This document shows positions 1-53,791 of a stretch of 53,791 bases of DNA, one piece after another; the first letter of the stretch is position 1; each line of letters starts with the position of its first letter. The notes under the pieces are model-generated. The model did not search any database. It was given only the letters and a program-made list of their open reading frames with translations, and had not been told where the DNA came from. The position numbers were made by a program, and so were the translations under genes. Origin of the DNA: Escherichia phage mEp010; sequence record PP180001. One strand, written 5' to 3'.

Positions 1-48
1 AGTTTTTCGTCAGTCTACCCATTCAAAAGATAAGTAGGTAACGCCATT

Positions 49-144
49 TCTATCATTTCATATCGTGTCACATCGTCACCGCTTCGCGTTGATTTCAAAA
101 GAAATATTTATTCTATCGTGTCATATCGTTTTCCATCGTGTTAC
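49..144. repeat. Cluster of short direct repeats upstream of int (two ~32-bp imperfect blocks, 49-80 and 112-144, carrying ATCGTGT[CT]A-type 9-mers)
   Basis: TCTATC..TCATATCGT..CATCGT pattern occurs twice; ATCGTGTCA at 62-70 and 115-123, ATCGTGTTA at 135-143; position fits integrase arm-type or int promoter-regulatory sites. Confidence 0.45.
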
Positions 145-161
145 TATCCATGCGTAAAATG

Positions 162-185
162 TGTGTACCAAATAGTGACCAAATT
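162..185. repeat. 24-bp direct repeat, left copy (TGTGTACCAAATAGTGACCAAATT); candidate att core / prophage boundary
   Basis: Matches 53722-53745 at 23 of 24 positions; ends 1 nt before the int ATG at 186. Confidence 0.45.
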
Positions 186-1385
186 ATGCTTACAGATACC
201 AAATTACGAAACATTCACGGCAAGCCATACGACGGCCCGGAAGAAGTGCCGGACGCTGGCGGATTGTCTGCCAGGATAAGCCCGCGCGGCGTTATATCTT
301 TCCAGTATCGCTACCGATTCAACGGCAAGCCTCGACGGATGAAGATTGGCACATACGGAGAAATAACACTCAAAGAAGCGCGGGCGGCGGTGGCGGAGCA
401 TAAAGAATTGCTAAACTCAGGACGAGATCCATCGGTAGCAAAAAGAATGCACCTTTCCCGCGTTACGACACGGGCAACGGTTGAGGATATTGTAAGGGAG
501 TACATGGAATCGCCGCAGGCAAGGAACATGGTCAATTATAAGCAGGTTGAGGCCATGTTAGGTAAGCACGTCATAAAACCATACGGTAGCTATATAGTCG
601 ATGATATGGACGCTATGATGTGGGAGGGAGTTTTTAGAAAGGTAGCTAATGGCGGCGCACCAGTTCAGGCAGGTATAGTTCTCAACAGAATGAAGGCCGT
701 AATAAAATACGCCATTCGCCGCCGCCGCGTGGATCGTGACGACATATCATTACTGTGCGTTAAAGACGTAGGCAAAAAACCAGCGCAAGGCAAGCGCGTT
801 TTGTCAATACAGGAGATCCACCATCTAATCAGCCTTGTAGACAGTTCAAAAATGGCGAGGCTGAATCAGATATTGATGAAGCTGATTATATTTACCGGGT
901 GCAGGACAAGCGAACTGACAAACGCAAGGCGCGAGCATTTCGATCTTGATAGCTGCGTGTGGACTGTTCCGGGTGCATTGAGTAAGAACAGGAATGAGTT
1001 TAAACGCGGTTTATCGGACGTTAGCGTGGCTTTATTGCGTGAGGCTATGGATCTGCATAGCTTTGATTTTGTCTTCGTTCCTGTGCTTTCCGGAAGGGAT
1101 GTGGCGGTGGACAGAAGCGTGCCGAAAACAGCAGCGAGGGATTTAATGATGAGGATGGGCGGCGAGCCGTGGTCGTGTCACGATCTACGCCGCACCGTGA
1201 GGACAAACCTTTCAGCGCTTGGCGTTGCGCCTCACGTTTCGGAAAAGGTTTTGGGGCATAAGCTGGCTGGGATGTTGGCTATATACGATCAGTATGACTA
1301 TGTGAGGGAACAAATAGAGGCGATGAATAAGCTGGCTGATTATTACATGAAGCCCATTGATTTACAAAATGAAATAACGTCCTGA
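186..1385 (+). CDS. int: Tyrosine-type site-specific integrase (P4-like family)
   Basis: Track ORF 138-1385; Met17 at 186 gives the typical MLTDTKLRN N-terminus; C-terminal catalytic signature (TGCRTSEL, HDLRRT, LGHKLAGMLAIYDQYDY). Confidence 0.9.
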   Translation: MLTDTKLRNIHGKPYDGPEEVPDAGGLSARISPRGVISFQYRYRFNGKPRRMKIGTYGEITLKEARAAVAEHKELLNSGRDPSVAKRMHLSRVTTRATVEDIVREYMESPQARNMVNYKQVEAMLGKHVIKPYGSYIVDDMDAMMWEGVFRKVANGGAPVQAGIVLNRMKAVIKYAIRRRRVDRDDISLLCVKDVGKKPAQGKRVLSIQEIHHLISLVDSSKMARLNQILMKLIIFTGCRTSELTNARREHFDLDSCVWTVPGALSKNRNEFKRGLSDVSVALLREAMDLHSFDFVFVPVLSGRDVAVDRSVPKTAARDLMMRMGGEPWSCHDLRRTVRTNLSALGVAPHVSEKVLGHKLAGMLAIYDQYDYVREQIEAMNKLADYYMKPIDLQNEITS

Positions 1386-1561
1386 TAACGGTAAAGAGAT
1401 CCGCCGCGCTTTAACGCTGGCATTCCCTTAACGGGTTCAGGGAATGGAGTACCTGAATCCTTCCATTTTTTAACCAGCTTAAAAAATGCTGACTTACTTA
1501 GCCCGCCTAACATTTTTTGCACTTGCTCACGATTAATAAGAATTGCGCCGATCTTATCCAT
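1343..1561 (-). CDS. xis: Excisionase / AlpA-type HTH DNA-binding protein
   Basis: 72 aa; LSKSAFFKLVKK...FPEPVK...YRYQDVISF resembles AlpA/Xis family; sits next to int, convergent and overlapping its 3' end. Confidence 0.6.
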   Translation of the reverse strand: MDKIGAILINREQVQKMLGGLSKSAFFKLVKKWKDSGTPFPEPVKGMPALKRGGSLYRYQDVISFCKSMGFM

Positions 1562-2223
1562 TATCTTTTCCCCGTGTATTCAACGTGTCCGATACATCCA
1601 TCAATAATAGCTTGCGCCATATTGCGGTAGTCGCACGAAAAATCATTGTCGCGGTTAAAGTTAATCTCTTTTGCTGCGTCTTCACCCATTACCTTAGTAG
1701 CAAGTGCGAACGCGATTTCAGCGAGCGCCTTTTCTTTCGGGCCAATGTGAATGCGGTAAGAGTATTGTTTCCATGCTATTGCTGTTTCCGTATCTGATAC
1801 TAATTTACTGTGAGCGATAGCCCAATTATCACCTAGATATGAAAACTTGACGACATCAAGAATAGTTCCACTTGTCAGACCTACACAATCAAGCCACACA
1901 CCAACCGGAGGCTTTTCGCCTACGGCCCATTCAGTTTTTTCTGGTTGCGTTTCGCAATCACGGCGTTCATCTTCGATTAATTCATCAATGATTTCACTTT
2001 CTTTATTCATACCGTCATCATCCTTATTCGATAAATTAGCGTATTCATCAAATTTCCAGCTTGCAGCCATAACCGAATAAGTGCCGCCAGTGTCAGCGCG
2101 AACACCTAATAAATAGTATGATCCAAAATTATATTCTGTGCGGCATGTTGTTACCTCAAACGATGGGTAACACTCAGGGTTAGTTCGATGGCTAATCACG
2201 CCAATTGCTTTAAGTTTATTCAT
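1561..2223 (-). CDS. Hypothetical protein (220 aa, acidic central region)
   Basis: Track ORF; GAGGA SD 8 nt upstream of ATG; last gene of leftward operon; no motif recognised. Confidence 0.6.
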   Translation of the reverse strand: MNKLKAIGVISHRTNPECYPSFEVTTCRTEYNFGSYYLLGVRADTGGTYSVMAASWKFDEYANLSNKDDDGMNKESEIIDELIEDERRDCETQPEKTEWAVGEKPPVGVWLDCVGLTSGTILDVVKFSYLGDNWAIAHSKLVSDTETAIAWKQYSYRIHIGPKEKALAEIAFALATKVMGEDAAKEINFNRDNDFSCDYRNMAQAIIDGCIGHVEYTGKR

Positions 2224-2237
2224 TTGCTTATCCTCAA

Positions 2238-2414
2238 TTACGCCACAGTTACATTGTCAACTTTGATAAAATATTCAGGGTGGTTTTCTATTTCGTGCTT
2301 AAAGTGCGCATGACACAATCGCCAATCACGCGCCTGATTGTGAAAATAGTAAACGTATTCGCCATCAATCTTGTATAAAATACCTGTAGGTTTAGCCATG
2401 TAGTAACGAACCAT
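2238..2414 (-). CDS. Small hypothetical protein (58 aa)
   Basis: ATG overlaps the ninB stop (TAATG); fills the gap between ninB and the 220-aa gene; below ORF-track size cut-off. Confidence 0.3.
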   Translation of the reverse strand: MVRYYMAKPTGILYKIDGEYVYYFHNQARDWRLCHAHFKHEIENHPEYFIKVDNVTVA

Positions 2415-2845
2415 TATTGCCCCCAGCGTTTTATAAACTCATCGTTTAACTTCGTATCGCCTGACCACTGAACACCATGTTCAGCGCCGAACGAGTAGAT
2501 CAGTTCGATTAATTCGCTAAATTCTGCTTTACTCATCCGGCTGGTTGACGTGCCCAGCACAACAAATCCTGATTTATCCAGGTTAGGGACAACGCCATAT
2601 TTCTTAAGCCCGGCAGTGAATACCGCTTTCCAGTCTTCCGGCGACAGCTTTTTGCCGTACCAATTAACCTGATCGCTAATGTCGGTTAACAGCGCCCAAA
2701 GCAACGCATTTTGACTTAGCGAGCGGGTTTTCTCCTGGATGGTAATTATCAGCGGGCTTTTGCTATCAGGCTGGATCTCTCTTATCTGCCTGATAGCATT
2801 TTCTTTCACGGCGTCGTTTACTATCTCAAATCTAATTTGCCTCAT
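2414..2845 (-). CDS. ninB: NinB (Orf-family) recombination mediator
   Basis: 143 aa; strong resemblance to lambda NinB (IITIQEK.RSL.QN..LWA.L.D.S.QV.W.G..L..E.WK.VFTA). Confidence 0.85.
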   Translation of the reverse strand: MRQIRFEIVNDAVKENAIRQIREIQPDSKSPLIITIQEKTRSLSQNALLWALLTDISDQVNWYGKKLSPEDWKAVFTAGLKKYGVVPNLDKSGFVVLGTSTSRMSKAEFSELIELIYSFGAEHGVQWSGDTKLNDEFIKRWGQ

Positions 2846-3039
2846 AATACACCGTTGCTATTTTTCCATTGTGCCCGTGCGTACATAATCGCCTGCAAAG
2901 AAATTAGCCGCGAGCTTGTCATGAAAGCGCCTTTTAAATATTTCATGTCAACCGTGACAGGTTTATCAGGATCATCGCCGCGCATGTATTCCGCAATTGT
3001 GCTTAAGTCTTCCACGGTCAAATCTAATTCCCTATTCAT
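2842..3039 (-). CDS. Hypothetical protein (65 aa)
   Basis: Track ORF, 4-nt overlap with ninB start; operon packing. Confidence 0.5.
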   Translation of the reverse strand: MNRELDLTVEDLSTIAEYMRGDDPDKPVTVDMKYLKGAFMTSSRLISLQAIMYARAQWKNSNGVL

Positions 3040-3048
3040 GGTCGCCCC

Positions 3049-3255
3049 TTACACAATACGCATTGTGTTTCGTAATTCACCGCGCAACGCCTGCAAAGCG
3101 TAACGAATAGGCACAAAAGCCCGGTTAAATTTTACGTGCCTGTACTTGCGCATTAGTGGAGGCGTATAAACCATCGCGCCGCAAGAATTGCATGGAAATT
3201 TAAAGTGTGATTCGTCAATGAATGTTTCAACTGAATAAAAAATTACCCGTCTCAT
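3049..3255 (-). CDS. Hypothetical protein (68 aa, Cys-containing)
   Basis: Track ORF; start overlaps stop of upstream gene. Confidence 0.5.
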   Translation of the reverse strand: MRRVIFYSVETFIDESHFKFPCNSCGAMVYTPPLMRKYRHVKFNRAFVPIRYALQALRGELRNTMRIV

Positions 3256-3845
3256 AATTCCAACCCCGTTTCACCGTTAAGTTTTTCGATCTCAAATACT
3301 GGCTTATCAGGCAGAAGGCCGTTGTTTTTCCGGTATTCGCTCAGGCGACTATCAAAGTCAAACGCCAGATCATTAGCGTGACCGAATCGCCCAGGTTTAA
3401 ACAGCGAGTAAAAGTTAACCCCGTGCCTATTTGGATCAACGCAAAGCGTTTCATCAATCACCATTAAACGCAGAGTACGAGAAAGATAATTCCACGGTAT
3501 TCCCGTTTCAGCGCTAATGTCGCGCATACGCTTTTTAACGCTGTAGCCACCAAATAACGACGCGACACGCTCACGACGTTCAGCATATAACTGTTTAATA
3601 CGATAACCCAGCAGACGGCGGCGGCGTCCAAAACATGTATACACGCGCTCGACGATACCGTTTTTTATTAAGTGTTTAATTGTCTCAGGCAGTAACCCGT
3701 CTTTGTCATATCCAGCCAATAACCCCGTTTTATTGCGTAACTGGTGCATTGTTGCGATGCCATCAAGTTCAAGGATATTGATAACTTTTGTTTCAAGTTC
3801 AGCGCTCATTGCTTTTAGCCTCATTAAAAACGCGATAACAGCCAC
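3252..3845 (-). CDS. Hypothetical protein (197 aa) downstream of helicase
   Basis: Track ORF in leftward replication operon; no motif recognised. Confidence 0.55.
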   Translation of the reverse strand: MAVIAFLMRLKAMSAELETKVINILELDGIATMHQLRNKTGLLAGYDKDGLLPETIKHLIKNGIVERVYTCFGRRRRLLGYRIKQLYAERRERVASLFGGYSVKKRMRDISAETGIPWNYLSRTLRLMVIDETLCVDPNRHGVNFYSLFKPGRFGHANDLAFDFDSRLSEYRKNNGLLPDKPVFEIEKLNGETGLEL

Positions 3846-3888
3846 CAGAAAGCGGTAAACTTTCCGGTAAGCCGTTTGCTCATATTGA

Positions 3889-5304
3889 TTAAAAAGATGT
3901 GTTATTCTGATTGTTTCGTTGGTTAAAACGGCTTGTGCGATGATTCATTGACTGAATACACGCTGCGGCTGCGCGCGCCTGGTCGCATGGCAAGATATTA
4001 CCGTTGTCATCAAACCGCTGGTAAACAGTTCCAGACTTACCATGACGGTTTTTTGACACAATGATTTCCATGTATTCGCGGGCAACAGACTGCTCGTCGT
4101 AATACCCATCGCGGTAAACCATGATTATTCTGTCGGCATCTTGCTCAAGGTTGCCGGAATCACGCAGATCAGAATTATTAGGGCGCTTGTTTGGTCGTTC
4201 CTCAACTCGTCGTGATAATTGCGCTAGCGCTAACACTGGAACGCGCAATTCTTTTGCCATCATCTTCAACGACCATGACAATTGCCCAACGGCGAGATCA
4301 TGACGTTCTGCCTTAGCCAGCTTCATCAACCCTATGTAGTCAATCATTACCATACCCAGGTTGGGATGTTCCTGTTTCATCCGTTCCGTGGTGGCGCGTA
4401 TTTCCTCAACCGTTAACTGCGACGCGTCAACGATCCACACATCAAGATTAGCAAGTGCGCTCATACCCTGTCCGACATGCGCCCAACCCTCATCATCAAG
4501 TTTTACCGGATTGCGCAGGCAGTCAGTTGATAAATTACCAGCGCCAGCAATGGCCCGCTCAGTCATCTGATCGAGTGACATTTCAAGCGTGAAGAGCAAA
4601 ACGCCAACCCGCTGTTCTTTACTGCCAGGGTAAGGGCGTTCAGCGGCTGCGCGGGCAATTGCCAGCGCCAACGCAGATTTACCAGACCCAGGGCGTCCGG
4701 CGAGAAGTACCAAATCAGTAGCGTTAATGCCGCCCAACATTTCGTCGAGTGGTTCTATACCTGTTTTGATGTTGTCAGAATTGACACCGCATTCCATGCG
4801 CTTGCTTAAAACATCCGTATATTCCTGTACCGCATCGCGCAACAGAACCGGAATGATCTTATCTTTCGTTACCTTTAATTTTGAATACCGGGAATCAAAA
4901 TCTTTCATCGTCTCTTTGACGACCTCAAGCGTCCCCGTTTCCAGTTTGTAGCGCATATCGTCGATGAGTTCCAACATCTGCCGCCGCTGGTGCTCTTCAC
5001 GTAGTAGCTGTGCGTATCCCTTCAGGTTGGCAGCAGACGGGCACGATCGCGCCGTTTGCATTAGCGGTACGAAATTTTCATTACCAATCTCATCACCTAC
5101 CAGCAATGCATCGATGAGGTTCCTGTTTCTTGCTTGCGCCCGGATAATTTCAAAAGCCCGCTTATACAGCGGAATAGTGAACACTTCAGGATCAAGCGTA
5201 GCGAGAACATCTTGCGCGTTAGGAGTAAGGCCGCCCAACAGCAGCCCACCGATAACTGACGCCTCACGTTCCTGCCGTAGTGAGTTTATTTGCTCAGTTA
5301 CCAT
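3889..5304 (-). CDS. Replicative DNA helicase, DnaB family
   Basis: 471 aa; Walker A GRPGSGKSALALAIA, Walker B VMIDYIGLM, DnaB N-terminal domain. Confidence 0.9.
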   Translation of the reverse strand: MVTEQINSLRQEREASVIGGLLLGGLTPNAQDVLATLDPEVFTIPLYKRAFEIIRAQARNRNLIDALLVGDEIGNENFVPLMQTARSCPSAANLKGYAQLLREEHQRRQMLELIDDMRYKLETGTLEVVKETMKDFDSRYSKLKVTKDKIIPVLLRDAVQEYTDVLSKRMECGVNSDNIKTGIEPLDEMLGGINATDLVLLAGRPGSGKSALALAIARAAAERPYPGSKEQRVGVLLFTLEMSLDQMTERAIAGAGNLSTDCLRNPVKLDDEGWAHVGQGMSALANLDVWIVDASQLTVEEIRATTERMKQEHPNLGMVMIDYIGLMKLAKAERHDLAVGQLSWSLKMMAKELRVPVLALAQLSRRVEERPNKRPNNSDLRDSGNLEQDADRIIMVYRDGYYDEQSVAREYMEIIVSKNRHGKSGTVYQRFDDNGNILPCDQARAAAACIQSMNHRTSRFNQRNNQNNTSF

Positions 5305-5894
5305 TATGTCATTACCTCATGTTTACAAAATGTATTTTCGATTGGTAAAGAAATGCCGTGATTACTATGAAAGTTATATATTCTTTCTGCTTCTTTTCTT
5401 GCTTTCACGGCATCATCAAACGAATCACCGTAATAAACGTATATTGTTTTCTTTTTACCATCAGATCCCCTTATACCTATTTGCGCCCGCCATTTATGGG
5501 TTTTCTTGTTCCATGTAACGCCAACGCACCCACTAGTGTTATTTGATGGCATTATTTTATTTCTGTTATTTTCCTGCCTTGTTACCATTCTTAAATTTTC
5601 GATCCTATCGTCACCAGGGATATGGTTTATGTGGTCTATTTCCATTCCATCAGGAATAGGGCCGTTAAACATTTCCCAAATAATGCGGTGACGCCATGTA
5701 CAACAGATACCATTAACGCAGATAGTCCAATAGCCGCGATGATGCTTACTTCCAGCCACGCTACCTGCTTTTATTTTGTTATTTGCGCGGTTACAAGACC
5801 AATATAGAACGCCGTTCTTATAGGTAAATAAATCATCCCACATCATGACATCCCACCATTTCAGGTCTATATACAAAGCGACCAATTTCGCCAT
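5304..5894 (-). CDS. HNH homing endonuclease (HNH plus AP2-like domain)
   Basis: 196 aa; DHINHIPGDDRIENL...NNRNK HNH motif, GYW..CVNG and SGCVGVTWNKKTHKWRAQI AP2-like repeats; wedged between replication genes, overlapping both neighbours. Confidence 0.8.
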   Translation of the reverse strand: MAKLVALYIDLKWWDVMMWDDLFTYKNGVLYWSCNRANNKIKAGSVAGSKHHRGYWTICVNGICCTWRHRIIWEMFNGPIPDGMEIDHINHIPGDDRIENLRMVTRQENNRNKIMPSNNTSGCVGVTWNKKTHKWRAQIGIRGSDGKKKTIYVYYGDSFDDAVKARKEAERIYNFHSNHGISLPIENTFCKHEVMT

Positions 5895-6963
5895 AATCAG
5901 GACTGTAAATTATAACCGCCGCGCAACGTTGCGATCGCCAGCCTCCATTAGTTGAATAAGCGTCTTTTCCCGCTAACGTGCCGTGGTGTTCAACTATGCC
6001 TATAGATGATTCTATTACTGATTTATGGTGCAAATGTCCGACATGGACGTAAACATATTTCGACTTGCCAAAGTCTTCCCGCCAGTCAGACACACAAGCA
6101 GACAATAAATTTTCAGGTTTTTTGATTGTGTGTCCGTGGTGGTAAGCAAGGAATGTTTTGCCGTACTGTGTGTGGTGGACGATGGCAGGGGACACATCAA
6201 CCGTCACGCGCGGTTCATCTTCGTAAAAAGCCGCCAGCGCCGCACGTAGCCAGATCATTCCTGACTGGTCGTGATTGCCTGATAACACTTGGATCTCGAC
6301 GTCTTTGTGGTTTAACAACATCTTTCCAACAGCCCGCCGGACCGAACGGATCGCCACATAAACAAGTTTTGCGTAGCGTGAATCGCAATCAAGTACGTGA
6401 TTGCTTGATGGCGTAACTGGCAACAGTCCGTCAGTGTGAAGAACATCCCCGCCGAGAAGCAATACGGCTTTTTCAGACATCGGAGCAGCGCCTACAGCGT
6501 AGTCAAAGAAGTCATTCAATACGCGCTCAGCGATCCCAGTGTCGTAGCTCTCGCCGCATTCAGCTTTGTGGGCAAGTGCCCCGATATGCAAATCAAATAC
6601 CGGATAAAGGGCCAGGCTTTTTTGAAAATCAATTTCAGGCACTGGCACTGCCTCCGCGCGTGGTATTTCTTCCGTGAATGCGTCGCGGGCAGCTTCCATT
6701 AGCCTTTCCATTTCATCGCGGTCACGGGCTGTTTTAATCCAGCGCATGACCGTATTCCCAGCCTTATCGACAAGAACAGATTCACCAGTAACGCCAAAAC
6801 CCGGCGCGCGGCGCGTTGATAATAAACCGCGTTTCGCCAGCTTTGCGCCCAGCCGCTCGACGTTGCGTTTTGACATGCCATATTTTTCAGCGATCTGTTT
6901 ATACGTCAGACCGTTGTTATATTCAGCGATCAATTGCTCATCGCTGATTTTTCTTTGCGACAT
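5833..6963 (-). CDS. N-terminal HTH fused to calcineurin-like metallophosphoesterase
   Basis: 376 aa; HTH (LTYKQIAEKYGMSKRNVERL) then phosphoesterase motifs DLHIG, GGDVLHTDG, GNHD, GHLHH. Confidence 0.65.
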   Translation of the reverse strand: MSQRKISDEQLIAEYNNGLTYKQIAEKYGMSKRNVERLGAKLAKRGLLSTRRAPGFGVTGESVLVDKAGNTVMRWIKTARDRDEMERLMEAARDAFTEEIPRAEAVPVPEIDFQKSLALYPVFDLHIGALAHKAECGESYDTGIAERVLNDFFDYAVGAAPMSEKAVLLLGGDVLHTDGLLPVTPSSNHVLDCDSRYAKLVYVAIRSVRRAVGKMLLNHKDVEIQVLSGNHDQSGMIWLRAALAAFYEDEPRVTVDVSPAIVHHTQYGKTFLAYHHGHTIKKPENLLSACVSDWREDFGKSKYVYVHVGHLHHKSVIESSIGIVEHHGTLAGKDAYSTNGGWRSQRCAAVIIYSPDYGEIGRFVYRPEMVGCHDVG

Positions 6964-7124
6964 AATGTTAATTCCTCCGGTTTACAGAATGTATATTTAT
7001 TTTCCGTAAAACGCGCTACAACGCAAAAATCCACCGCGTAACCCACTTGTAAGGGTGCAGTGTCTTTTTTGCGCCAGAAGCGCAATCAGGTGGCTAATTT
7101 TTGATTTACAGACTGGTAGGTAGG

Positions 7125-7226
7125 TTATGGATTGACAAGAAGGAACAAACCGCCGAACAAAACCACGTTAACAGCGATTGCAGCGGCGATGGCAAAAGCC
7201 AGGGCGAAAACGTGTTTACCGTCCAT
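7125..7226 (-). CDS. Possible 33-aa hydrophobic micropeptide (MDGKHVFALAFAIAAAIAVNVVLFGGLFLLVNP)
   Basis: Small ORF with AGAGG-type SD in the 400-bp gap between replication genes; speculative. Confidence 0.2.
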   Translation of the reverse strand: MDGKHVFALAFAIAAAIAVNVVLFGGLFLLVNP

Positions 7227-7360
7227 TTTCGAAATCCTCTCTGTAACGCTCTATAACGAGCTAATCGCAAAAAGGTAAGCAAGTGTAGCACCACATGCGA
7301 TTTATCTCGCTGGCGAGCTTGTTTTGCGGGTTATTTTGGGTTTTTGTGGATCGTGGTTGG

Positions 7361-8368
7361 TCAAAGAGCGCCACATCGTGTATCACGTAGCGTTTTTGGT
7401 TTAAGCAGGAAATCAAGTGTCGCTATGAAGCCATTGCCGAAGTAAAAATCTGAAGCCGTGTTTTTGAACGTTTCAAAGTAGGCGACAAAGCCGTTGATGC
7501 TTTTGTCTTTCAGGTAGTCAGTGAACGCATAAATCTTGCGTTCAAGATCCCGATCCAGTTCGGCAGGTGGCAACAGGCCATCAAACGTGCTGTTAAATGC
7601 CTCCACTACGTCGGCAGCGTTTGCAGTGGCTGACAGTTTGCGCCATTTTTCAGCATCAGCCAGATACCCATCAAATTTAGTTACCCGGCAAATGTTTATA
7701 GGCTTAGGTGTTCCACCACGGCTACGCCATTGTGTTAAAGCCCACTCAATCACTAACGTGATCTCACCCTCCGTATACGCTTTACGTGTTTTTGTTTCTG
7801 TCAGTAGTTCTACGAATGGCTTAGCATCACGACATTTGCATCCTGCCTTGTCGTTGTAGAAGGCCAGGCAACGCAATGCCGCCAGGTTAACCTCCCGATC
7901 TTCTTCGCTGATAGACCGGTCTTTTTCCAATACACGGAGTGTATTGTTTTTAATGTTCTCTTTACTGGTTATATATGACTGGTTAGGGTGACTCTGTGAC
8001 ACTACCCCCGGTGACTCTGTGTCACTACCCCGGTGACTCTGTGTCACTACCCCCGGTGTCACTGTGACACTACCATGCAATGACGGAAGGACTATTACAT
8101 AGAAATTACTAGTTTGCTCTTTTCCTCCGATTAAATATCTTGGTTGTTTAATCAACAACCCTTTTTCACAAAGTGAGTCTACAGCCCTCATAGCTGTTCT
8201 TTTGCTGATCTCACACTCCTTTGCTATGTGATGGTAAGAAGGATAACACTCTCCGTTATCATTAGCGTTATCAGCTAACTTCAACAGCACCAGTTTGTGC
8301 ATTGGGTCGCCGACCTCAGTATGGAAGACCTCTACCATTAGCCGCATACTCATAAGCATTAACCTCAT
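7361..8368 (-). CDS. Replication initiator (O-like; winged-HTH N-domain, origin iterons inside gene)
   Basis: 335 aa; iteron array embedded in the coding sequence as in lambda O; adjacent to helicase. Confidence 0.7.
   Translation of the reverse strand: MRLMLMSMRLMVEVFHTEVGDPMHKLVLLKLADNANDNGECYPSYHHIAKECEISKRTAMRAVDSLCEKGLLIKQPRYLIGGKEQTSNFYVIVLPSLHGSVTVTPGVVTQSHRGSDTESPGVVSQSHPNQSYITSKENIKNNTLRVLEKDRSISEEDREVNLAALRCLAFYNDKAGCKCRDAKPFVELLTETKTRKAYTEGEITLVIEWALTQWRSRGGTPKPINICRVTKFDGYLADAEKWRKLSATANAADVVEAFNSTFDGLLPPAELDRDLERKIYAFTDYLKDKSINGFVAYFETFKNTASDFYFGNGFIATLDFLLKPKTLRDTRCGAL
7986..8074. repeat. Origin iterons: four tandem ~22-bp repeats (GGTGACTCTGTGTCACTACCCC), each with a GTGAC-N5-GTCAC palindrome, flanked by an AT-rich stretch (7940-7985)
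   Basis: Seen directly; encodes the GVVTQSH-repeat linker of the initiator. Confidence 0.75.
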
Positions 8369-8374
8369 GACGAA

Positions 8375-8620
8375 CTAAAACATTAACTGATAAACGCAGA
8401 AGAAACCTGGCAGCTGGCTGATTAGGCCGCTTCTTTTCAGTTGATGCAGTGCAGAGATAGTGTCGCGTAACGAAATTTCGCACATTTCCGCGATCTCTTC
8501 TGGCGTTACTTCGCTTTTGCCGTTGCATCCAGCCTTTGTTGCCAGTGCAATTAAGATGAGTTTTTGCGCCGGATCATTGTTATTCAGGCGAATATCAAAA
8601 GCCTTGCGCACGTAATACAT
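8375..8620 (-). CDS. Winged-HTH regulatory protein at the Cro position (paralogous to initiator N-domain)
   Basis: 81 aa; first gene of leftward operon, divergent from repressor; HTH segment EEIAEMCEISLRDTISALHQLKRSGLI parallels the initiator N-terminus. Confidence 0.55.
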   Translation of the reverse strand: MYYVRKAFDIRLNNNDPAQKLILIALATKAGCNGKSEVTPEEIAEMCEISLRDTISALHQLKRSGLISQLPGFFCVYQLMF

Positions 8621-8727
8621 ATTCTTTCTCCTATGATTAGAGTGAACGCGCGGGCGGGCATCCCATTAGCATTAGATAGCAGTGACTGACCGCTCAACAG
8701 ATCCCGCCGTTGCGTGATATTTGTTTT

Positions 8728-8761
8728 TCGCTTCGCAGCGACACCAGATTTTTAAAGAGCT
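8728..8761 (-). promoter_or_regulatory. nutR-like site (boxA AGCTCTTTA plus boxB-like hairpin) on the leftward transcript
   Basis: Minus strand reads GCTCTTTAAAAATCTGGT then hairpin TCGC-TGCGAA-GCGA; same 15-mer as the nutL-like site. Confidence 0.5.
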
Positions 8762-8769
8762 TAAGGAAT

Positions 8770-8923
8770 TGGCCTTTTGTGCTTTCCTTTATCTTTTTTC
8801 TTGCATCATTGCAACTATGGCCTTACCTTGTCTGCAAGTTTACATAATGGCTTTAACAGGTCAAGGCTTGAAAAACACGTTTTGTGACTTGCATCAAACT
8901 TTTTTAGGTTATAGGGTAGCGAC
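8770..8923. promoter_or_regulatory. Divergent immunity-region promoter/operator segment
   Basis: Leftward TTGACC-16-TAAACT (8837-8864, minus); repressor ATG only ~10 nt after a TTATAG -10-like hexamer (leaderless-type); repeated CTTGCATCA half-sites at 8800-8808 and 8888-8896. Confidence 0.4.
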
Positions 8924-9571
8924 ATGAAAACAAAATGGTATGACTTAGCAAAGCAGCTCATGCGGGCGCAGGGCATGAGTCAGGATTCATTGGCTGATCT
9001 CATGGGGATAACCAAAGGTGGCCTTTCGCACTGGCTGAACGGTCGCCGTGAGCCAAATCTTGAAGATATTGCGCGGATCATGCGGGCGCTTGGGCGTCGG
9101 CAGTTTACTGTCACACATGACGGGATGGTTATCGATGATTCTGTTTCTAACACGTTACCGGGAGCGCCACCGCGTGATTTAGGCAGTTACCCGGTTGTTG
9201 ACTGGAAGGATGTAGCAAACAATATGGAAGGCACATGCCGATCAACATTGCCACACATTACTACTAGCGTTATTTGTTCGGATGATAGTTATTGGCTGGT
9301 TGCTAAAGGTGAATCAATGAACGCACCGCAGGGGTTAAGCATCCCGGCGGGGACTATGATACTCGTTGACCCGCACGCGCCAGCTATTGACGGAAAACTT
9401 GTTATAGCACAACTGGAGGAAGGGCAGATACCTACGTTTAAACAGTTGATTATTGATGGAGGCCGAAAACTTTTGCGTTCACTGAATCCGTTGTATCCGC
9501 CGATCCCTATGAATCCAGAATCAAAAATCATAGGCGTGGTGGTTGATGCGAAGATCGTAAACCTGCCATAA
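8924..9571 (+). CDS. cI: CI/C2-type lysogeny repressor (HTH plus S24 LexA-like peptidase domain)
   Basis: 215 aa; C-terminal domain resembles P22 C2/lambda CI (GESMNAPQGLSIPAGTMILVDP, KLVIAQLEEGQIPTFKQL, KIIGVVVDAKIVNLP). Confidence 0.9.
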   Translation: MKTKWYDLAKQLMRAQGMSQDSLADLMGITKGGLSHWLNGRREPNLEDIARIMRALGRRQFTVTHDGMVIDDSVSNTLPGAPPRDLGSYPVVDWKDVANNMEGTCRSTLPHITTSVICSDDSYWLVAKGESMNAPQGLSIPAGTMILVDPHAPAIDGKLVIAQLEEGQIPTFKQLIIDGGRKLLRSLNPLYPPIPMNPESKIIGVVVDAKIVNLP

Positions 9572-9577
9572 ACAATA

Positions 9578-9601
9578 GCCGCCGGATGGCGGCTTTTCTT
9601 T
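9578..9601 (+). terminator. Rho-independent terminator after repressor gene
   Basis: GCCGCC-GGAT-GGCGGC hairpin followed by TTTTCTTT. Confidence 0.7.
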
Positions 9602-9695
9602 GTCTGAAAAAACACCAAAACGTAAACAGAAAACGCTATTTATTGTTTAAATATCAATAGCATATAAAATATTTTAAAAAAGTATACAAAATGGA

Positions 9696-9724
9696 TTGAC
9701 TTGGTGTTTTACGGGGCGTATATT
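9696..9724 (+). promoter_or_regulatory. Rightward early promoter (PL-equivalent): TTGACT-17 bp-TATATT
   Basis: Near-consensus sigma-70 hexamers with 17-bp spacer; recurrent motif GTATACAAAATGG abuts the -35. Confidence 0.65.
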
Positions 9725-9978
9725 GCGAATCAAAGGAAGGGCGTAGGTAACAAAAGCAGCTTCCTGGCACTTTAAAAATCAGGCTTAACACCTTGTCAAC
9801 CGTGGAGTAACTCCCCAATGGGGGACCGAAAGCGGCACTGATAACAAGGCGCATGGGGTGTTTAAAGCGTTACATCCCCCACGAAACCGCACGCAGGGCG
9901 ACGAGTCAGCTTGCTTGGAGTGAGCAAGGTCACGCCGGGAACGGCGATGATTGCGGGATTAGTTGAAAGATGTTAAGC

Positions 9979-10016
9979 CGCTCATTAAAAATCTGGTCAG
10001 CCGCTGGAAGTGCGGC
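9979..10016 (+). promoter_or_regulatory. nutL-like site (boxA CGCTCATTA plus boxB-like hairpin GCCGC-TGGAAGT-GCGGC)
   Basis: 58 nt upstream of the N-like gene; shares GCTC(A/T)TTAAAAATCTGGT with the nutR-like site. Confidence 0.55.
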
Positions 10017-10073
10017 AATTAACGAAGATGATTTTTTTATTAAGTATCATCAAGGATATACGGAGATCAGATT

Positions 10074-10364
10074 ATGAGCGTTACAATTATGTATGGAAAA
10101 TGTGATAGCAAAATGAACGCCAGGGAACGCAGAAGGATAAAAAGAGAAAACGAAAGAAAATCATCACCTGCAATTAATAAAACAGACAATGTGGATAAAG
10201 CTATTCGATTTGCAAACGAGGAAAGGTGCAAACCAAATAGCATTAAAGAACGTCGCAAAGGTTCAGTAAAATGGTATACGGAAAATGAAAGCGGCAACTA
10301 CTACCACGCAACGCAACCACGCCATTTAGGGGAGAAACCCCTGGATAAAGTCCGTTACCATTAA
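10074..10364 (+). CDS. N: N-like antitermination protein (arginine-rich motif)
   Basis: 96 aa; N-terminus MSVTIMYGK..NARERRRIKRENERK parallels P22 gp24 / lambda N ARM; first gene after the nutL-like site. Confidence 0.7.
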   Translation: MSVTIMYGKCDSKMNARERRRIKRENERKSSPAINKTDNVDKAIRFANEERCKPNSIKERRKGSVKWYTENESGNYYHATQPRHLGEKPLDKVRYH

Positions 10365-10513
10365 TACAAAATGTAAACATTCGGAGGTTACATTATGGTT
10401 ATCGAGGCGCTTCAATTCAAACTGGCAGTAGCGGAAATGCTTCATGATGCCGAAATGTGGAGCGCCGCGAATAAAGCCTTATACATAGTGTTAACAGCGA
10501 AGGAGATTAAAGA

Positions 10514-11155
10514 GTGAAAACAGAGTTACACAAAAAGCTGTGGACGATTCAACAAACGTTGAACGCGCCGAAAAATCAGCGTAATAATTTCGGTGGGTAC
10601 AATTACAGGTCGGCGGAGGATATTTTAGAGGCGGTTAAGCCACTGCTTCAAAATATCACGCTGACTGTTAGCGATGAAATCGTCCTGATCGGCAATCGCT
10701 ATTATGTGAAGGCCACAGCTACGCTAAGCGACGGCGAAGATGAAATTGCGGTAACTGCTTACGCCAGGGAAGAAGAAAGCAAGAAGGGAATGGACGCAAG
10801 CCAGTTAACTGGCGCGACATCAAGTTATGCGCGTAAATACGCGTTGAACGGATTGTTCTGTATTGATGATGCGCGAGATCCTGATACTGACGCATACGCC
10901 AAGCAGACAGGCCAGCAGCCTCGCCAACAGAAAAATCCACCAAAACAACAACCACAGCCGCCGAAAGCGCCGCCAAATCCTGATGAAGTATTAGCACGTT
11001 TCTGTGATGCGGCAGCGAAAGCGCCGGACGCTAATAAGTTGCGCGAGATATTCGGGAAGTGCTGGAAGCTACTTCCTAAAGATTCAGAGCAGCAACAGAA
11101 AGCAAAAGACTGTTATGACATTCGCTTAAAAGAGCTTAAAGGGGAGATCAGTTAA
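10514..11155 (+). CDS. erf: Erf single-strand annealing protein
   Basis: 213 aa, GTG start after AAGGAG; close match to remembered P22 Erf (LNAPKNQ..F..Y.YRS.EDILE.VKPLL, DEIVLIG.RYYVKATAT, QLTGATSSYARKY). Confidence 0.9.
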   Translation: MKTELHKKLWTIQQTLNAPKNQRNNFGGYNYRSAEDILEAVKPLLQNITLTVSDEIVLIGNRYYVKATATLSDGEDEIAVTAYAREEESKKGMDASQLTGATSSYARKYALNGLFCIDDARDPDTDAYAKQTGQQPRQQKNPPKQQPQPPKAPPNPDEVLARFCDAAAKAPDANKLREIFGKCWKLLPKDSEQQQKAKDCYDIRLKELKGEIS

Positions 11156-11574
11156 TGAGCTTAAATTCAATCACGCTGGGCGGTAATATCGGGAATGATA
11201 TGGAGGTTCGCTACACGCAAAACGGTAAAGCTATTGGTAGCTTTCCGTTGGCTGTAACGAATGGCTACGGTGATAATAAACGGACTATGTGGATCACTTG
11301 CCTGGTATTTGGCGAGCGTGCGGAAAAATTAGCGCCACATATCCGTAAAGGTGGAAAAATAGTGGTAAGCGGTCGCCTGGATGTTCGGCAATATGACCGG
11401 AACGACGGCACGAAGGGGACTGCGGTAGAAGTGGCAGTCAATGAGTTTGAGTTCATGGCTGTTAACCAGCAAGGTCAGCAGCAAGGTCAGCAGCATAAAG
11501 CGCAGCCGCAGCAGAATCATAGCGGTGGATATAAAGAACCACCAATGGATTTCGATGACTCGATTCCGTTTTAA
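11155..11574 (+). CDS. ssb: Single-stranded DNA-binding protein
   Basis: 139 aa; OB-fold N-terminus, Gln/Gly-rich linker, acidic tail DFDDSIPF; ATGA-coupled to erf. Confidence 0.9.
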   Translation: MSLNSITLGGNIGNDMEVRYTQNGKAIGSFPLAVTNGYGDNKRTMWITCLVFGERAEKLAPHIRKGGKIVVSGRLDVRQYDRNDGTKGTAVEVAVNEFEFMAVNQQGQQQGQQHKAQPQQNHSGGYKEPPMDFDDSIPF

Positions 11575-11589
11575 ATCAATAGGTTAGCG

Positions 11590-11868
11590 ATGGTTGATTA
11601 TTTAAAAACGCCACCGCCACCGCGAACAAAAGAGCAAGTTCTCAAAGAAGCCCGTGATCATATCGATCATGGGCTTTTTTTATGCGGAACGGCAGCGGAA
11701 CGGATGGCAAAAAGATTTAGTGACCTGTACGCAAAACAAATATGGTTCGACAACTGGCAGGCAAGTTTTTACCCACTGCAAAGAAAACCGGATATGCATT
11801 GGCCTGAATATGTCGATCCACGTATGCGCAAATATCGCGGGCGTATGGGCCAGGTTATTAACGATTAA
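11590..11868 (+). CDS. Hypothetical protein (92 aa)
   Basis: Track ORF in rightward early operon. Confidence 0.5.
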   Translation: MVDYLKTPPPPRTKEQVLKEARDHIDHGLFLCGTAAERMAKRFSDLYAKQIWFDNWQASFYPLQRKPDMHWPEYVDPRMRKYRGRMGQVIND

Positions 11869-11882
11869 TGAGGTATTAAATC

Positions 11883-12107
11883 ATGATCGAAGATAAAGAA
11901 GTTGACGTAGAAATTCCTGACAGCGCTGATGAGCTTATCACTTTCGGCGGCGGGCTGTACGAATTCGAGACGTCTGCGGGCTGGGTTGATAAATGGCCTT
12001 TCCCTACTCGACAGGAATTAAGCGAACGTAAATCATTTGGCGAAGATGCCGAACGCCTGGCGAATAATAAATGGCTGGATAAATTCATTGCGGAGGGTGG
12101 CAAATGA
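11883..12107 (+). CDS. Hypothetical protein (74 aa, acidic)
   Basis: Track ORF in rightward early operon. Confidence 0.5.
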   Translation: MIEDKEVDVEIPDSADELITFGGGLYEFETSAGWVDKWPFPTRQELSERKSFGEDAERLANNKWLDKFIAEGGK

Positions 12108-12217
12108 ATATTGCAAAAATTGCCGCATTGGCGGCGGCGTTGGCTGTCGCGGCGATATATCTTAGCGTATCGCTTTATATTACGGTGGCGATCATCAAGC
12201 TGATTACTACTATGTGA
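12104..12217 (+). CDS. Possible 37-aa single-pass membrane peptide
   Basis: ATGA-overlapped with upstream stop; MNIAKIAALAAALAVAAIYLSVSLYITVAIIKLITTM. Confidence 0.35.
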   Translation: MNIAKIAALAAALAVAAIYLSVSLYITVAIIKLITTM

Positions 12218-12225
12218 GGTTAATC

Positions 12226-12345
12226 ATGAAAGTCGGTAAGGATATTGTGACTGTAGCGTTTTGCATTATTTGCTTCCTGTTTGTGGTTGTTTTTTGTGGC
12301 GCATTTGCTGCGCTGGTTAGCTTTATTTTTAGAGGGTTGCTGTGA
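12226..12345 (+). CDS. Possible 39-aa single-pass membrane peptide
   Basis: 8 nt after previous stop; stop overlaps next gene start; MKVGKDIVTVAFCIICFLFVVVFCGAFAALVSFIFRGLL. Confidence 0.35.
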   Translation: MKVGKDIVTVAFCIICFLFVVVFCGAFAALVSFIFRGLL

Positions 12346-12617
12346 TGAAAACATGGGATGCAAAGGCTGGTGATCTTGTTGTGTTGCCTGAATATCGTGA
12401 TGACCCTGGCATGGTTGTACTGAATAAGATGTATAACGATCTCGAGCGCCCGCTAGTGGTTAAATACCTGGACGGAACAATCATAGAACCGCGCTACTTT
12501 GATGAGATTGAACTGAAGGCCCGCAATGTTCGCGTTAAGCCATTCCGGGCTTATGTTGAAGACCACTGGCGGAAATTGTTCGCCGGACTGAATGGGATGT
12601 ACGGCGTATGGCAATGA
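12342..12617 (+). CDS. Hypothetical protein (91 aa)
   Basis: Track ORF, operon packing. Confidence 0.5.
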   Translation: MMKTWDAKAGDLVVLPEYRDDPGMVVLNKMYNDLERPLVVKYLDGTIIEPRYFDEIELKARNVRVKPFRAYVEDHWRKLFAGLNGMYGVWQ

Positions 12618-12799
12618 AAGAAGTAAAGGTTAAACACCTGAAAGGTGGGGAGCGCTTAAAGGCGTGGTGGGGCCGTGAATTTACAGCTACTGCTTTCAAA
12701 TTCAGGCAAGGCGGAGAGGTCATTATATACGACGAAAACATGGATGAAGTTGGTAAATGGCATCTTGAGCAATACGTCGAGGTGTTAAATGAAAATTAA
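12608..12799 (+). CDS. Hypothetical protein (63 aa)
   Basis: Track ORF, operon packing. Confidence 0.45.
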   Translation: MAMKEVKVKHLKGGERLKAWWGREFTATAFKFRQGGEVIIYDENMDEVGKWHLEQYVEVLNEN

Positions 12800-13121
12800 A
12801 TTCCATAAAGCATATGATAGCGAAACAAACAAGCTATCACTATTTATCGAATTCGAACGCCGGATCGTGGTTGTGCCCTGGGCGCGGCGCTTCAATGACG
12901 CTGGCGGTCGGCGGCAATTTGCGGTCGATATGCTGTTACGCGGTTGCGGCCTTATGCGTCCGCTATCTGATTTAAAACGAATGATGCCAGGATCGTTCGG
13001 TCAGATTGATGAAATAGAAATAAGCCAGGAAGAACTGAAACGGGCGCGTGATTTGTTCCTTTCAAGCGAAGGAAACCCGTTCAATCCAGAAACTGAAATG
13101 AAATGGCATCACCCACTATAA
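12789..13121 (+). CDS. Hypothetical protein (110 aa)
   Basis: Track ORF, operon packing. Confidence 0.5.
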   Translation: MKIKFHKAYDSETNKLSLFIEFERRIVVVPWARRFNDAGGRRQFAVDMLLRGCGLMRPLSDLKRMMPGSFGQIDEIEISQEELKRARDLFLSSEGNPFNPETEMKWHHPL

Positions 13122-13134
13122 AAGGATAAATATC

Positions 13135-13755
13135 ATGAACGACATCAAAACAGCTTATTCACTCGGCAGCGAAGGCATGTTAATCACTCGCTACACTGAA
13201 GACGCAAGTTTTCATGAAGTGGAAACGAAGGATTATCACGAAGTATTGAAAGATATGGAAGCTGGCAAGTATGACGCTGATTTGAATCTGGCGTTACACA
13301 TTGTTGATATTATGATGGACGCATCGATCCGCGATTATGTGTCTTTAAACGCTGAAGAAAAAACGGCTGTAGCTCGTTATGTCTTCTGCCTTACTTTCGT
13401 GAAACGCATGGAAGAGGAATTTGGTCGCGTGCCAGTTCCGGAAGAAATTGACCCGCTGGCGTTCGGAAGCGCTGTTATTTTCCCGTTAGATGAAAATCAT
13501 ACTGGTAGCGTTGCGCTGCATTCTATGCGCGGCGTAATGAAAAGTGTCTTTGAGGCTAAGGCGCTACAGAAGTGCGTTGATGAAGGGCACAACGAGGAAG
13601 ACGTAAAGGCGATCATGCCGTTGTTTTATGGCGAAATGGTTGGTAATAACATGCGCGCAAATGATTTAGGTGTGCAGGCGGCTATATCTGTGCTTAATGA
13701 AGCGCGGAAAATGGCACAGCCAATGCCGGAACCGGAAAAACGTGTACTGCATTAA
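13135..13755 (+). CDS. Hypothetical protein (206 aa, acidic)
   Basis: Track ORF with SD; no motif recognised. Confidence 0.6.
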   Translation: MNDIKTAYSLGSEGMLITRYTEDASFHEVETKDYHEVLKDMEAGKYDADLNLALHIVDIMMDASIRDYVSLNAEEKTAVARYVFCLTFVKRMEEEFGRVPVPEEIDPLAFGSAVIFPLDENHTGSVALHSMRGVMKSVFEAKALQKCVDEGHNEEDVKAIMPLFYGEMVGNNMRANDLGVQAAISVLNEARKMAQPMPEPEKRVLH

Positions 13756-13854
13756 CAGCGTGATTGCGATCACATAAATATACATTTTGTGTTGTGATCG
13801 CGTATCCGTTTTGTGAACTGAAATCAAAAGGTTTACAGCGCGGAGGAAAGCAAG

Positions 13855-14073
13855 ATGGAACGTGAATACATGCTTTATTGCGTTGAGGGTGGCGTAGGTA
13901 GCGATGCCTACGTCGCAGGGAAAAGCTATCCAGCCGATGAAGTGCTTTCTAATATGCACTTCCGGGAAAATGAAAGCCGGGTGTCTGTGTGGAAACGGTG
14001 CATTGATGGTATTGAGGTTGTAAGCATCGAACGGTATTTAGGCACGTTTGATTACGGTGTTATTGAGGCTTAA
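13855..14073 (+). CDS. Hypothetical protein (72 aa)
   Basis: Track ORF with GGAGGAAAG SD; preceded by 100-bp gap carrying the recurrent motif and a GCGATCACA/TGTGATCGC inverted repeat. Confidence 0.5.
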   Translation: MEREYMLYCVEGGVGSDAYVAGKSYPADEVLSNMHFRENESRVSVWKRCIDGIEVVSIERYLGTFDYGVIEA

Positions 14074-14171
14074 TTATGGACGACACATTGTTTTATATGT
14101 GCTGTTGCTGGGGTTTTATTGCCTTATGCCTGTTTATCAGGTGGTTTATTGAATACCATATGAGGTGATAT

Positions 14172-14366
14172 ATGAAAAAGGTTGGCGGTTATACGTTGCC
14201 TGATAACGCTAAATTGGCGGGAATTGGTTTTAGCGGCTGTTATTACTACAACAATGTAGGCGATATTTATTGCGTGCGTTTTGTCGATGGTGTACAGCAT
14301 TTTCGCAGACTACCAGACATTGAATTGAGTAAACTTATCCGTGAGGTGTCATTACATGCGGTTTAA
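14172..14366 (+). CDS. Hypothetical protein (64 aa)
   Basis: Track ORF. Confidence 0.45.
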   Translation: MKKVGGYTLPDNAKLAGIGFSGCYYYNNVGDIYCVRFVDGVQHFRRLPDIELSKLIREVSLHAV

Positions 14367-14559
14367 ACATTACAGAGAATGGATGATTCCAGAATCAGCA
14401 ACAAAGGCAGCGCCCGGAATATTTTCGGGCGTTTATTTTTATATGGAAGGTAAATGGTATTTCGGCAGCAGGCCGGATCACTATTATCAAGAATTATGCA
14501 AGCCTCACACATGGGATATTAATGAACGCGTGCAAGGTGGTGTAATAGACGAGGTTTAA
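14341..14559 (+). CDS. Hypothetical protein (72 aa)
   Basis: Track ORF. Confidence 0.45.
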   Translation: MRCHYMRFKHYREWMIPESATKAAPGIFSGVYFYMEGKWYFGSRPDHYYQELCKPHTWDINERVQGGVIDEV

Positions 14560-14560
14560 A

Positions 14561-14797
14561 ATGGTTAAGAGCTTTTTGAACTGGTTAAAGGTGTGGCTTT
14601 TGGCTACGCTTTTTGTTTTTTTGGTGTTCAGCGGCGTCATCGTCATATTTACGCTGGCTGTGATGTTTGTTACATGGTCAGTACCTGAATTTAACGACTT
14701 TGGAGCTATTATTGCCATCGCCCGCGCTTTATTGGCTGGTAGCGCATTTATTGGTTTTTGCTGGACTGTAGCGCCTGATTGGGGTGATGAATGGTGA
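14561..14797 (+). CDS. Hypothetical membrane protein (78 aa, two hydrophobic segments)
   Basis: Track ORF. Confidence 0.5.
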   Translation: MVKSFLNWLKVWLLATLFVFLVFSGVIVIFTLAVMFVTWSVPEFNDFGAIIAIARALLAGSAFIGFCWTVAPDWGDEW

Positions 14798-15035
14798 TCC
14801 TATGGCTTTGTTCAATATGTCAGAACTGCAATTTAATGCCGTAAAAGCTGCCGCCCGCGCAGCGCTTTCTGCCTGCAAAGCGGAGGTAGAGAAAAACGGC
14901 TACAGCGATAAAGCTACGCGGATGATATTAGAAAAGCATTATCGCAAGGTCGCACCACTAATCAGCATTGAGCGTTTTGTCTGGTTGGTGGGATATTTAA
15001 ACAACCGTTGGGGAACGGAACAGGACTATTTCTAG
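14784..15035 (+). CDS. Hypothetical protein (83 aa)
   Basis: Track ORF. Confidence 0.5.
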   Translation: MMNGDPMALFNMSELQFNAVKAAARAALSACKAEVEKNGYSDKATRMILEKHYRKVAPLISIERFVWLVGYLNNRWGTEQDYF

Positions 15036-15047
15036 TGGGTGGTTATA

Positions 15048-15587
15048 ATGAAAAATGATTTTGGAGGCAGCAGCACGCCGAAGGAAATTAAAGACCTGTG
15101 GCAGACACCTAAACCAGTTTTTAGAGGAATGGACCGCGAGTTTGAATTTGTCGCTGACGTGGCGGCAAACAAGGCAAACGCATTAATCCCGCGATATATA
15201 ACCGAAGAAATGGACACGCTGCATTATCCGTGGGGAGCGGTGGCAATGCCTGGTGAATATGTCTGGATGAATCCGCCATACTCAAACCCAGGGCCATTCG
15301 TTGATAAAGCGGCGCTTGAACATCAACGAAATCACATTGGTTGCGTAATGTTGTTGCCCGCTGACGTTTCTGTTAGCTGGTTCATGAACGGCGTTGAGAC
15401 GGCAAACGAATGCAGATTAATAACGCGCGGGCGGCTGGCGTTTATCAATGCTGCGACTGGTAAGCCAGTGAGCGGAAACAATAAAGGTAGCTTGTTTTTG
15501 ATCTGGCATCCACGGTGCAGACATGAATGTATTTTCACACACATAACGCGTAAAGAGCTATATGCAAGAGGTGCAGATAATGACTAG
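15048..15587 (+). CDS. Phage-type DNA N6-adenine methyltransferase (Dam family)
   Basis: LWQTPKPVF, WMNPPYS (motif IV), VMLLPADVSVSWF, GRLAFIN; ATG at 15048 after GGTGG SD. Confidence 0.8.
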   Translation: MKNDFGGSSTPKEIKDLWQTPKPVFRGMDREFEFVADVAANKANALIPRYITEEMDTLHYPWGAVAMPGEYVWMNPPYSNPGPFVDKAALEHQRNHIGCVMLLPADVSVSWFMNGVETANECRLITRGRLAFINAATGKPVSGNNKGSLFLIWHPRCRHECIFTHITRKELYARGADND

Positions 15588-16077
15588 TGCAGCAGATTTA
15601 TTACGACTTGCAGCGGAAACAATCGAGCAAAGGGGTAAACAAAACGGCTACGACAGAAAAGAGGAAAAATCAGCGCCAAAAATAGCCACTATATATAACG
15701 CTAAGAAGGGGACAAATTTAACTCCACTTGATGTATGGGATCTATTGATTTGTCTTAAGGAGGCGCGTTTAGAGGCCATTTTAGTTAATGAAAGCGATCC
15801 TACTGACACTTTGGTTGACTTGATTAGCTACAGCGCACTAAAAGCGGAGCAAATATTGAACGATCAGGAGGAAGAGAAAAAGAAAAAGCAGTTCACTGCC
15901 GCCAATATTGCTGATGGAATAATAAATGATGGGGCTATAACAAGCTGTAAGGGATTGCCGCCTTCTATGCTTAATCCTCAATGTGGTTGTATTTCAACTC
16001 GGCTTGATTTGAATTTTGATAGATCTGAAGCTGTTCGCGACAAGAGGTATGACCCAAATGAAAAAGGTGGCAATTGA
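15580..16077 (+). CDS. Hypothetical protein, possible MazG-like nucleotide pyrophosphohydrolase-related N-domain
   Basis: LRLAAETIEQRGKQNGYD...IATIYNA...LTPLDVWDLLICLKEARL resembles phage dATP/dGTP diphosphohydrolase N-terminal domains; tentative. Confidence 0.35.
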   Translation: MTSAADLLRLAAETIEQRGKQNGYDRKEEKSAPKIATIYNAKKGTNLTPLDVWDLLICLKEARLEAILVNESDPTDTLVDLISYSALKAEQILNDQEEEKKKKQFTAANIADGIINDGAITSCKGLPPSMLNPQCGCISTRLDLNFDRSEAVRDKRYDPNEKGGN

Positions 16078-16561
16078 CAGGTTATTAGCCTGCGTTTATG
16101 TCGCCGTTTTCGTGATCATCAACCTTATTGTTAACCATTGCGGCCCGTGGGTAATTCCGATCACCACGGTAGCCGCTGTGTGTGTCAATATGATGATCCG
16201 TGACTTCTTGTTATATGACGGCGGCCTAAAATGGTCGGCTACAACATGCGCCGCCGCTGGCGCAATCACGGTGCTGATAAATTACGACGCCGGAATGGTA
16301 GCGATCGCGTCATTCGTTGCGGTTGTTTCCGGTGCGCTTATTTCTGGCGGCGTTTACCGGGTTTTACCTGGTGACTTTGATTCGAAACGCTGGCCTGCAA
16401 ATATAGCGTCCGCCATTGGCGATGCGTTAATTTTTCCTACGCTATCGTTTATGGCATTTATGCCTGAAATATCAGCTATGCAATTCATCTCAAAAATGGC
16501 AGCGGTAACGGTGATCACTATCATCATGCGCCGCTATTTCACGTTTGAAGGCAGAAAATGA
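16049..16561 (+). CDS. Multi-pass inner-membrane protein, possibly VUT/YhhQ-like (queuosine-precursor transporter family)
   Basis: About five predicted TM helices; loose resemblance only; ATGA-coupled to the cytosine methyltransferase gene. Confidence 0.35.
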   Translation: MTQMKKVAIDRLLACVYVAVFVIINLIVNHCGPWVIPITTVAAVCVNMMIRDFLLYDGGLKWSATTCAAAGAITVLINYDAGMVAIASFVAVVSGALISGGVYRVLPGDFDSKRWPANIASAIGDALIFPTLSFMAFMPEISAMQFISKMAAVTVITIIMRRYFTFEGRK

Positions 16562-17340
16562 GCAAGGCTAAACACTGGTTTAATAATTGGCTTAGAAGTT
16601 GGGTGGTATGGTCGCTGTACGACGGCAGCGGGTACGCAGTTAAAGATTGGGCGGAAGCTGGATATAAGTGCTATTGCTTCAACTATGACGGCGCAAATCA
16701 CGGCGATTATGAAGGCGTTAAAATCATTCATCCAAACATTGAATACGTTAACGTATGGATTGACAGCCATTTCCTGGTAATGTTCTCCCCTGAATTGTCT
16801 GTTTATCCAGAGCCTGACATTATCTTGGGCTTCCCTCCATGCGACGATCTCGCTGTGTCTGGCGCTCGCTGGTTCGCTGATAAACGGAAAAAAGATCCTG
16901 ACTTCCAGGTGAAGGCGGCGAATAGCGCAAAACTGGTAGAAAAACTGGCGGATATGCACAACGTGCCGTGGATGGTGGAAAATCCGGTGGGAGCACTGTC
17001 AACGCTATGGCGCAAACCTGATTTTATCTTCAACCCGTGCGCTTACGGTGGCTACCTGCCTGAAGATGACAAACATCCTGCTTTCCCTGATGTTTACCCG
17101 CCGCGAGACGCGTACACGAAGAAAACTTGTATTTGGTGCGGCAACGGACTTAAACAGCCGCTTTTTAGACCTGTAGATCTTAACTCTGGTGATAACCCTG
17201 GGTGGGCGAAAACCGGAGGCAGGACGAAACGAACAAAGATGATCCGCTCACTAACGCCGCGTGGCTTTGCCCGTGCTGTATTCCTGGCTAACGACCGGGC
17301 CATCAATCGTACTACGCTCAACCGCGTTTTACCGGACTGA
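16558..17340 (+). CDS. DNA cytosine-5 methyltransferase (short form)
   Basis: Motif I-like LYDGSG, PC motif GFPPCDDLAVSG, ENV motif MVENPVGAL. Confidence 0.65.
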   Translation: MSKAKHWFNNWLRSWVVWSLYDGSGYAVKDWAEAGYKCYCFNYDGANHGDYEGVKIIHPNIEYVNVWIDSHFLVMFSPELSVYPEPDIILGFPPCDDLAVSGARWFADKRKKDPDFQVKAANSAKLVEKLADMHNVPWMVENPVGALSTLWRKPDFIFNPCAYGGYLPEDDKHPAFPDVYPPRDAYTKKTCIWCGNGLKQPLFRPVDLNSGDNPGWAKTGGRTKRTKMIRSLTPRGFARAVFLANDRAINRTTLNRVLPD

Positions 17341-17499
17341 AGTTTACAAAATGGCGTCATTGCGTGATGTGGATCACATAATGGCGCTTTTCACCTTGTT
17401 CTGGTGTATCCATTTTGTATACTTCAAACAAGCAAAATGCTCTTTAAAAATCCGGCAGCGCTGAAATGCGTAGAAATCACCTGAAAAGGAGAGAGCATT

Positions 17500-17676
17500 A
17501 TGCCTTTTGATAATTACCAATGGCATGACGACTATGAACGAGAAAGCGTCATGCGTGCAATGTGCAATGTATGCAGCACGAAGAAAGGAGACTGCAACGA
17601 GTGCAACGAATGTTTAGATCATTGGCTAAGGGCCGGACACGCCGAAAGGCTGAACGAAACAGAGAATCAAAAATAA
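17500..17676 (+). CDS. Small Cys-rich protein (58 aa; CNVC..CNECNEC)
   Basis: AAGGAG SD 7 nt upstream; below ORF-track cut-off; immediately upstream of ninG. Confidence 0.4.
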   Translation: MPFDNYQWHDDYERESVMRAMCNVCSTKKGDCNECNECLDHWLRAGHAERLNETENQK

Positions 17677-17690
17677 TCGGGGTGGTTTTT

Positions 17691-18296
17691 ATGAAAAACC
17701 CTAAAAAACCCATAAAACGCCGTTGCAAATGCTGCGGCGTTTTTTTTGAGCCTAAATATCACAATCAAACGTGGTGCAGTGATGAATGTCTGGAAGAACT
17801 GAAGTTTGACCAGCTATGCCGCGACCGTGAAAAGGCTATGAAGGCTATGGAGCGGAAGAAACGCCGTGATAGCCAGAGGGAAGAACGCAACCGGAAGCGG
17901 AAGCAGTTACACCCGCGAAGTTACTGGATTCACCAGGCGCAAACTGTATTTAACGCATACATACGCGAACGTGATGCAGGACAACCGTGTATATCTTGCG
18001 GGACTTACTACGGTGATCAATGCGGTTGGGATGCTGGGCATTACAGGACAGTAGCGGCGGCTGGGCATCTTCGATTCAACGAGGATAACGTGCATCGTCA
18101 ATGCAAACAATGCAATCAGAGACTGGACGGTAACATATCTGCTTATCGCCCAGCGCTGATTAGAAAAATTGGCCTGGCTAGGGTGGAAGCGCTGGAGAAC
18201 AACAACGAAATTCACAAATGGACTATCGAAGAATGTAAGGAGATCGCAAAAGTTTATCAGGCTAAGTTAAACGCCTTAAGGAGAAAGGCGGCATGA
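17691..18296 (+). CDS. ninG: NinG / Rap recombination protein
   Basis: Close match to lambda NinG (RRCK..C...F.P, PRSYWI.QAQ..NA.IRERD...PCISCGT, WDAGHYRT.AAA..LRFNE.N.H.QC..CN, WTIEECK); Met44 of track ORF 17562-18296. Confidence 0.9.
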   Translation: MKNPKKPIKRRCKCCGVFFEPKYHNQTWCSDECLEELKFDQLCRDREKAMKAMERKKRRDSQREERNRKRKQLHPRSYWIHQAQTVFNAYIRERDAGQPCISCGTYYGDQCGWDAGHYRTVAAAGHLRFNEDNVHRQCKQCNQRLDGNISAYRPALIRKIGLARVEALENNNEIHKWTIEECKEIAKVYQAKLNALRRKAA

Positions 18297-18694
18297 ATGA
18301 ATATTCTTTTAGCCTACCTTACCCGCCATCGAATAACCGCTATTACCGACATTCGCGCGGTTTTCACTATATCAGCAAAGTGGGGAAGGAATACCGGGAA
18401 CAAGTAAAAGACATCATCGAGCTATTAAATTTAAACATCAACCTATCTTGCCGACTGGCAATTACCATTCATGCTGCGCCGCCGGATAACCGGATCAGAG
18501 ATCTGGATAATATCCCAAAATGCCTTTTTGATAGCCTTACTTACGCCGGATTCTGGAATGATGACGGACAAATCGACGCAATAAAAATTGTTCGCTGCCG
18601 GAAGGTAAAAGGCGGGCGATTGTTTATTAAGGTGCGCGAACGCGGCGACCTGTTACCGGATATTGGTGAATACGAAACTAATATGTGGGGGTGA
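18293..18694 (+). CDS. rusA: RusA Holliday-junction resolvase
   Basis: LPYPPSNNRYYRH.RG, RDLDN..K...D.LT.AGFW.DD, KGGRL match RusA. Confidence 0.95.
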   Translation: MNEYSFSLPYPPSNNRYYRHSRGFHYISKVGKEYREQVKDIIELLNLNINLSCRLAITIHAAPPDNRIRDLDNIPKCLFDSLTYAGFWNDDGQIDAIKIVRCRKVKGGRLFIKVRERGDLLPDIGEYETNMWG

Positions 18695-18697
18695 CAA

Positions 18698-18880
18698 ATG
18701 AAAAACGAAATTAAAGATCTGCAAATAGATATTCAGCGCGATGAGCATGATTTAGAGACTGTGCGACAAATACAGGCTTTTCACATGAGAGAATTGCTTG
18801 CACTTAAAGAGCTTGAAATAAAGTTGGTGCAGGCAATATCTGATCGCAAAAGACTGGTTGCGCGTTACGGGGGCAAATAA
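18698..18880 (+). CDS. Hypothetical coiled-coil protein (60 aa)
   Basis: Track ORF. Confidence 0.45.
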   Translation: MKNEIKDLQIDIQRDEHDLETVRQIQAFHMRELLALKELEIKLVQAISDRKRLVARYGGK

Positions 18881-19608
18881 TGAATCTGGAATCAATTCTG
18901 AAATTCCACTTTCCAAAATCTCCGCGTTTATCAGATGAGAGCCGGGGCACGTCCCCGGATGCGCTTAATACTACGGATGCACTAACCGCTGCGGGTATGG
19001 CGCAATCGCGCGTGGAGCTTGGCTACAGCGCTTTTTTGGGGAAGATGGAACTATCACAAGCCGAAAAACATAAGGCCGTGGTTTTGCTTACAGAGCGTTT
19101 AAGTGCTATGGCAAAAGACTACGAATATGTTATGGAACTGGACGAGGCCAAACGCAATGATCTCATTATTCTTGTTGCCGTTTTCGCGTTTCGGGATTAT
19201 TGCCAGAGTGCAGCGACAGAAAAAGTTTGTCCTAAGTGCGGCGGTCACGGGCATTTACCAAATCCATATTGCGAATACACATCAACAATTTGCGCACGGT
19301 GCGGCGGCAAAGGCTACGTTAAAAACCATTGCCAGCGGTGCAAGGGCCGTGGCGAAGTACCGGATAAAGCAGCCAGCGAAGCGGCGGAAATGCCAGTGTT
19401 CAAAACGTGCCAGCATTGCGGCGGGCGCGGGTACTCGCGTTTCCCTGTAGATCTTGTCCGGCAGGCGGTTAATCAGCTTGTTTTTCCGGTAAGCCGATCA
19501 ACGTGGTGGAAGAAATACCGTGCTTTCTATGAAGACGCCATTGGTGAATTGTTCAAAGAAGAGGCGCGGGCTGATAACGAAATTAAACGAGTGACGCGGG
19601 GTGAATAA
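18880..19608 (+). CDS. DnaJ-type zinc-finger protein (four CxxCxGxG repeats) at the Q-antiterminator position
   Basis: CPKCGGHG, CARCGGKG, CQRCKGRG, CQHCGGRG; follows ninG-rusA as Q does in lambdoid phages, but Q identity unproven. Confidence 0.5.
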   Translation: MNLESILKFHFPKSPRLSDESRGTSPDALNTTDALTAAGMAQSRVELGYSAFLGKMELSQAEKHKAVVLLTERLSAMAKDYEYVMELDEAKRNDLIILVAVFAFRDYCQSAATEKVCPKCGGHGHLPNPYCEYTSTICARCGGKGYVKNHCQRCKGRGEVPDKAASEAAEMPVFKTCQHCGGRGYSRFPVDLVRQAVNQLVFPVSRSTWWKKYRAFYEDAIGELFKEEARADNEIKRVTRGE

Positions 19609-19811
19609 TGGATAAGCTGGAAATAAACGATCAGTTTGCCGTTATTTTGTTTGAAGATAAAACGGGCGGCGCATGGTGTAAGAAAGTCACTGGCGCAGAA
19701 GCGCGTTTGGTATTGGGTATGGCAAGCGCGTTAAATGATGGTGAATTGCCAGCCGTGCCAATTGAGCCGGTTCATATTTACGGGCGGAGTAACGACAATG
19801 AAAATACTTAA
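19608..19811 (+). CDS. Hypothetical protein (67 aa)
   Basis: Track ORF, ATG overlaps upstream stop. Confidence 0.45.
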   Translation: MDKLEINDQFAVILFEDKTGGAWCKKVTGAEARLVLGMASALNDGELPAVPIEPVHIYGRSNDNENT

Positions 19812-20145
19812 TATTGGGTGGCTGTATTGCGAAAACTGCGACGATGACGGCATGGTAGTAAAAACTGAAAAAGGTTGCGGCTTCATGCTGTATCAAGACG
19901 ATAAGTTTGTTTGCCCGCGATGCGGTGGTCGTGGTGAGATAGAAATCGTTTATGATATTGCTACCGCACCTAAGCCATCGCGTATTGTCCTTGACGAAAA
20001 AATAAAAATTCATCCTGCTTTATTGCAGCAAATTATCGATCACGTATCGGCAGCCGCAATCTATAGCGATAACAATTATCAGCGTGAAATGAACGTCAAA
20101 CGTGCGATTGAGCAGTATTTCGAGGGTGGTGATAATGAAGCCTAA
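19798..20145 (+). CDS. Hypothetical zinc-ribbon protein (CENC...CPRCGGRG)
   Basis: Met22 of track ORF 19735-20145. Confidence 0.5.
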   Translation: MKILNIGWLYCENCDDDGMVVKTEKGCGFMLYQDDKFVCPRCGGRGEIEIVYDIATAPKPSRIVLDEKIKIHPALLQQIIDHVSAAAIYSDNNYQREMNVKRAIEQYFEGGDNEA

Positions 20146-20407
20146 ATTAAAAGAACATATTTACCGCCAGTTGGTTAACGATCTGACGGAAACGGCGCGC
20201 CATTACGCTGGAACACAACAGTTACGCGGGCGGTTGTCTTCAGTTGTCAACCGTTACATTGATGCAGGATGTCACCGCAAAGGTGAAATAACGATGGATG
20301 ATGCCATCAAGCGCCGTTCGGCTGATTGGTCAGTTAGTAACACAGGGTTAACCGGATACATTGAAGGATATAACGACTGTTTACAGGAACATAGCAATGA
20401 AAAGTAA
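20135..20407 (+). CDS. Hypothetical protein (~90 aa)
   Basis: Met12 of track ORF 20102-20407. Confidence 0.45.
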   Translation: MKPKLKEHIYRQLVNDLTETARHYAGTQQLRGRLSSVVNRYIDAGCHRKGEITMDDAIKRRSADWSVSNTGLTGYIEGYNDCLQEHSNEK

Positions 20408-20609
20408 CCGCAAGCGCCTTGTAAGGGCGTACGACAAAGCATTAAAGGCTTTTGATGATCTGCGACACAATAAACGCCAGCGCCGTAAATGGGCGCGTAT
20501 GCTTGTAAGAGAATGGCATAGCGAGGACTATTTCCTTGATGCCAGACACATGACGCAGGATGTAGCTGACATGTTAGCTGACGAGAACGTTTATTATATG
20601 ATGTGGTGA
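20397..20609 (+). CDS. Hypothetical basic protein (~70 aa)
   Basis: Met13 of track ORF 20361-20609. Confidence 0.45.
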   Translation: MKSNRKRLVRAYDKALKAFDDLRHNKRQRRKWARMLVREWHSEDYFLDARHMTQDVADMLADENVYYMMW

Positions 20610-20613
20610 TAAC

Positions 20614-20979
20614 ATGAAAATAATCATTGATTATCTTTGTCATGCTGTGAATACGCTTTTTGGTTTTTATCAACAACCATTCCTCAAAGAATGGGATGAA
20701 ATGCTCAATGACATCATTGACAAAGGGTTAATAATGGAGGTTGACGATCTCACAATCAAATTTAATTACGATGGTAAAGAATATCAAATTTGGGTAGGTA
20801 ATAGATGGTATGCATACGGACATATTTATTCAATTGGCGGTAAATACATTAAACGAAGCCAGGAGTTCAGGCCGCGATTCAGAACAATGCGCAGACTGCA
20901 TGACCTGCATATGAATATATTTGAAGATCAGGAAGAGCGCGAACTATTTAAGATCTACGGGGATAAATCATGGAGCTAA
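20614..20979 (+). CDS. Hypothetical protein (121 aa)
   Basis: Track ORF. Confidence 0.5.
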   Translation: MKIIIDYLCHAVNTLFGFYQQPFLKEWDEMLNDIIDKGLIMEVDDLTIKFNYDGKEYQIWVGNRWYAYGHIYSIGGKYIKRSQEFRPRFRTMRRLHDLHMNIFEDQEERELFKIYGDKSWS

Positions 20980-21200
20980 AAATCTGGTGTGCTATCGACG
21001 TTGTTGATAATGAATTGTCTATGTTCGCCACTAACGGGAAACGCGTTGTGATCGCTACATGGACACGTAACCATGATGATATTGCTTTCCGTCGCGCGGC
21101 GGCTGAATTGCTTTTCGCTGATGGCGGCTACACGATGAACATCGCACAGCTTGCCAGAATGAAAGATGAAATACTGACTGACAGCTACACAACTGCATAA
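20970..21200 (+). CDS. Hypothetical protein (76 aa)
   Basis: Track ORF. Confidence 0.45.
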   Translation: MELKIWCAIDVVDNELSMFATNGKRVVIATWTRNHDDIAFRRAAAELLFADGGYTMNIAQLARMKDEILTDSYTTA

Positions 21201-21215
21201 CTTGGGTGGGTTGAT

Positions 21216-21449
21216 ATGCGTATCTATGAACACAAGCGCGACAAAACGCGCTTTTTTGTCCGTGCTGGCGTGGCGTACCAGTATCACGAATGCGGTTACA
21301 TTGAGGCGCTTGCTTACGATCTGGATTTTGAGCAAGAAAAGGCATGGTTCGATTTTAAAATTTACCGGAAACGCAAACCAACGCGCGACGAGCGACACGC
21401 TATCCGTGACTTTTTAATCAGTATTGAGCGCTGGGGGACAGAGGAATGA
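21216..21449 (+). CDS. Hypothetical protein (77 aa)
   Basis: Track ORF. Confidence 0.45.
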   Translation: MRIYEHKRDKTRFFVRAGVAYQYHECGYIEALAYDLDFEQEKAWFDFKIYRKRKPTRDERHAIRDFLISIERWGTEE

Positions 21450-21739
21450 GAACTAAGAAAACAGCAGATCAGAAAGCGTTAGTTATAGCCACAACGGATG
21501 TTTCGTTATTCACGAAGGGTGAAGAGATAGAACTTAAATTGCTTTTCGGCATGTTTGAGCCACACGAAAAGCCGTGGTTCGTGCATGAAGATAAACAAGG
21601 CAATATGCGCGTAGTAGTGCCTGACAGTAAAAGCGATATATTTTTTGGTATTCCAGATCCGTTACATGACGGTGAGATGTTGGCGGTATTGTTGATCTCT
21701 GATGCTGTTACTTACAAGGGAAAGAAACATGAAAGTTAA
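21446..21739 (+). CDS. Hypothetical protein (97 aa)
   Basis: Track ORF. Confidence 0.5.
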   Translation: MRTKKTADQKALVIATTDVSLFTKGEEIELKLLFGMFEPHEKPWFVHEDKQGNMRVVVPDSKSDIFFGIPDPLHDGEMLAVLLISDAVTYKGKKHES

Positions 21740-21956
21740 ATTCTTGCACGATCACGGTTATCCGTCACTGAAACAGGTTGTTGGTAAGGTGGTTGCCGTC
21801 GTTCATAGTGATAATGTCACATGCATGATTAACGGTGCTGACCTCATTGCCGCTGGCGCTGATGACCATTACATCAATCCGGCATGGTCGTATACGTTCA
21901 GCCTGGCAGAGTTCGTAGGCGACAAGGGGCGAGGGCTGGAAGTAGTCGAGGGTTAA
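21729..21956 (+). CDS. Hypothetical protein (~75 aa)
   Basis: Met10 of track ORF 21702-21956. Confidence 0.45.
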   Translation: MKVKFLHDHGYPSLKQVVGKVVAVVHSDNVTCMINGADLIAAGADDHYINPAWSYTFSLAEFVGDKGRGLEVVEG

Positions 21957-21960
21957 AATC

Positions 21961-22209
21961 ATGGACGTTTACGAAGATCTATACCTCCAGACAAACACTT
22001 GCACTTTTTATTTTCTGAAAAACGGCGTCGTATATCGCAGCGATGACGGGGTAATAATGAAAGAGTGGTTATTCAAGCGTAAAGACCTACTCGACGATCT
22101 GGTTTTTGCCGGGATATTCCGTAAACGTCCTGCCAACCTGGAAGAAGAAATGTTGATAGAGGTATTTCAAAATGAAAATCAGGGTAAGTTATTTCCGGGC
22201 GAAAGATAA
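21961..22209 (+). CDS. Hypothetical protein (82 aa)
   Basis: Track ORF. Confidence 0.45.
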   Translation: MDVYEDLYLQTNTCTFYFLKNGVVYRSDDGVIMKEWLFKRKDLLDDLVFAGIFRKRPANLEEEMLIEVFQNENQGKLFPGER

Positions 22210-22423
22210 GGCAACGGGAAAGCAGATGGCGATCCTGGTTAACGAGGCGCAATACATGTTTGTCCTTCAGCCGTGGTGTGTTGTAGACCTTAACGACAAT
22301 TGCCGCCGTCACGCTGCGCGGAGTGCTGTAGGTATGAAAGGCTGGCAACCGCGCGACATGGAAAGCTATTGTGAATGGAAATTGGTAGCAAAATATACGG
22401 TAGACTATAAAGGGGTTTTCTGA
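22172..22423 (+). CDS. Hypothetical protein (83 aa)
   Basis: Track ORF. Confidence 0.45.
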   Translation: MKIRVSYFRAKDKATGKQMAILVNEAQYMFVLQPWCVVDLNDNCRRHAARSAVGMKGWQPRDMESYCEWKLVAKYTVDYKGVF

Positions 22424-22425
22424 TT

Positions 22426-22641
22426 ATGTTTGCAAGGTGCGTTTATTCTGACACTGTGTGCTTTACTGTTGGGGAATTGTATAGCGTTGACCTTCTTAAC
22501 GGGTGTAAGCGCGGCGCTGGCGGTATTCATTATGTAAAAGATAATGATGGCGATGCGTGGCAATTTTACGGCGATTATGCAAAAGGGGTTGTTAAGGGTA
22601 GTTTTGATAATCGTGTAATGGCGCGTTTCGTTAAGTGGTGA
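22426..22641 (+). CDS. Hypothetical protein (71 aa)
   Basis: Track ORF. Confidence 0.45.
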   Translation: MFARCVYSDTVCFTVGELYSVDLLNGCKRGAGGIHYVKDNDGDAWQFYGDYAKGVVKGSFDNRVMARFVKW

Positions 22642-22650
22642 GGTAGTGTC

Positions 22651-22890
22651 ATGAGCCGGAATCAGAGATACCAGTGCACATATTCACGATGTAGCGCGTT
22701 TTTTAAGAATGGCAAGATCTACGAAGTCGGCGCGGCATTGGTTGACGCAAAGAATCAGGAATATATTCACGCCATTACTGACGACCAGGGCCAGTTATGG
22801 CGATTTTATAAGATGGGGTGTGGCACGGCGCTTGTTTATGCGCGTGCTGGTGGTGGCGCTTTTGCTGCGTTTTCGTATGTGGGGTATTAG
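22651..22890 (+). CDS. Hypothetical protein (79 aa)
   Basis: Track ORF. Confidence 0.45.
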   Translation: MSRNQRYQCTYSRCSAFFKNGKIYEVGAALVDAKNQEYIHAITDDQGQLWRFYKMGCGTALVYARAGGGAFAAFSYVGY

Positions 22891-22891
22891 A

Positions 22892-23110
22892 ATGACTATT
22901 TTAACGTGTCACGGATCTGATCTTGATTGTTTCGAAGACGGTTGCCAGTACGAAGCGGAAAAACCAGGCGGATTACCGAAAAACCCGTTTTTAGTAGTTA
23001 CAGACACTTACGGTCACTTATGGTATGCAGCGCCCAGCAAGGCGCGCGGCTGGTGGCTGATTCAGAATGACGATCGCGAGGTTGTAGTGGCCTTTAAGCA
23101 GGATGAATGA
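22892..23110 (+). CDS. Hypothetical protein (72 aa, Cys-containing)
   Basis: Met62 of track ORF 22709-23110, starting 1 nt after previous stop. Confidence 0.45.
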   Translation: MTILTCHGSDLDCFEDGCQYEAEKPGGLPKNPFLVVTDTYGHLWYAAPSKARGWWLIQNDDREVVVAFKQDE

Positions 23111-23209
23111 AAAGCGTGATCTACCTCGCAAAGTATACGAAATGGCATTGTTTCGGCAGTGCCGTTTTGTTATATATAAGTCAAAGAAGACGGAAGGGGA
23201 GACAAGAAA

Positions 23210-23335
23210 ATGAACGCTAACGCTAAATATCCGGCCTGGGTTTTTGAGTTATATGCCCGCTATTTTGAATTGCTTGCACCAGATGAAGAAGCATTAAGCA
23301 TTGACGAATACGCTGAGTGTTTAGGGTTCAAATGA
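23210..23335 (+). CDS. Small hypothetical protein (41 aa)
   Basis: GGAGACAAG SD; preceded by TTGTTT-17-TATATA promoter-like element (23148-23176) and the recurrent motif. Confidence 0.3.
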   Translation: MNANAKYPAWVFELYARYFELLAPDEEALSIDEYAECLGFK

Positions 23336-23393
23336 GACAAAGAAGAATAAAGCACGGGGCCGGATGGCCCCATCAAACAAGAAGGTTGCAATC

Positions 23394-23693
23394 ATGAAAA
23401 GCGATAAATTCATTGCTTGCTGTTTTGTTGAAGTGCCTAAATGTGATGTTTTCTGCAATTATGAATTTAAAGACAGTTTAGGACGATCTCATGTTGTTGT
23501 CGGCAAGCGCGGAGAATGGTTATATATAACAGACGACGACATGATTTTTACCAGAAATCAACTATTTCACATCAACTCATTAAATAATTATGCGCCAGTT
23601 GCCGCTATATCCATGATGGATCTTAAATCTAATATGTGGCTTGAAAAGGACACTGTGAATAAAGCGCGTAGCTTACCTGGTGCGGAGTTTTAA
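23394..23693 (+). CDS. Hypothetical protein (~99 aa)
   Basis: Met11 of track ORF 23364-23693. Confidence 0.5.
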   Translation: MKSDKFIACCFVEVPKCDVFCNYEFKDSLGRSHVVVGKRGEWLYITDDDMIFTRNQLFHINSLNNYAPVAAISMMDLKSNMWLEKDTVNKARSLPGAEF

Positions 23694-23695
23694 TT

Positions 23696-23953
23696 ATGGT
23701 TGTGTTCAGACTGTGGCGCGGTAATAGCATACTTGATGGCGAGTACAGCCGCGTTATTGAAGATGTTAATCGCGGTCGCTTTTATGAACTGGCATACAGG
23801 GAGGCAATGGAGAACACCTATTTTGATGAGTCGATCCCTATGTGGCGGAAGATGTCTGGCGAAATAGCTTTCGCAATGCGTCACGGGTTTTATACAGATC
23901 ACAACACGTTAACAGATGCAGAACTGGTAACAATTCTTTACGAAGGAGAATAA
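23696..23953 (+). CDS. Hypothetical protein (85 aa)
   Basis: Track ORF. Confidence 0.5.
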   Translation: MVVFRLWRGNSILDGEYSRVIEDVNRGRFYELAYREAMENTYFDESIPMWRKMSGEIAFAMRHGFYTDHNTLTDAELVTILYEGE

Positions 23954-23956
23954 CAA

Positions 23957-24280
23957 ATGTCTAAATTTATCAGTGTTAAAGTTTTCCGTGGCACTTTTCC
24001 AGAAGATGAAAAAAATGGACAATTCGCCGGACAGCCTGGCGCATGTTTCCGTGTAGCCACTGACGACGAGGCGGGCGTTAAATGCTTCCACGTAGCTGAA
24101 CCTCCTTTTGACGTGAAAGACCTTGATAATGCAGATCACGTTAAATTTTTTATCTTAGTATCATTGGAACTTAATCCGTTCCCTGGTGCTGAAGTGGAAT
24201 TGATTGGTGCTGAACTGGTGGCGGAATACAAAATGACTGAAGGTGTGACAGGGGGAATTGACATTGAGCGCATCAAATAA
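23957..24280 (+). CDS. Hypothetical protein (107 aa)
   Basis: Track ORF with AGGAG SD. Confidence 0.5.
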   Translation: MSKFISVKVFRGTFPEDEKNGQFAGQPGACFRVATDDEAGVKCFHVAEPPFDVKDLDNADHVKFFILVSLELNPFPGAEVELIGAELVAEYKMTEGVTGGIDIERIK

Positions 24281-24509
24281 GCTATATAAGATCAGGTGTA
24301 AAGGCGAATATCCTGGCTTTACGACTGGATGCGAATACCTGGGAAATATTGGGTATGGCCCTTTCGGTGAATTAGGGATGAACACGATGGACGACGACGG
24401 CGACAGCAGGACGCTTGATCTTGATTCTGATGATTTCGAATACATCCCGCCGATAACTTACCGCGACGTTGATGATTTCATGGCTGAACATGACGACGAG
24501 GACGATTAA
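24258..24509 (+). CDS. Hypothetical acidic protein (83 aa)
   Basis: Track ORF. Confidence 0.45.
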   Translation: MTLSASNKLYKIRCKGEYPGFTTGCEYLGNIGYGPFGELGMNTMDDDGDSRTLDLDSDDFEYIPPITYRDVDDFMAEHDDEDD

Positions 24510-24567
24510 ATGGAAGAGTGGTATAAAAATTTATTAATCATGTTTCTTTCTGAAAATTGGGCGCTAT

Positions 24568-24831
24568 TTGAGCGTTTTTGCGAGGAACATGGTGAAGACC
24601 CTAACGATATTTATCACGATCTTGGTGGTGAAGATGACTGAATGCCTTATTGTTGCGGTAGTTATAATTTACCTGGCTGGTGTCATTTTAATGGGCGCTT
24701 TTCAGAAGGCTGTTGATAGTGACGGCGTTATTTGGTTCGAGCTAGTCTTCTGGCCTTTCATTACGATATACGCATTCAGTGATGCTATGCGTATTAACAT
24801 CATGCGAGCCATTAAGGAGCGCAAAAAATGA
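24568..24831 (+). CDS. Hypothetical membrane protein (87 aa, 2 TM)
   Basis: Track ORF. Confidence 0.5.
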   Translation: MSVFARNMVKTLTIFITILVVKMTECLIVAVVIIYLAGVILMGAFQKAVDSDGVIWFELVFWPFITIYAFSDAMRINIMRAIKERKK

Positions 24832-25010
24832 TTGAAGATGGGGTGTACGCAGCAACAGTAGTCGACGGGTTGTTTTACCGCGTGGAAGGTGATGATATTC
24901 GTATCCGTGTTGGCGGTGGCGAGTGGGTAGCGCCAATCATTAAGACGACGCGAGAAACAATTAAAATATTTCTTGATGCTGGTGAACTGGTAAAGGTTAG
25001 CGACCTATGA
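24828..25010 (+). CDS. Hypothetical protein (60 aa; MIEDGVY... paralog A)
   Basis: Track ORF; N-terminus paralogous to next gene. Confidence 0.45.
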   Translation: MIEDGVYAATVVDGLFYRVEGDDIRIRVGGGEWVAPIIKTTRETIKIFLDAGELVKVSDL

Positions 25011-25183
25011 ACGAGATCGAAGATGGCATCTATTTGCATAAGGTATTTGACATCGCCTATTTGGTAAGAGGCGAAGAGGTGATGATAAGGAATGAAGATG
25101 TTCCTTATTGGGAATTAAGCGACATGGATCGCGAACACATGCAAACATTGCTTGATAACGGACTGATATACAGAACTGCGTAA
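25007..25183 (+). CDS. Hypothetical protein (58 aa; MNEIEDGIY... paralog B)
   Basis: ATGA-coupled to previous gene; below ORF-track cut-off. Confidence 0.4.
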   Translation: MNEIEDGIYLHKVFDIAYLVRGEEVMIRNEDVPYWELSDMDREHMQTLLDNGLIYRTA

Positions 25184-25191
25184 AGCCGTAT

Positions 25192-25220
25192 TTGTGGGTC
25201 GAAAACAAACAGATTAAAAT
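25192..25220 (+). promoter_or_regulatory. Candidate late promoter (PR'-like): TTGTGG-17 bp-TAAAAT
   Basis: Lies 8 nt after the last small gene and ~30 nt before a terminator hairpin, i.e. promoter then short terminated leader upstream of lysis genes, as at lambda PR'-tR'. Confidence 0.45.
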
Positions 25221-25248
25221 ATTACCTAACAATGCGAAACTGTAACTA

Positions 25249-25270
25249 CCCGGCCCCGCGCCGGGTTTTT
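25249..25270 (+). terminator. Rho-independent terminator (tR'-like) upstream of holin
   Basis: CCCGGC-CCCGC-GCCGGG hairpin plus TTTTT. Confidence 0.6.
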
Positions 25271-25290
25271 GCTTTGTTGGAGGAAAATCT

Positions 25291-25491
25291 ATGTTCGACA
25301 GAATACGGGAGGCGTGTGCGTATGTGACTGGGGCCGTAACTGCTTTTTTCGGCGCTATAACCATCAATGACGTCGCTGTTTTCGTTGGTATCTTATCAAC
25401 CATAGGCACATTTGCCGTTAATTATTACTTCAAATCACAGGAGAACAAGCGGGCGCAAGAGGAACACGACGCGCGAATGGGGAATAAGTAA
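25291..25491 (+). CDS. Holin, two-TMD pinholin type (S21-like)
   Basis: 66 aa, two TM segments, C-terminus NYYFKSQENKRAQEE resembles phage 21 S; GGAGGA SD. Confidence 0.75.
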   Translation: MFDRIREACAYVTGAVTAFFGAITINDVAVFVGILSTIGTFAVNYYFKSQENKRAQEEHDARMGNK

Positions 25492-25983
25492 ATGATTAGC
25501 CAATCGCTGAAAAACAAGATTGTTGCGGCGGCGGCTGGTGGGGCGATCGCTATTGCGGCGGTGATGATTAAGCCATTAGAGGGCGTGGAATACGATCCTT
25601 ATCGTGATGTTGTTGGCGTATGGACTGTTTGCTACGGTCACACCGGAAAAGACATCATGCTTGGGAAGACTTACACGCAATCAGAATGCGATGCTTTGTT
25701 GAACAAAGATCTACATAAGACCGCAAAAGCGATTGACCCATATATCAAAGTCGAAATATCAGATTTTACCCGCGCTGCACTTTATTCATTCGCCTATAAC
25801 GTAGGCGCAACCAACTTCAAAACATCAACCTTATTAAAGCTACTCAATGACGGCAAGAAATCAGAGGCGTGCGCACAGCTTAAGCGCTGGGTATACGCTG
25901 GCGGTAAGAAGTGGCAAGGCCTGGTTAACCGCCGCGAGGTTGAATATGCCGTTTGCGAATGGGGTGAGAAATGGACAAGGTGA
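25492..25983 (+). CDS. SAR endolysin (GH24 lysozyme with N-terminal signal-anchor-release domain)
   Basis: Strong resemblance to phage 21 R: Gly/Ala-rich SAR helix, EGV.Y.PY.D.VGVWTVC.GHTG, YSF.YNVGA.NF.TSTLL. Confidence 0.9.
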
Positions 25984-26441
25984 AGACGTTAATCATCGCC
26001 GTTGTTGTTTGCATTATTGCCGGACTGATCGCCGTAACGTGTTATTACCAGGGTGAAACGGCAAGGTTACAGGAAGAAGTCACGGTGACGAAAGGCGCAC
26101 TGAAGACAGCAAGTAACACTATTCAGCAGATGAAGGAGCGATACGCCGAACTGTCAAAACTTGATAAGAGGTATCACGATGAGATTAAAGCTATCAGATC
26201 TGACATTGCCGATCTGCGCACTGGCATTGATAACGGCACTATCAGGCTGCGCGTCAACGCAATACCCGTGCGAGTGTCCGACTCCGCCGAATCCGCCAGC
26301 CGCATTGATGGAGCCTCCTGTAGACTCACTCCCGACGCTGAATCGGCTTATCTATCCCTCAGAGAACAACTAAAAGAGAAAGATGCGAAGATAACCGCGC
26401 TTCAGGGCTACATCAAAACACAGTGCTTACGCAAAGAATAA
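25971..26441 (+). CDS. Rz: Rz-type i-spanin
   Basis: 156 aa; N-terminal TM then coiled-coil periplasmic domain; follows endolysin. Confidence 0.75.
26179..26373 (+). CDS. Rz1: Rz1-type o-spanin lipoprotein, embedded in +1 frame inside Rz
   Basis: Lipobox LSGC, Pro-rich mature part; AAGAGG SD; Met7 of track ORF 26161-26373. Confidence 0.75.
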   Translation: MRLKLSDLTLPICALALITALSGCASTQYPCECPTPPNPPAALMEPPVDSLPTLNRLIYPSENN

Positions 26442-26777
26442 CAGTGCGTTGACGTGTCGCCGTTTCTGCCAGCCAGCCATAACCGGGCCAATCCTTCCCG
26501 CGAGCGACGGCGGAAATTCAAAAACACGTAATACCGGATCAACAGTCCCATTAACAGGTCGGGCGCTACCTGGGTAGAAGAAAGCGCCATTACTCACCTG
26601 CCACGCGTAGGACGAGCGCCCGGATCTGTTTATCAGAGATGTTAAGCAGGTCCAGTTTTATAAAATTCTGCAAACGGTACTCACTAAGCGCCGTTTTCAG
26701 TGTTTTATAGCTGTTTTCACTCCCTGCGGTGTCGAGTTTTGCGGGGGTTATATTTTTCAGGATAGAGGAATATTCTG

Positions 26778-27335
26778 ATGGCTAAGGGTAAAGGCATTAA
26801 GTTGCCTCAATTCAAAGTCCCGCTCTTTGAGCATACAACAGTTTTCTTCTGCCCGACTCGCGACATGTTCTATGAATTTTGCGAAAAGGCAGGGATTCCG
26901 ATCGAACCTGATTTTGAACTGGCTGGAGGATTAACACTTACTTGCACTGGCGAGAAAGGCGGTAACTTCTACGTGATCGCAGTATTCGATAATGAGCTTG
27001 GTACGCTGGTCCATGAAGCGGCCCACACTACGTTCCACGTTTTAAGTGATGTAGGCGTCGTGGCGACCACTGATCCCAGCCATCCGGCAAACGAGACTTA
27101 TGCTTACATGGTAGGCCGTATCTTTGATGCTTTCTTCCCCATCCTGGCAGAATCAAATGAAGCACAGGTGGCAGCAATGCAGGCAGAAGAAATAACCGAA
27201 CGTCTTAGCGCACAAGAGGCAAGGGATATTGCTAATGAGGCAAAAGACAAGCAAAAGCCAGCTAAGAAAGGCAAACGTAAGCCTAAAGCAAAAGAGGCGC
27301 TTGTGCCGCGTGTTATGAGCTTTAAACGGGGGTGA
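26778..27335 (+). CDS. Hypothetical protein with HExxH motif and Lys-rich C-terminal tail
   Basis: 185 aa; LVHEAAHTTFH; C-terminus KDKQKPAKKGKRKPKAK. Confidence 0.55.
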   Translation: MAKGKGIKLPQFKVPLFEHTTVFFCPTRDMFYEFCEKAGIPIEPDFELAGGLTLTCTGEKGGNFYVIAVFDNELGTLVHEAAHTTFHVLSDVGVVATTDPSHPANETYAYMVGRIFDAFFPILAESNEAQVAAMQAEEITERLSAQEARDIANEAKDKQKPAKKGKRKPKAKEALVPRVMSFKRG

Positions 27336-27337
27336 TT

Positions 27338-28162
27338 ATGGGTATCCTTCTGGTATGTGTATTTATTGCTTTAGTTGCGATGGAGGTATTGCTCCCCATT
27401 TGGGCGGCAACCTGGATGATGCAAGATGATTGACCCGCTCATTATCCTTTCTGCCTGCGTCGCTGTATGGCTGGCGATCATGATATTCATTGAAAGTTAA
27501 AGGTTCTCATCATGAATATTTACGATCTAATCTGGTGGTCGTTGGTCGCCGTCATTATCTATTTCTGGTGGAAGAATGTTGTATAGGTGACGGCATGGAT
27601 ATATTCGAATTACTGGCGATTATGTTCGGAATGATGTTAAGCATTGTCGCCATAATTATCATCATCGGCCTTGTTATGGGTAGCATCAAATGAACGCATA
27701 CGAAATGCTATTGCTGGTGGCTGTTATTACAGTTATCGCCGTAGATTTTTATCGAGGGTTGAAAAGATGAGAGAAGCAGACTTCTTTTGCATGATTATAG
27801 TGATCGTCATCGTTGCCGTGCTTTTAAGCGTTAACTGAATCGCAGGAGGTTAAAAATGAAATTGCTTGATTTCTTTTTCCTGATTGTTGCGATTGTTCTT
27901 ACCATGACCGCGCTGACTCAATAGGTGAATATATGGAAACTATCGAAGCAGTATTATTCGTGTGCATCGCTGCGGTTGTTATTGTTGGGTTTATTATCAA
28001 TGTCTGACGTCGATTTCTTAATCATAGCTATAAGTTCGCTGTTAGTCGTTATCGTTTTCTTCGCATAAAGGGTAAGCAATGAAAGAGCTATTCGACTGGT
28101 TGGAAGTATTAACATACTGCGCAAGTTTTGTGGCTTGCGTATATATCATCAATAAATATTGA
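27338..28162 (+). other. Tandem array of ten micro-ORFs (22-32 codons each) encoding paralogous single-pass membrane micropeptides
   Basis: ORFs 27338-27433, 27426-27500, 27512-27586, 27595-27693, 27690-27770, 27767-27838, 27856-27924, 27933-28007, 28000-28068, 28079-28162; together fill the 837-bp gap exactly; SD sequences and ATGA couplings. Confidence 0.6.
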
Positions 28163-28172
28163 GAGGTGAATT

Positions 28173-28658
28173 ATGGCCCGCACTAAAAAGGCAAAAGCTG
28201 ACGATAAAAAGCCAGCCGCAAAAAGGGTGGGCCGTCCGCATGGTTATACCGAAGAAAAAGCATTAGAAATCTGTGAGCTGGTGGCGGACGGTCAGAGTGT
28301 TAACAAAATTTCGAAGATGCCTGGTATGCCTACCCGTTCAACAATTCTTAAATGGTTCAGAGACGTGCCGGAATTCTCGGACATGTACATGCGCGCGAAG
28401 GAAATCGGCTTCGAGGTGTTAGCTGATGAGATCCTCGATATAGCTGATGATGCTAAGAACGTTGATAAAGACCAACTACGCCGCCACCAACTAATGATTG
28501 AAACGCGTAAATGGTTACTGGCAAAACTGCAACCGCGCAAATATGGCGAACGCGTCACACAGGAGATCGTCGGCAACAAGGAAGAAGCGCCCGTCCAGGT
28601 TGAAGTCACGAAAGAAGAGATCGCCCGCATCGTCCAGGAAGTAGAAGACGAGGTGTGA
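28173..28658 (+). CDS. Terminase small subunit
   Basis: 161 aa; Lys-rich N-terminus, HTH (EICELVADGQSVNKISKMPGMPTRSTILKW), overlaps terL start. Confidence 0.8.
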   Translation: MARTKKAKADDKKPAAKRVGRPHGYTEEKALEICELVADGQSVNKISKMPGMPTRSTILKWFRDVPEFSDMYMRAKEIGFEVLADEILDIADDAKNVDKDQLRRHQLMIETRKWLLAKLQPRKYGERVTQEIVGNKEEAPVQVEVTKEEIARIVQEVEDEV

Positions 28659-30139
28659 TTATGTTGTCCATCAAAGAAAGGGTTATTCAGTCAAAATGTG
28701 AAAACGATGGCCTGTTTTTCAATCGCTATTTCTATAAACAAGCGAACGGAACGAAGATGTTAATATCAGGCCATCATTTAGCCATCCGTGATGCACTGCA
28801 ACGCGTTATTAATGGTGAGATAACCCGCCTCATCATTAACATTCCCCCAGGGTACGGTAAAACCATGATCGCTACTATCAACATGATGGCGCGGTCCCTC
28901 GCAATAAATCCCCGCACAAGATTCCTTCACGTTTCCTATTCCAACAACCTGGCATTACTCAATTCCTCGACTGTAAGAAACATGATCTGTACGCCTGAAT
29001 ATCAGGCAATGTGGCCCATGAAGATCCGCAACGATGCCAACAGTAAATCGATGTGGTGGACTGAATACGGTGGCGGTGTGTATGCAACGTCATCGCTTGG
29101 TCAGGTTACTGGGTTCCGTGCAGGGTATATGGAGCCAGGATTTAACGGCGCGTTAATCATCGACGACCCATTAAAACCCGCTGATGCTTACTCTGACGTG
29201 GTGAGAAAGCAGGTAAACACAAACTACAACGACACGCTTGCTTCACGTCTGGCAGTGCAAACAACGCCTGTTATCGTCATCATGCAGCGCATCCACTACG
29301 ATGATTTGTCCGGCTACCTGCTACGCGGTGGGAGCGGTGAAAAGTGGTATCACCTTAATCTGCCAGTAAAGATAGACAATAGCCTGGACTACTGGGATCT
29401 GTACCCTGAAAACGAATTCGCAATCCCTATTCCTCACAACCTGCCGGACGGCTGGCTATGGCCTAAAAAGCACAATGACGCCCATGAAGCTGGACTGAAA
29501 GCACACAGACGGTCATTTGAGGCCCAGTACATGCAGCGCCCGCGTAAATTCGACGAAGATGGTGCATTGTGGACTGAAGCCATGATAACCGCAGCGCACA
29601 GGATGCAGATAACGCAGGATAAGGTTCGCACGGTGATAGCCATCGACCCGGCGACAACGTCATCTGACGAATCTGACGAAACGGGGATCGTGGCATGTTC
29701 AGCCTATGGTGGCGGCAAGTATGCCCAATACTCAGTAGACGGTGACTATTCAGGCCGTATGTCTCCTAACGACTGGGCGCAAGCCTCAATAAACGCCTAC
29801 AACATCCATGAAGCTGACGCGATAGTTATCGAAACCAACCAGGGCGGTGAAATGGCAGAGGCAACGTTGCGTAATGCCGGATTTAAGGGCCGCATTGTTA
29901 AGGTGCATGCAAGCAAAGGTAAATTCGCCCGTGCCGAACCAATATCTGCACTGTATGCACAAGGAAGGGTAGCCCACACTGGCGAACTGTACACGCTGGA
30001 AAATCAAATGATGGAATACGTGCCAGCCACCGCCAAAAAATCCCCTGACCGTATGGACGCAATGGTATGGGGTATCACCGAACTAAGCCAGCCACAGGCA
30101 ATGGGCCTCATGTTACCGAAGCGCCTGCGCGGATTTTAA
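28655..30139 (+). CDS. Terminase large subunit
   Basis: 494 aa; Walker A-like PPGYGKT, nuclease domain; typical position. Confidence 0.85.
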   Translation: MIMLSIKERVIQSKCENDGLFFNRYFYKQANGTKMLISGHHLAIRDALQRVINGEITRLIINIPPGYGKTMIATINMMARSLAINPRTRFLHVSYSNNLALLNSSTVRNMICTPEYQAMWPMKIRNDANSKSMWWTEYGGGVYATSSLGQVTGFRAGYMEPGFNGALIIDDPLKPADAYSDVVRKQVNTNYNDTLASRLAVQTTPVIVIMQRIHYDDLSGYLLRGGSGEKWYHLNLPVKIDNSLDYWDLYPENEFAIPIPHNLPDGWLWPKKHNDAHEAGLKAHRRSFEAQYMQRPRKFDEDGALWTEAMITAAHRMQITQDKVRTVIAIDPATTSSDESDETGIVACSAYGGGKYAQYSVDGDYSGRMSPNDWAQASINAYNIHEADAIVIETNQGGEMAEATLRNAGFKGRIVKVHASKGKFARAEPISALYAQGRVAHTGELYTLENQMMEYVPATAKKSPDRMDAMVWGITELSQPQAMGLMLPKRLRGF

Positions 30140-30217
30140 AATCTGCCTCACAATCACCCGCAAGTTTTTCTATTTTTCGCGTAGCAACGCGTAAACATGT
30201 ATTCAGGAGTAAACATT

Positions 30218-31588
30218 ATGCCATCCAATTTAGAATTGGCGGTTAATGCTGCCTTGTCACAACGCCAGGCTGCCTATGCCCGCTATGCCGCAGCCAACCC
30301 ATTCACTATGGGGATAGATGCAAAACGTGATGCCGCATGGAGTGAATACGGATTCAAAGAAGAGATCACGTATGACGATTTATACAAACTGTATCGTCGA
30401 GGCGGTATAGCTCACGGTGCTGTGGAAAAGATTGTTACAACTTGCTGGCGCACCATGCCAACGCTAATTGAAGGAACGGAAGACGAGAAAGCCGAAAAGG
30501 AAACACCATGGGAAAGAGAAATCAAGAAACAATTCGACAACAGATTTTGGCGCATTATTGCCGAATGTGACCGCCGCCGCCTCATTGGTCGTTATGCTGG
30601 TCTGTTGATTCATGTCAGAGATAACCAGCCGTGGGATCGTCCTGTGACAAAAGGCGTAGGCATTGCCAAATTTACCCCGGCATGGGCTGGTGCTCTTACT
30701 CCGAAGGAGTTCGAAGAAGACCCGAACAGTGAAAACTATGGCCTGCCGACGTGGTGGGAATACAAAGAACGCATTAACAGTAAGACCATAGCCAGAAGGA
30801 TCCACCCTGACAGAATATTCATATTTGGTGACTATTCTGATGATGCTATCGCTTTTCTTGAGCCGTCCTATAACGCCTTTGTGTCACTGGAGAAAGTGGA
30901 AGGCGGTAGCGGTGAATCGTTCCTGAAAAACGCTGCCCGTCAGCTTGCTATCTCATTCGATAAGGAAATTGATTTCCGCTCCCTGGCCGCTACATACGAT
31001 TGCGACGTTACAGAGTTACGCGAAAGATTTAATGAGGCAGCGGCTGAAATGAATAAGGGTAACGATGTGATGATGGCATTACAAGGGGCAACAGTAAGCC
31101 CGCTGGTGACTGCCGTATCTGACCCTTCAGCAACCTATGACGTCAACCTGCAAACCGCCGCCGCTGGTATTGATATTCCGACCCGCATCCTGGTTGGGAA
31201 CCAGCAGGGAGAACGCGCATCAACCGAAGACCTGCGCTACTTCAACAGCCGCTGTATGACCCGCAGGGAGGAAATCGGTGGTGAGCTTGAAGATCTGTTT
31301 AGCAAGATGGCAGCGCTACGCCTTATCAGTATGCCAGTTGATATATCAGTGATATGGGACGACCTGAACGCCATTACCAAAGCCGAACTACTGGAAGCGG
31401 CATACAAAATGGCACAAATCAATCAGGCTTGTCTGGCTACTGGTGAAGAAATATTTAGCGGCGATGAGATCCGTGAGGCCGCCGGATACGATGGCCCAGC
31501 CAGTGAAGTAGAAACGGAAGAGGAGGACGATGATGAGGGTGAAGAAGATAATCAGGCGAATACCTCCAGCCGCGATAATGCCATCTAA
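30218..31588 (+). CDS. Portal protein
   Basis: ~456 aa after AGGAG SD; acidic C-terminal tail; position after terL. Confidence 0.7.
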   Translation: MPSNLELAVNAALSQRQAAYARYAAANPFTMGIDAKRDAAWSEYGFKEEITYDDLYKLYRRGGIAHGAVEKIVTTCWRTMPTLIEGTEDEKAEKETPWEREIKKQFDNRFWRIIAECDRRRLIGRYAGLLIHVRDNQPWDRPVTKGVGIAKFTPAWAGALTPKEFEEDPNSENYGLPTWWEYKERINSKTIARRIHPDRIFIFGDYSDDAIAFLEPSYNAFVSLEKVEGGSGESFLKNAARQLAISFDKEIDFRSLAATYDCDVTELRERFNEAAAEMNKGNDVMMALQGATVSPLVTAVSDPSATYDVNLQTAAAGIDIPTRILVGNQQGERASTEDLRYFNSRCMTRREEIGGELEDLFSKMAALRLISMPVDISVIWDDLNAITKAELLEAAYKMAQINQACLATGEEIFSGDEIREAAGYDGPASEVETEEEDDDEGEEDNQANTSSRDNAI

Positions 31589-31604
31589 CACCGAAGACCC
31601 GACA

Positions 31605-32474
31605 ATGACAGGGAAGTTAAGGTCTGGTGCTATTAAGCGTTTTAAAGCCTGCCTGAAGAAAGTTGCAGATCCGTATATCGCCATACTGGACAGAATACAA
31701 TATACCCTGGCTGTTAATAAGAAATACACTTTCCAGATCTACATTGACGAATTACATGACTTGCTGGAAGACGCCAGCGACATGATTGATGAGATATTCG
31801 AGTTAACCGACCCGGAAAACTTCTGGTTCTGGCAGGAATACGTGAAGGTGGCATATCAACGCGGCACTTCACAGGAATATGCCAACCTCGCTAACCAGTC
31901 AGTCACATATTCCAGGGTTTACCCTGAAGTGTCGGCGGTATTAACCAGTCAGACCTATCGCACACGCCTTGCCCTTGTTCGGACCCGTGTATTTGAAGAG
32001 ATGCGCGGGCTGACCGCACAGATCAAGAAGGACATGGCCCGCAGATTAACCGAAGGCATGGCCCGTGGCTTAAACCCACTCGAAATAGCGCGCACATTGC
32101 AGCAGGAAACGCAATTGCCGCTATACAGGTGCAAACGTATTGCCCGTACTGAAATATGCACAGCGTTGCGCACAGCGCGTATGGATGAGGCAGAAGCGGC
32201 GACGGAAGAGCTTAACTTGCGCACTATGCAGATGCATATTTCGGCATTATCACCGACTACCAGGCTGTCACATGCACAGCGTCACGGGAAAACGTACACC
32301 ATAGAAGAGCAGCGAGAATGGTGGAGCAGATCCCCTAATTCAATTAACTGCAAATGTAGCACGATTACCGTATTAGTTGATGAAGACGGTAATATATTAA
32401 ACAAACGAATATTAGATCGGGCGCAAGAAAACTATAAGGTTGCGCACGCTAAATATGGCGAAGATTGGGAGTAA
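31605..32474 (+). CDS. Head morphogenesis protein (Mu F / SPP1 gp7-like)
   Basis: Position after portal; size and composition typical; start uncertain (track ORF from 31530). Confidence 0.6.
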   Translation: MTGKLRSGAIKRFKACLKKVADPYIAILDRIQYTLAVNKKYTFQIYIDELHDLLEDASDMIDEIFELTDPENFWFWQEYVKVAYQRGTSQEYANLANQSVTYSRVYPEVSAVLTSQTYRTRLALVRTRVFEEMRGLTAQIKKDMARRLTEGMARGLNPLEIARTLQQETQLPLYRCKRIARTEICTALRTARMDEAEAATEELNLRTMQMHISALSPTTRLSHAQRHGKTYTIEEQREWWSRSPNSINCKCSTITVLVDEDGNILNKRILDRAQENYKVAHAKYGEDWE

Positions 32475-32479
32475 AAACC

Positions 32480-33748
32480 GTGAGTAAAGAATTGATTCAG
32501 GTTAATACCAAATTAACCGCTAACACCATCCGCCGGGAAACATATAACGGGCGTGAACACATTGTAGTCCCGTCATATACGTTGCCCTTCAATATCGTTA
32601 TGAATCGGGAATATTACCCGGAAGCTGAAATCATTGCTAATTATCAATCTCTGGAAGGCACGCTCGCACCGCTGGGCCATCCTACGGTTGACGGCGAATT
32701 TGTTTCCGCATTTAGCCCGGAAGGTCTGAATATTGGCTTTTGTGGAGCGTGGAACAGAAATGTTGAATTACGCGGCAACCGTGTTTATGTGGAAAAATGG
32801 GTGGATGTGGAAACCGCCAGCCATTCAGAACAAGGACGCGAATTATTAAGCCGACTGGAAGCGCTGGAAAAAGGCGAAAGCAAAGATCCGATCTGGTCAT
32901 CTGTTGCCGTATATCGTCAGCGTATGCCAGCTACTGAAGAAATGAAAGCCCAGGGTGCTGACAGCGTGGTAAAAATCATGTCAATCGACCATGACGCTAT
33001 CCTGCTTCACGAACCGCCTGCCGCATCACCTGAACAGGGAGTTGGCCTGATGGTTAACACTGACCAGGCGAAGCCGTTAATGGCGGTAGCAATGAAAGAA
33101 AACAGCTATCGCACGCTTGAAAGACAATTGGAAGAAGCTGCGCGTGAACTGTTCCCCGATGCAGATTATGTCTATGTTGTGGACTTCACCGATAAAGAAG
33201 TGACGATTGCCACTAATACCGAAAGTGCTCAAGTTTGCACATATGAAAAACAGGCTGATAAAATTATTCTCAATAATGGCGAGCTTGCAACCAATGAGGA
33301 AAGTAAATCCTGGTTCGCTCAGTTCGCTGAACACTTGTCTAATCTTTTCTCCCTGAATGAAAAAATTAAGGCCAATAAATCGGAGGACGATCCCATGCCT
33401 TTGACTAAAGAAGAACGCGCCGAACTGGTAAAAGAAATTAACGAAGGTTTATCCGCTAATATCGCCAGTGCAGTAGCTGAAGCACTTAAACCAGTACAGG
33501 CAAGCGTAGAAGAATTACAGACAAATCAGAAAGCGATTAAAGAAGAGATCGCAGCAAACGCAGATAAAGAAGTAGCAGAAAAACGCGCCGCAGTAGCAAA
33601 AGTGCACGGCGAAATTGTTGCTAACGCATTAAGTGGTGAAGCGTTAGAAGCAATGTTTAAATCCCTGGGAAAAGCGTCGCCAATGGCAACCAACGCAGCA
33701 AGCGAAGGTAAAAAAGGCGAAGTACCAGACTTTAACACTTATTTCTAA
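32480..33748 (+). CDS. Prohead protease / scaffolding fusion-type protein
   Basis: GTG start after GGGAG; N-terminal globular part and C-terminal Ala/Lys/Glu-rich coiled coil; precedes capsid genes. Confidence 0.55.
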   Translation: MSKELIQVNTKLTANTIRRETYNGREHIVVPSYTLPFNIVMNREYYPEAEIIANYQSLEGTLAPLGHPTVDGEFVSAFSPEGLNIGFCGAWNRNVELRGNRVYVEKWVDVETASHSEQGRELLSRLEALEKGESKDPIWSSVAVYRQRMPATEEMKAQGADSVVKIMSIDHDAILLHEPPAASPEQGVGLMVNTDQAKPLMAVAMKENSYRTLERQLEEAARELFPDADYVYVVDFTDKEVTIATNTESAQVCTYEKQADKIILNNGELATNEESKSWFAQFAEHLSNLFSLNEKIKANKSEDDPMPLTKEERAELVKEINEGLSANIASAVAEALKPVQASVEELQTNQKAIKEEIAANADKEVAEKRAAVAKVHGEIVANALSGEALEAMFKSLGKASPMATNAASEGKKGEVPDFNTYF

Positions 33749-33764
33749 TTAAAAGGGGATCACA

Positions 33765-34193
33765 ATGTTTCGTTTTCGTCGTGTAAATATTGATGGTAAG
33801 TCAATTACCGAAACCCGCCTCGCTGGTGCTGAATTAAAACCAGGCGAACTGGTTAAACTGGCTGAAGGTAAATTTGTTAAAGCGGCCCTTGCAGATGTTG
33901 GCAAGGCCCAACTTTTCATTGTTAACCCGGCATTCCATGAAGGCAAAACCATTGCTGATGCAATCTCTGCAAATGCAACCGTTGTAGCCGATTATGTGGA
34001 ACAGGGGCGTGAGTTTGCTCTTCGTGTTCCTGCTGCAACCTACACCAAAGGCGCAGCTATTGCTCTCTCTGCCACTGGCATCAAGCTGTTTACCGCGCCT
34101 AGTGGTGATGATGCTGCGGACCCAATCATCGCATACTGCCAGGAAGACGTAACCCTGGATGCGGAAGACTTCATCCGCGTTCGCGTTGCTTAA
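33765..34193 (+). CDS. Capsid-associated structural protein (decoration/cement candidate)
   Basis: 142 aa, immediately upstream of major capsid gene. Confidence 0.5.
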   Translation: MFRFRRVNIDGKSITETRLAGAELKPGELVKLAEGKFVKAALADVGKAQLFIVNPAFHEGKTIADAISANATVVADYVEQGREFALRVPAATYTKGAAIALSATGIKLFTAPSGDDAADPIIAYCQEDVTLDAEDFIRVRVA

Positions 34194-34210
34194 TTTAAAA
34201 GGGGAAAAAC

Positions 34211-35263
34211 ATGTACTTTACCAAAGAAAACCTTGCTACCAACGCCCGTATGCAGGGCCATTGGAGCGAACTGTGGGCGCAGCGCAATATCTTCAACGCT
34301 CAGCATGACGCCATGATTGCAGCAAATAAAGCAAACATGACTTCTGAAATGCTTGCCTGCAACGCTGTTGGTGGCTTCGCAAAAGAGTTCTGGAAAGAAA
34401 TTGATAACCAGATCATCGAACTGAACACCGAGGAGATCGGTATTGAGATTGTCAACGACCTGATGGGTGTGCAAACCGTACTGCCTATCGGTAAAACGCT
34501 GAAAATGTACAGCGTATCCGGCGACATCAACGATGAAGTCGTAATGTCTATGGATGGTCAGGCGCCTCACGGCTATGATCACACAGAATACGGCAGCGAT
34601 GGCGACCCGATCCCGATGTTCGCAGCGGGTTACGGTGTTAACTGGCGTTTAGCCCAGGGCTTAAATACTGTAGGCATCGACCTTGCCCTGGACAGTCAGC
34701 GCCTGAAACTGAAAAAATTCAACAAAGCACGCGTTAAATTCTACCTTGAAGGTAACGAAAACATCGTGGTTGATGGTCATAAAGCTATGGGTATTAAAAA
34801 ACATAAAAACACCCAGCAACTGACTCTGACCGCTGACCTTACCACTGCAAAATTTGACGCACTGATCGACTTCTTCACCGTTGGTGAATTTGGTGTTCTG
34901 GCCCGCAATAACTTCGTTGCTAAATATGATGTTATGTGGGTATCACCTGAAATCATGGCTAACCTGGCCCGCCCGCACATCGTTAACGGTGCTGTAGTTG
35001 GCAGCGTGCTCAATACGGTTATGCCGTTCGCCCCGGTTGGTGAAATCCGCCAGACCTTTGCACTGAAAGGCAACGAAATCATTGCTTATCAGCGCCGCCG
35101 TGACGTTATCACCCCGCTGATCGGTATGACCACTGGCGTAGTACCTGTACCGCGCACCATGCCTACCGATAACTACAATTTCAAAATCATGTCTGCCGAA
35201 GGTTTACAAATCACCTGCGACATGTTAGGCCGTTCCGGTGTCGTTTACGGCAAAAATTCTTAA
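34211..35263 (+). CDS. Major capsid protein
   Basis: 350 aa; strong SD; followed by strong terminator, typical of major capsid genes. Confidence 0.75.
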   Translation: MYFTKENLATNARMQGHWSELWAQRNIFNAQHDAMIAANKANMTSEMLACNAVGGFAKEFWKEIDNQIIELNTEEIGIEIVNDLMGVQTVLPIGKTLKMYSVSGDINDEVVMSMDGQAPHGYDHTEYGSDGDPIPMFAAGYGVNWRLAQGLNTVGIDLALDSQRLKLKKFNKARVKFYLEGNENIVVDGHKAMGIKKHKNTQQLTLTADLTTAKFDALIDFFTVGEFGVLARNNFVAKYDVMWVSPEIMANLARPHIVNGAVVGSVLNTVMPFAPVGEIRQTFALKGNEIIAYQRRRDVITPLIGMTTGVVPVPRTMPTDNYNFKIMSAEGLQITCDMLGRSGVVYGKNS

Positions 35264-35283
35264 TTAGAACGTTTCCTGTAACT

Positions 35284-35311
35284 CCCCGGCGCAATGCCGG
35301 GGATTTTTTTT
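35284..35311 (+). terminator. Rho-independent terminator after major capsid gene
   Basis: CCCCGGCGCAATGCCGGGG hairpin plus T8. Confidence 0.8.
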
Positions 35312-35328
35312 GTATGTGGAGAAGACAA

Positions 35329-35715
35329 ATGGTCACTACAGAACAGGCGCGGGAATATCTTGAAAGCCAGGGTATTGACCTGCCAGACGTTATCTTATCC
35401 TTGCTGGTGGAGCAGGCAAACAGCGTTAATGAATGCCTTGATGCCAACTATCCGGCCTCCACTGCAACATTGGTTCAACTTTATCTGATTGGCCTGCTAG
35501 GACTCACACAGGCGAATAAATACGTTTCCTCACACACAGGTCCGAACGGTGCAAGCCAGTCTTACCGCTATGTCGATTTCAATAAAAAATGGAAGGCGGC
35601 CTATTCGTTGCTTTACTCACTGGACAAACACCATTGCACAGCAGAACTGATTCCGCCGGATCCAGAAAACACCGCGCACGCCGGGCTGTGGATAGGTAAA
35701 AGCGGGAGGATGTGA
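35329..35715 (+). CDS. Head-tail connector / head completion protein (putative)
   Basis: Met6 of track ORF 35314-35715 with GGAGAAG SD; position. Confidence 0.5.
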   Translation: MVTTEQAREYLESQGIDLPDVILSLLVEQANSVNECLDANYPASTATLVQLYLIGLLGLTQANKYVSSHTGPNGASQSYRYVDFNKKWKAAYSLLYSLDKHHCTAELIPPDPENTAHAGLWIGKSGRM

Positions 35716-35903
35716 CGATGTGGAACGACCTGACATTACCGGATCCGCTATTGCCGAAACTGTTTACCCGCGTGTGGGTGAAGACTGACACCGGGCGACA
35801 GGTGGCGGCCTACCTCAATGATGCTGGTGAATGGGTAATTCTTTGCCCGCGCGTGGCGAAAACCCATCCGAAAATCGTTAAATGGAGCTATGGCTATGAG
35901 TAA
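35712..35903 (+). CDS. Hypothetical head-tail joining protein (63 aa)
   Basis: Track ORF, coupled. Confidence 0.45.
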   Translation: MTMWNDLTLPDPLLPKLFTRVWVKTDTGRQVAAYLNDAGEWVILCPRVAKTHPKIVKWSYGYE

Positions 35904-36264
35904 GATCGCGAGATTCAGTTATAAGGCATTAGCCACCATTTACCCAGTGACGCGTGACGACTGGACAAACTCCGACGTATACGGAACGCCATACCTGATT
36001 GATTGTGCATGGGAACGCACTGACGGAACCGCAACAGACGCAAACGGGAATGAGGTTAGCAACACGATAACCGTATATACCGAACTGCTTCACAAGATGC
36101 AGCCAGTACAGCGCCCGGAAAAAGGGTGGATGCTTGCCACTGGTGACACTACTGCTATTTCCGACCCGCTGGCGGCTGGGGCCAACTTTATAACCGGGAT
36201 CGTTGAATGGGACATGAGCATGTTTAACGATACGCCTGATTATAAGATCGTCACAGGAGGTTAA
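35890..36264 (+). CDS. Head-tail joining protein (putative)
   Basis: Track ORF 124 aa; position. Confidence 0.5.
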   Translation: MAMSKIARFSYKALATIYPVTRDDWTNSDVYGTPYLIDCAWERTDGTATDANGNEVSNTITVYTELLHKMQPVQRPEKGWMLATGDTTAISDPLAAGANFITGIVEWDMSMFNDTPDYKIVTGG

Positions 36265-36266
36265 TC

Positions 36267-36740
36267 ATGCCACTAAAAGGCGTCAAACGCGTCCGTATGA
36301 AAATGACGGAGGAAATCAGGAATATAGCAGACAAAAAGACTTATGAAGTGCTATGGATTGTTGGCAATGTCGCGTCCGGCCTTGCATCTGGAATGACGCC
36401 AGTTGATACGGGTTTTTTAATTAACAGCATGTACCAGACTGTCGAGAAAAACGGTAACGGCCTTTGTCTCATGGTTGGATATACCGCCCGCTATGCTGAA
36501 TGGGTGCATGACATGCCGGGGACATTAATGGGACAGCCTCGCGAGCATTTCGGGAAAACCAATAACCTTTCAGATTTCGGCCCGAAACAGGTAGTTGAGT
36601 TCGGCGGCGGTACTGGGAAGGGTTATTACTGGGATCCAAACGCGGAACCTGAATTTTTGCGCAAGGCGTTCGAGGAACCAGATAATTTCAATGAGATCTG
36701 GAACACGATTAAACTTGGGTACTGGACGAAACAATCATGA
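36267..36740 (+). CDS. Tail completion / neck protein (putative)
   Basis: Track ORF 157 aa; position. Confidence 0.5.
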   Translation: MPLKGVKRVRMKMTEEIRNIADKKTYEVLWIVGNVASGLASGMTPVDTGFLINSMYQTVEKNGNGLCLMVGYTARYAEWVHDMPGTLMGQPREHFGKTNNLSDFGPKQVVEFGGGTGKGYYWDPNAEPEFLRKAFEEPDNFNEIWNTIKLGYWTKQS

Positions 36741-37123
36741 AACGCAGCGAAGTATATGACGAAATAAGGGATTGGATTAAATCCCACGGGTACGACGAAG
36801 GTTATATTTTGCAGGCCCGTTTCTGGAATGAGCGATCCAATTCGAATAACAGCAGATATATTGTCATACAGCAAAACGGCGGTGCGGCTGGTGAAGAAGC
36901 AGTAACCCGTGACTATTTTCGCATCCTGGTTATTTCAGCGCGGAATGACGCAAATATCAGTGAAGTGGAAGATCTCGCCGACGCAATACGCCAGAGTATG
37001 ATAACAGAATATAAAACTGATAAAATTACACACATGAAACCAATTGGCGCGATTCCCGCAATGCAGACAAGGGAAGGGCGCTTCATCTTTACCGTAGCTT
37101 TCCAAACCATCATATCCAGATAA
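36737..37123 (+). CDS. Tail terminator-like protein (putative)
   Basis: Track ORF 128 aa; position before major tail gene. Confidence 0.5.
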   Translation: MKRSEVYDEIRDWIKSHGYDEGYILQARFWNERSNSNNSRYIVIQQNGGAAGEEAVTRDYFRILVISARNDANISEVEDLADAIRQSMITEYKTDKITHMKPIGAIPAMQTREGRFIFTVAFQTIISR

Positions 37124-37136
37124 GAGGTAACTAAAC

Positions 37137-37613
37137 ATGTCTCAGACTTGCGAAAAAGGTTCGTTTTTAGGCCGTGACGTTGCCGCATTCTATGCTATCG
37201 CCTGCCCTAATGCGAAACCTGAAGAAGGCGCTTATAAAGCGTTAGGCATGATGCGTGGCAAATCGCTTTCCGTAGAATGGGAAACCGCAGACGCCACCGC
37301 TGATAAATCAGCAGACTATACCAAAGAATCAATGGTAACTTACAAGTCCGTTTCTTTCTCCGGCGACGGCGTATCCCGCACCGAAGAAATCCACAACCAG
37401 AAAGCACTTAAACGCCATGTTATTAACCCTGGCGAAACAACTGGTGCGCAGCCTTACGTCTGGCTAAAACTTGTTTCCCCGCTCGACGTAACCGAAGGCC
37501 CATTCCTTTGCACCTCCTTTAAAGAAGAAGATCCGCACGACGATGTGTCCACTTGGTCCATTGAGTGCGAAAGCGCTGGCAAGGTCACAGTAGGTGACGT
37601 TCCGTCAATGTAA
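37137..37613 (+). CDS. Major tail (tube) protein
   Basis: 158 aa; position upstream of chaperone and tape measure genes. Confidence 0.6.
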   Translation: MSQTCEKGSFLGRDVAAFYAIACPNAKPEEGAYKALGMMRGKSLSVEWETADATADKSADYTKESMVTYKSVSFSGDGVSRTEEIHNQKALKRHVINPGETTGAQPYVWLKLVSPLDVTEGPFLCTSFKEEDPHDDVSTWSIECESAGKVTVGDVPSM

Positions 37614-37658
37614 CAGTAAATATTAACATCGGGGCCATTTGGCCCCTTTATTTTTAGG

Positions 37659-38348
37659 GTGACAGTTATGATTCATGTTCGAACAGGACAATTTGCGGTT
37701 GTGGTTGATGGCAGACGTTACGAGTTCAATCCCTGCTTTGCTGCAATGGCTAAGATCGGCAGCGACAGGGAGCTGGTAGAATACTTCGCAACGGTGCACG
37801 GTGGCAGATACCCACAACGTTTGCCAACTGATTCAGACCTCCGCAATCGCATTCTGGCGCGTTGTTATGGTGAACTTGTGCAAACGTCCATCCACGTACT
37901 GAAATGTTGCTCAGAATGCGAAATAGGCCCGTTATTGGGCGAATGCAGCTTTACCCCTTCTGGTAAGTTAAGACTAAAACCTGGATTGATGCCCACCAGC
38001 GACGTTATCACACTGGCGCAACACTGCATGTATCACGGTTTAATTGGTGACGGACCAGATGAGGACACTGGCGAGGAGCAGGAAGGCGACTATAAACAGA
38101 CGTTTGACATCCTTGAATACGTTTACTCCGCCGTTGCTCACCTGGGGTTATCTGAATCTGAAGCATGGGGCATGACAATGACCGGATATAGGGCAGCTGT
38201 ACGCGCTAAAACGCCACCAGACGAAAGAAAAGAGACAGGTAAGCCAAACGTTCATATAAATAAACGTGATTATGATGAGCAAATGGAGGCCGCTAAAAGG
38301 GTGCTGGAATTGATGAAAAAACGCGAGCAAGAAAAAGCCCGGGGTTAG
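37659..38348 (+). CDS. Tail assembly chaperone (putative)
   Basis: Position between major tail and tape measure genes; acidic segment; no frameshift site identified. Confidence 0.4.
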   Translation: MTVMIHVRTGQFAVVVDGRRYEFNPCFAAMAKIGSDRELVEYFATVHGGRYPQRLPTDSDLRNRILARCYGELVQTSIHVLKCCSECEIGPLLGECSFTPSGKLRLKPGLMPTSDVITLAQHCMYHGLIGDGPDEDTGEEQEGDYKQTFDILEYVYSAVAHLGLSESEAWGMTMTGYRAAVRAKTPPDERKETGKPNVHINKRDYDEQMEAAKRVLELMKKREQEKARG

Positions 38349-38388
38349 CCGGGCGTTATATGTCGATGATGCTTTTTGATAGTGCCTA

Positions 38389-38805
38389 TTATCTGAACCT
38401 TACTATTTCAATTCTGCCGTTGCCCAAGTCAATGATGGCATGATTTTTTATACCCGCGCCGCCTTCGTTAAATATTCTTTCAGCAAATGCGGCTTTATCA
38501 GCGTTACACTCATTGGCTATTCTGTTTCTTATTTCATCGTTGCCTTCGAATACGACGCCTACAGCAGCCTCCTTCACAAGTCCCCAGTTAAACCATCTTG
38601 CGTAAACTGGTTTACCTTCGAAATGATCGTCAATTGCTTTATAAAAAACCTTGATAGCTGCGGGTTCCTTCTTGAAGATTTTGTGGTATTCGGCAACATT
38701 ATTAGCTACATCATCGCAGTTTATATTCATCACATCGTTTGCGTTGGCGTTGAATGCTAAACCTACCATTACCGCCATCACTGCCGCTTTAATTAGCCGT
38801 TTCAT
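38389..38805 (-). CDS. Secreted/periplasmic protein with signal peptide (moron)
   Basis: 138 aa; N-terminal MKRLIKAAVMAVMVGLAFNANA; opposite strand inside tail module. Confidence 0.6.
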   Translation of the reverse strand: MKRLIKAAVMAVMVGLAFNANANDVMNINCDDVANNVAEYHKIFKKEPAAIKVFYKAIDDHFEGKPVYARWFNWGLVKEAAVGVVFEGNDEIRNRIANECNADKAAFAERIFNEGGAGIKNHAIIDLGNGRIEIVRFR

Positions 38806-38817
38806 ACCCCACCCCGC

Positions 38818-38904
38818 TTATTTTTTGTTTTTAAGTGCTTTCAGCATTTCTTCGATAAAGTCGGCATAGTGCTCATGCTCGTTGGGTCGGTAGTAGTTTT
38901 TCAT
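38818..38904 (-). CDS. Possible 28-aa leader peptide upstream of secreted protein gene
   Basis: AAGAGG SD; MKNYYRPNEHEHYADFIEEMLKALKNKK; coordinates +/-1. Confidence 0.25.
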   Translation of the reverse strand: MKNYYRPNEHEHYADFIEEMLKALKNKK

Positions 38905-39060
38905 TTTCTTATCCTCTTTTGCTTCCTCCGGTTAATCCGGCCTTCTAAATCCCTTTACTCTATCCCTTTCCTTTAGCCTCTTTATACAAAATGTATTCGT
39001 TGAAGTGAAGCCATTTTGTATAAAATAGAGATCAGGATCACACTTTTACGAGGTTAAATC

Positions 39061-41409
39061 ATGTCCACCAGTTTAGGTACAATTTATTACGAAGTTGATG
39101 CAAAAACTGGTCAACTTCTGGTCGCTCAGCGACAGGCTGACCAGGCTTTTGACAGTATCGAGCGTGGCGCAAAACGCGCTGACCGCCAGGTGAACACGCT
39201 TAAGACTTCAATCAAAGCACTATCCAGGGTTATTCATCTGTTACTTGCTGCGGAGGCTGTACGCCAGTTTATTGACATGGCGGAGCAAGCAAAAATGCTT
39301 CGCGTAAAAATCAAATTGCTTACAGGTGAAGCGGAGGCAACGGAACGCGTTTTCAATAGACTGAAAGAAATATCAAAAGAAACAGGCCAAAGCCTCAAGG
39401 ATACTGGCGACCTGTGGCAAGGGCTTGCTATATCGCTAAAAAACACATCCGCTACGGAAGGCCAGGTCCTCAACCTGGTTAGCACGCTGCAAAAACTCGG
39501 CAACCTGGGCGGCGTATCTGCGGAACAACTATCAAACTCCATGCGCCAGTTCCGCCAGGCTATTGATGCTGGCGTATTGCAGGCGGAAGAATTTAACTCA
39601 ATACGTGACAACACCCCAACAATCATACAGGAAATGGCCCGACAGATGGGGTTGTCAATGGGTCAGTTCCGCGCTGAAATGCTGGACGGCAAGATCACGG
39701 CTGAAAGGATGCTCAACGCGATCCAGGCCGCCACGCAGGAAACAAACGAGAAGTTTGCGCAGTTGCCGCGCACATCCGGCATGGCCTTCAACGAGCTTAA
39801 AGTTGAGGTGATGGGACTTGTCGAACAGCTAGACGATCTTTTCGGCATATCAGATGGCGTTGTGTCGGCAATAGACTTAATCACTGGTGGCGTTGAGGGA
39901 TTAGGTAAATGCGCAAAATTCGCCGCAACATGTTTCAATACACTAAAAACTGCTGGCAGCGAATTTATCGACATGTTTGACGATGTTGCTGTTAAGGCTG
40001 GCGAGGTGGCGGAAGAAATCATCAGAATGGTAACGCCAATCAAGGCGCTAATGGATGGCTACAAATGGATGAAGGAAATCATTGACAAGCGCAAGGAAGA
40101 GCTAAATAGCAACAACGAGAAGAAATTTGGCCCCACCATTGGCAAATTCATGACGTTTAAGAATGACATCGAAAAAGCTACAGCCGCTTATGATGAGTTC
40201 ATGCAGAAACAGGGTGAGGCTGACGACGGCAAGATCACCGGATTCGATCAGCCAGTTGGTAAACCGAAAAAAGGGAAAAAGGGCAAAAAGGACAAGAAAT
40301 CCGAAGCTGATCGGCTTGGTGATGAAGGTATAAACGTCTCTGACCAGTACAACAAAGACGCCGCCGCTATGCGTAAAGCACTGGAGAACGGCAAGGCCAT
40401 TGACGCTGCGTTTGCTCAGGGCAAAATAACCCTCCTTGAGTACAAGGCCGCGCAAAAGGGGATAGGCAAGGAACTGAAGGACGAATTAGCACAAATCCCG
40501 GTGGAAGAATTGCAAGACAAATGGGCGCACATAGTAAGCCCGATGGATCAGCTTAAGGGCGAAATTGACCCAATAAAACAGGTTCAGAATGAATGGGCAG
40601 TAAGGAAACAAATGCTATTGGACCTGGGCGCTACAGAGGCGCAACAAAGACAGGCACAGTTGGAATACGAACAACAGATCAGAGATCTGAAATGGGAACA
40701 ATGGCAGGCGCAAAGCGACACAAACGGCCTGATTGGAGCGTGCGTCAGCGGCCTGAAAGGTGGCATGGGTAATGCCCTTACCGGACTGCTAAACGGTACT
40801 CAATCGCTAAGTGAGGTTTTCGCCAACCTGGGAAGCAGCATACTCAATACTGTTGGCAATAAACTATCAGAAATTGCCGCAAACTGGATAGCAGATCAGT
40901 TGATGATGGAAACACAAAGCAAGGCCACGCAAGCAAGTACCACGGCTGGCGCGGTAGCGGCACAAGGCCAGATTGCAGCGGCGGCGGCCCCGGCGGCTGC
41001 GGCAACGGCTGCGTCAACTGGTGGTAGCTGGGCTGCGGCTGGTGCTGCGGCGCTTTCTGCGATCATGTCGCTGGCAACGTCAATTTTTGGCGGCGGGCGT
41101 TATAATGGTGGTTCTGTTAATGGTGGTAGTCTGTATCGCGTAGGTGAACACGGGATTCCTGAGCTATTCCAGACGAGCAACGGGCGTCAGTATATGATTC
41201 CTGGCGAGAATGGTAGGGTGATTCCTGGCCGTGATCTCTTCAATGGTGGCGGCATCAATATGCCTGTTAACATCAACGTCCATACCACAAACGGGTTTAG
41301 CGACGAAGACGGTCGCAGACTTGAACAGACTATGGAGCGCGTAGCAATGAAGATGATGGCAAGGGAATCACAACGACCTGGAGGAATGTTGCAACCGCGC
41401 CGCAAATAA
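39061..41409 (+). CDS. Tail tape measure protein
   Basis: 782 aa, coiled-coil rich, Gly/Ala-rich C-terminal region; position. Confidence 0.85.
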   Translation: MSTSLGTIYYEVDAKTGQLLVAQRQADQAFDSIERGAKRADRQVNTLKTSIKALSRVIHLLLAAEAVRQFIDMAEQAKMLRVKIKLLTGEAEATERVFNRLKEISKETGQSLKDTGDLWQGLAISLKNTSATEGQVLNLVSTLQKLGNLGGVSAEQLSNSMRQFRQAIDAGVLQAEEFNSIRDNTPTIIQEMARQMGLSMGQFRAEMLDGKITAERMLNAIQAATQETNEKFAQLPRTSGMAFNELKVEVMGLVEQLDDLFGISDGVVSAIDLITGGVEGLGKCAKFAATCFNTLKTAGSEFIDMFDDVAVKAGEVAEEIIRMVTPIKALMDGYKWMKEIIDKRKEELNSNNEKKFGPTIGKFMTFKNDIEKATAAYDEFMQKQGEADDGKITGFDQPVGKPKKGKKGKKDKKSEADRLGDEGINVSDQYNKDAAAMRKALENGKAIDAAFAQGKITLLEYKAAQKGIGKELKDELAQIPVEELQDKWAHIVSPMDQLKGEIDPIKQVQNEWAVRKQMLLDLGATEAQQRQAQLEYEQQIRDLKWEQWQAQSDTNGLIGACVSGLKGGMGNALTGLLNGTQSLSEVFANLGSSILNTVGNKLSEIAANWIADQLMMETQSKATQASTTAGAVAAQGQIAAAAAPAAAATAASTGGSWAAAGAAALSAIMSLATSIFGGGRYNGGSVNGGSLYRVGEHGIPELFQTSNGRQYMIPGENGRVIPGRDLFNGGGINMPVNINVHTTNGFSDEDGRRLEQTMERVAMKMMARESQRPGGMLQPRRK

Positions 41410-41441
41410 ACAAAAACCCCGGTACAATGCCGGGGTTATCT
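41410..41441. terminator. Bidirectional rho-independent terminator
   Basis: CCCCGG-TACAAT-GCCGGGG hairpin with A-run upstream and T-rich downstream; separates tape measure gene from minus-strand cassette. Confidence 0.7.
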
Positions 41442-41624
41442 TTATTCAATTTCATCATTATTAAATTCGCCGCTTGCATAAAGCTGTAATGCTCTTATCA
41501 GTTCGTCAGCTTGCTTTTTGTTTATTACAATCATCTCGCAGTCGCTAACGATCCATAATCTTCCATCATCTTCAACACTAAGATCAATCCTTCTGCATTC
41601 TTCAGTCTCGTGAATAATCATCAT
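41442..41624 (-). CDS. Hypothetical protein (60 aa, acidic C-terminus)
   Basis: Track ORF; last gene of minus-strand cassette. Confidence 0.5.
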   Translation of the reverse strand: MMIIHETEECRRIDLSVEDDGRLWIVSDCEMIVINKKQADELIRALQLYASGEFNNDEIE

Positions 41625-41662
41625 AAACCTTCATTATGTTATTAATTTACTGAATAAATTTA

Positions 41663-41830
41663 CTAAAATCTTGTATATCCTCTCTCAATTTTCCCTCCGT
41701 GTACACTTCTGGCAAATACCGCGTCAGTATACCTGAAAAATGGACATGTATATGTATCCCCTTTGCTATCCATATATTTTAGCACCCATGCCATGCGTTT
41801 TACGTTGCTTTTGTTTGCCTGATTTTTCAT
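41663..41830 (-). CDS. Hypothetical protein (55 aa)
   Basis: GGAGG SD 10 nt upstream; Met12 of track ORF 41663-41863. Confidence 0.45.
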   Translation of the reverse strand: MKNQANKSNVKRMAWVLKYMDSKGDTYTCPFFRYTDAVFARSVHGGKIERGYTRF

Positions 41831-41849
41831 TTTTATTTTCCTCCGTAAA

Positions 41850-41942
41850 TCACAACCTGCCATTTCTTGCTATGTAGCTGCGAGCAAACATTACCTGCCA
41901 GATGTTCCAGATCTCCCGCCAGGTGAATTTATCGTCATCCAT
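41850..41942 (-). CDS. Possible 30-aa protein (MDDDKFTWREIWNIWQVMFARSYIARNGRL)
   Basis: GAGGTGA SD; 8 nt after upstream stop. Confidence 0.25.
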   Translation of the reverse strand: MDDDKFTWREIWNIWQVMFARSYIARNGRL

Positions 41943-41950
41943 ATTTCACC

Positions 41951-42205
41951 TCATTTATGCGCCCCTTTTACGCCACAGTGGCGGTTGTATTCCAGATGGT
42001 CAATAATTAACCACATCTTTAAATCTTCGCTGAATAACCGCCAATCGGGGTTGATGTCAAATTTATAGCCGTAGCCATCGCGTAATTTTTTGGGGTTGGC
42101 CTCTTTTTTCAGGAAAGAATTTAATAAAGCCTTGCCTTTTTTGATGATCCGTTCCTGTGCGTTTTTCTGTGCTTTCAGGTTTTTGCCAATCGCCACCAAT
42201 TTCAT
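41951..42205 (-). CDS. Hypothetical basic protein (84 aa)
   Basis: Track ORF, 20 nt after upstream gene. Confidence 0.5.
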   Translation of the reverse strand: MKLVAIGKNLKAQKNAQERIIKKGKALLNSFLKKEANPKKLRDGYGYKFDINPDWRLFSEDLKMWLIIDHLEYNRHCGVKGAHK

Positions 42206-42225
42206 AACTCACCCCACGCAATCAA

Positions 42226-42381
42226 TCAGTTGACCACTTTCAGGAAGAAATCACGGTATTCATCTTCTTTTGCATTCATCATGAATTGACCGTATTTGAA
42301 TGCATCATCAAAACCCTTCACAATCGCAACTTCCACCTGTTCGAATGCTTTGTTTAGCATTACCACTACATAGCGTTCCAT
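42226..42381 (-). CDS. Hypothetical protein (51 aa)
   Basis: Met64 of track ORF 42226-42570 with AGGGGG SD; first gene of cassette. Confidence 0.4.
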   Translation of the reverse strand: MERYVVVMLNKAFEQVEVAIVKGFDDAFKYGQFMMNAKEDEYRDFFLKVVN

Positions 42382-42553
42382 ATTGGCCCCCTTTGTTGGT
42401 ACTGCTTTCTCTTCTTGCTTTCTGTATACATCTTGTTGCGTCCTGTGTGAAGCCATTTCGTAAACTGGGTATAATTCTTGTGACGAAGTTATCATTTTTC
42501 GCGTAGAAGCGCGTAAAGATGTATGCAATATGTAACTTATGATGGGGGAAATC

Positions 42554-42907
42554 ATGCCTGAAGTTTTCAAATGGACGCCGCAAAGAAGCTACAGCGTAAA
42601 CACTGAACCAAACGTGTCCGTCGTTAAACTTGGTGACGGTTATGAGCAGCGCCAGGCGAAAGGGATCAACACGTTACTTGATACTTATACCCTGGTTTTC
42701 AAAGGAAGTAGTGCAGGATGCGGTGCAGCCGGAAATGTCGCGCTACAGGTTGACGCATTTTTAAGGGCGCGCGGCGCGGTCGAGGCGTTTTACTGGACTC
42801 CATCGACCGACGGGGTGCAAAGGCTTTTCGTTTGTCGTAGCTGGAGTATGACCAAAGACGGGCCTGTTTGCACGCTAAACGCAACGTTTGAACAAGTTGT
42901 TGGCTAA
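42554..42907 (+). CDS. M: Minor tail protein M
   Basis: Resembles lambda gpM (F.W.P.....SV...V.FGDGY.QR); Met6 of track ORF. Confidence 0.75.
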   Translation: MPEVFKWTPQRSYSVNTEPNVSVVKLGDGYEQRQAKGINTLLDTYTLVFKGSSAGCGAAGNVALQVDAFLRARGAVEAFYWTPSTDGVQRLFVCRSWSMTKDGPVCTLNATFEQVVG

Positions 42908-42921
42908 TGGTGGGGGTTGTT

Positions 42922-43107
42922 ATGTACGGTTTTTGTGTGGTTGATAAGACTGAATCTTTTACATTATTTGCAGACTATGAGATCAACGACCTTGCTGTAA
43001 GAGCTGACAATGGCGATACATGGTATTTGCATGATATGGGTGACGGGTATGTCGGGTGCAGATCCAGGGAGGGTAAGGAGGTTTTATTTTTGGTTGATGG
43101 CGTATAA
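42922..43107 (+). CDS. Hypothetical protein (61 aa) between M and L
   Basis: Met6 of track ORF 42907-43107; GGGGG SD. Confidence 0.45.
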   Translation: MYGFCVVDKTESFTLFADYEINDLAVRADNGDTWYLHDMGDGYVGCRSREGKEVLFLVDGV

Positions 43108-43137
43108 AAACAACCCCGCGCGAAGCGGGGTTTTTCT
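43108..43137. terminator. Bidirectional rho-independent terminator (same hairpin as at 51247-51263, inverted)
   Basis: CCCCGC-GCGAA-GCGGGG hairpin plus TTTTT. Confidence 0.7.
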
Positions 43138-43139
43138 TG

Positions 43140-43277
43140 TCAGTAGTGGATATACAGCAAGCTCATTGGGTGAGCGTGCGCCATGTTGTTTGCTATTGCC
43201 GCCCAGTCCCAATCAGCAGCGTGAATGCCAAATACTATCAGTCCCATTATTATTAGCGCCAAAACTTCTATTTTCAT
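43140..43277 (-). CDS. Possible 45-aa hydrophobic membrane peptide
   Basis: MKIEVLALIIMGLIVFGIHAADWDWAAIANNMAHAHPMSLLYIHY; 10 nt after upstream stop. Confidence 0.3.
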   Translation of the reverse strand: MKIEVLALIIMGLIVFGIHAADWDWAAIANNMAHAHPMSLLYIHY

Positions 43278-43287
43278 AATCTGTCAC

Positions 43288-43536
43288 CTATAAGTTATCA
43301 CGCAGATAATTAACGCCTTTATCAGTGACGAATGAATGATTGACCTGGTTTTCGTCCGTCATGATTATGAATAGCTTTTCCTGTAGGTATTTCGCTTTCG
43401 GGTACAGCGTTAAACAGACCTGGTACAGTATCCCGCGCTCAATCAGCAAATCAATAAATTCGTGCTCATGATAACCGACGAGGCGGGCGGCCTGTTTTAA
43501 CGTGTACACATAATCGCCGTGATTGCGCCGCCCCAT
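43288..43536 (-). CDS. Hypothetical protein (82 aa)
   Basis: Track ORF. Confidence 0.5.
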   Translation of the reverse strand: MGRRNHGDYVYTLKQAARLVGYHEHEFIDLLIERGILYQVCLTLYPKAKYLQEKLFIIMTDENQVNHSFVTDKGVNYLRDNL

Positions 43537-43544
43537 GTTGCCGC

Positions 43545-43895
43545 CTATTTATCGAATGCAGACAAATTGTCGATACAGAAGTCTTTAGCAGCCTTTTCGT
43601 ATTCGCGTTTTGCTTCTGGATTGTCAGCCGGGAAACCTTTTGCGTGTATTTCACCAGGGCAAGATTGATCCATAGAGTCTGCAAAGTTAACATTGGCGTT
43701 GAAGTTAATATCTTTCGGGTTCATCTCTTCCACCTTATCCGGCACTTGGACCGGAGTAATATCAAAATCACGAGCGTTAGACCAACAGCGAAGTAATTCA
43801 CGACCTTCATCACGAGCTGCGACATATGTATCAAACAGCCCCATGCGCTCCCATTCACATTTATCAGTCCATATTTCTAAACTGTATTTTTGCAT
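43545..43895 (-). CDS. Hypothetical protein (116 aa)
   Basis: Track ORF; start codon embedded in recurrent motif GTTTAACAAAATGC. Confidence 0.55.
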   Translation of the reverse strand: MQKYSLEIWTDKCEWERMGLFDTYVAARDEGRELLRCWSNARDFDITPVQVPDKVEEMNPKDINFNANVNFADSMDQSCPGEIHAKGFPADNPEAKREYEKAAKDFCIDNLSAFDK

Positions 43896-43907
43896 TTTGT
43901 TAAACTC

Positions 43908-44063
43908 TCATTTGACAGGTTCGATCCTGTACCCTAAAACTCGTTCGTCTTCAGCGAGTAAAAGCGCGTCAGTAAGTGCCTCGCCTTCATCTTTATACAG
44001 GGCCACAGTCATTTTTCTGCCATCCGCCAGGAATACCGTCAACCTCCACACCTTATCATCCAT
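43908..44063 (-). CDS. Hypothetical protein (51 aa; may start at 44081)
   Basis: GGAGGTG SD before Met26 of track ORF 43908-44138; alternative Met20 lies in recurrent motif. Confidence 0.4.
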   Translation of the reverse strand: MDDKVWRLTVFLADGRKMTVALYKDEGEALTDALLLAEDERVLGYRIEPVK

Positions 44064-44191
44064 ATCACACCTCCGCGCCATTTTGTTAACCCTGCTTCCT
44101 TTTGAGTACAATATACATATTGTAAAAAACGCGATCAACCGTTTTGGTATGATTTGGCGTGACAGCGATCACAAAATGACAAGGTGAAAAA

Positions 44192-44896
44192 ATGCGCAGC
44201 ATACCTACAGAAATGATTATTGATTCCGTCGATGCTGGAGTCGGCGCGGTAATTGACTTGTTTGAATTAGACCTCACGCCCCTGGGTGGCGAGGTTATCC
44301 GCTTCCATTCCGGCGCGAATGGCTATTACGGCCCGGTTATCTGGAAGGGAGTGACTTACAACAGCTACCCTATCGAGGCCACTGGCTTCGAAATGAAAAA
44401 CGAAGGCGTTTACTCGCGCCCGCAAATGGTAGTAGCCAACATTGGCGGGCTAATCACCGGGATGAACAACGATTTTAACGACCTGCGAGGAATGAAGGTT
44501 ACGCGCCGCCAGGTGGAAGTAAAATATCTGGACGCTGTCAACTTCCCCAATGGCAACCCGGATGCAGATCCGTCTATCGAGGCTGTATCTTTTTACGTCG
44601 TTGAGGCGATGAGCGAAGAAACAGCCGACCAGGTGCAATATGAACTTTCAACGCCAATTGATGCCGACAAGGCGGTTATCCCTGGGCGCACAATCCTCGC
44701 TGACGTTTGCCAGTGGCAATACCGGGGCGACGGTTGCGGATACAGTGGCGGCCCTGTAGCTACAGATAAAGACGAATCGACCAGTGATCCAAAACTGGAT
44801 AAATGCAGCCACCGCCTGAGCGGTTGCCGTTTGCGTTTCCCGCACCCCAATCCGTTACCAATTTCATGTTTCCCCGGATCAAGCAAGGTCGGTTAA
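44192..44896 (+). CDS. L: Minor tail protein L
   Basis: Resembles lambda gpL, including Cys cluster CQWQYRGDGCGYSG. Confidence 0.85.
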   Translation: MRSIPTEMIIDSVDAGVGAVIDLFELDLTPLGGEVIRFHSGANGYYGPVIWKGVTYNSYPIEATGFEMKNEGVYSRPQMVVANIGGLITGMNNDFNDLRGMKVTRRQVEVKYLDAVNFPNGNPDADPSIEAVSFYVVEAMSEETADQVQYELSTPIDADKAVIPGRTILADVCQWQYRGDGCGYSGGPVATDKDESTSDPKLDKCSHRLSGCRLRFPHPNPLPISCFPGSSKVG

Positions 44897-44898
44897 TT

Positions 44899-45630
44899 AT
44901 GGCACTTGAAGATAAAATGATTCGCTATGCGGCAGCCCACCCGCGCGAGGAAGTGTGCGGGCTGGTGATAGATAACGATTATTTTTACCCGTGCGCTAAC
45001 GTGTCTGAAACGCCGCACAACAGCTTTAAAATCTCGCCTGACGATTATATCAAAGCTGACGAATTAGGCGTTATAACAGCCGTTTTCCACTCCCATACTG
45101 ACAATTCATTGGTATTGTCAGCACGGGATCGACAACAGCAGGTTATTTCCGGCCTGCCGTGGTTTTTATGCTCCGGTGGCAGGGTTAGAAAATTCCGCCC
45201 GGTAGCGCACCTGTTAGGCCGTAAATTTGAGCACGGGAAAACGGATTGTTACTCGCTTTTCCGTGACGCCTATCACCTTTGCGGCGTGGATCTTCCTAAC
45301 TTTGAGCGCCACGATGGGTGGTGGCTGCGTGGGGAAAACCTGTACATAAAGAACCTGCCATTGAACGGTTTTTTCATGGTTGACGCGCAAAGCATTCAGC
45401 CAGGTGACGTGATTATTCGCCAGCCGTTTAAAGGCGCTGACCCATGCCACGCGATGATTTACCTGGGCGATAACACTGTTTTGCATCATGACAATGCCGG
45501 ACTGTTAAGCCGCCGAGAGCAAATGCGGCCCGCGTATGTTCGACAGACCAATTCAATATGGAGATCTGACAAATGCTCAAATTTAGACTTACGGGCAATC
45601 TTCGAAGATATTACGGCAAGGTGTGTTTAA
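44899..45630 (+). CDS. K: Tail assembly protein K (JAB/MPN plus NlpC/P60-like)
   Basis: Resembles lambda gpK; Met33 of track ORF. Confidence 0.8.
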   Translation: MALEDKMIRYAAAHPREEVCGLVIDNDYFYPCANVSETPHNSFKISPDDYIKADELGVITAVFHSHTDNSLVLSARDRQQQVISGLPWFLCSGGRVRKFRPVAHLLGRKFEHGKTDCYSLFRDAYHLCGVDLPNFERHDGWWLRGENLYIKNLPLNGFFMVDAQSIQPGDVIIRQPFKGADPCHAMIYLGDNTVLHHDNAGLLSRREQMRPAYVRQTNSIWRSDKCSNLDLRAIFEDITARCV

Positions 45631-46103
45631 ACGTTGATACGCCAGCACAAGGACTTCGCTTATTGACCGCACAGAATCAGGAGTTCAAGAAGGCTTTTTT
45701 AAGCACACCATTGCGCTTACGAATTGCCGGGAAAGATTATGACGAAAAGACCGCGCCAGCAGCGGTTAACAGTAAATACCCTGACGGGACTACCGTCATT
45801 GTTGCGCCAGTGGTGGAAGGCGGTATTGCAGGGATTGGCGTTGTAGGCTGGATTTTGATCGGTGTTTCGGTTGTTAGCGTTGCGTTCTCGATCTTCATGT
45901 CACGCAACATGAAGATAAAAACATCAGCAGAAAGCGCACAAGATAACACCATATCTAACAACACATACACCAGCGTTGAAAACAAGGTTGGCCAGGGTAG
46001 ACCAGTGCCGATCCTGTTGGGTGAAATGAAAATAGGTTCAAACGTCGGATCGTTAGGCATAGACACAAGTAATAACAAAGACGCCTTAGACGTTGTAAGT
46101 TAA
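45573..46103 (+). CDS. I: Tail assembly protein I
   Basis: Resembles lambda gpI, Gly/Ala/Ile-rich hydrophobic centre; overlaps K as in lambda. Confidence 0.75.
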   Translation: MLKFRLTGNLRRYYGKVCLNVDTPAQGLRLLTAQNQEFKKAFLSTPLRLRIAGKDYDEKTAPAAVNSKYPDGTTVIVAPVVEGGIAGIGVVGWILIGVSVVSVAFSIFMSRNMKIKTSAESAQDNTISNNTYTSVENKVGQGRPVPILLGEMKIGSNVGSLGIDTSNNKDALDVVS

Positions 46104-46116
46104 CAGGAGAAAAGCC

Positions 46117-49100
46117 ATGAGTAGCGGCGGCGGCAAAGCCAAAACACCAACATTATTAAACGATAACCTGTATCATAAACAGTTTTATCGTGTTTTAGAC
46201 ATTCTCAGTGAGGGGCCAATATACGGCCCTGTAAACCAGAAAGCGCCATTAAACAGCGTAATGCTTAATGACACGCCTATCACTGACGCCAACGGTAATA
46301 CATCAGTCCCCGGCGTTAGCGTGGCGTGGCGCAATGGTACGGCTGACCAGTCACCAATCAACGGCTTCAACGCCATTGAATCAACCGTTATTGTCAACGC
46401 AAAAGTAACTCACGATACACCAATAATCAGGACCATTTCAGATCCCAACGTTAACCGCGTAAGGCTGAATCTTGGCGTCGATTCTCTGGTTCAGTCAGAT
46501 GATAAGGGCAATCAGTACAATACATCCGTCACGTTGATGGTTGATGTTAAGCCTTCATCTTCAACAACGTGGTCACTGGTTAAAGATATTCACATCGGCC
46601 CGGGTAAACAAAGCGGCGAGTACCTCGAAGCGCACATCATCAAAGCGCCGGATGAAAAACCGTTTGATATTCGCGTTCGTCGCGTAACGCCGGACAGCAC
46701 GGGAGATCTTCTTCACAATGATACCAGGTGGAGCAGTTACAGCGAGATAATCGACGATAATTTATCTTATCCTCACACCGCTGTAGCAGGCGCGGTAATT
46801 GACCACGATCAGTATACTGACACGCCGACACGCACCTATCACATGCGTGGTCTGATTGTTGATGTCCCTGATAACTACGACCCGGAAACGCGCACGTACT
46901 CAGGTTTATGGCTTGGTGGCTTTAAAAAGGCGTACACCAATAACCCTGCATGGCTTTTCCGGTATCTGGTTAAAAATGAACGCTTCGGGCTTGCCCGCCA
47001 CGCTGGTTACATCGACATTGATGACGGAGCACTGTATACGCTTTCTCAATACTGCGACCAGTTGGTAAACGACGGTTACGGCGGCTTTGAACCTCGCATG
47101 ACGCTTAATGCTTACATCACTGAGCAAATGAGCGCCCGCGACCTACTGGATAATATTGCAGGCATGTTCCGTGGTATCGCGTTATGGGACGGGCAGCGCC
47201 TTACGGTGATGATTGATGCACCGCAGGATCCAATTGCCACCATCACAAATGCCAATGTCGTTGATGGCGCGTTTACTCGTTCAAGTATCGCCCGCGCAGA
47301 ATCTTACAACGCCGTGATCGTGTCATGGACTGACCCGGAAAACGGTTGGGAACAATCAAAAGAATACGTGGCAGATGACGAACTGATCGCCCGCGATGGT
47401 TACAACGAAACCACGTTGGAGGCTTTCGGTTGCACGTCACGCGGGCAGGCGTACCGCGCTGGCAAATGGCTGATAGAAACAGCAAAGCGCGAACCATCAA
47501 AATTCACGTTTAAAATGGCCCGTGACGCAATTCACTTCACACCAGGGGATATTATCGAGATACTCGACAATAACCGCGCTGGCGCTCGTTTGGGCGGTCG
47601 TATCGTGGCGAATAACGGGAAGGTTATAACTGTAGACAAGGTTGATTCTGACCTGGTGGCGGCTGGTGACACTATCAGCTTGCTGGATAGCGACGGCAAG
47701 TTTAAAAAACATCAGATCACTGGAGTTAACGGAAACAATATTACCCTTGCAGCCGCGCCAGCATGGATTCGCAACGGAACCGTATTTGCTGTTTCTACTG
47801 AATCCGCAAAACCTGTTCTGTGTCGAATCACCAGCGTAGCAGAAACCGAAAATAACAGCGTGTACACCATCGAGGCTGCGCAGCATGATACGCACAAACA
47901 GGCCGTAGTTGATGAAGGCGCGATCTTCGAGGTAAACAACGACACGCTTAATCACTTCCGCGTGCCGAACATTGAAAACCTGAAGGTGTTAAATGTTGGT
48001 TCTGAAACTGTTCAATGTCGCGCTACATGGGAAACACAGACGACAACGCATCGCCTGACCTTTGAGATCCGCGTATATAACGCGGAAGGCCGAGTGGTGG
48101 CAGCTTATGAAACAACGAATTACCGCTATGATTTTTATGGCCTCGATGCTGGCAGCTACACGCTTGGTATTCGCGGTCGTAATGACACTGGCATGAAGGG
48201 GGCGGAAAGTATTGTGGACCTAGTTATTGGTGCGCCAGCGGCCCCGATTGGAGTTAATTGGGTTCCCGGTGTTTTCCAGGCAACAGTGTACCCAATCAGC
48301 AAAACAACCCTGACCACTGATACGGCATATGAGTTCTACTTCTCAGGTGAAAACCAGATCACAGACCCATCAAAAGTAACCACGCTGGCGCAGTTCACCG
48401 GGCGCGGCTACCAATGGACGTTTGGCGGCATGAATACGGGCCACACATATTACGTTTATGTGCGCACACGCAATGCTTTTGGCGTGTCTGACTTTGTGGA
48501 GGCATCAGGTAAGCCTACAGAGAATTTTGATGAAATCAGTGACTACGTCACAAAAGACGTGATTAATTCAGAACAGTTTAAAGGGATGATTGGCGACATT
48601 AAAGATCTAGGCGACCGCGCAGACCTTATCGAAAGCGCTACAAATGACCTTAAAAACGCTACTGACAGCCTCAAAACTGCAACTGATAACCTGACAAACA
48701 TCACTGAAGATTTGAGGACTGACACGGACGGCCTAATCACAGAAACTGGGGCCATAAAAGCTGATACGGACACACTGAAAAAAGAAACGGAAGATCTTTA
48801 TAAAAAGGTTGGGGAAAACACCGATGGTATTGGACAACATGAGGTAAGAATTGACTCGCTAGAGGTATCCAGCGAAAGAATCGACAGCGAACTGGCGCAA
48901 GCAAAAGCAAGCCTGCAAAACGCATCTTTGGCGCTAATCAATAACTCGCTTGCACAGACCAACACGCGGGTTACGCTCACTGCACAGTACAAGAAAGGGA
49001 AATCAGAAACCAACGCGCAAATTGACCGCATTGACAACGTTATTGCTGAAGAGAAAAAGGCTACAGCTGAATCACTGAAAACCATCACTGCAGAAATGAA

Positions 49101-51240
49101 CACGATGGATTCTAACCTCAAAAGTCAGATCTCCAGTGTGGAACGTGCAGTGGCTGACGAAACAAGTGCCCGCGCTGAAGCAATTAACAGCGTGAACGCA
49201 TCAATAAGCAATCTCGACAAGAAAACCGACGCCAGCGTGAACCGCCTTGATCAAGCCATCGCAGACGAAACAAGCGCCCGCTCACAGGCTATCAGCGGCG
49301 TGAATGCGTCAATAAGCAATCTTGAAAGCAAAACAGACGCCAGCGTTTCACGTCTTGATAAGGCAATATCTGACGAAACGCAGGCAAGAAGCGACGCAAT
49401 AACAGAGGTCAAAGCTGATTTAACAACGCTCGAAAGTAACACAAACGCCAGCGTTAAACGCTTAGACCAGGCTATTGCTGACGAATCAAGCGCCCGTGCT
49501 CAGGCTATATCTGGAATCAGCGCCGAACTTGGCAAGGTTGAAAATAACGTTGACAAGAACAGCGACGAAATAAGCCAGACCAAAGCAAGCCTGCAAAACG
49601 CCTCGATTGCGCTGATTAACAACTCAATCGCTCAAACCAACACGCGTGTTACGCTTACGGCCCAATACAAGAAAGGACGCAGCGAAACCAACGCGCAAAT
49701 TGACCGCATTGACAACGTTATTGCTGAAGAGAAAAAGGCTACAGCGGAAGCAGTTAGCGTGGTGAAAGCATCGATCACGGATCTTGATAAGAAGACTGAC
49801 GCGAGTGTTTCCCGTCTCGACAAGGCTATCGCTGACGAAACCAGCGCACGCAGCGAGGCGGTAAGCGACGTTAACGCAAGCGTTTCAGCGCTCGACAAGA
49901 AAACCGACGCCAGCGTTAAACGCCTGGACCAGGCAATTGCAGATGAGACAAGCGCAAGAACTGAAGCTATCAGCGGTGTGAACGCAAGCATTAACACGCT
50001 TGAAAGCAACACTGAATCTGAAGTTAACAGAATTGACCAGGCAATCGCTGACGAGGCCAGCGCCCGCGCTCAGGCCATCAGCGGCGTGAACGCATCAATT
50101 TCCACGCTTGATAGCAAGGTTACAAGCAACGTGACCCGCATCGACAAGGCCATTGCAGACGAAACGAAGGCACGCACTGACGCAATAAGTAGCCTTAATT
50201 CATCGCTTACCAGTACGATTAACTCGAAGGTGTCTGAGGTATCAACGGCGCTTTCTACACATGAAGCATCAAGCGCGGAAAAATTCGGCCAGATCTCAGC
50301 GTCTTTCGAATCCGTAAACTCAAGTATTACAGAATGGTCGCAGGCCATGACAACCGCTGACGATGCATTGTCAACCAAAATTGATCAGTTAACAGTAACC
50401 GTTAACGGGAACACAACGGCGATAGAGACAACATCGAAAGCGTTAACAGACTTCAAAGGCAATGTTGATGCGTCGTACTCTATCAAGCTGGCAACCGACA
50501 ACAACGGCATGAAGTACGCGACAGGTATGTCGCTTGGCCTTACTGGTGACGGCACTAACTTTCAATCGCAGTGTATTTTCCTGGTTGACAGGTTCGCGCT
50601 AATGACTGCGGCAAACGGCACATATCAAACGCCTTTCTATATCGAAAATGGTGCAATGTATGTACGGGAAGCGTTTATTAAAAACGGTTCAATCGACAAT
50701 GCAAAAATAGGCAATGTCATAACGTCCTACAACTGGAACGGCAACGATCAAGGGTGGGCGATAGTTAAAGATGGCTGGGCTGTATTTAACAACGTTACAG
50801 TACGCGGCACGGTATACGCTAATGCTGGGGTGTTTAACGGTACTGTTTACGCAAATGACGGTAAATTCTCTGGAACAGTGGAGGCAAATTCATTTATCGG
50901 TGATGTTGCAAATATGTACACAGGATCTGACGTTAGCAGGTCAAACAATGGTGTACTTCAAAAAGTAATTACATATACAGACACAACAGCAGCAGCCCAC
51001 AGGAGACATATTTGCGTTATGGCAAACGTTAAAGGTAACGGTGCTTGCACAGTAAACATTAACGGATCAGAAAAGGGCTTGTCTGTAAATGATAATGAAC
51101 GGCTTATCATGCACTCTGCGGCGGTATATGGACAGAACGTTACAGTAGTGATTAGCATATCCGCTCAGAATGGTAGGGGTGCGTATATATTCTCACCGAC
51201 CGTTATAGTATCGCGCGGCTCTGGTTCATTCTCTGGATAA
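46117..51240 (+). CDS. J: Central tail fibre / host specificity protein J (expanded, 1707 aa)
   Basis: N-terminal and C-terminal thirds resemble lambda gpJ; ~540-aa internal coiled-coil repeat insertion. Confidence 0.85.
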   Translation: MSSGGGKAKTPTLLNDNLYHKQFYRVLDILSEGPIYGPVNQKAPLNSVMLNDTPITDANGNTSVPGVSVAWRNGTADQSPINGFNAIESTVIVNAKVTHDTPIIRTISDPNVNRVRLNLGVDSLVQSDDKGNQYNTSVTLMVDVKPSSSTTWSLVKDIHIGPGKQSGEYLEAHIIKAPDEKPFDIRVRRVTPDSTGDLLHNDTRWSSYSEIIDDNLSYPHTAVAGAVIDHDQYTDTPTRTYHMRGLIVDVPDNYDPETRTYSGLWLGGFKKAYTNNPAWLFRYLVKNERFGLARHAGYIDIDDGALYTLSQYCDQLVNDGYGGFEPRMTLNAYITEQMSARDLLDNIAGMFRGIALWDGQRLTVMIDAPQDPIATITNANVVDGAFTRSSIARAESYNAVIVSWTDPENGWEQSKEYVADDELIARDGYNETTLEAFGCTSRGQAYRAGKWLIETAKREPSKFTFKMARDAIHFTPGDIIEILDNNRAGARLGGRIVANNGKVITVDKVDSDLVAAGDTISLLDSDGKFKKHQITGVNGNNITLAAAPAWIRNGTVFAVSTESAKPVLCRITSVAETENNSVYTIEAAQHDTHKQAVVDEGAIFEVNNDTLNHFRVPNIENLKVLNVGSETVQCRATWETQTTTHRLTFEIRVYNAEGRVVAAYETTNYRYDFYGLDAGSYTLGIRGRNDTGMKGAESIVDLVIGAPAAPIGVNWVPGVFQATVYPISKTTLTTDTAYEFYFSGENQITDPSKVTTLAQFTGRGYQWTFGGMNTGHTYYVYVRTRNAFGVSDFVEASGKPTENFDEISDYVTKDVINSEQFKGMIGDIKDLGDRADLIESATNDLKNATDSLKTATDNLTNITEDLRTDTDGLITETGAIKADTDTLKKETEDLYKKVGENTDGIGQHEVRIDSLEVSSERIDSELAQAKASLQNASLALINNSLAQTNTRVTLTAQYKKGKSETNAQIDRIDNVIAEEKKATAESLKTITAEMNTMDSNLKSQISSVERAVADETSARAEAINSVNASISNLDKKTDASVNRLDQAIADETSARSQAISGVNASISNLESKTDASVSRLDKAISDETQARSDAITEVKADLTTLESNTNASVKRLDQAIADESSARAQAISGISAELGKVENNVDKNSDEISQTKASLQNASIALINNSIAQTNTRVTLTAQYKKGRSETNAQIDRIDNVIAEEKKATAEAVSVVKASITDLDKKTDASVSRLDKAIADETSARSEAVSDVNASVSALDKKTDASVKRLDQAIADETSARTEAISGVNASINTLESNTESEVNRIDQAIADEASARAQAISGVNASISTLDSKVTSNVTRIDKAIADETKARTDAISSLNSSLTSTINSKVSEVSTALSTHEASSAEKFGQISASFESVNSSITEWSQAMTTADDALSTKIDQLTVTVNGNTTAIETTSKALTDFKGNVDASYSIKLATDNNGMKYATGMSLGLTGDGTNFQSQCIFLVDRFALMTAANGTYQTPFYIENGAMYVREAFIKNGSIDNAKIGNVITSYNWNGNDQGWAIVKDGWAVFNNVTVRGTVYANAGVFNGTVYANDGKFSGTVEANSFIGDVANMYTGSDVSRSNNGVLQKVITYTDTTAAAHRRHICVMANVKGNGACTVNINGSEKGLSVNDNERLIMHSAAVYGQNVTVVISISAQNGRGAYIFSPTVIVSRGSGSFSG
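48880..50250 (+). repeat. In-frame tandem repeats inside J (about ten ~36-aa/~110-bp units; plus a ~170-bp block duplicated 678 bp apart at ~48904 and ~49582)
   Basis: Units of form DASV.RLD.AIADETSAR..AISGVNASIS.L.SKT; antisense track ORFs here are repeat artefacts. Confidence 0.7.
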
Positions 51241-51270
51241 ACAAAACCCCGCTTCGCGCGGGGTTTTCTT
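51241..51270. terminator. Bidirectional rho-independent terminator between J and the lipoprotein gene
   Basis: CCCCGCTTCGCGCGGGG hairpin plus TTTTCTTT. Confidence 0.75.
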
Positions 51271-51519
51271 TTAGTAGTTAGCTACACAATTAGAAGGGCT
51301 ACCGATGCGGCGCATATTGTGATCGAGTTCATGACACCATTGACCAGTATAAGGCAGTTTTTCAGTGTCATAGACAAGATGACCACTACCATCATAAACA
51401 ACATCCTGTGGAATTACTCCGCTATTCGGCAGGTTATGCAATGCAGCCTCTTTGTCAACAGCACAACCAGTAAGAGCTACAGCCGCAGCGAACAAAACCA
51501 CTTTGAATACGTTTTTCAT
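51271..51519 (-). CDS. Small lipoprotein (moron; candidate superinfection-exclusion or outer-membrane factor)
   Basis: 82 aa; signal peptide with lipobox LTGC; opposite strand between J and side tail fibre gene, the slot where lambdoid phages carry lom/cor-type morons. Confidence 0.65.
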   Translation of the reverse strand: MKNVFKVVLFAAAVALTGCAVDKEAALHNLPNSGVIPQDVVYDGSGHLVYDTEKLPYTGQWCHELDHNMRRIGSPSNCVANY

Positions 51520-51696
51520 CTTTGAATCCTCATTCTTGTTGGTTCATCCGGTTTATCCGGTGACTTGAATATCCGACAAAACCACATTTCGTATATTGAT
51601 ATAAATCAACAAATACATTTTGTGTAAGCAGAAAATGCAACATAGATCACAAAATGGTAGAATTATTCCGTTAATTAACATAATGGAGTCATTGCG

Positions 51697-53664
51697 ATGA
51701 TTTACACAACTGGAACAATTGCCATCAACGGCAACACTGTTACAGGCACGGGGACAAACTTTTCCGCGCCGCTTTCCCTCATCCGTGTAGGGTGCACGCT
51801 CATTGCCATCGGCAATCCTGTACAGATCTTTACCATTACGGAAATCAAAAACGGTACTGAACTATCAGTGACGCCAGCGGCTAACCCTGCGATCCCTGCC
51901 GGAACAAAATTTAGTATTCTGCTTTCTGATTCGATCTCAGTTGATGGGCTTGCCCAGGACGTAGCTGAAACGTTGCGCTACTATCAGAGTAAAGAAACAG
52001 AAGTAGCTGAGGCGCTTGAATGGAGTCAGGACCATATCGCAGACAAGATTGGGCTTGGTGCTGAACACCGAAACTGGCCTGATTGCAACGATCCTACTGG
52101 TTATATAGGTTTTTGTCGTGCTGTAGAAGCTGAATCACGTAACTTTCCGTCGATTGCATCTGGCGAAGTTTACTTGGTGGGTTGGCTTGCGCGTGGTGAC
52201 AATGCCGTTATTAACGGCTGTTTCGTTGGTACTATAAGCCTTTCACTGTACACATACAGATATAACCCAACAGATGGTACGAAAGTATGGACACGACACG
52301 CAAGAAAAGATGAGGTAAGCAGATTGACCCAGAGTGTATCTGAAACTGCTTTGCGGGCCGCAGGAGGGAAGCAAAAATTTGTTCTGTGGGATGGGGGTGA
52401 TGGGAATACTCTATCTTGGGGTGTTTGGGATGATGATGTTAGTCAATGGAGTCCGTTAGCAATAGCGCAGGGCGGTACTGGTGCGCTTGATGCTTTAACT
52501 GCTAGGAACAATCTAGGGGTGGGCGTGGGTGACAGTCCTCAATTCAGGGATGTGACTCTATCACGCTCAACAGATAACTCATCTGGCTGGGTATCTGGTG
52601 GTATACAAAGATCCGTACTTTTGGGATCTGACGGTACTACACGTGCAGAAGGTTTATTTTATGCAGAATACCAACAAGGTGAACCAACACAAATAACGCT
52701 TGCTGTACATGGAGTTAACGAAGGTTATGGCTATTTATGCTTCAATACAAGGGGGCAGATTTTAGCAGAGACAGCCATTTTAAGATCAACATACAATAAT
52801 CCACTTCTTATTAAAAGCAGCACACCAACAATCTGCTTCAATGAAGTGGAACGCCCTGACGGATCACCTTTTTACAACTTAATTTTTGATAGTGGTAACT
52901 GGCGCATTCAGAAAAACGGTGATGGGTATAATGGTGAATATGTAATAAGCTACAACTATACTTTTGATGAAATGGAGCTTCCCAACCTGCTTACAAAGGA
53001 TATTAAATTAAAATCAAATAATAGCGAAAAATCATTGGGGATTAAAGTAGAAGATAGCACAAATGTTAGCTCGTCAATAAGAGTATTTGGTTACGAAGCA
53101 GAAGGAAGGGAATCAGTTTTTGAGTTCGGTTATCTTAATAAAGAAACATCTGAATACGATAAATACGGCTTTTACTGCCAGCTTAACACTGACAATTCAA
53201 TTCATTTTCAGGTTAACGGCGCTGTAAATTGTACAACCTTAAATCAATCATGTGACCGCGACCTGAAAGACAACATCCAGGTTATAGATGATGCAACTGA
53301 AGCCATCCGCAAAATGAACGGGTACACCTACACGCTTAAGGAAAACGGCCTGCCTTACGCTGGTGTTATCGCTCAAGAGGTCATGGAGGCGCTGCCGGAG
53401 GCTGTAGGATCGTTTACTCATTACGGTAAAGCATTGCAAGGCCCGACCATTGACGGCAACGAGCTACGCGAAGAAACGCGTTACCTCAATGTTGACTATG
53501 CTGCAGTGACTGGCTTACTTGTCCAGGTGGCACGCGAAACAGATAATCGCGTCACCGAACTGGAAGAGGAAAACGCCAGCCTACGCGCCAACATTGCCGC
53601 AATGGATGAGCGGATCGCAAAACTTGAAGCGCTTGTCCTACAGTTAACCGGAAGCGAAAAATAA
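51697..53664 (+). CDS. Side tail fibre with C-terminal intramolecular chaperone (peptidase S74-type) domain
   Basis: 655 aa; C-terminal CDRDLKDNIQ...GVIAQEVMEALPEAV then coiled coil, typical self-cleaving chaperone module. Confidence 0.75.
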   Translation: MIYTTGTIAINGNTVTGTGTNFSAPLSLIRVGCTLIAIGNPVQIFTITEIKNGTELSVTPAANPAIPAGTKFSILLSDSISVDGLAQDVAETLRYYQSKETEVAEALEWSQDHIADKIGLGAEHRNWPDCNDPTGYIGFCRAVEAESRNFPSIASGEVYLVGWLARGDNAVINGCFVGTISLSLYTYRYNPTDGTKVWTRHARKDEVSRLTQSVSETALRAAGGKQKFVLWDGGDGNTLSWGVWDDDVSQWSPLAIAQGGTGALDALTARNNLGVGVGDSPQFRDVTLSRSTDNSSGWVSGGIQRSVLLGSDGTTRAEGLFYAEYQQGEPTQITLAVHGVNEGYGYLCFNTRGQILAETAILRSTYNNPLLIKSSTPTICFNEVERPDGSPFYNLIFDSGNWRIQKNGDGYNGEYVISYNYTFDEMELPNLLTKDIKLKSNNSEKSLGIKVEDSTNVSSSIRVFGYEAEGRESVFEFGYLNKETSEYDKYGFYCQLNTDNSIHFQVNGAVNCTTLNQSCDRDLKDNIQVIDDATEAIRKMNGYTYTLKENGLPYAGVIAQEVMEALPEAVGSFTHYGKALQGPTIDGNELREETRYLNVDYAAVTGLLVQVARETDNRVTELEEENASLRANIAAMDERIAKLEALVLQLTGSEK

Positions 53665-53694
53665 GAGGTGATGTGCGAAGAACATCGCCGCGCG

Positions 53695-53721
53695 AAACGA
53701 GGCTAACGCCTCGTTTCTTTT
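53695..53721 (+). terminator. Rho-independent terminator after tail fibre gene
   Basis: ACGAGGC-TAAC-GCCTCGT hairpin plus TTTCTTTTT. Confidence 0.7.
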
Positions 53722-53745
53722 TGTGTACCAAATTGTGACCAAATT
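53722..53745. repeat. 24-bp direct repeat, right copy (TGTGTACCAAATTGTGACCAAATT); candidate att core / prophage boundary
   Basis: 23 of 24 identity with 162-185; directly follows the tail-fibre terminator. Confidence 0.45.
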
Positions 53746-53791
53746 GATAAATCAAAAACAAAAACAAAGCATAAGATGTTGAATACAAATT

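Follow-up and report, generated by a model that had tools for sequence, protein, structure and literature searches.

Does the region around the repressor gene of phage mEp010 encode an N-type antitermination system, and if so, is this system a new one? The question arises from an initial annotation of positions 8728-10364, in which a small arginine-rich protein and boxA-hairpin pairs were taken for counterparts of N and its nut sites. The whole stretch of DNA analysed (53,791 nt), referred to here as the window, represents the complete genome of a temperate, mEp021-like coliphage of the mEpimmI group. All features listed in the annotation were found again where it had placed them. The region is very probably the immunity and early-control module of a mEpimmI-group (mEp021-like) temperate coliphage with N-like antitermination. 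Such a module has already been published for mEp021 (2023-2025); the call was thus right, but not new.

Phage identity and gene layout

In nucleotide comparison, positions 8600-10400 are 97.3% identical to mEp515 and 92.1% to mEp021, and synteny with the mEpimmI group extends across the immunity region at this level of identity (92-97%). Over the first 25 kb, 73-90% of the sequence aligns with mEpimmI phages, including mEp021, mEp515 and mEp044, at about 91% identity. With the genomes of mEp044 and mEp013, the alignment begins at base 1-3, and the integrase of the window resembles this mEp044/mEp013 end, not that of mEp021.

The int gene is located at 138-1385. Leftward, in its direction, run the genes for replication (initiator, DnaB helicase). 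Rightward of gp17, genes for Erf, SSB, methylases, NinG, RusA and a Q-like protein are found. The gene order had been described as unlike that of lambda. This holds for the replication arm, which is directed toward int, and for the recombination/nin/Q arm, which carries the N-like gene, but NinB lies on the left arm. Similarly, replication genes do occupy what had been termed the "cro side", but no recognisable Cro is present. The 81-aa product of the first leftward gene is similar to the winged-helix domain that replication initiators have at their N-terminus.

Three nut sites

As proposed, each early transcript carries boxA and a boxB-type hairpin, one pair next to the repressor gene and the other before gp17. 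The sites had been recognised properly, but their L and R names are reversed with respect to published usage, in which the leftward site on the repressor side is nutL and the one preceding gp17 is nutR1. NutL (8760..8728, minus strand) consists of boxA GCTCTTTAAAAA (8760..8749), spacer TCTGGTG and boxB TCGCU-GCGA-AGCGA (8741..8728). NutR1 (9980-10016, plus strand) consists of boxA GCTCATTAAAAA (9980-9991), spacer TCTGGTCA and boxB GCCGC-UGGAAGU-GCGGC (10000-10016). Both members of this pair are real, but a third site had been missed. It is nutR2 (17439-17471, plus strand), with boxA GCTCTTTAAAAA (17439-17450), spacer TCCGGCA and boxB GCGC-UGAAAU-GCGU (17458-17471), and it follows the cytosine methyltransferase gene (16558-17340). 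The sections of PMC11893012 that deal with these sites place nutL upstream of the repressor gene and nutR2 after the cytosine methyltransferase gene in the same way. In the mEp021 record, the boxA elements of nutR1 and nutR2 are 7947 nt apart. This fits the spacing of "more than 7.9 kbp" reportedly given in the 2023 abstract.

The initial annotation had noted a 15-mer, T(A/T)TTAAAAATCTGGT, shared by the two sites. The shared motif is real, but its first base is C, and the true block is longer: GCTC(T/A)TTAAAAATCTGGT, identical at 17 of 18 positions between 8760..8743 (minus strand) and 9980-9997 (plus strand). With up to three mismatches allowed, this 18-mer occurs four times in the window against 0.09 occurrences expected, and none of 100 shuffles reached four. 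One of the extra copies (17439-17456) belongs to the third nut site. The other, GCACTTTAAAAATCAGGC (9767-9784, plus strand; three mismatches), is a degenerate boxA-like sequence in the leader. Alignment with short-leader relatives, in which the flanks are homologous, reveals that it occupies the position of their single consensus boxA.

The boxB hairpin is supported by covariation. Four of its five base pairs are changed on both sides across relatives, and the covariation score, 0.455, compares with 0.153 for shuffles, none of 500 attaining the observed value; when the pairing partner is slid, the score amounts to 0.109 at most. At nutR1, stems GCUAC/GUAGC, UGCAC/GUGCA, GCACU/AGUGC and UCGC/GCGA were encountered among relatives, with loops of UGAAAU type, and the outer pair of the nutR2 stem appears as G.U, C-G or A-U. 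Loops are of GNRA type in all cases except UGGAAGU at nutR1 of the window: GCGA, GCAA and GUGA were found in nutL of relatives, GAAA in nutR2 and in variant nutR1 sites. With this one exception, the loops can be written as U-GNRA-U/A. Nor does UGGAAGU fit the pentaloop of GNRA type that boxB has in lambda and P22.

Gp17 is an N-like protein

The first rightward gene (10074-10364, plus strand) encodes a 96-aa protein with an arginine-rich stretch near the N-terminus, as had been noted. This small basic protein contains arginine-rich motif (ARM) NARERRRIKRENERK at residues 15-29, with R17, R19, R20, R21 and R24 present; across 17 family members, R17, R19, R20 and R24 vary hardly or not at all. 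With mEp021 Gp17 the protein shares 94.8% identity, and it matches phrog_271, "anti-termination protein N-like", over its full length (E=2e-13). Taken together with the conserved ARM arginines, these matches identify it as the Gp17 orthologue. Arginines 17, 19, 20 and 24 are the ones named for mEp021 Gp17 in section 3.5 of PMC11893012. The same section, citing Valencia-Toxqui et al. 2023, describes that protein as an early antiterminator acting on nutL, nutR1 and nutR2. According to the reporter and deletion experiments on mEp021 summarised in PMC11893012 (section 3.5 and discussion), terminator read-through depends on the protein and its ARM, on nut sites and on Nus factors. The identity of 94.8% supports an equivalent activity of Gp17 in the window, which would be carried over from the mEp021 protein.

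The Pfam model N_peptide (PF25694) scored 17.1 bits against Gp17, below its cutoff of 27.9, and NCBIfam search gave no match. A PDB sequence search detected no pairwise similarity to solved chains, those of lambda N and P22 N included, and lambdoid N genes gave no tblastn match. Since pairwise searches were negative and the Pfam match sub-threshold, homology of Gp17 to classical N relies on one PHROG profile and the ARM. The AlphaFold model has low confidence (mean pLDDT 56.8), the ARM being the only moderately confident helix. Such a model is compatible with disorder and otherwise uninformative.

The start codon at 10074 is preceded by a GGAG ribosome-binding site. Met14, which would bring the ARM to the N-terminus as in lambda N, was rejected as an alternative start: relatives have Leu or Ile in its place, and 10074 is therefore the correct start. 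Co-specificity of ARM and boxB in divergent Gp17 variants (loci L003, L004 and L049) was considered and rejected as well; these keep the same nutL, and their ARM core NAR-RRR-KR is unchanged.

The negative pairwise searches and the sub-threshold Pfam score are what could be expected if the hairpins were ordinary attenuators, terminators or RNase III sites and the 96-aa protein an unrelated nucleic-acid binder, its N/nut likeness being coincidental. This is very improbable, given that boxA elements matching the NusB/E consensus at 10-11 of 12 positions stand at a fixed 6-8 nt from a hairpin in three places, that a T run follows none of these hairpins, that the PHROG profile of N-like proteins is matched (E=2e-13) and that the mEp021 experiments are published (PMC11893012).

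Repressor gene and its start

The gene at 8924-9571 (plus strand) encodes a CI-like repressor of 215 aa, the orthologue of Rep021 of mEp021. Its annotation as an S24 repressor is borne out by matches to HTH_3 (residues 10-57, E=5e-13) and Peptidase_S24 (residues 113-207, E=1.7e-18), and motifs GESM and FKQL, with the catalytic Ser and Lys of the S24 domain, are found in the translation. For the Ala-Gly/Cys-Gly self-cleavage site, neither AG nor CG is present in the linker (residues ~58-110). The cleavage site is likewise missing in Rep021, for which no UV induction is reported (PMC11893012) and which confers immunity to the whole group (section 3.3 of that paper). The gene is followed by intrinsic terminator t1 (9577-9602, plus strand), a 7-bp GC-rich stem with a T run; the stem scores on the minus strand as well. 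This position is annotated as a terminator in mEp021 and mEp515, and t1 is one of the terminators demonstrated experimentally (PMC11893012).

A leaderless, PRM-type repressor transcript had been suggested on the basis of a -10-like hexamer close to the ATG. Two such hexamers, TATAGG (8910-8915) and TAGGGT (8912-8917), end 8 nt and 6 nt, respectively, ahead of the ATG (8924). TAGGGT thus lies at the 6-7 nt that a leaderless start calls for, and its geometry fits the suggestion; this possible -10 with the repressor start (8912-8926, plus strand) was read from the sequence and is conjectural. The stretch TAGGGT-AGCGAC-ATG is invariant in relatives, and the hexamer is weak (3/6 matches). Because of an in-frame TAG at 8912-8914, no upstream repressor start is possible. 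Leaderless translation in E. coli is strongly AUG-dependent. A 5'-terminal AUG is not conserved here, since six of the 31 distinct relatives (mEp021, L039, L041, L045, L049 and L099) have TTG as the repressor start codon. In addition, an AGGG stretch occurs 7 nt upstream of the start. Both observations weaken the leaderless reading, and the ATG/TTG polymorphism argues against an obligate leaderless repressor mRNA.

Predicted early promoters and their shared 15-mer

The repressor gene had been described as flanked by divergent early promoters, and consensus scan indeed predicts outward-facing sites on both sides: a PL-like one at 8864..8837 (minus strand; TTGACC-16-TAAACT) and a PR-like one at 9696-9724 (plus strand; TTGACT-17-TATATT, 10 of 12 consensus matches). 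Their hexamers are invariant and their spacers variable across relatives (31 distinct ones for PL). Search for palindromic operators near PL and PR revealed only an AT-rich palindrome (9663-9678), and a generic repeat finder was uninformative there. Shared-k-mer comparison, on the other hand, detected an asymmetric 15-mer, AAGTWTACAWAATGG, common to the early promoters. Its copies lie at 8836-8850, 9680-9694, 17340-17354, 17410-17424 and 23131-23145, and a weak one at 8924-8938. The 15-mer suggests a third promoter just upstream of nutR2. This candidate, "PR2" (17396-17424, plus strand; TTGTTC-16-TATACT), is a PL paralogue of 29 nt, situated about 15 nt in front of the nutR2 boxA; its hexamers are conserved, and its spacer varies, among 37 distinct relatives. 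Against 0 matches expected, the pattern TTGNNCTGNTNNANCCATTWTGTAWACTT matches PL and the "PR2" site and nothing else. The 15-mer may be a candidate operator, and the PL paralogue may be a third early promoter, located at nutR2.

Proposed course of early transcription

Parts of the module, their conservation and boxB covariation can be read directly from the genomes compared; the order of events outlined here would follow if the promoters and transcript starts are as predicted. In a lysogen, the CI-like HTH/S24 repressor would silence the outward early promoters. Upon derepression, the rightward transcript would carry nutR1 and then gp17. Gp17, a small and presumably mostly disordered protein, would bind boxB hairpins by its arginine-rich helix, boxA elements would recruit host NusB/NusE, and the complex with NusA and NusG would turn RNA polymerase terminator-resistant. 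The leftward transcript could then read via nutL through replication genes toward int. The rightward one, modified at nutR1 and reinforced at nutR2, could pass several intrinsic terminators to reach the NinG, RusA and Q-like genes. Downstream of the nut sites, hairpins resembling terminators are indeed found at 12151, 14409 and 14587 as well as in the interval 17354-17390.

An optional insert in the rightward leader

The segment 9725-9978 had been described as a 250-nt ORF-free leader. The leader was located correctly, but it contains a 37-codon ATG ORF (9853-9966, plus strand; annotated as gp16 in mEp021) and is formed mostly by an optional 198-nt insert (9782-9979, plus strand), predicted to fold into a multi-helix RNA. 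This insert in the rightward leader is the sole undescribed item of the region. It is situated between the degenerate boxA copy and the working boxA, and was found in 38 of 50 loci. Since it is missing from the other 12, which include plaque-forming mEp013, mEp044 and mEp554, it is dispensable.

The 37-codon ORF was rejected as a gene. It has no PHROG match, no third-position bias (8/4/6 variable sites by codon position, changes mostly non-synonymous) and no RefSeq annotation, and its stop is lost in one relative. Neither does it correspond to haemolysis protein Ipe, whose gene is a separate one of 234 nt (mEp021 17562-17795). A hammerhead-like core (CUGAUAA ... GAAAC), spotted by eye, was dismissed likewise; it differs from CUGAUGA, and no Rfam ribozyme was matched. 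Search of 185,579 species genomes with a terminus-anchored pattern gave four matches, attributed to chance, with identity within the shuffled range.

Could the insert be a functional structured RNA of the PR transcript, either a processing or stability element that controls gp17 expression or a modulator of complex assembly at nutR1? Its role would then resemble that of the RNase III-sensitive structure in the lambda N leader. Its predicted fold is stable (MFE -76.3 kcal/mol, z = -3.9) and closed by an invariant 9-bp helix, GGCUUAACA/UGUUAAGCC. Pairing is preserved in 99.7%, a value attained by none of 500 shuffles (98.6%), and several G.U pairs exist on the transcribed strand only. The predicted hairpin at 9910-9928 (plus strand; CUUGCUU-GGAGU-GAGCAAG) is the only helix with compensatory changes: three of its pairs are changed on both sides in L003, L004 and L100 (CUUGCU/AGCAAG to AUCACU/AGUGGU), while other changes are wobble-compatible, such as U-A to U-G in six sequences. 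Conservation of 93-99.5% in 31 E. coli genomes and the non-coding character of the ORF agree with an RNA function. On the contrary, nine of the ten predicted helices are invariant and thus provide no test, the compensatory changes probably stem from a single evolutionary event, and three single changes break predicted pairs. Dispensability also speaks against a function, as does the lack of known relatives. Rfam 15 covariance models at gathering score gave no match in the whole window, and in 9690-10080 at E<=10 only one chance-level snoRNA match (E=7.4) was obtained. ARAGORN reported no tRNA or tmRNA, nothing is annotated in this region in 31 RefSeq genomes, and no homologue outside the phage group was found in the phage collection (distant mode) or in 5,426 E. 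coli genomes. Evidence for RNA structure is partial, and we give the functional reading a little under an even chance.

A neutral origin also has a considerable, though not an even, chance. The insert may be a remnant of insertion or illegitimate recombination just after boxA that brought or duplicated the second boxA, its high conservation reflecting recent spread, not function. Imperfect direct repeats of the boxA block (GCACTTTAAAAATCAGG and GCTCATTAAAAATCTGG) delimit it, its ends resemble inverted repeats (9 bp perfect, ~19 bp imperfect), its presence is patchy across the group, and short-leader relatives have, at the corresponding site, the rrn-type boxA in perfect form (TGCTCTTTAACAA). 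Nevertheless, a target duplication of 15-17 bp is unusually long for insertion sequences. There is one copy per genome and none elsewhere in the 5,426 E. coli genomes, so this is not an active repeat element, and the compensatory changes and the G.U pattern suggest constraint at the RNA level.

The RNA and promoter observations can be joined in a more ambitious reading, which we find rather unlikely but worth stating. The segment 9782-9979 would be an undescribed structured RNA whose insertion separated boxA from boxB at nutR1 and left a relic boxA, and which would tune Gp17 synthesis or complex assembly. The 15-mer would moreover mark a separate repressor-controlled promoter for each nut site: PL, PR and, 15 nt ahead of nutR2, the paralogue of PL. 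NutR2 would then be the start of a third early operon and not a mid-operon booster.

Elements of the put type have two stems and ~70 nt, whereas the insert is much larger. Although it is likewise a stable structured RNA just downstream of an early promoter, it is highly improbable that it acts like HK022 put RNA, conferring protein-free terminator resistance in cis to supplement or replace Gp17 rightward, since viable relatives lack it, it resembles no curated RNA family and mEp021, which has it, is reported to require Gp17 for read-through (PMC11893012). In summary, the insert is probably a structured, optional RNA add-on that is not required for the antitermination system.

Comparison with known systems

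The Gp17/nutL-nutR1-nutR2 system of mEp021 (Valencia-Toxqui et al. 2023, Arch Virol 168:92; Negrete-Mendez et al. 2025, PMC11893012), as these reports describe it, is the same system. The three nut sites are at matching genomic positions, and repressor, gene order and immunity group agree. Differences are only allelic: the nutR1 boxA is GCTCATTAAAAA in the window and ends in AACAA in mEp021, and the repressor starts with ATG instead of TTG.

With lambda N/nutL-nutR, the system shares an ARM peptide, boxA-spacer-boxB sites and host Nus factors. In both, an early transcript carries a nut site and, as the first gene behind it, that of the antiterminator; boxB loops are of GNRA type, outward early promoters flank a CI-like repressor gene, and a late regulator of Q type is encoded downstream. 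In contrast to lambda, Gp17 has no pairwise sequence similarity to N, its ARM begins at residue 15 and not at residue 1, and the nut sites number three. The gene for the antiterminator is co-directional with the repressor gene, on the recombination/nin/Q arm; replication genes occupy the opposite arm, toward int, and no recognisable Cro is present. Whereas lambda boxB has a GAAAA pentaloop, boxB tetraloops of the window are closed by U.U or U-A.

The E. coli rrn boxA, TGCTCTTTAACAA, precedes boxB in short-leader relatives as an exact 13-mer, and the three boxA copies of the window differ from it at 1-2 positions. Antitermination at rrn involves no phage ARM protein, and boxB is dispensable there. 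As to the leader, lambda N mRNA likewise has a long structured untranslated leader, sensitive to RNase III, on the antiterminator transcript. The lambda structure is a fixed feature between nutL and the N start codon, whereas in the window the structured block precedes the nut site, has a boxA copy on either side and is optional.

Significance

Since the main finding re-identifies a published system, its value consists in correct annotation: raw sequence is enough to recognise an N/nut module in a phage whose gene order and sequence are both non-lambdoid. BoxB variation with its loop rule, the optional 198-nt insertion and the 15-mer with the PL paralogue go beyond the literature consulted and are modestly useful. 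Natural variation among approximately 100 related loci provides covariation support for boxB as well as the U-GNRA-U/A loop rule. A third promoter at nutR2, if real, would change interpretation of the "third nut site". Finally, naturally occurring long- and short-leader phages offer a way to learn what effect a structured leader has on an N-type system.

Antitermination system of the mEpimmI group

In a phage collection search, window 8600-10400 matched mEp515 (97.3% identity), mEp021 (92.1%) and mEp044, mEp554 and mEp013 (about 92-93%), and no phage beyond these. Together with an alignment of the window's first 25 kb to mEp044 and mEp013, which begins at base 1-3 of their genomes, these matches identify the window, on sequence grounds, as the complete genome of an mEpimmI-group phage, the mEpimmI group comprising Nus-dependent, non-lambdoid temperate coliphages (PMC11893012). 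A related prophage occurs in about 35 of 5,426 complete E. coli genomes.

All elements listed in the initial annotation of the immunity region were found in the window sequence where they had been placed, and its interpretation is supported. The antitermination system itself has already been published for near-identical phages. Section 3.5 and the discussion of PMC11893012 present mEp021 Gp17 as the lambda-N-like protein responsible for early antitermination, acting at nutL (before the repressor gene), nutR1 (before gp17) and nutR2 (after a cytosine methyltransferase gene); the same parts give ARM arginines 17, 19, 20 and 24 as conserved in all 48 genomes. The 96-aa protein of the window (10074-10364, +), proposed to be an N-like ARM protein, is 94.8% identical to mEp021 Gp17, possesses all four arginines and, along its entire length, matches phrog_271 ("anti-termination protein N-like"; E=2e-13). 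The Gp17 system works like lambda N/nut, but by sequence its family membership is shown only in part: Gp17 scores 17.1 bits against Pfam N_peptide, under the 27.9-bit threshold, and no link to lambdoid N proteins was obtained by NCBIfam, PDB or tblastn. Its family is narrow (47 clusters at a minimum of 62% identity, each of them unnamed and originating from E. coli or gut metagenomes). The ARM begins at residue 15, and the 13-residue N-terminal extension is real, since relatives have Leu or Ile in place of internal Met14. The AlphaFold model has low confidence outside a helix that spans the ARM; a mostly disordered protein would fit it, but it proves nothing.

Nut sites

The two nut-like sites had been labelled in reverse of the published names. 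Their shared motif is longer than reported and starts with C instead of T: GCTC(T/A)TTAAAAATCTGGT is common to 8760..8743 (-) and 9980-9997 (+), with 17 of 18 positions identical. Hairpins (TCGCU-GCGA-AGCGA and GCCGC-UGGAAGU-GCGGC, respectively) follow 7-8 nt after each. With up to three mismatches allowed, this boxA-plus-spacer 18-mer is present in four copies in the window against 0.09 expected, the additional ones being located at 17439-17456 and 9767-9784. The former belongs to a third site besides the reported pair, nutR2 (17439-17471, +), composed of GCTCTTTAAAAA, TCCGGCA and GCGC-UGAAAU-GCGU. It is situated directly 3' of a methyltransferase ORF (16558-17340) and precedes a NinF-like ORF (annotated there in mEp021), NinG, RusA and a Q-like gene. 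In the mEp021 record, nutR1 and nutR2 boxAs are 7947 nt apart, in agreement with "more than 7.9 kbp" reportedly stated in the 2023 mEp021 abstract. This indicates that published nutR1 corresponds to window 9980-10016 rather than to the degenerate 9767 copy.

We gathered the three nut sites from about 100 related loci. Their boxB stems differ yet stay paired (GCCGC/GCGGC, GCUAC/GUAGC, UGCAC/GUGCA, GCACU/AGUGC, UCGC/GCGA, GCGC/GCGU, CCGC/GCGG and ACGC/GCGU). Loops (U-GAAA-U/A, U-GCGA-A/U, U-GCAA-U and U-GUGA-A) are all GNRA tetraloops, with the exception of the common nutR1 loop UGGAAGU. In an alignment of 15 distinct hairpins, four of the five stem pairs are changed at both positions; covariation scores 0.455 versus 0.153 in shuffles (0/500 reach 0.455), and slid partners attain at most 0.109. 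BoxA differs from the rrn consensus by 1-2 bases, and short-leader relatives carry exactly TGCTCTTTAACAA. As no T run follows any of the nut hairpins, these are not terminators.

In four related loci (L003, L004, L100 and L049), homology to the window ends inside nutR1, right after boxA (window about 9998). They carry a divergent module extending from boxB (GCUAC-UGAAAU-GUAGC) through the N-terminal half of Gp17 (about 70% protein identity), and nutL is unchanged. The break marks a recombination junction inside nutR1.

Repressor gene, predicted early promoters and gene order

The CI-like repressor ORF (8924-9571, +; 215 aa, HTH_3 and Peptidase_S24 domains) is flanked by outward-facing promoter-like sites, PL-like at 8864..8837 (-) (TTGACC-16-TAAACT) and PR-like at 9696-9724 (+) (TTGACT-17-TATATT). 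In alignments of relatives, their hexamers are invariant and their spacers variable, a pattern expected of real promoters and in line with the divergent early promoters initially proposed.

A leaderless PRM-type repressor mRNA had also been suggested. Its geometry is suggestive, with an invariant TAGGGT preceding the start codon by 6 nt. Any start further upstream is ruled out by an in-frame TAG (8912-8914), and one later than 8924 would shorten the HTH domain. However, this start codon, ATG in the window, is TTG in six of 31 distinct relatives (mEp021, i.e. L001, and L039, L041, L045, L049 and L099). Leaderless translation in E. coli strongly depends on a 5' AUG, and a conserved leaderless mechanism is therefore unlikely. 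The AGGG stretch 7 nt upstream of the start could be a weak Shine-Dalgarno sequence. Because of its TTG start, the mEp021 repressor is truncated in GenBank to 198 aa, beginning at a later Met that would cut into the HTH domain; this entry is probably mis-annotated.

Domain content bears out the described gene order, replication leftward toward int and recombination/nin/Q genes rightward. Leftward from nutL, an 81-aa winged-helix protein, a 335-aa replication initiator, a 376-aa protein, an HNH endonuclease, a DnaB-type helicase and NinB are encoded, with the integrase (138-1385, +) beyond. Rightward from nutR1, gp17 is followed by a weak Kil-like 40-aa ORF, Erf, SSB, methyltransferases, nutR2, NinG, RusA and a Q-like protein (phrog_127, E=3e-78). 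The immunity region lacks a recognisable Cro; the 81-aa product of the first leftward gene is similar to replication initiators over their N-terminal domain.

Three of these genes deserve a remark. The 81-aa gene (8375-8620, -) encodes a stand-alone winged-helix (HTH_36) domain, as at the start of the adjacent 335-aa protein (7361-8368, -). Likeness of the 40-aa ORF (10395-10517, +), right after gp17, to lambda Kil is sub-threshold (Pfam 20.7 vs 27.6 bits; phrog_2055 E=0.0017). The HNH endonuclease with AP2-like domain (5304-5894, -), whose gene separates the replication genes from that of the DnaB helicase, is possibly a homing endonuclease.

Optional insert in the PR leader

The PR leader contains an optional insert that is not described in the available mEp021-group literature. 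Taken between promoter anchor and gp17 start, the leader is long (375-403 nt) in 38 of 50 related loci and short (162-188 nt) in 12. Short leaders occur in plaque-forming mEp044 (sequence read), in mEp013 and mEp554 (two-piece matches) and in the most divergent family members. Short forms consist of promoter, about 37 nt, consensus boxA and boxB. Long forms have a degenerate GCACTTTAAAAATCAGGC (9767-9784) at the homologous position, then a 198-nt block (9782-9979) and the working boxA and boxB. The short-form boxA does not combine parts of both long-form copies, so short leaders did not arise recently by deletion. In RNAalifold, GCACUUU of the relic boxA (9767-9773) forms 7 bp with the nutR1 boxB loop and 3' arm GGAAGUGC (10007-10014); this pairing is probably coincidental, since it is disrupted wherever a relative has the other type of boxB.

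The leader had been described as 250 nt long and ORF-free. It does hold a 37-codon ORF (mEp021 gp16), inside the block, which is non-coding by its substitution pattern: it has no family match and no third-position bias, its differences are mostly non-synonymous, and the block bears no RefSeq annotation in 31 genomes. The block has no Rfam match and no relative outside mEpimmI-type phages. Its predicted multi-helix fold is stable (-76.3 kcal/mol, z = -3.9) and closed by an invariant 9-bp helix GGCUUAACA/UGUUAAGCC. Several of its G.U pairs would be A.C mismatches if the opposite strand were transcribed, which speaks for an RNA transcribed in the direction of PR. Only helix 9910-9928 is informative for covariation, with three compensatory pairs in L003, L004 and L100 and U-A changed to U-G in six sequences; no variation is seen in nine other helices, and predicted pairs are disrupted by three single changes. 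A functional but dispensable structured leader RNA and a neutral insertion relic are about equally likely explanations of the block.

Candidate operator and putative third early promoter

The 15-mer AAGTWTACAWAATGG is present in seven window copies at up to two mismatches (0.54 expected). Copies lie over the PL -10 (8836-8850), abut the PR -35 (9680-9694), form an inverted pair (17340-17354 and 17410-17424, -) around a terminator-like hairpin before nutR2, and precede another promoter-like site (23131-23145); a weak copy is at 8924-8938. The 15-mer, which is not palindromic, occurs at or beside every predicted early promoter and may represent an operator of the CI-like repressor or a site of another regulator. 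At 23131-23180 (+), TTGTTT-17-TATATA comes after a one-mismatch copy in a PR-like layout, upstream of an ORF that starts at 23211. No boxA follows this site, which may be another repressor-controlled promoter.

Right after the terminator-like hairpin (about 17354-17390), a 29-nt PL paralogue including the PL hexamers (17396-17424, +; TTGTTC-16-TATACT) is situated some 15 nt before the boxA of nutR2. Across 37 distinct relatives, the hexamers of this paralogue are conserved and its spacer varies. These patterns suggest a candidate operator and a putative third early promoter. The latter and the optional structured leader insert are the only parts of the system that might repay experiments; if 17396-17424 is indeed a third early promoter, nutR2 would have its own transcript.

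Follow-up and report, generated by a model that had tools for sequence, protein, structure and literature searches.

A putative VUT/YhhQ-family transporter without a DpdA partner in a DNA methyltransferase gene cluster of the temperate coliphage mEp010

Organization of the gene cluster

The window, i.e. the whole stretch of 53,791 nucleotides that was analysed, corresponds to an essentially complete mEp021-like (mEpimmI) temperate coliphage, Escherichia phage mEp010. Four consecutive genes located on its + strand encode a Dam-type adenine methyltransferase, a DUF6378 protein, a short membrane protein of the VUT/YhhQ family (hereafter VUT) and a C5-cytosine methyltransferase. This region shows 88-93% nucleotide identity to mEp554, mEp515, mEp021, mEp044, mEp013 and MagusPhagus, and the annotation of mEp021 spans it. 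The coordinates of the genes agree with the initial annotation of this DNA, which had described them as consecutive and translationally coupled. The overlaps read from the sequence, which are 8 nt between Dam and DUF6378, 20 nt between DUF6378 and VUT and 4 nt (ATGA) between VUT and the C5 methyltransferase, are consistent with such a coupling.

Many homologues are known for each of the four open reading frames and their dN/dS ratios range from 0.04 to 0.24 across some 47 related loci of prophages or phages, which indicates that all four are genuine genes and did not arise by chance. Moreover, the order Dam-DUF6378-VUT-methyltransferase is kept in 47 mEp021-like loci, and the same four-gene module was found in a different temperate phage (L097), whose VUT is 54% identical. 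Since nutR2 has been placed directly 3' of the methyltransferase gene (PMC11893012), the cluster is best assigned to the rightward early operon that is under N-like (Gp17) antitermination. A simple promoter and terminator scan revealed no excess of sites over shuffled sequence.

The two methyltransferases and the DUF6378 protein

The first gene (15048..15587, + strand) encodes a protein of 179 aa that belongs to the PF05869/TIGR01712 family and is therefore predicted to be a phage N6-adenine DNA methyltransferase of the Dam type. It matches PF05869 (3.6e-51, 173.6 bits for a cutoff of 28.1), the TIGR01712 equivalog (138.9 bits for a cutoff of 97) and phrog_111 (7.7e-63). The NPPY catalytic motif is found in WMNPPYSNPG, in agreement with the N6-adenine methyltransferase carrying an NPPYS motif that had been proposed for this gene. 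Its ATG at 15048 is the start annotated for mEp021 gp30, a GTG at 15039 being also possible, and its dN/dS is 0.055.

The fourth gene (16558..17340, + strand), whose start overlaps the stop of VUT, encodes a compact C5-cytosine DNA methyltransferase-family protein of 260 aa. Its motifs, assigned by inspection against the textbook consensus (I, FxGxG; IV, PC with the catalytic Cys; VI, ENV; IX, R-x-L-T-x-R-E/G), are LYDGSG for motif I, GFPPCD with Cys95 for motif IV, VENPVG with Glu141 for motif VI and IRSLTPRGFA for motif IX. Residues G23, S24, P93, P94, C95, E141, N142, P143 and R230-T233 are invariant across 26 homologues. Furthermore, the protein matches phrog_757 'DNA methyltransferase' (1.7e-87), and its homologues, which number more than 7,692 and are 227-260 aa long, bear the NCBI name 'DNA cytosine methyltransferase'. 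The protein itself has no Pfam match; precomputed PF00145 assignments exist for a few homologues, two of them close. When the family profile was compared with PDB, all nine matches were C5 methyltransferases (M.HaeIII, DNMT3B); the alignments extended between motifs I and IV, with weak E values of 0.2-0.4. The short C5 methyltransferase with PPC and ENV motifs that had been announced is thus supported by GFPPCDD, by VENPVG (which reads ENP), by phrog_757 and by the invariant motif residues.

Between Dam and VUT, the second gene (15580..16077, + strand), whose ATG overlaps the Dam stop codon, encodes a protein of 165 aa. A four-helix domain forms its N-terminal part (about residues 1-110), and its C-terminal tail is variable and predicted to be disordered. 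Residues R18, D25, E29, S31, W53, R63, D76, D80, Y84 and E90 are invariant. The initial annotation had viewed this protein as MazG-like. A MazG-like NTP pyrophosphohydrolase is not supported by the sequence, since the sole Pfam match is DUF6378, the PDB profile search was empty and the E-x-x-E of helix 1, to be compared with the EExxE/ExxD metal-binding motif of the MazG type, varies among homologues. Hence, three of the four initial identities (Dam, VUT/YhhQ-like and C5 methyltransferase) are retained and this one is not.

A comparable set of genes (Dam-like, DUF6378 and Dcm-like) is grouped in one early region of Dhillonviruses, for instance GeorgBuechner/Bas16 (bas16_0032, _0030, _0036). 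HMM matches in Bas16 reach 3.7e-112 for the compact C5 methyltransferase, 5e-27 for Dam and 1e-20 for DUF6378. However, unlike mEp010, these phages are lytic, and their set includes no VUT, has another gene order and is not contiguous.

A divergent member of the VUT/YhhQ family

The third gene (16058..16561, + strand) encodes a membrane protein of 167 aa that is labelled 'hypothetical' (PGAP 'hypothetical protein') or 'putative membrane protein' in GenBank/RefSeq. Its mEp021 counterpart is gp32 (locus tag mEp021_32). Alternative starts are found at 16049 and 16016; the ATG at 16058 is preferred to that at 16049 on account of AAGAGG at 16042-16047. The Pfam scan of the protein alone does not identify the family: its score against Vut_1 (PF02592) is 12.3 bits (E 0.23-0.24), below the gathering score of 27.2, although this sub-cutoff alignment covers model positions 6-149 of 152. 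The NCBIfam scan gave nothing, and a word-index homologue search retrieved near-identical proteins only.

In contrast to this single-sequence scan, which taken alone would have suggested the lack of any VUT/YhhQ similarity, family-level profiles and the predicted structure support the VUT/YhhQ-like membrane protein that had been suspected. In the alignment built from its own family, 10 of the 11 members match Vut_1 (best 4.7e-10). With the family profile, 1210 representatives were recovered; of ten top matches sampled, nine are above the Vut_1 cutoff, with E values of 1e-6 to 1e-15. Comparison by hhalign with CAjan gp41 gave a probability of 96.2% (E 2.6e-9, 146 columns). The direct similarity to E. 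coli YhhQ, a preQ0/preQ1 importer (QPTR, COG1738, PF02592; PMC5372724), is weak (E 0.0019, probability 15%) but extends over the full length and brings the N, RD, D and K positions into register. YhhQ is longer (221 aa versus 167 aa), and VUT is assigned to its Pfam family by transitive profile evidence.

The AF2 model of VUT is all-helical (pLDDT 94.4, pTM 0.86). A BFVD fold search with this model gave two matches at probability 1.0, one of which is a 'putative vitamin uptake transporter', and the fold also matches the substrate-binding S-components of ECF transporters along 137-149 residues. The sequence identity to ECF S-components and solitary S-component-like transporters (ThiT, RibU, FolT, BioY, BtuM) is only 9-15% and mEp010 encodes no T or A component; the likeness is one of mechanism and not of family membership. 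Taken together, the profile and fold comparisons identify the protein as a divergent member of the VUT/YhhQ family (QPTR, COG1738) and a putative transporter. All characterised COG1738 members import queuosine precursors, the E. coli protein preQ0/preQ1 and the Chlamydia protein queuine (PMC5372724, PMC11130926). By its family membership, VUT would be a candidate importer of a 7-deazaguanine precursor.

Absence of DpdA in a clade derived from DpdA-linked proteins

Phage homologues of YhhQ are already known (PMC6884629, PMC7544227). For instance, CAjan gp41, a 'putative preQ0 transporter' (PMC7544227, PMC6884629), is homologous to mEp010 VUT, belongs to the same size class (about 158 aa) and is likewise encoded among phage DNA-modification genes, their pairwise identity being about 17%. 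However, CAjan gp41 lies within a full folE, queD, queE, queC, dpdA cluster, whereas mEp010 VUT is flanked by methyltransferases, and neither DpdA nor que genes were detected with it in the searches described below.

The closest relatives outside the clade of mEp010 (28-36% identity, with the same length and invariant residues) are paired with a DpdA-like protein without preQ0 synthesis genes. These pairs are found in PEAT2 (gp18/gp19), Opt-719 (gp66/gp67), LHE71, Phc, RCIP0319, Tbat1_6 and AB3P2 and on 31 IMG/VR contigs, and their hosts are both lytic and temperate phages. A DpdA-like gene is directly beside the short VUT gene in 39 of the 39 other phage loci (8/8 GenBank phages and 31/31 distant IMG/VR loci), and PEAT2 gp19 matches CAjan DpdA (E 4e-5). 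The coupling to the neighbouring gene, upstream or downstream, is as tight in these pairs as in mEp010 and often involves an overlap, but the partner is a DpdA-like transglycosylase in all of them and a C5 methyltransferase unrelated to DpdA in mEp010. A transporter embedded between methyltransferases, which had been pointed out as unusual, is indeed so with respect to these 39 loci.

No DpdA is encoded beside VUT in the 47 mEp021-like loci or in the two closest outside relatives, where DNA methyltransferases flank VUT instead. The next relative (46% identical) adjoins a PF01555 methyltransferase and no DpdA. The DpdA-less clade is monophyletic (100/100 bootstraps) and sister to the DpdA-linked VUTs of Drexlerviridae (94/100). 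It is nested in the DpdA-linked set, which becomes paraphyletic (97/100 bootstraps).

The initial annotation had noticed no recognisable DpdA, and our searches, which covered essentially the whole genome, agree with it. No match was obtained by tblastn of the window with three VUT-linked DpdA-like proteins. An HMM of eight DpdA-like proteins gave a best E of about 1 against all six-frame ORFs of the window, and hhalign of the DpdA profile against 28 non-structural ORFs gave probabilities below 1% in all cases. Furthermore, no TGT-like match was found by Pfam and PHROGs for the cluster genes or by Pfam or PHROGs for 19 further non-structural early proteins; DpdA2, DpdA3, DpdA4 and bDpdA were covered indirectly, through these Pfam/PHROGs searches on a subset of the ORFs. 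A DpdA located elsewhere in the genome is therefore rejected as far as these searches extend. No que or folE gene was detected among the proteins scanned with Pfam/PHROGs or in the annotation of the early region of mEp021. The 260-aa protein occupies the slot of DpdA and has a similar size. Nevertheless, it is not a disguised DpdA, since it is similar neither to three DpdA-like partners nor to the DpdA profile and carries clear C5-methyltransferase motifs.

DpdA is regarded as the signature protein of 7-deazaguanine DNA, every virus known to have such DNA encoding it (PMC10516641). For this reason, the presence of 7-deazaguanine in mEp010 DNA is unlikely.

Evolutionary constraint on VUT

The dN/dS of VUT (0.043; dS 0.28, dN 0.012; 40 distinct alleles) is the lowest among the eight genes measured. 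Its core polar residues N22, R48, D49, N115, D122 and K146 are all kept. However, of 37 positions with a conservation of 85% or more in DpdA-linked VUTs, 14 are changed throughout the orphan clade (for instance D44N, N36T, G132M and G149A); among these 14 are three glycines that are invariant (100%) in the DpdA-linked VUTs.

Of the 47 mEp021-like IMG/VR loci, 46 carry an intact VUT gene, and a Dam::VUT deletion fusion was found at one locus (L059 and P0009). Moreover, 35 E. coli genomes carry the gene, all with full query coverage and 90-99% nucleotide identity, and about 0.6% of the complete E. coli genomes contain a member of the orphan clade. In L033 and L014, which have lost the C5 methyltransferase gene or carry an HNH endonuclease in its place, VUT is intact, which weakens the idea that its function depends on this methyltransferase.

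Proposed role of the cluster and alternative explanations

We propose, with a probability of roughly 0.55, that the cluster combines a methylation module with a DpdA-orphaned importer that does not feed 7-deazaguanine DNA modification. This proposal builds on the identities of the genes, the family and fold of VUT, the lack of DpdA, the synteny, the nesting of the clade and the constraint on the gene. The core of the cluster would be a DNA-methylation module made of the Dam-type methyltransferase, the DUF6378 protein and the compact C5 methyltransferase, most plausibly shielding replicating phage DNA from restriction. VUT, a solitary membrane protein, is encoded between the DUF6378 and C5 methyltransferase genes, with overlaps that fit translational coupling to both. 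It would derive from a phage subfamily otherwise always adjacent to DpdA, in which it presumably supplies the 7-deazaguanine base. The mEp021 lineage, together with the two relatives nearest to it, would have lost the DpdA partner. VUT is nonetheless under very strong purifying selection and has gained clade-specific substitutions. We infer that it most likely still imports a small molecule during lytic development. This molecule may be a 7-deazaguanine-type base, whose only known sink would then be the host Tgt/tRNA-queuosine pathway, or another compound if the substrate has shifted; a phage 7-deazaguanine DNA modification would probably not be supplied by VUT. Several points count against this proposal: E. 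coli makes preQ1 itself and has its own YhhQ, so that additional import would bring no obvious benefit; the Vut_1 score of the protein alone is below the cutoff and its direct match to YhhQ is weak; and in CAjan the modification did not change when the phage yhhQ was deleted (PMC7544227). In addition, the replacement of 14 of 37 conserved positions suggests that the ancestral substrate may no longer apply.

A specific form of this shift, in which VUT, after the loss of DpdA, works for the adjacent methyltransferases or meets a different need of the phage, by importing for example a methyl-cycle metabolite, a different nucleobase or a vitamin-like compound, is unlikely. The whole DpdA-less clade adjoins methyltransferases, which belong to three families (Dam PF05869, compact C5 and PF01555), yet this adjacency may simply reflect the common 'DNA-modification / anti-restriction' slot of early operons, and an intact VUT is kept at loci that have lost the C5 methyltransferase. 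Likewise, the replaced positions, which include the charged D44N and three glycines in spite of the very strong constraint, would fit a new cargo but could also result from drift of the lineage along a long branch. Small molecules of diverse chemistry are bound by the S-component fold, and specificity is known to vary within QPTR (PMC11130926); however, no COG1738 member is known for a cargo other than queuosine precursors (PMC5372724, PMC11130926).

We find it quite unlikely that VUT has a non-transporter role, as a host-takeover, superinfection-exclusion or membrane-perturbing factor that has kept no more than the VUT fold. Retention of all the family-defining polar intramembrane residues, a dN/dS of 0.04 along the entire length, which argues for a precise molecular function, and the match with substrate-binding S-components are opposed to it, as is, weakly, the lack of an own promoter for expression in lysogens. 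Such roles are nevertheless frequent among small inner-membrane proteins of phages, and mEp010 encodes no sink for the canonical substrate. Moreover, deletion of the phage yhhQ in CAjan left the modification unaffected (PMC7544227).

It is very unlikely that a so far unrecognised enzyme stands in for DpdA and introduces 7-deazaguanine, or some other base imported by VUT, into the DNA of the phage. Candidates would be the DUF6378 protein, which is encoded directly upstream of VUT in the mEp021-like loci and L097, or the uncharacterised early proteins encoded at 1561-2223 (- strand), 13135-13755 and 22709-23110, several early proteins having no family assignment in Pfam or PHROGs. However, DUF6378 is a four-helix domain of roughly 100 residues, unlike the TIM-barrel of TGT/DpdA; it accompanies Dam and Dcm-like genes in Dhillonviruses, which lack VUT, and is missing from all 31 VUT-DpdA loci. 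The strict coupling of the subfamily to a DNA transglycosylase in the 39 other loci, and the co-transcription of a strongly constrained VUT gene with those of DNA-modifying enzymes, are in favour of such an enzyme, and DpdA subfamilies have been overlooked before (PMC10516641). Against it, no DpdA/TGT-like signal was obtained by tblastn, HMM, hhalign, Pfam or PHROGs, and all viruses known to have 7-deazaguanine DNA encode DpdA (PMC10516641).

Finally, a decaying and functionless remnant of a former VUT-DpdA module, which the loss of DpdA and the single Dam::VUT fusion could evoke, is hardly credible and was rejected given the dN/dS of 0.043 over 40 distinct alleles, the lowest of eight genes, the intact gene in 46 of 47 loci, its full coverage in all 35 carrier E. 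coli genomes and its retention in relatives that are just 46-54% identical.

Significance for temperate coliphages and the COG1738 family

Up to now, the YhhQ/QPTR homologues of phages were described only as optional components of gene clusters for 7-deazaguanine DNA modification. Here, we found that one subfamily of short phage VUTs is linked to DpdA in every one of 39 loci and that a derived clade from the mEpimmI group, which are common temperate coliphages of the gut, keeps VUT under very strong selection without DpdA, wedged between two DNA methyltransferases. For annotation, this recovers a gene that single-sequence Pfam and NCBIfam scans miss. It also raises the question of the use of a queuosine-precursor-type transporter to a phage without a known route for such bases into DNA. 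Since mEp021 grows on E. coli K-12, a tractable system is available in which this question can be tested directly. A modest answer would be, for example, a manipulation of host tRNA queuosine; alternatively, COG1738 transporters could turn out to have a new substrate, or a missing DNA-modifying enzyme could come to light. Although we consider it unlikely, the orphan VUT clade of temperate enterobacterial phages may have been re-used, either for a so far unrecognised route that brings an imported base into DNA independently of DpdA or for the import of a metabolite supporting the methyltransferases or acting alongside them. Such a re-use, if true, would represent a new role for COG1738 proteins and possibly a new mechanism of DNA modification or anti-defence in phages.

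A tightly packed early-gene cluster in an mEp021-like phage

The 2.4-kb region carrying the cluster is 88-93% identical at the nucleotide level to that of six mEp021-group genomes (mEp554, mEp515, mEp021, mEp044, mEp013 and MagusPhagus). Since these genomes are 53-55 kb long, the 53.8-kb window is essentially one entire genome of this group, recently described as Nus-dependent, non-lambdoid 'mEpimmI' temperate coliphages from the human gut (PMC11893012). The four consecutive + strand genes that the initial annotation placed at 15048-17340 were all found there in the ORF list and the sequence. They encode Dam (15048-15587), a DUF6378 protein (15580-16077), a VUT membrane protein (16058-16561) and a 260-aa methyltransferase-like protein (16558-17340). 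The genes overlap by 8, 20 and 4 nt (ATGA) and translational coupling is therefore plausible. For the VUT gene, AAGAGG at 16042-16047 favours the ATG at 16058 over those at 16049 and 16016, and close homologues begin at the equivalent residue. Pairwise Nei-Gojobori comparison of about 47 related loci gave dN/dS values of 0.055 (Dam), 0.24 (DUF6378), 0.043 (VUT) and 0.094 (methyltransferase-like), with 0.08-0.15 for four neighbouring genes. On sequence grounds, all four ORFs are real genes. In mEp021, their products are annotated, in order, as 'putative DNA N-6 adenine methyltransferase', 'hypothetical protein', 'putative membrane protein (6 TM)' and 'putative DNA cytosine methyltransferase'; only the last is mentioned in the mEpimmI paper (PMC11893012).

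The cluster belongs to the rightward early operon under the N-like antiterminator Gp17. The gene just upstream (14784-15035), which corresponds in position to mEp021 ipe (gp29, 'inducer of pleiotropic effects'), ends 12 nt before the Dam ATG; hence, the cluster is part of a longer tightly packed run of early genes. The nutR2 site is reported to lie directly downstream of the cytosine methyltransferase gene in mEp021 and, by homology, the predicted terminator t4 and nutR2 (for Gp17, N-like antitermination) are expected in the intergenic stretch 17341-17499 (PMC11893012). Near 17460-17472 there is a short hairpin, CGC-TGAAAT-GCG, whose loop is A-rich; a simple terminator scan of 17341-17499 flagged nothing. 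In the replication module, a 196-aa homing-endonuclease-like gene with HNH_3 and AP2 domains (5304-5894, - strand) lies between a DnaB-type helicase gene (3889-5304) and a gene for a 376-aa HTH protein (5833-6963).

Two methyltransferases and a DUF6378 protein

The first gene encodes what is, from its family matches, a standard phage Dam-type N6-adenine methyltransferase (PF05869, 3.6e-51; NCBIfam equivalog TIGR01712, above cutoff; phrog_111), as initially proposed. The fourth product gave no match in a Pfam scan of the protein, and matches phrog_757 'DNA methyltransferase' (1.7e-87). Its homologues (more than 7,692, of 227-260 aa) are mostly found on phage-sized contigs of 40-55 kb; PF00145 is found in a few of them, and NCBI names several 'DNA cytosine methyltransferase'. 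Invariant residues in an alignment of 26 homologues coincide with C5 motifs I (DGSG), IV (PPC, Cys95), VI (ENP, Glu141) and IX (RSLTPRG). Of the motifs first read in the two enzymes, NPPYS and PPC are present, whereas the supposed ENV is ENP. The sole PDB matches of the family profile are C5 methyltransferases (M.HaeIII, DNMT3B), with motifs I-IV in register at marginal E-values of 0.2-0.4. We therefore accept this protein as a compact member of the C5-cytosine methyltransferase family, with putative activity and target.

The sole family match of the second protein is DUF6378 (32.7 bits, cutoff 27.1); its PHROG matches bear a dubious 'phosphofructokinase' label. Its N-terminal ~98 residues, modelled by AlphaFold as a confident four-helix domain, have counterparts in 217 phage records, among them Dhillonviruses and 9NA-like phages; one such record bears the annotation 'nucleotide modification associated domain 1'. 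The last ~65 residues are mEp021-group-specific, variable and predicted to be disordered. The 'MazG-like' label suggested earlier is unsupported, because family searches returned DUF6378 and no MazG match, the sequence and a 17-member profile found no relevant solved structure, and the acidic E-x-x-E of helix 1 is not conserved across homologues; a resemblance in fold alone may still exist.

The membrane protein is a divergent VUT/YhhQ member

The suggestion that the third gene encodes a VUT/YhhQ-like transporter held, although a single-sequence Pfam scan gave Vut_1 only 12.3 bits (cutoff 27.2), over nearly the entire model. NCBIfam gave no match, and PGAP calls the product hypothetical in E. 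coli prophages. A tblastn search of phage genomes found 28-36%-identical relatives in unrelated phages, and several of these carry the annotation 'VUT family protein'. Vut_1 is matched by 10 of 11 members of the family alignment (best 4.7e-10). Furthermore, an exhaustive profile search retrieved 1210 cluster representatives (E <= 1e-3), and nine of ten sampled top matches passed the Vut_1 gathering score. When profiles were compared, CAjan gp41 (the phage 'yhhQ' examined by Kot et al., PMC7544227) gave 96% probability (E 2.6e-9, 146 columns), and E. coli YhhQ aligned over the full length (E 0.0019). The AlphaFold model (96 sequences) is all-helical (pLDDT 94.4, pTM 0.86); only two BFVD entries match it at probability 1.0, one being a 'putative vitamin uptake transporter'. 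Sequence profiles and the structural model thus identify the protein as a divergent, minimal VUT/YhhQ (QPTR, COG1738) member with a predicted fold like that of a substrate-binding S-component. Among characterised members, that of E. coli imports preQ0/preQ1 and that of Chlamydia queuine (PMC5372724, PMC11130926). Two short-VUT proteins of ~340 aa (P0313, P0354) carry a C-terminal DUF5020 domain, and several others (~290-335 aa) have C-terminal extensions without Pfam match; such fusions might hint at substrate or partners.

Short phage VUTs are coupled to DpdA outside one clade

In all eight non-mEp021 GenBank phages with a short VUT (PEAT2, Opt-719, AB3P2, LHE71, Phc, RCIP0319, Tbat1_6 and ECO111 5-P), this gene adjoins, usually with an overlap, a gene for a 243-275-aa protein, and these partner proteins are homologous to one another. 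'Queuine tRNA-ribosyltransferase' is the annotation of two of them, and the match of PEAT2 gp19 to CAjan DpdA (E 4e-5) includes the H-G...D-S region. An HMM of the eight DpdA-like proteins detected an adjacent copy in 31/31 distant IMG/VR loci and none in 47 mEp021-like loci. The latter keep the order Dam-DUF6378-VUT except for one Dam::VUT deletion fusion; the C5 methyltransferase comes next except at three loci. As the initial annotation had noted, the window has no recognisable DpdA: tblastn found none, the best six-frame HMM hit had E ~1, hhalign gave less than 1% probability for all 28 non-structural ORFs, and Pfam/PHROGs gave no DpdA-like match for the cluster genes or for 19 further early proteins; DpdA2, DpdA3, DpdA4 and bDpdA were covered by these Pfam/PHROGs scans alone. 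The 260-aa methyltransferase-like protein, which fills the 'DpdA slot', was considered as a DpdA and ruled out, being unrelated.

In LHE71, the VUT-DpdA pair lies ~2 kb from a sequence on the other strand (L006:1193-1872, - strand) that is homologous to the compact C5 methyltransferase (48-51% identity). The coding sequence of this homologue is broken across two frames, which are annotated as separate short hypothetical genes; it reflects either a pseudogene with a frameshift or an error in sequencing. In IMGVR_UViG_3300011586_000014 (L060:5324-6841), one uninterrupted frame directly after the short VUT gene encodes a DpdA-like domain (residues 47-295, E 2.8e-95) and then a Dam domain (325-497, E 2.4e-59) from the family of the window Dam. 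This is either a fused DpdA::Dam gene or two genes sharing the frame without an intervening stop codon; the VUT-DpdA and Dam modules therefore do meet.

The closest relative outside the mEp021 group (P0259, 54% identity) comes from another temperate phage, which has this module too, namely Dam, a 99-aa DUF6378 protein, VUT and a 234-aa C5 methyltransferase, and no DpdA in the locus. The next one (P0319, 46% identity), from an integrase-bearing phage, precedes two uncharacterised proteins and a PF01555 N6/N4 methyltransferase; here too, DpdA is absent within 5 kb. These two conserved proteins (136-140 and 144 aa; L098:5516-6363 on an ENA metagenome contig, also L099-L102) gave no Pfam match and look like paralogues with a common W...G...C.NL..W pattern. 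In neighbour-joining trees on 156 columns, DpdA-less VUTs form one clade (100/100 bootstraps), whose sister group is made up of the VUTs linked to DpdA in T1-like Drexlerviridae (94/100); DpdA-linked VUTs as a whole are paraphyletic (97/100). By parsimony, this nesting indicates a DpdA-linked ancestor that lost its partner once. Dhillonvirus Bas16 shares with the window the trio of Dam-like, DUF6378 and C5-methyltransferase genes but lacks VUT. The methylation trio and VUT are thus separable units.

The orphan VUT appears functional

By every sequence criterion, the orphan VUT still appears functional. Its dN/dS is the lowest of the eight genes measured (40 alleles, mean dS 0.28), and the gene is intact in 46 of the 47 mEp021-like loci. 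It is carried by 35 of 5426 complete E. coli genomes, fully covered in all 35 at 90-99% nucleotide identity. Moreover, loss of the C5 methyltransferase gene, whether by outright deletion (L033) or by replacement with an HNH endonuclease gene (L014:5510-6037; E. coli prophages H71 and H73-H75), leaves VUT intact, so that VUT does not seem to depend on that neighbour. The replacing gene (175 aa, HNH-type) starts at the same ATGA overlap with VUT, and only the 3' end of the methyltransferase gene is left. In another mEp021-like locus (L059:4914-5267), a deletion takes DUF6378 and the first half of VUT, giving an in-frame Dam::VUT C-terminal fusion ORF whose representative (P0009) carries PF05869.

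The orphan VUT keeps the polar intramembrane residues of the family (N22, R48, D49, N115, D122 and K146). Among 37 columns at least 85% conserved in DpdA-linked proteins, 14 are replaced throughout the orphan clade (for instance N36T, A37T, D44N, G132M/S, G149A/T/S and W153I/L/Y). This pattern fits a functional shift after DpdA loss; it could also be lineage-specific drift.

Possible role of an importer without DpdA

On the best-supported reading, the methylation module (Dam, DUF6378 protein and C5 methyltransferase) would be expressed with the early operon and act on replicating phage DNA. The VUT protein would be an importer that resembles an S-component, acts alone and descends from a VUT-DpdA pair. 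We infer transport and substrate here, and likewise methylation and anti-restriction. Every virus known to carry 7-deazaguanine DNA encodes DpdA (PMC10516641), and phages with Q-pathway genes but without DpdA may act on the host queuosine pool (PMC6884629). So the most conservative function would be import of a 7-deazaguanine-type base, which would end in host tRNA via Tgt, or of a changed substrate. The presence of 7-deazaguanine in the DNA of this phage is very improbable. E. coli makes preQ1 itself and has its own YhhQ, which weakens the conservative import version. It is also weakened by the CAjan yhhQ deletion, which had no effect on modification (PMC7544227).

We found no paper describing a DpdA-free, methyltransferase-flanked VUT clade. 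Our analysis indicates that one short phage VUT subfamily is strictly coupled to DpdA, which refines what has been published on phage YhhQ homologues, and that temperate coliphages harbor a derived VUT clade that is DpdA-free, methyltransferase-flanked and strongly constrained.

Follow-up and report, generated by a model that had tools for sequence, protein, structure and literature searches.

A Qλ-type antiterminator gene and its probable late promoter cassette lie 5.6 kb apart in an mEp021-like coliphage

Organization of the locus

The DNA considered here (the window: 53,791 nt of Escherichia phage mEp010, PP180001) belongs to an mEp-immI (mEp021-like) coliphage. Its only megablast relatives are MagusPhagus, mEp044, mEp554, mEp013, mEp021 and mEp515, which are 88–92% identical in nucleotide sequence over 54–92% of the region and have the same gene order, including the succession of Q, small-gene block, promoter cassette and holin described below. 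The mEp-immI group comprises gut coliphages that are reportedly as common as lambdoid phages. An N-like antitermination system, consisting of Gp17 and nut sites, has been demonstrated in the group; an additional nut site, nutR2, precedes ninG, and the same description mentions an "experimentally demonstrated terminator t5" and a Qλ-like protein (PMC11893012). That study deals with the Gp17/nut system, but not with the late promoter, the pause element or their displacement from Q.

In the window, ninG (PF05766) and rusA (PF05866) are followed by a 60-aa ORF (18698-18880), which the initial annotation did not mention, and then by the Q gene. Q overlaps both its neighbors at a TAATG, its start with the stop of the 60-aa ORF and its stop with the start codon of the following gene. 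The features of interest, all on the + strand, are as follows.

18880-19608, +, Q gene, Qλ-family late antiterminator of 242 aa (PF03589, phrog_127, matches to λ Q structures, predicted fold)
19219-19326, +, 36-residue insertion relative to λ Q, codons 114-149, with CxxCxGxG motifs 1 and 2 (gap in the phmmer alignment)
19327-19434, +, λ-equivalent zinc ribbon, codons 150-185, with motifs 3 and 4 (alignments to λ Q)
19608-25183, +, closely packed block of about 23 small genes (products of 41-121 aa) that separates Q from the cassette (ORFs, PHROG matches)
20614-20979, +, core gene g5 of the block (this and the next five from presence across 49 loci)
20970-21200, +, core gene g6
21216-21449, +, core gene g7
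21729-21956, +, core gene g9
21961-22209, +, core gene g10
22172-22423, +, core gene g11
25192-25220, +, putative late promoter PR', -35 TTGTGG (25192-25197), 17-nt spacer, -10 TAAAAT (25215-25220) (sequence, conservation in 50 loci)
25228-25233, +, AACAAT, -10-like putative σ-dependent pause element covering about +1 to +6 of the transcript (matches λ AACGAT)
25248-25271, +, tR'-like intrinsic terminator, stem 25248-25266 and T-run 25267-25271 (hairpin scan, conservation)
25291-26441, +, holin (25291-25491, PF16080), endolysin (25492-25983, PF00959) and Rz-like spanin (25971-26441, PF03245) (also PHROG lysis families)

The lysis cassette of holin, endolysin and spanin opens a late operon on the + strand that extends over more than 28 kb. 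Because this operon contains terminator-like hairpins (at 35283 and 37631), its transcription would need processive antitermination.

The Q protein

The initial annotation noted four CxxCxGxG repeats in the 242-aa protein and suggested that it might be a new type of late-gene regulator. The repeats are there, all four exact in the translation (C117PKCGGHG, C138ARCGGKG, C151QRCKGRG and C177QHCGGRG). The novelty is not: the protein is a PF03589 antiterminator, and classical lambdoid Qs have the four-motif arm too, as do thousands of database entries under the name antitermination protein Q. The profile and structure searches that had been proposed for it lead to the Qλ family. The PF03589 match scores 107.4 bits (cutoff 26.7, E=4e-31), phrog_127 ("anti-termination protein Q-like") covers residues 1-240 (E=3e-78), and phmmer against the PDB finds the λ Q chain 7ubm_Q (E=4e-38). 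The phmmer alignment has two segments, residues 1-113 matching λ 1-113 (88 bits) and residues 150-240 matching λ 117-207 (45 bits), and full-length alignment to λ Q takes in the N-terminal nozzle-forming segment, the helix-turn-helix (HTH) body and the C-terminal tail. Two sites of antitermination-defective mutations in λ Q, G39 and T206 (PMC9388147), correspond to G39 and T239 here and are invariant in an alignment with the λ, ST104, HK225 and Stx-phage Qs. An AF2 model of the protein (pLDDT 82.2) gave eight significant Foldseek matches, all of them Qλ structures (best 7ubn_Q, E=3.6e-15, TM 0.75). Thus, by sequence, profile and predicted fold, the protein is a bona fide full-length Qλ-family antiterminator.

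The protein is about 35% identical to λ Q (PF03589; structures 4MO1 and 7UBJ-7UBN) and appears to share its fold and domain order: an N-terminal RNA-exit nozzle segment, a four-helix body with the HTH, and a zinc-ribbon arm with four cysteine ligands. Motifs 3 and 4 supply these ligands, since C151, C154, C177 and C180 align with C118, C121, C144 and C147, the zinc ligands of λ Q itself; they are invariant in an alignment of 48 sequences. What distinguishes the protein from λ Q is the 36-residue insertion at the base of the arm, which carries motifs 1 and 2 and is presumed from its sequence to form a second zinc site. Within the group no other part of Q varies as much: 26 of the 36 inserted positions differ, while the cysteines are kept. 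Longer insertions (about 45-75 residues) are found at the same place, again with an extra pair of CxxCxG motifs making four in all, in other long-arm Qλ proteins: the 257-aa gp23 of ST104 (P22-like), the 271-aa Q of HK225 and the 250-aa Q of the Stx phage Lys8385Vzw, which are 34-41% identical to the window Q. The 250-283-aa Qs of E. coli prophages are also of the long-arm type.

The resemblance to DnaJ deserves comment. The cysteine-rich domain of DnaJ/Hsp40 proteins (PF00684) has four zinc-binding CxxCxGxG repeats, as does the window Q, and a DnaJ-like chaperone or new kind of regulator that merely occupies the Q position was earlier the leading idea. Besides the repeats themselves, a PF00684 score of 28.4 bits and a weak match to the DnaJ-type chain 2ctt (DnaJA3; E=0.23, the best of its type in the PDB) speak for it. 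The PF00684 score, however, is below the cutoff of 32.7 bits, neither a J domain nor the DnaJ C-terminal substrate-binding domain was matched by Pfam in the 242-aa protein, and DnaJ structures are absent among the Foldseek matches, so a DnaJ relationship was rejected. The repeats, unlike those of DnaJ, are embedded in a Qλ fold, and, judging by the λ alignment only, their zinc pairing would be in tandem (motif 1 with 2 and 3 with 4) rather than nested as in DnaJ. The likeness is at the level of motifs only. With the λ Q alignment running full length, two of the motifs being the λ Q ligands, and the predicted fold matching Qλ structures exclusively, this reading already fails on family membership, and we give it almost no credence.

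The putative late promoter cassette

The initial annotation placed a late promoter-terminator pair at 25192-25270. The promoter elements and hairpin are present, with the T-run extending to 25271. The sequence from the -10 onward parallels that of λ PR': λ reads TAAATT-TGACTC-AACGAT and the window TAAAAT-ATTACCT-AACAAT, followed by the hairpin and T-run. A -10, a gap of 6-7 nt and AACNNT are common to HK225, ST104, the Stx phage and 39 IMG/VR loci. The gap, 6 nt in λ and in most of the relatives, is 7 nt in the window. The hairpin has 7 pairs (6 of them GC), a 5-nt loop and a run of five Ts, and the relatives' annotations place a terminator at the same position. A whole-window Rfam scan gave no family at its gathering score.

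Conservation within the group is uneven across the cassette. The 50 group loci have 31 different cassette sequences, in all of which the -10, the proximal part of the spacer, the AACAAT element, the AACAATGCGAAA block and the stems of the hairpin are the same, whereas the -35 and the loop vary. The -35 occurs as TTGTGG, TTGTAG or TCGCGC (the last in 12 of the 50). Terminator substitutions fall only in the loop; the stems therefore offer no covariation by which to judge pairing. The cassette is retained even where the gene downstream is a different one (loci L029 and L050). It should be noted that AACAATGCGAAA is complementary to the sequence after the terminator, and its conservation could partly reflect this complementarity rather than σ binding.

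In λ, the Q-binding element (qut/QBE) sits between the -35 and -10 (PMC6266700). By this analogy, and from its invariance, the conserved part of the window spacer (AAACAA...GAT, at about 25203-25214) is a candidate Q-binding element. The near-invariance of the Q HTH in the group parallels that of the proximal spacer. No correlation was found across the group between the allele of the inserted ribbon and the class of -35.

The exact pair of -10 and pause-like element is unique in the 53.8-kb window; looser matches are as frequent as expected (91 found vs. 96). No second copy of the promoter-spacer motif is present in the window. By its architecture, which is that of 42 cassettes found next to Q in other phages, the segment 25192-25271 together with the holin gene appears to be a Qλ-type target cassette, with the -10, short discriminator, AACNAT at the transcript start, intrinsic terminator and lysis genes of λ PR'-qut-tR'. 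The suggestion that late control uses another factor finds no support, the sole cassette being of Qλ type. The terminated leader is predicted to be about 45 nt vs. 194 nt in λ. Short leaders are also seen in the long-arm Q phages, where the discriminator ends in CC(C/T) before AACNNT and the hairpin typically starts 21-38 nt past the pause element. The 15 nt in the window is the shortest such distance in the sample. The strength of the putative PR' is uncertain, since the -35 (TTGTGG) is poor and an extended -10 is lacking.

Separation of Q from the cassette

The distance from the Q stop to the cassette -10 is 5,607 nt, in agreement with the initial observation that the only late-promoter-like element lies 5.6 kb downstream of Q. 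The usual Qλ-family arrangement, in which the cassette adjoins Q, is not found in the window. In 42 of 42 diverse Qλ-family loci the same cassette follows the Q stop by 28-66 nt, as it does in all the long-arm lambdoid phages named above; in λ the distance is 66 nt. In the mEp-immI group it is instead directly before the lysis genes in 50 of 50 loci, 1,928-6,726 nt after Q. Adjacency of Q and its cassette is a rule of arrangement rather than a protein property.

We considered and rejected both a further qut-like site and a promoter immediately after Q. The gap after Q is -1 or -4 in every group locus tested; the Q stop and the next start overlap, and there is hence no room for a promoter, nor is there another exact -10/pause pair or spacer copy in the window. 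A scan of the region for σ70 promoters returned 9 sites vs. 19.4 expected, fewer than by chance.

The small-gene block

About 25 small genes had been counted between Q and the cassette. They are real genes, most of them matching PHROG families, although we count about 23 + strand ORFs. Six core genes are each present in 48-49 of 49 group loci, and the other 17 or so are variable. In mEp021 the block has 8 genes in 1.9 kb vs. about 23 in 5.6 kb here, and the gene content also differs. By tblastn the core genes are confined to the mEp-immI group, except that g5 has 45%-identical relatives in Edwardsiella phages. The block genes gave no Pfam matches, only PHROGs of unknown function. One core gene encodes a protein found in mEp021 virions.

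The proposal of a cargo island lying between Q and its target comes close, in that a variable block does separate the two, but needs correction: the separation is shared by 50 of 50 loci, and the block is in part core. The separation is ancestral to the phage group and did not arise by recent insertion into this genome. A paralogous gene pair at the end of the block (24828-25010 and 25007-25183) is borne out (30% identity over 57 aa, E=1e-5). A promoter-like element reported at 23148-23176 exists, but its -10 is missing the last T and in the relatives it is annotated as a terminator; it belongs to a conserved non-coding module of about 100 nt present in 38 of 52 loci. Intrinsic-terminator-like hairpins occur within the block at 21234-21253 and 23144-23170.

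Runs of small, variable and mostly uncharacterized genes are also known from the λ nin region and the Q-S region of Stx phages. Like nin, the block has terminator-like hairpins and sits in an N-dependent early operon. The locations differ: nin is upstream of Q, Stx and other morons are downstream of PR'-tR' among the late genes, and the present block is between Q and PR'. In that position it would be early, and it contains six group-wide core genes. Its timing we infer from the arrangement: as Q runs gapless into the small genes, the block belongs to the early, pre-late transcription unit and is presumably transcribed early.

A model for late control and its alternatives

We favor the view, with a probability of about 0.75, that a Qλ-type antiterminator made from the early operon acts in trans on the single displaced cassette at 25192-25271. 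The view draws on sequence, on the predicted fold and on analogy with λ; the start site, the pause, the Q-binding site and the Q dependence of readthrough in particular are modeled on λ. Q would be produced as part of the early rightward operon (ninG-rusA-orf60-Q), an operon that depends on the N-like Gp17 in this group. RNA polymerase would start at about 25228, and would pause when σ70 region 2 binds again, to the -10-like AACAAT at +1 to +6. From its binding site in the conserved promoter spacer, Q would load onto the paused complex. The polymerase so modified would then run past the hairpin terminator (+21 to +44) and the terminator-like sites further on, allowing transcription of the lysis genes (holin, endolysin, spanin) and of morphogenesis genes over more than 28 kb.

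Early-operon polymerase modified by Gp17 would also pass the terminator, and Q may therefore not be the sole route to the late genes. Taken further, the late genes could be turned on mainly by such readthrough (from nutR1/nutR2), the polymerase passing from Q through the block and over the terminator hairpin at 25248 to reach the lysis and structural genes, with PR' minor and Q auxiliary. The demonstrated N-like system, with its extra nutR2 upstream of ninG (PMC11893012), speaks for this, as do a boxA-like TGCTCTTTAAAAA at 17438-17450, the weak and variable -35 of the putative PR', and the placement of Q, block and late genes on one strand, gapless after Q. Against it, Q is 85-98% identical in the 50 group loci, with an HTH that is almost invariant, and the invariant -10 and pause-like element, as found in Q-dependent promoters, would be needless at a plain terminator. 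λ, moreover, has the same early-to-late readthrough geometry and still requires Q. We regard predominant readthrough as unlikely.

It is very improbable that the cassette is an ordinary promoter with an attenuator under non-Q control, Q acting elsewhere or being non-functional. In favor of such control, the Q-binding element is only a candidate, the inserted ribbon varies greatly with no matching changes in the promoter, and the usual annotation clue, adjacency of Q and qut, is absent. Such control, however, would leave Q with no other cassette-like site of Qλ type in the window and, by the scan above, in a region depleted of σ70-like sites, and the architecture is the one seen in the 42 Q-adjacent cassettes of other phages.

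Given action of Q on the displaced cassette, one may ask if the displacement is itself functional rather than an accident of insertion, core and fast-turnover genes forming a distinct class co-transcribed with Q. We find this doubtful. If it were so, that class would end at the very terminator through which entry into the late operon is controlled, and N-like and Q-like antiterminators would converge on that one terminator. The hypervariable second ribbon could adjust the loading of Q to a cassette that is unusually compact, its hairpin 15 nt past the pause, and the block would be a group-specific module for timing or host takeover.

Concluding remarks

The system in the window is a modest variation on the known Qλ system, the positional displacement being the difference. 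The textbook Q module of Q gene, PR', pause element and terminator is not obligatorily contiguous: in this group the target is 2-7 kb away, before the holin, and the early operon carries small genes, part conserved and part hypervariable, in the interval. Annotators who meet four DnaJ-like CxxCxGxG repeats in a gene at the Q position should read them as a long-arm Qλ antiterminator and nothing new. We know of no solved structure of the long-arm variant; one could reveal how the second zinc ribbon alters recognition of the Q-binding element. The mEp021 system gains a testable model of late control, with a predicted start site, pause element, leader of about 45 nt and candidate Q-binding spacer, and the roughly 23 uncharacterized, presumably early genes, one of them virion-associated, become candidates for host-takeover or anti-defense functions.

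Identity of the Q Protein

The protein encoded at the Q position of mEp010 is an ordinary antiterminator of the Qλ family with a long arm, meaning that an extra zinc ribbon is inserted at the arm base.

18880-19608, + strand: Q gene, a 242-aa ORF with four exact CxxCxGxG motifs in the translation, at C117, C138, C151 and C177

The initial annotation had described the ORF, its four motifs and its position after ninG-rusA correctly: ninG (PF05766) and rusA (PF05866) lie upstream, with a 60-aa ORF between rusA and Q. Stop and start codons overlap throughout this series, and the last base of the Q stop is shared with the ATG of the following gene (TAATG). The same annotation proposed that the protein might be a new type of regulator. 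That reading is wrong because the protein belongs to a known family. It matches PF03589, the Qλ family (PMC9388147), at 107 bits (cutoff 26.7) and PHROG 127, "anti-termination protein Q-like", at E=3e-78. Its top match among solved structures is λ Q (7ubm_Q, E=4e-38). The alignment pairs residues 1-113 with λ 1-113 and residues 150-240 with λ 117-207, so mEp010 Q differs by an insertion of 36 residues. The insertion falls exactly at the junction of the λ Q body and its zinc-ribbon arm (λ residues 114-152; PMC9388147). Motifs 3 and 4 are the zinc ligands of λ Q itself, and motifs 1 and 2 are within the insertion. An AlphaFold2 model built from 48 homologs is confident (pLDDT 82), and Foldseek matched it to Qλ structures only (7ubn_Q, E=3.6e-15, TM 0.75), with no DnaJ structure among the matches. 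The similarity to the DnaJ_CXXCXGXG profile (28.4 bits) is under the cutoff of 32.7.

Four CxxCxG motifs are also found in ST104 gp23 (257 aa), HK225 Q (271 aa) and the Q of an Stx phage (250 aa, encoded just upstream of stxA), where the insert is at the same place and longer than in mEp010. A search of 5.8 billion proteins returned relatives of 240-283 aa named "antitermination protein (Q)", the majority with precomputed matches to both PF03589 and PF00684; among them are E. coli clusters with thousands of members. Judged by these sequences, the four-motif arm is not new, and its presence in known Q proteins therefore gives the proposal of a new regulator no support.

In deposited phages, an 8-kb query covering the Q region matched only MagusPhagus, mEp044, mEp554, mEp013, mEp021 and mEp515 (88-92% nucleotide identity, 54-92% coverage). 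All six belong to "mEp-immI", a group of Nus-dependent, non-lambdoid temperate coliphages that have an N-like antiterminator, Gp17, with three nut sites, and for which a "Qλ-like" protein has been named without an account of late control (PMC11893012). No part of Q varies more within the group than the inserted ribbon (26 of 36 positions). The ribbon has two main alleles, CPKCGGHG.../CARCGGKG and CMECGGYK.../CKKCKGHG, and retains its four cysteines throughout; the λ-like ribbon and the HTH hardly change. Across the group loci, the ribbon alleles do not track the -35 class of the promoter described below.

The Putative Late Promoter Cassette

A promoter-terminator element after the small genes, as initially annotated, is present in the sequence.

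25192-25271, + strand: cassette of TTGTGG, 17 nt and TAAAAT, followed by a GC-rich hairpin of 7 bp and T5
from 25291, + strand: holin, preceded by an RBS, directly 3' of the cassette

The elements of λ PR' (TTGACT-17-TAAATT-TGACTC-AACGAT) have known roles, AACGAT being the σ-dependent pause element. It occupies +1 to +6 (PMC9388147). The corresponding sequence in mEp010 is TTGTGG-17-TAAAAT-ATTACCT-AACAAT. HK225 (TAATTT-TATCCC-AACGAT), the Stx phage (TAAGAT-TTTCCC-AACGAT) and ST104 (TATCAT-AACCCT-AACAGT) show the λ-type layout too, with a short leader and then a hairpin terminator after it. A transcript that starts at 25228 would have its hairpin at +21 to +39 and its T-run at +40 to +44, and the terminated RNA would be about 45 nt long. 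The predicted leader fold has an MFE of -21 kcal/mol (z=-2.06). The exact -10/pause pair occurs once in the window, as does the spacer motif.

A 12-nt segment at the very 5' end of the predicted late transcript (AACAAUGCGAAA) is the complement of UUUUGCUUUGUU, directly after the terminator hairpin (25228-25278), and in the MFE fold the two form an extended stem enclosing the terminator. Both segments are invariant across the group.

Conservation was followed in 50 loci (46 IMG/VR loci with this Q, five GenBank relatives and the window, less two contigs ending too early). The cassette is found downstream of Q exactly once per locus, directly ahead of the lysis genes, in 50/50, and the position before the lysis region is kept even in two loci with a different downstream gene. 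These loci carry 31 different versions of the cassette. None departs from the others in the -10, in CTAACAATGCGAAA, in the proximal spacer (AAACAA...GAT) or in either hairpin stem; differences are seen in the hairpin loop, in the discriminator and in the -35 hexamer, which is TTGTAG, TTGTGG or TCGCGC. The pattern fits a functional promoter-pause-terminator unit with a candidate Q-binding element in the -10-proximal spacer. The HTH region of Q, near-invariant over the same loci, agrees with such an element.

Displacement of the Cassette from Q

The suggestion that something sits between Q and its target holds group-wide. From the Q stop to the -10 there are 5,607 nt in the window and 1,928 to 6,726 nt across the group, and in all group loci tested the Q stop overlaps the following gene. 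Published accounts place pR' immediately after Q and part of qut between -35 and -10 (PMC6266700; PMC9388147). For comparison we took 68 loci whose Q is a remote long-arm Qλ relative (34-41% identity) and applied a strict pattern: TANNNT, 5-7 nt and AAC[AG][AG]T, with a hairpin plus T-run no more than 260 nt further on. Matches came from 39 of the 68 and also from ST104, HK225 and the Stx phage, with 28-66 nt between the Q stop and the cassette in every case; in λ the distance is 66 nt. On inspection, λ and the loci missed by the pattern have a promoter, a pause-like element (variants AACACT or CAATGAT) and a terminator within about 150 nt, one locus (L105) being unclear. Since cassettes are Q-adjacent in the distant relatives, the displacement is, on this comparison, specific to the mEp-immI group.

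The Intervening Genes

About 23 small + strand ORFs run from the Q stop to 25183; the initial annotation had recognized the run and put the number at about 25. Most belong to PHROG families of unknown function, and no block ORF has a Pfam match. The reported paralogy of the last two genes (24828 and 25007) is weak but significant (30% identity, E=1e-5).

A cargo island inserted between Q and its target was one of the possibilities that had been raised for the block. The separation is real; simple cargo does not describe a block with six core genes. By tblastn against 49 related blocks, g6, g7, g9, g10 and g11 (all between 20970 and 22423) are in 49/49 and g5 (20614-20979) in 48/49, the remaining genes being in 18-45. 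In the phage database the core genes are confined to the mEp-immI group, except g5, which has 45%-identical relatives in Edwardsiella phages. The product of g10 (82 aa, 21961-22209) is a homolog of mEp021 gp41, annotated "virion structural protein". It is reported, from virion mass spectrometry, as the product of a conserved, "mislocated" structural gene upstream of the lysis region (PMC11893012). As g10 is upstream of the putative late promoter, a virion-associated protein would come from the early operon.

Three adjacent small genes (22426-22641, 22651-22890 and 22892-23110) look like paralogs: the second matches phrog_31142, the PHROG of the first, at E=1e-5, and by eye all three have a C..G..Y...DD.G..W pattern. 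Together with the 24828/25007 pair, they suggest that genes were duplicated locally in the block. The second gene after Q (19798-20145, about 115 aa) has zinc-ribbon motifs of its own (CxxC...CPRCGGRGE), like those of the Q arm; it matches phrog_4446 weakly and is in only 20 of 49 related loci.

The block comes after the nutR2 region and before the putative PR', so the simplest inference is that it is co-transcribed with Q in a Gp17-dependent early operon, as a nin-like region reaching past Q. A boxA-like TGCTCTTTAAAAA, near the rrn boxA consensus, is at 17438-17450, between a methyltransferase gene (16558-17340) and a ninF-like gene at 17500; this gap is the location of nutR2 of the Gp17 system (PMC11893012). 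A terminator-like hairpin with T8 at 17721-17739, annotated as a terminator in relatives (T6, T7 or T8), is within the N-terminal coding part of ninG (codons for RCKCCGVFF) and may be a coding coincidence. Within the block are:

21234-21253: terminator-like hairpin of 7 pairs (5 GC), followed by TTTTGTCC; within core gene g7, at its 5' end
about 23144-23170: terminator-like hairpin
23111-23209: conserved non-coding module of ~100 nt, present in 38/52 loci

Annotations of mEp554 and mEp515 give a terminator at the site equivalent to 21234-21253, and the hairpin may put the distal block under N-type antitermination, as terminators do in the λ nin region. The module at 23111-23209 is called a terminator in relatives, and the initial annotation marked a promoter-like element in it (23148-23176). 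At 23115-23130 the module has cGTGATCTACCTCGCA, a palindrome resembling a CRP site, which takes the perfect form TGTGATCTGTATCACA in mEp044 and mEp554, among others. Next come a hairpin (ATGGCA-12 nt-TGCCGT) with TTTTGTT and, after it, TATATATAAG. By our count, a start immediately past TATATA would put the centre of the putative CRP site at about -61, the spacing of class I sites; the -10 is without its last T. A GC hairpin, ACGGGGCCGGATGGCCCCAT, at 23352-23373 is conserved in about 30 related loci at a constant ~20 nt upstream of the next gene's ATG. It has no + strand T-run; on the - strand it has a terminator-like T-rich tail, with no - strand genes near.

A Model for Late Control

Two further hairpins are inside the late operon.

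35283-35303, + strand: strong terminator-like hairpin, 9 pairs and T8, directly after the likely major capsid gene 34211-35263
37631-37646, + strand: strong terminator-like hairpin, 6 pairs with a T-rich tail, immediately following a likely tail gene, 37137-37613

What the sequences show is the family of Q and the architecture, conservation, uniqueness and displacement of the cassette; start site, pause, Q-binding site and Q-dependence are carried over from λ by homology. We propose that Q, made from the early operon, would bind the conserved promoter spacer (candidate site 25198-25214) and load onto polymerase held by σ70 at the putative AACAAT pause element. The Q-loaded polymerase would pass the terminator at 25248-25271 and also the terminator-like sites at 35283 and 37631, over more than 28 kb of + strand late genes. 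The weak points of the model are the poor and variable -35, a -10 to pause-element spacing of 7 nt vs. 6 nt, and the very close hairpin. Polymerase modified by Gp17 and arriving from upstream could cross the same terminator as well.

The literature examined holds no description of a Q gene and cassette arranged in this way. The displaced cassette is apparently an undescribed form of the Q module shared by the whole group; its interest is modest, and the mEp021 system makes it easy to test.

Follow-up and report, generated by a model that had tools for sequence, protein, structure and literature searches.

The gap between the lysis and packaging genes

In the sequence of Escherichia phage mEp010 (record PP180001; 'the window' is this whole stretch of 53,791 nt), the gene for an Rz-type spanin and an HExxH gene are separated by a gap in which a start-less minus-strand reading frame had been singled out. 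The features at issue are collected in Table 1. The downstream part of the gap, between the lysis and the packaging genes, holds an element of ~125 nt on the plus strand (26659-26780), composed in order of a hairpin (H1), an AU-rich linker, a terminator-like hairpin (H2) with a U-rich tail and a ribosome-binding region.

Table 1. Features in and beside the gap (window coordinates)
Feature	Position	Strand	Basis or assignment
Rz-type spanin gene, upstream neighbour	25971..26441	+	Pfam PF03245 (1.3e-23), phrog_13
Upstream part of the Rz-HExxH gap	26442..26658		non-coding
Reported frame, stop to stop	26590..26784	-	very probably a chance open frame, not a gene
58-bp insertion/deletion polymorphism	26592..26650 (boundaries +/-3 nt)
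H1, long imperfect hairpin, arms TATAAAATTCTGCAAACGG / CCGTTTTCAGTGTTTTATA	26659..26709	+	inverted repeat, RNAalifold consensus
Block B and AU-rich linker, CAGTGTTTTATAGCTGTTTTCAC (CAGAGTTTTATATAAGTTT in most relatives)	26698..26720	+	near-invariant in alignment A2
26-codon ATG ORF (MPLPLAIRIFLYPEKYNPRKTRHRRE), in a minus frame other than the reported one	26717..26797	-
H2, 9-bp GC-rich hairpin, UCCCUGCGG / UUGCGGGGG	26721..26747	+	MFE and centroid folds
T-rich tail after H2 (TTATATTTTT)	26748..26757	+	direct reading of the sequence
H3 and HExxH translation start	26757..26780	+	fold, block conservation in A2
HExxH gene, first after the element	26778..27335	+	phrog_1365 (family of unknown function)

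For comparison within the phage group, 53 close relatives (mEpimmI coliphages) were taken together with the window, 54 sequences in all. The upstream part of the gap is conserved (92-97%) within the mEpimmI group only, a search with the upstream 219 nt giving no match outside it, and 1-nt indels there switch the minus frames. The reported frame takes its stop and its final 20 codons from the polymorphic segment, which at 58 bp is not divisible by three; 11 of the 53 relatives have this segment and 42 lack it. By BLAST it occurs in 13 of 5,426 complete E. coli genomes, always in the same prophage context and with nothing annotated on it.

The minus-strand reading frame

Bounded upstream by an in-frame TAG (26784-82), the frame runs through 63 sense codons (26781-26593; the original prediction had placed it correctly and counted 62) and ends in ...ISDKQIRALVLRVAGE before a TAA (26590-26592). 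It does, as had been pointed out, run into the neighbouring gene, the overlap with the HExxH gene (ATG at 26778) being 4 nt, and its upstream TAG (26782-26784) falls in codons 2-3 of that gene. That it lacks an ATG or GTG start is right for ATG; the only other start codons in it are a TTG at codon 37, yielding a 27-aa ORF (26590..26673), and a GTG at codon 60, four codons ahead of the stop. Stop-free stretches of at least 63 codons number 167 on the minus strand of the window and 287 over its six frames, and from the minus-strand frequency of stop trinucleotides the probability of 63 codons staying open is ~0.035-0.05. The length of the frame is no more than expected by chance.

Just 12 of the 54 sequences keep the frame open for at least 63 codons; a stop is met at codon 4 in 32 of them and at codons 21-37 in most others. 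With these stops, the non-triplet 58-bp indel and the 1-nt frame-switching indels, the frame is not conserved among relatives, and codon periodicity is absent from it, the variable alignment columns being divided 31/32/32 among codon positions 1/2/3 with mean entropies of 0.72/0.80/0.86. Substitutions are, in short, not concentrated at third positions. Neither the frame (Pfam at E<=1) nor two neighbouring minus-strand ORFs had a match in Pfam or PHROG. A search of 5.8 billion proteins with the frame returned only three gene calls, all from the same locus, and in the phage collection there was no protein match outside its own locus. NCBI PGAP annotates neither gene nor pseudogene in the Rz-HExxH gap of E. 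coli prophages. The tBLASTn search that had been suggested as a check did find weak matches, of 45-47% identity, in Klebsiella and Providencia phages, and these lie in unannotated DNA.

The lambda bor gene lies antisense downstream of Rz. It is a precedent for a minus-strand gene at the map position and on the strand of the present frame, and lends some attraction to the original suggestion that the frame is the 3' remnant of a longer minus-strand gene that has lost its start. The frame also reaches 85-117 codons in a few relatives by running into other minus frames, and phanotate placed a neighbouring minus-strand ORF in mEp013 (equivalent to window 26427..26597). However, bor encodes a genuine lipoprotein, possesses a start codon and belongs to a Pfam family of its own; the frame has neither a usable start nor a family, and is not conserved as an ORF. 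Its longer versions differ from one another, being products of different frame-switching indels, and among the relatives none carries an intact copy that begins with a start codon in this frame. There is no protein, Pfam or PHROG similarity beyond the locus and no codon periodicity. Outside the phage group, conservation is of nucleotide blocks and of a covarying hairpin and does not follow codons, and the 58-bp piece that bears the C-terminus was found nowhere else in the 5,426 E. coli genomes. Descent from a disrupted gene is thus scarcely credible, and this part of the original prediction has already been largely refuted, by the missing family match and the breakage of the frame in most close relatives.

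A different route to a product would start from the ATG of the 26-codon ORF (26797). With one G fewer in the run at 26743-47, that ORF fuses with the reported frame, and polymerase or ribosome slippage on the complementary CCCCC, or a phase-variable run of which the 5-G form in the window is the off phase, would then give a small minus-strand protein. Three short metagenome contigs whose run is 4 G (P0001-P0003, two of which were inspected) do have the fused, ATG-started ORF; the products, of 68, 83 and 108 aa, join MPLALAIRIFLYPEKYNP to AKLDTAGSENSYK... Their differing ends mean that there is no conserved product. The run has 5 G in all 40 of the 40 relatives with the window's H2 sequence, and past it the frame is in most relatives still interrupted by stops and the 58-bp indel. 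The ATG itself is antisense within the HExxH gene, in an N-terminal region that the element's Klebsiella and Providencia versions lack. The contigs are only ~1.2 kb long and the length of a homopolymer is prone to error, such errors being common. Synthesis of a protein in this way is very improbable.

The frame is very likely not a gene; it would be an accidental stop-free stretch, neither translated nor the leftover of a gene. The other option offered originally, that it is simply non-coding, is right as far as it goes and incomplete, because the DNA is not a neutral spacer: the 5' two-thirds of the frame, in the minus-strand reading, are the reverse complement of a conserved, structured and presumably cis-acting leader on the plus strand.

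A structured element on the plus strand

The H1 arms are 19 nt long in the window and pair over up to 22 bp in relatives. The lower stem is conserved in sequence and nearly palindromic, and the upper stem covaries. Variants from Klebsiella and Providencia phages have 12 bp, a 2x2 internal loop and a further 9-10 bp, and in the window (19 paired positions, 2 mismatches) the internal loop is reduced to a single C-U mismatch. In the records of mEp021 (TERM_6) and mEp013 (ARNold T11) H1 is annotated as a predicted terminator. Block B with the linker extends from the 3' base of H1 across the unpaired spacer to H2, and is kept even where the 5' arm of H1 has been swapped for a different hairpin.

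A hairpin occupies the place of H2 in nearly all variants, those with replaced sequence included. Its loop motif GTGTCGA is conserved, and it is H2 that contains the 5-G run (26743-26747). In the window a 9-bp stem and 9-nt loop are followed by the tail UUAUAUUUUU, which together with the stem looks like an intrinsic terminator. The consensus promoter and terminator scan of 26300-26900 called nothing on either strand, H2 being missed because its loop exceeds 8 nt. At the same position some relatives have a perfect 12-bp stem and then U7, and others have no U-tract. Since a good U-tail is limited to some variants, efficient termination at H2 is not universal.

Downstream, the fold of the 8-bp hairpin H3 (UCAGGAUA / UAUUCUGA) exposes the Shine-Dalgarno sequence GAGGAA (26765-26770) in its loop, shortly before the HExxH ATG (26778-26780); the conserved block here is AGAGGA-T-TTCTG. 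By eye in alignment A2, only the mEpimmI group has the H3 pairing, for which covariation across all variants gives no support. A CAGAG/UUCUG hairpin masking the Shine-Dalgarno sequence was considered as a feature common to all variants and rejected, the pairing being lost in the divergent variants L057 and L080, so that H3 is treated as group-specific.

Pairing in H1 holds in 90.1% of alignment cells versus 38-49% for slid partners. Seven pairs have changed on both sides, and the covariation (0.184) exceeds that of shuffles (0.114), 0 of 500 of which reach it. The search patterns themselves prescribed several of the H1 columns, whose invariance is therefore uninformative; only ~7 pairs truly covary. 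The mean MFE of H1 is -20.8 kcal/mol (z -5.9) on the plus strand versus -15.9 on the minus strand, and that of H2 is -11.1 (z -2.0). The plus strand gives the more stable fold of H1 in 91 of 101 variants and of H2 in 90 of 101, and wobble pairs are biased in the same direction (G-U in 219 cells versus A-C in 76). For the whole element the fold z values are -3.0 (window), -3.2, -6.2 and -5.6. Where the sequence of H1 or H2 has been replaced in a variant, another hairpin stands in its stead. RNAalifold gave no consensus for H2 across variants, the register of the stem differing between them, and H2 was for this reason folded sequence by sequence. A covariance model search of the window found one copy, at 128 bits. 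Rfam 15 had no match in the whole window at the gathering score, nor in 26380-26860 at E<=10. With good confidence the element can be regarded as conserved and functional on the plus strand.

Sequence conservation in the H1 lower stem, in the H2 loop GTGTCGAAATT and in AGAGGA-T-TTCTG exceeds the needs of a plain terminator or processing hairpin. A protein that binds here, to DNA or to RNA, could account for the excess.

About 100 sequence variants were found in temperate phages of Escherichia, Klebsiella, Providencia, Raoultella, Tatumella and Rosenbergiella. Two independent pattern scans matched 70 and 83 viral contigs. Among genome contigs there were 12 matches, with ~5 expected by chance; four are clearly from Enterobacterales and have the canonical spacing, and at least one (L160), beside ORFs of cobalamin-type methyltransferases, looks like chance. 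The position is always directly upstream of the first gene of the packaging module, whichever gene that is. The unrelated genes found there encode HExxH proteins (phrog_1365 or phrog_513), small terminases (TerS; phrog_51 or phrog_606), an HslV-like peptidase or a head-fibre-like protein, and the tBLASTn matches in Klebsiella and Providencia phages abut the start of a metallopeptidase gene or of an unnamed gene immediately upstream of the large-terminase gene. In most contexts examined, the stop of the upstream ORF is within ~15 nt of the element. In the window the element is 1.4 kb upstream of an Sf6-like small-terminase gene, a Q-like antiterminator is encoded at 18880-19608, and there are further terminator-like sites on the plus strand along the path of the late transcript. 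The phage has N-like and Q-like proteins (PMC11893012). The full-text literature search gave no description of the element, and the mEpimmI paper (PMC11893012) has no discussion of the gap.

Possible roles and known counterparts

Lying at the junction of the lysis and the packaging-head genes, the element would be carried by the late Q-antiterminated transcript of a mEp021-group (mEpimmI) coliphage and may serve as RNA-level punctuation of this polycistronic mRNA; it is the position, the strand bias and the covariation that suggest a role at the RNA level. H2, and in the mEpimmI group H1 as well, would halt polymerase without the Q modification and so insulate the structural genes. The long H1 duplex with the AU-rich linker may serve in RNA processing and stability in the manner of RNase III and RNase E sites; in structure H1 fits the pattern of an RNase III site, for which about two turns of duplex RNA (at least 20 bp), often with an internal loop, are typical. 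The last block would govern the start of translation of the first packaging gene. This specific mechanism of processing and termination is put forward tentatively, as one that may well be wrong; the overall explanation, a chance frame over a conserved plus-strand leader, is considered highly probable.

RNase III signals of T7 (e.g. R1.1) and the N-leader and sib hairpins of lambda are likewise intercistronic on the coding strand of polycistronic phage mRNA and just upstream of a ribosome-binding site, and, like H1, are imperfect duplexes of ~20-22 bp with a small internal loop. The element has no sequence similarity to them and no Rfam match, and it has an additional second hairpin and conserved single-stranded blocks that the T7 sites lack. 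Terminators of the lambda tR' type share with H2 a GC-rich hairpin with U-rich sequence and a Q-family gene upstream. However, tR' lies just past the late promoter, ahead of the lysis genes, whereas the element comes after them, has hairpin-flanking blocks conserved across distant phages and in many variants has a weak U-tail. A third likeness is to the put RNAs of HK022, also two adjacent conserved hairpins on a nascent temperate coliphage transcript, for which, as is proposed for the element, action is in cis. The put sites adjoin early promoters and stand in for a protein antiterminator, whereas the present phage has N-like and Q-like proteins; sequence or Rfam similarity is again absent, and an effect on polymerase is known for put only.

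Simpler and more elaborate accounts of the element have to be weighed against RNA-level punctuation. H1 might be a plain Rho-independent terminator of the lysis transcript, with the remainder an ordinary 5' untranslated region. Two prediction programs did call H1 in GenBank records (mEp021, mEp013), its upper stem in the window is followed by UUUUCAGUGUUUU, and a Q-like antiterminator of the late operon could read through it. Yet covariation and conservation span the 12-bp lower stem, in which the supposed U-tract is included, and what comes after the stem in the Klebsiella and Providencia phages, AUUGACAGAG, makes a poor U-tract. The unpaired flanks and the H2 loop are, moreover, conserved among phages with unrelated neighbouring genes, which is not required of a terminator, and this account is rather unlikely. 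At the other extreme is an undescribed class of cis-regulatory RNA, common to Q-type temperate phages of Enterobacterales, that would time or scale expression of the packaging-head genes relative to the lysis genes. It might for instance be a switch, dependent on RNase III or on a protein, whose repeated UUCUG and CAGAG blocks exchange partners and thereby free or mask the ribosome-binding site. Conserved as it is up to the start codon, the leader would on this view double as a recombination joint for swaps of the packaging module. As things stand such a class is speculative, and its existence is on the unlikely side.

The element could also act as DNA, as a site for a phage protein, whether for packaging (of the pac or cos kind) or, as operator or activator, for control of a late promoter of the structural genes. 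Its place at the head of the packaging module would suit this, as would the near-palindromic lower stem of H1, the recurrence of TTCTG and CAGAG half-sites in blocks A, B and E and conservation beyond the needs of pairing. Against it stand the strand preference of wobble pairs and folding energies, unexpected for duplex DNA, and the H1 upper stem and H2 stems, which vary in sequence with pairing kept. No sigma-70-like promoter, with -35 and -10 hexamers 16-18 bp apart, was found on either strand of 26300-26900: the conserved TTGACA of block B lacks a properly spaced -10, and a TCGACA...TATATA pair on the minus strand is likewise misspaced by eye. The genes that follow the element include small-terminase genes from two or more unrelated PHROG families (phrog_51, phrog_606) as well as genes other than terminases, and its distance from the terminase gene in the window is 1.4 kb. 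The variety of terminase families downstream, and the variable spacing between element and terminase gene, led to rejection of a cos or pac site. (The ends of the Klebsiella phage RCIP0114 record hold no cos information, the record being merely linearised at the large-terminase gene.) Action as DNA is improbable. Quite improbable also is release of a trans-acting sRNA from the 3' end of the lysis transcript, with H1 as its body, an AU-rich site of the Hfq type and H2 as its terminator. Hfq-dependent and 3'-UTR-derived sRNAs have a similar layout, of a hairpin, an AU-rich single strand and a GC-rich hairpin with a U-tail, and in some variants there is a strong terminator at H2. But no promoter was found, many variants are without a U-tail after H2, and a role in cis is indicated by the conserved ribosome-binding block and by the constant spacing from the next start codon.

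For annotation, the minus frame should be called neither gene nor pseudogene, and the small ORFs placed in the gap by various pipelines (mEp013_65, mEp515_63, a MagusPhagus CDS and three metagenome proteins) are probably spurious. The gap holds a structured leader that many phages share, placed where the late operon passes from lysis to packaging genes. It marks a precise mosaic joint between phage modules. This junction needs differential expression from one promoter, by means that are poorly understood. The element, small, clearly covarying and present in a culturable phage of E. coli K-12, mEp021, is therefore directly testable for a role in termination, processing or translation.

The minus-strand frame between Rz and the HExxH gene

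The original prediction had described a minus-strand frame of 62 codons, without an ATG or GTG start and running into the neighbouring gene, as the possible 3′ remnant of a disrupted gene or as simply non-coding. The frame exists, but with 63 sense codons (minus strand, from 26781 to 26593; TAA at 26592-90, upstream in-frame TAG at 26784-82), and it does run into its neighbour, overlapping the HExxH gene by 4 nt. ATG is absent as described, but a GTG four codons before the end had been overlooked, as had a TTG at codon 37 that gives a 27-aa ORF. An open stretch of this length is unremarkable in the window: on its minus strand 167 stretches run for 63 codons or more without a stop, and the probability of 63 codons being open at the local stop frequency is 0.035-0.05.

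The frame is neither a gene nor the remnant of one, on account of stops in relatives, a 58-bp indel, the lack of codon periodicity and the lack of matches in Pfam and PHROGs. Six GenBank phages and 47 contigs from IMG/VR were compared as close relatives, 53 in all, or 54 sequences with the window. A stop at codon 4 (PSE*) is present in 32 of the 54, most of the others have one at codons 21-37, and only 12 are open for at least 63 codons; all versions begin at the same upstream stop, and a start codon in the frame was found in none of them. The indel (window ~26592-26650) has a length not divisible by three; 42 of the 53 relatives lack the segment, and with it the final 20 codons and the stop, and 11 have it. 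Variation in the alignment shows no preference for any of the frame's codon positions (31/32/32 variable columns), and neither the frame nor the two other minus-strand ORFs of the gap matched Pfam or PHROGs. The gap region was found in 35 of 5,426 complete E. coli genomes and the 58-bp segment in 13 of the 5,426, only in this prophage context and unannotated there; in E. coli prophages PGAP leaves the gap without any gene or pseudogene. The small ORFs called in the gap vary by pipeline (mEp013_65 on the minus strand, mEp515_63 and a MagusPhagus CDS on the plus strand), as expected of non-coding DNA.

Searching for protein similarity, as had been proposed together with the remnant reading, does give matches, but these are gene calls at the same locus or unannotated gap DNA. 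Among 5.8 billion predicted proteins there were three (P0001-P0003), all unnamed gene calls at this locus whose products end differently. Two of the three contigs were read (both ~1.2-kb metagenome contigs); at 26743-47 they have a run of four Gs where the window has five (five Cs on the minus strand), and the shorter run joins a 26-codon ATG ORF (26797..26717) to the frame and yields ATG-started minus-strand ORFs of 68-108 aa that gene callers have deposited as proteins. The run is five Gs in 40 of 40 relatives with this sequence. We take the four-G state to reflect either variation in homopolymer length or faulty assembly, and not an intact ancestral gene. Besides close relatives, tBLASTn against phage genomes found weak matches (45-47% identity, residues 2-41/43 of the frame) in three phages, two of Klebsiella and one of Providencia. 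In each of them the matching DNA corresponds to a gap without annotation, ~120 nt long, that abuts the next start codon. Its map position is that of the window's gap, and it is followed by a 'putative metallopeptidase' gene or an unnamed gene directly 5′ of the large-terminase gene. Since the matches lie in unannotated gaps and the proteins encoded downstream show no similarity to the HExxH protein of the window (BLASTP E = 0.07), the similarity is at the nucleotide and not the protein level.

A structured plus-strand element and its surroundings

What is conserved at this position is a plus-strand leader of about 125 nt (26659-26780). The region has 93-97% identity to that of the mEpimmI coliphages mEp021, mEp515, mEp013, mEp554, mEp044 and MagusPhagus, members of a group of Nus-dependent, non-lambdoid coliphages (PMC11893012).

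Features of the element and of the late region around it
Feature	Position	Strand	Remark
Q-family antiterminator gene	18880-19608		phrog_127, 3e-78; 32% identical to Q of Klebsiella phage RAH1
Holin gene	25291-25491	+	
Lysozyme gene	25492-25983	+	PF00959
Rz spanin gene	25971-26441	+	PF03245; embedded lipoprotein ORF
Gap between Rz and HExxH genes			336 bp
H1, long hairpin	26659-26709	+	
Block B and AU-rich linker	26698-26720	+	
H2	26721-26747	+	9-bp stem, conserved loop motif GTGTCGA
TTATATTTTT	26748-57	+	directly 3′ of H2
H3, third hairpin	26757-26778	+	from fold; Shine-Dalgarno GAGGAA in loop, ends at A of ATG
HExxH protein gene	26778-27335	+	phrog_1365; function not assigned
Several tiny ORFs	between HExxH and TerS genes	+	
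Small terminase subunit (TerS) gene	28173-28658	+	Sf6-type
Large terminase gene	28655-30139	+	

Scanning IMG/VR with two patterns, each anchored on different conserved blocks, gave 70 and 83 contigs and about 100 distinct variants. With one genome per species, the element was found in Raoultella, Rosenbergiella and two Tatumella species; the GenBank phages that carry it are mostly temperate phages of Klebsiella. In relatives a 2x2 internal loop separates the 12-bp lower stem of H1 from an upper stem of 9-10 bp. In a 75-sequence alignment 90.1% of H1 cells are paired (38-49% with slid partners), seven pairs are altered on both sides and the covariation score exceeds all 500 shuffles; about half of the H1 stem columns were fixed by the first search pattern, and the second scan, which left them free, found this 5′ arm again, differing in compatible ways, e.g. 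U-G to C-G. The mean MFE of H1 is -20.8 kcal/mol (z -5.9). Folded as a whole, the element has a z score of -3.0 in the window, and three further variants score -3.2, -6.2 and -5.6. With a covariance model made from the element alignment, the window gives a single hit (128 bits); a search of Rfam gave no match to the element.

The 5′ side is occupied by lysis genes, often then one to three small accessory ORFs, and in most contexts examined the last upstream stop codon is at most ~15 nt away. The gene 3′ of it is that for a phrog_513 or phrog_1365 HExxH protein, a phrog_51 or phrog_606 TerS, an HslV-like peptidase or a head-fibre-like protein, or, in Providencia phage PSTNGR2lys, an unnamed gene directly 5′ of the large-terminase gene. 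From this flanking context the element is intercistronic within the late operon, and it marks where the packaging module has its first base. In the window, 27336-28170 holds a string of very small hydrophobic ORFs (roughly 30-67 aa), where mEp013 (L002 2419-2904) has an HNH-endonuclease gene between the HExxH and terminase genes.

The first two-thirds of the gap (26442-26658) is 92-97% conserved inside the phage group, with no match found outside it, and contains an inverted repeat (26449-63/26507-21) and 1-nt indels. E. coli MLI107 has an extra 200-aa gene between Rz and the counterpart of this stretch, which therefore travels with the downstream element and not with Rz. Within the 58-bp segment the 3′ part (~26623-26654) is predicted to form its own RNA hairpin, and 26615-22 (AGCGCCCG) to pair with 26560-67 (CGGGCGCT).

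A possible role in late RNA

Rival readings of the element, less likely than the one given below, are a plain terminator, a DNA site and a trans-acting sRNA. Against a DNA site stands the strand preference (H1 folds better on the plus than on the minus strand in 91 of 101 variants, H2 in 90 of 101; G-U wobbles outnumber A-C, 219 vs 76), and against both a DNA site and an sRNA the absence of a promoter-like site at the element on either strand in a consensus scan. Termination is pertinent in that H1 is a predicted terminator in the mEp021 and mEp013 records, and further plus-strand terminator-like sites lie along the same transcript path, e.g. 25248-25266 (ACCCGGC...GCCGGGT TTTT), just 5′ of the holin gene. 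A hairpin is still present where the sequence has been swapped. L133, L138 and L141 (IMG/VR) have, instead of the H1 5′ arm, an unrelated AT-rich hairpin (AUUUAUUUA/UAAAUAAAU) while retaining CAGAGTTTTATATAAGTT and all sequence 3′ of it, and in L021, L044 and L054 a UUCCUG/CAGGAA hairpin takes the place of H2. In L032 (IMG/VR 2585427779_000013, 913-1485), a 190-aa ORF is inserted directly after H1, with H2 and the ribosome-binding block replaced; HNH-type motifs judged by eye suggest a homing-endonuclease-like product, of free-standing look.

Given its position on the coding strand without a promoter-like site, the terminator-like sites on the path and the Q-type gene upstream, the element is taken to act in the late polycistronic RNA, and we infer punctuation of that RNA as the most economical reading. 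H2, and in this phage group also H1, would halt polymerase that is unmodified. Processing and stability would be determined, in the manner of RNase III/RNase E sites, by the ~20-bp duplex of H1 together with the AU-rich linker, and the final block would control how translation of the first packaging gene begins. Some blocks are conserved although unpaired, repeated UUCUG and CAGAG among them, and these suggest a more specific function, with either a protein partner or alternative pairings. In the alignment of variants an (A/G)TTCTG(C) direct repeat is seen in the H1 5′ arm (26662-26670) and just 5′ of the start codon (26769-26777), and CAGAG in both the H1 3′ arm and the ribosome-binding block, making alternative long-range pairings possible. 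A promoter-like site (TTAAGA-16-TAAAAT, 24940-24967) is followed ~280 nt later by the strong terminator-like hairpin at 25248-25266, and the layout of both with the holin gene recalls lambda pR′-tR′-S. The Q-like gene does not adjoin the lysis genes as Q does in lambda; 5.7 kb with many small ORFs separate it from the lysis cassette downstream.

The location of the reported frame overlies a conserved structured intercistronic element of a kind familiar in phage late operons, this particular one being apparently undescribed so far.
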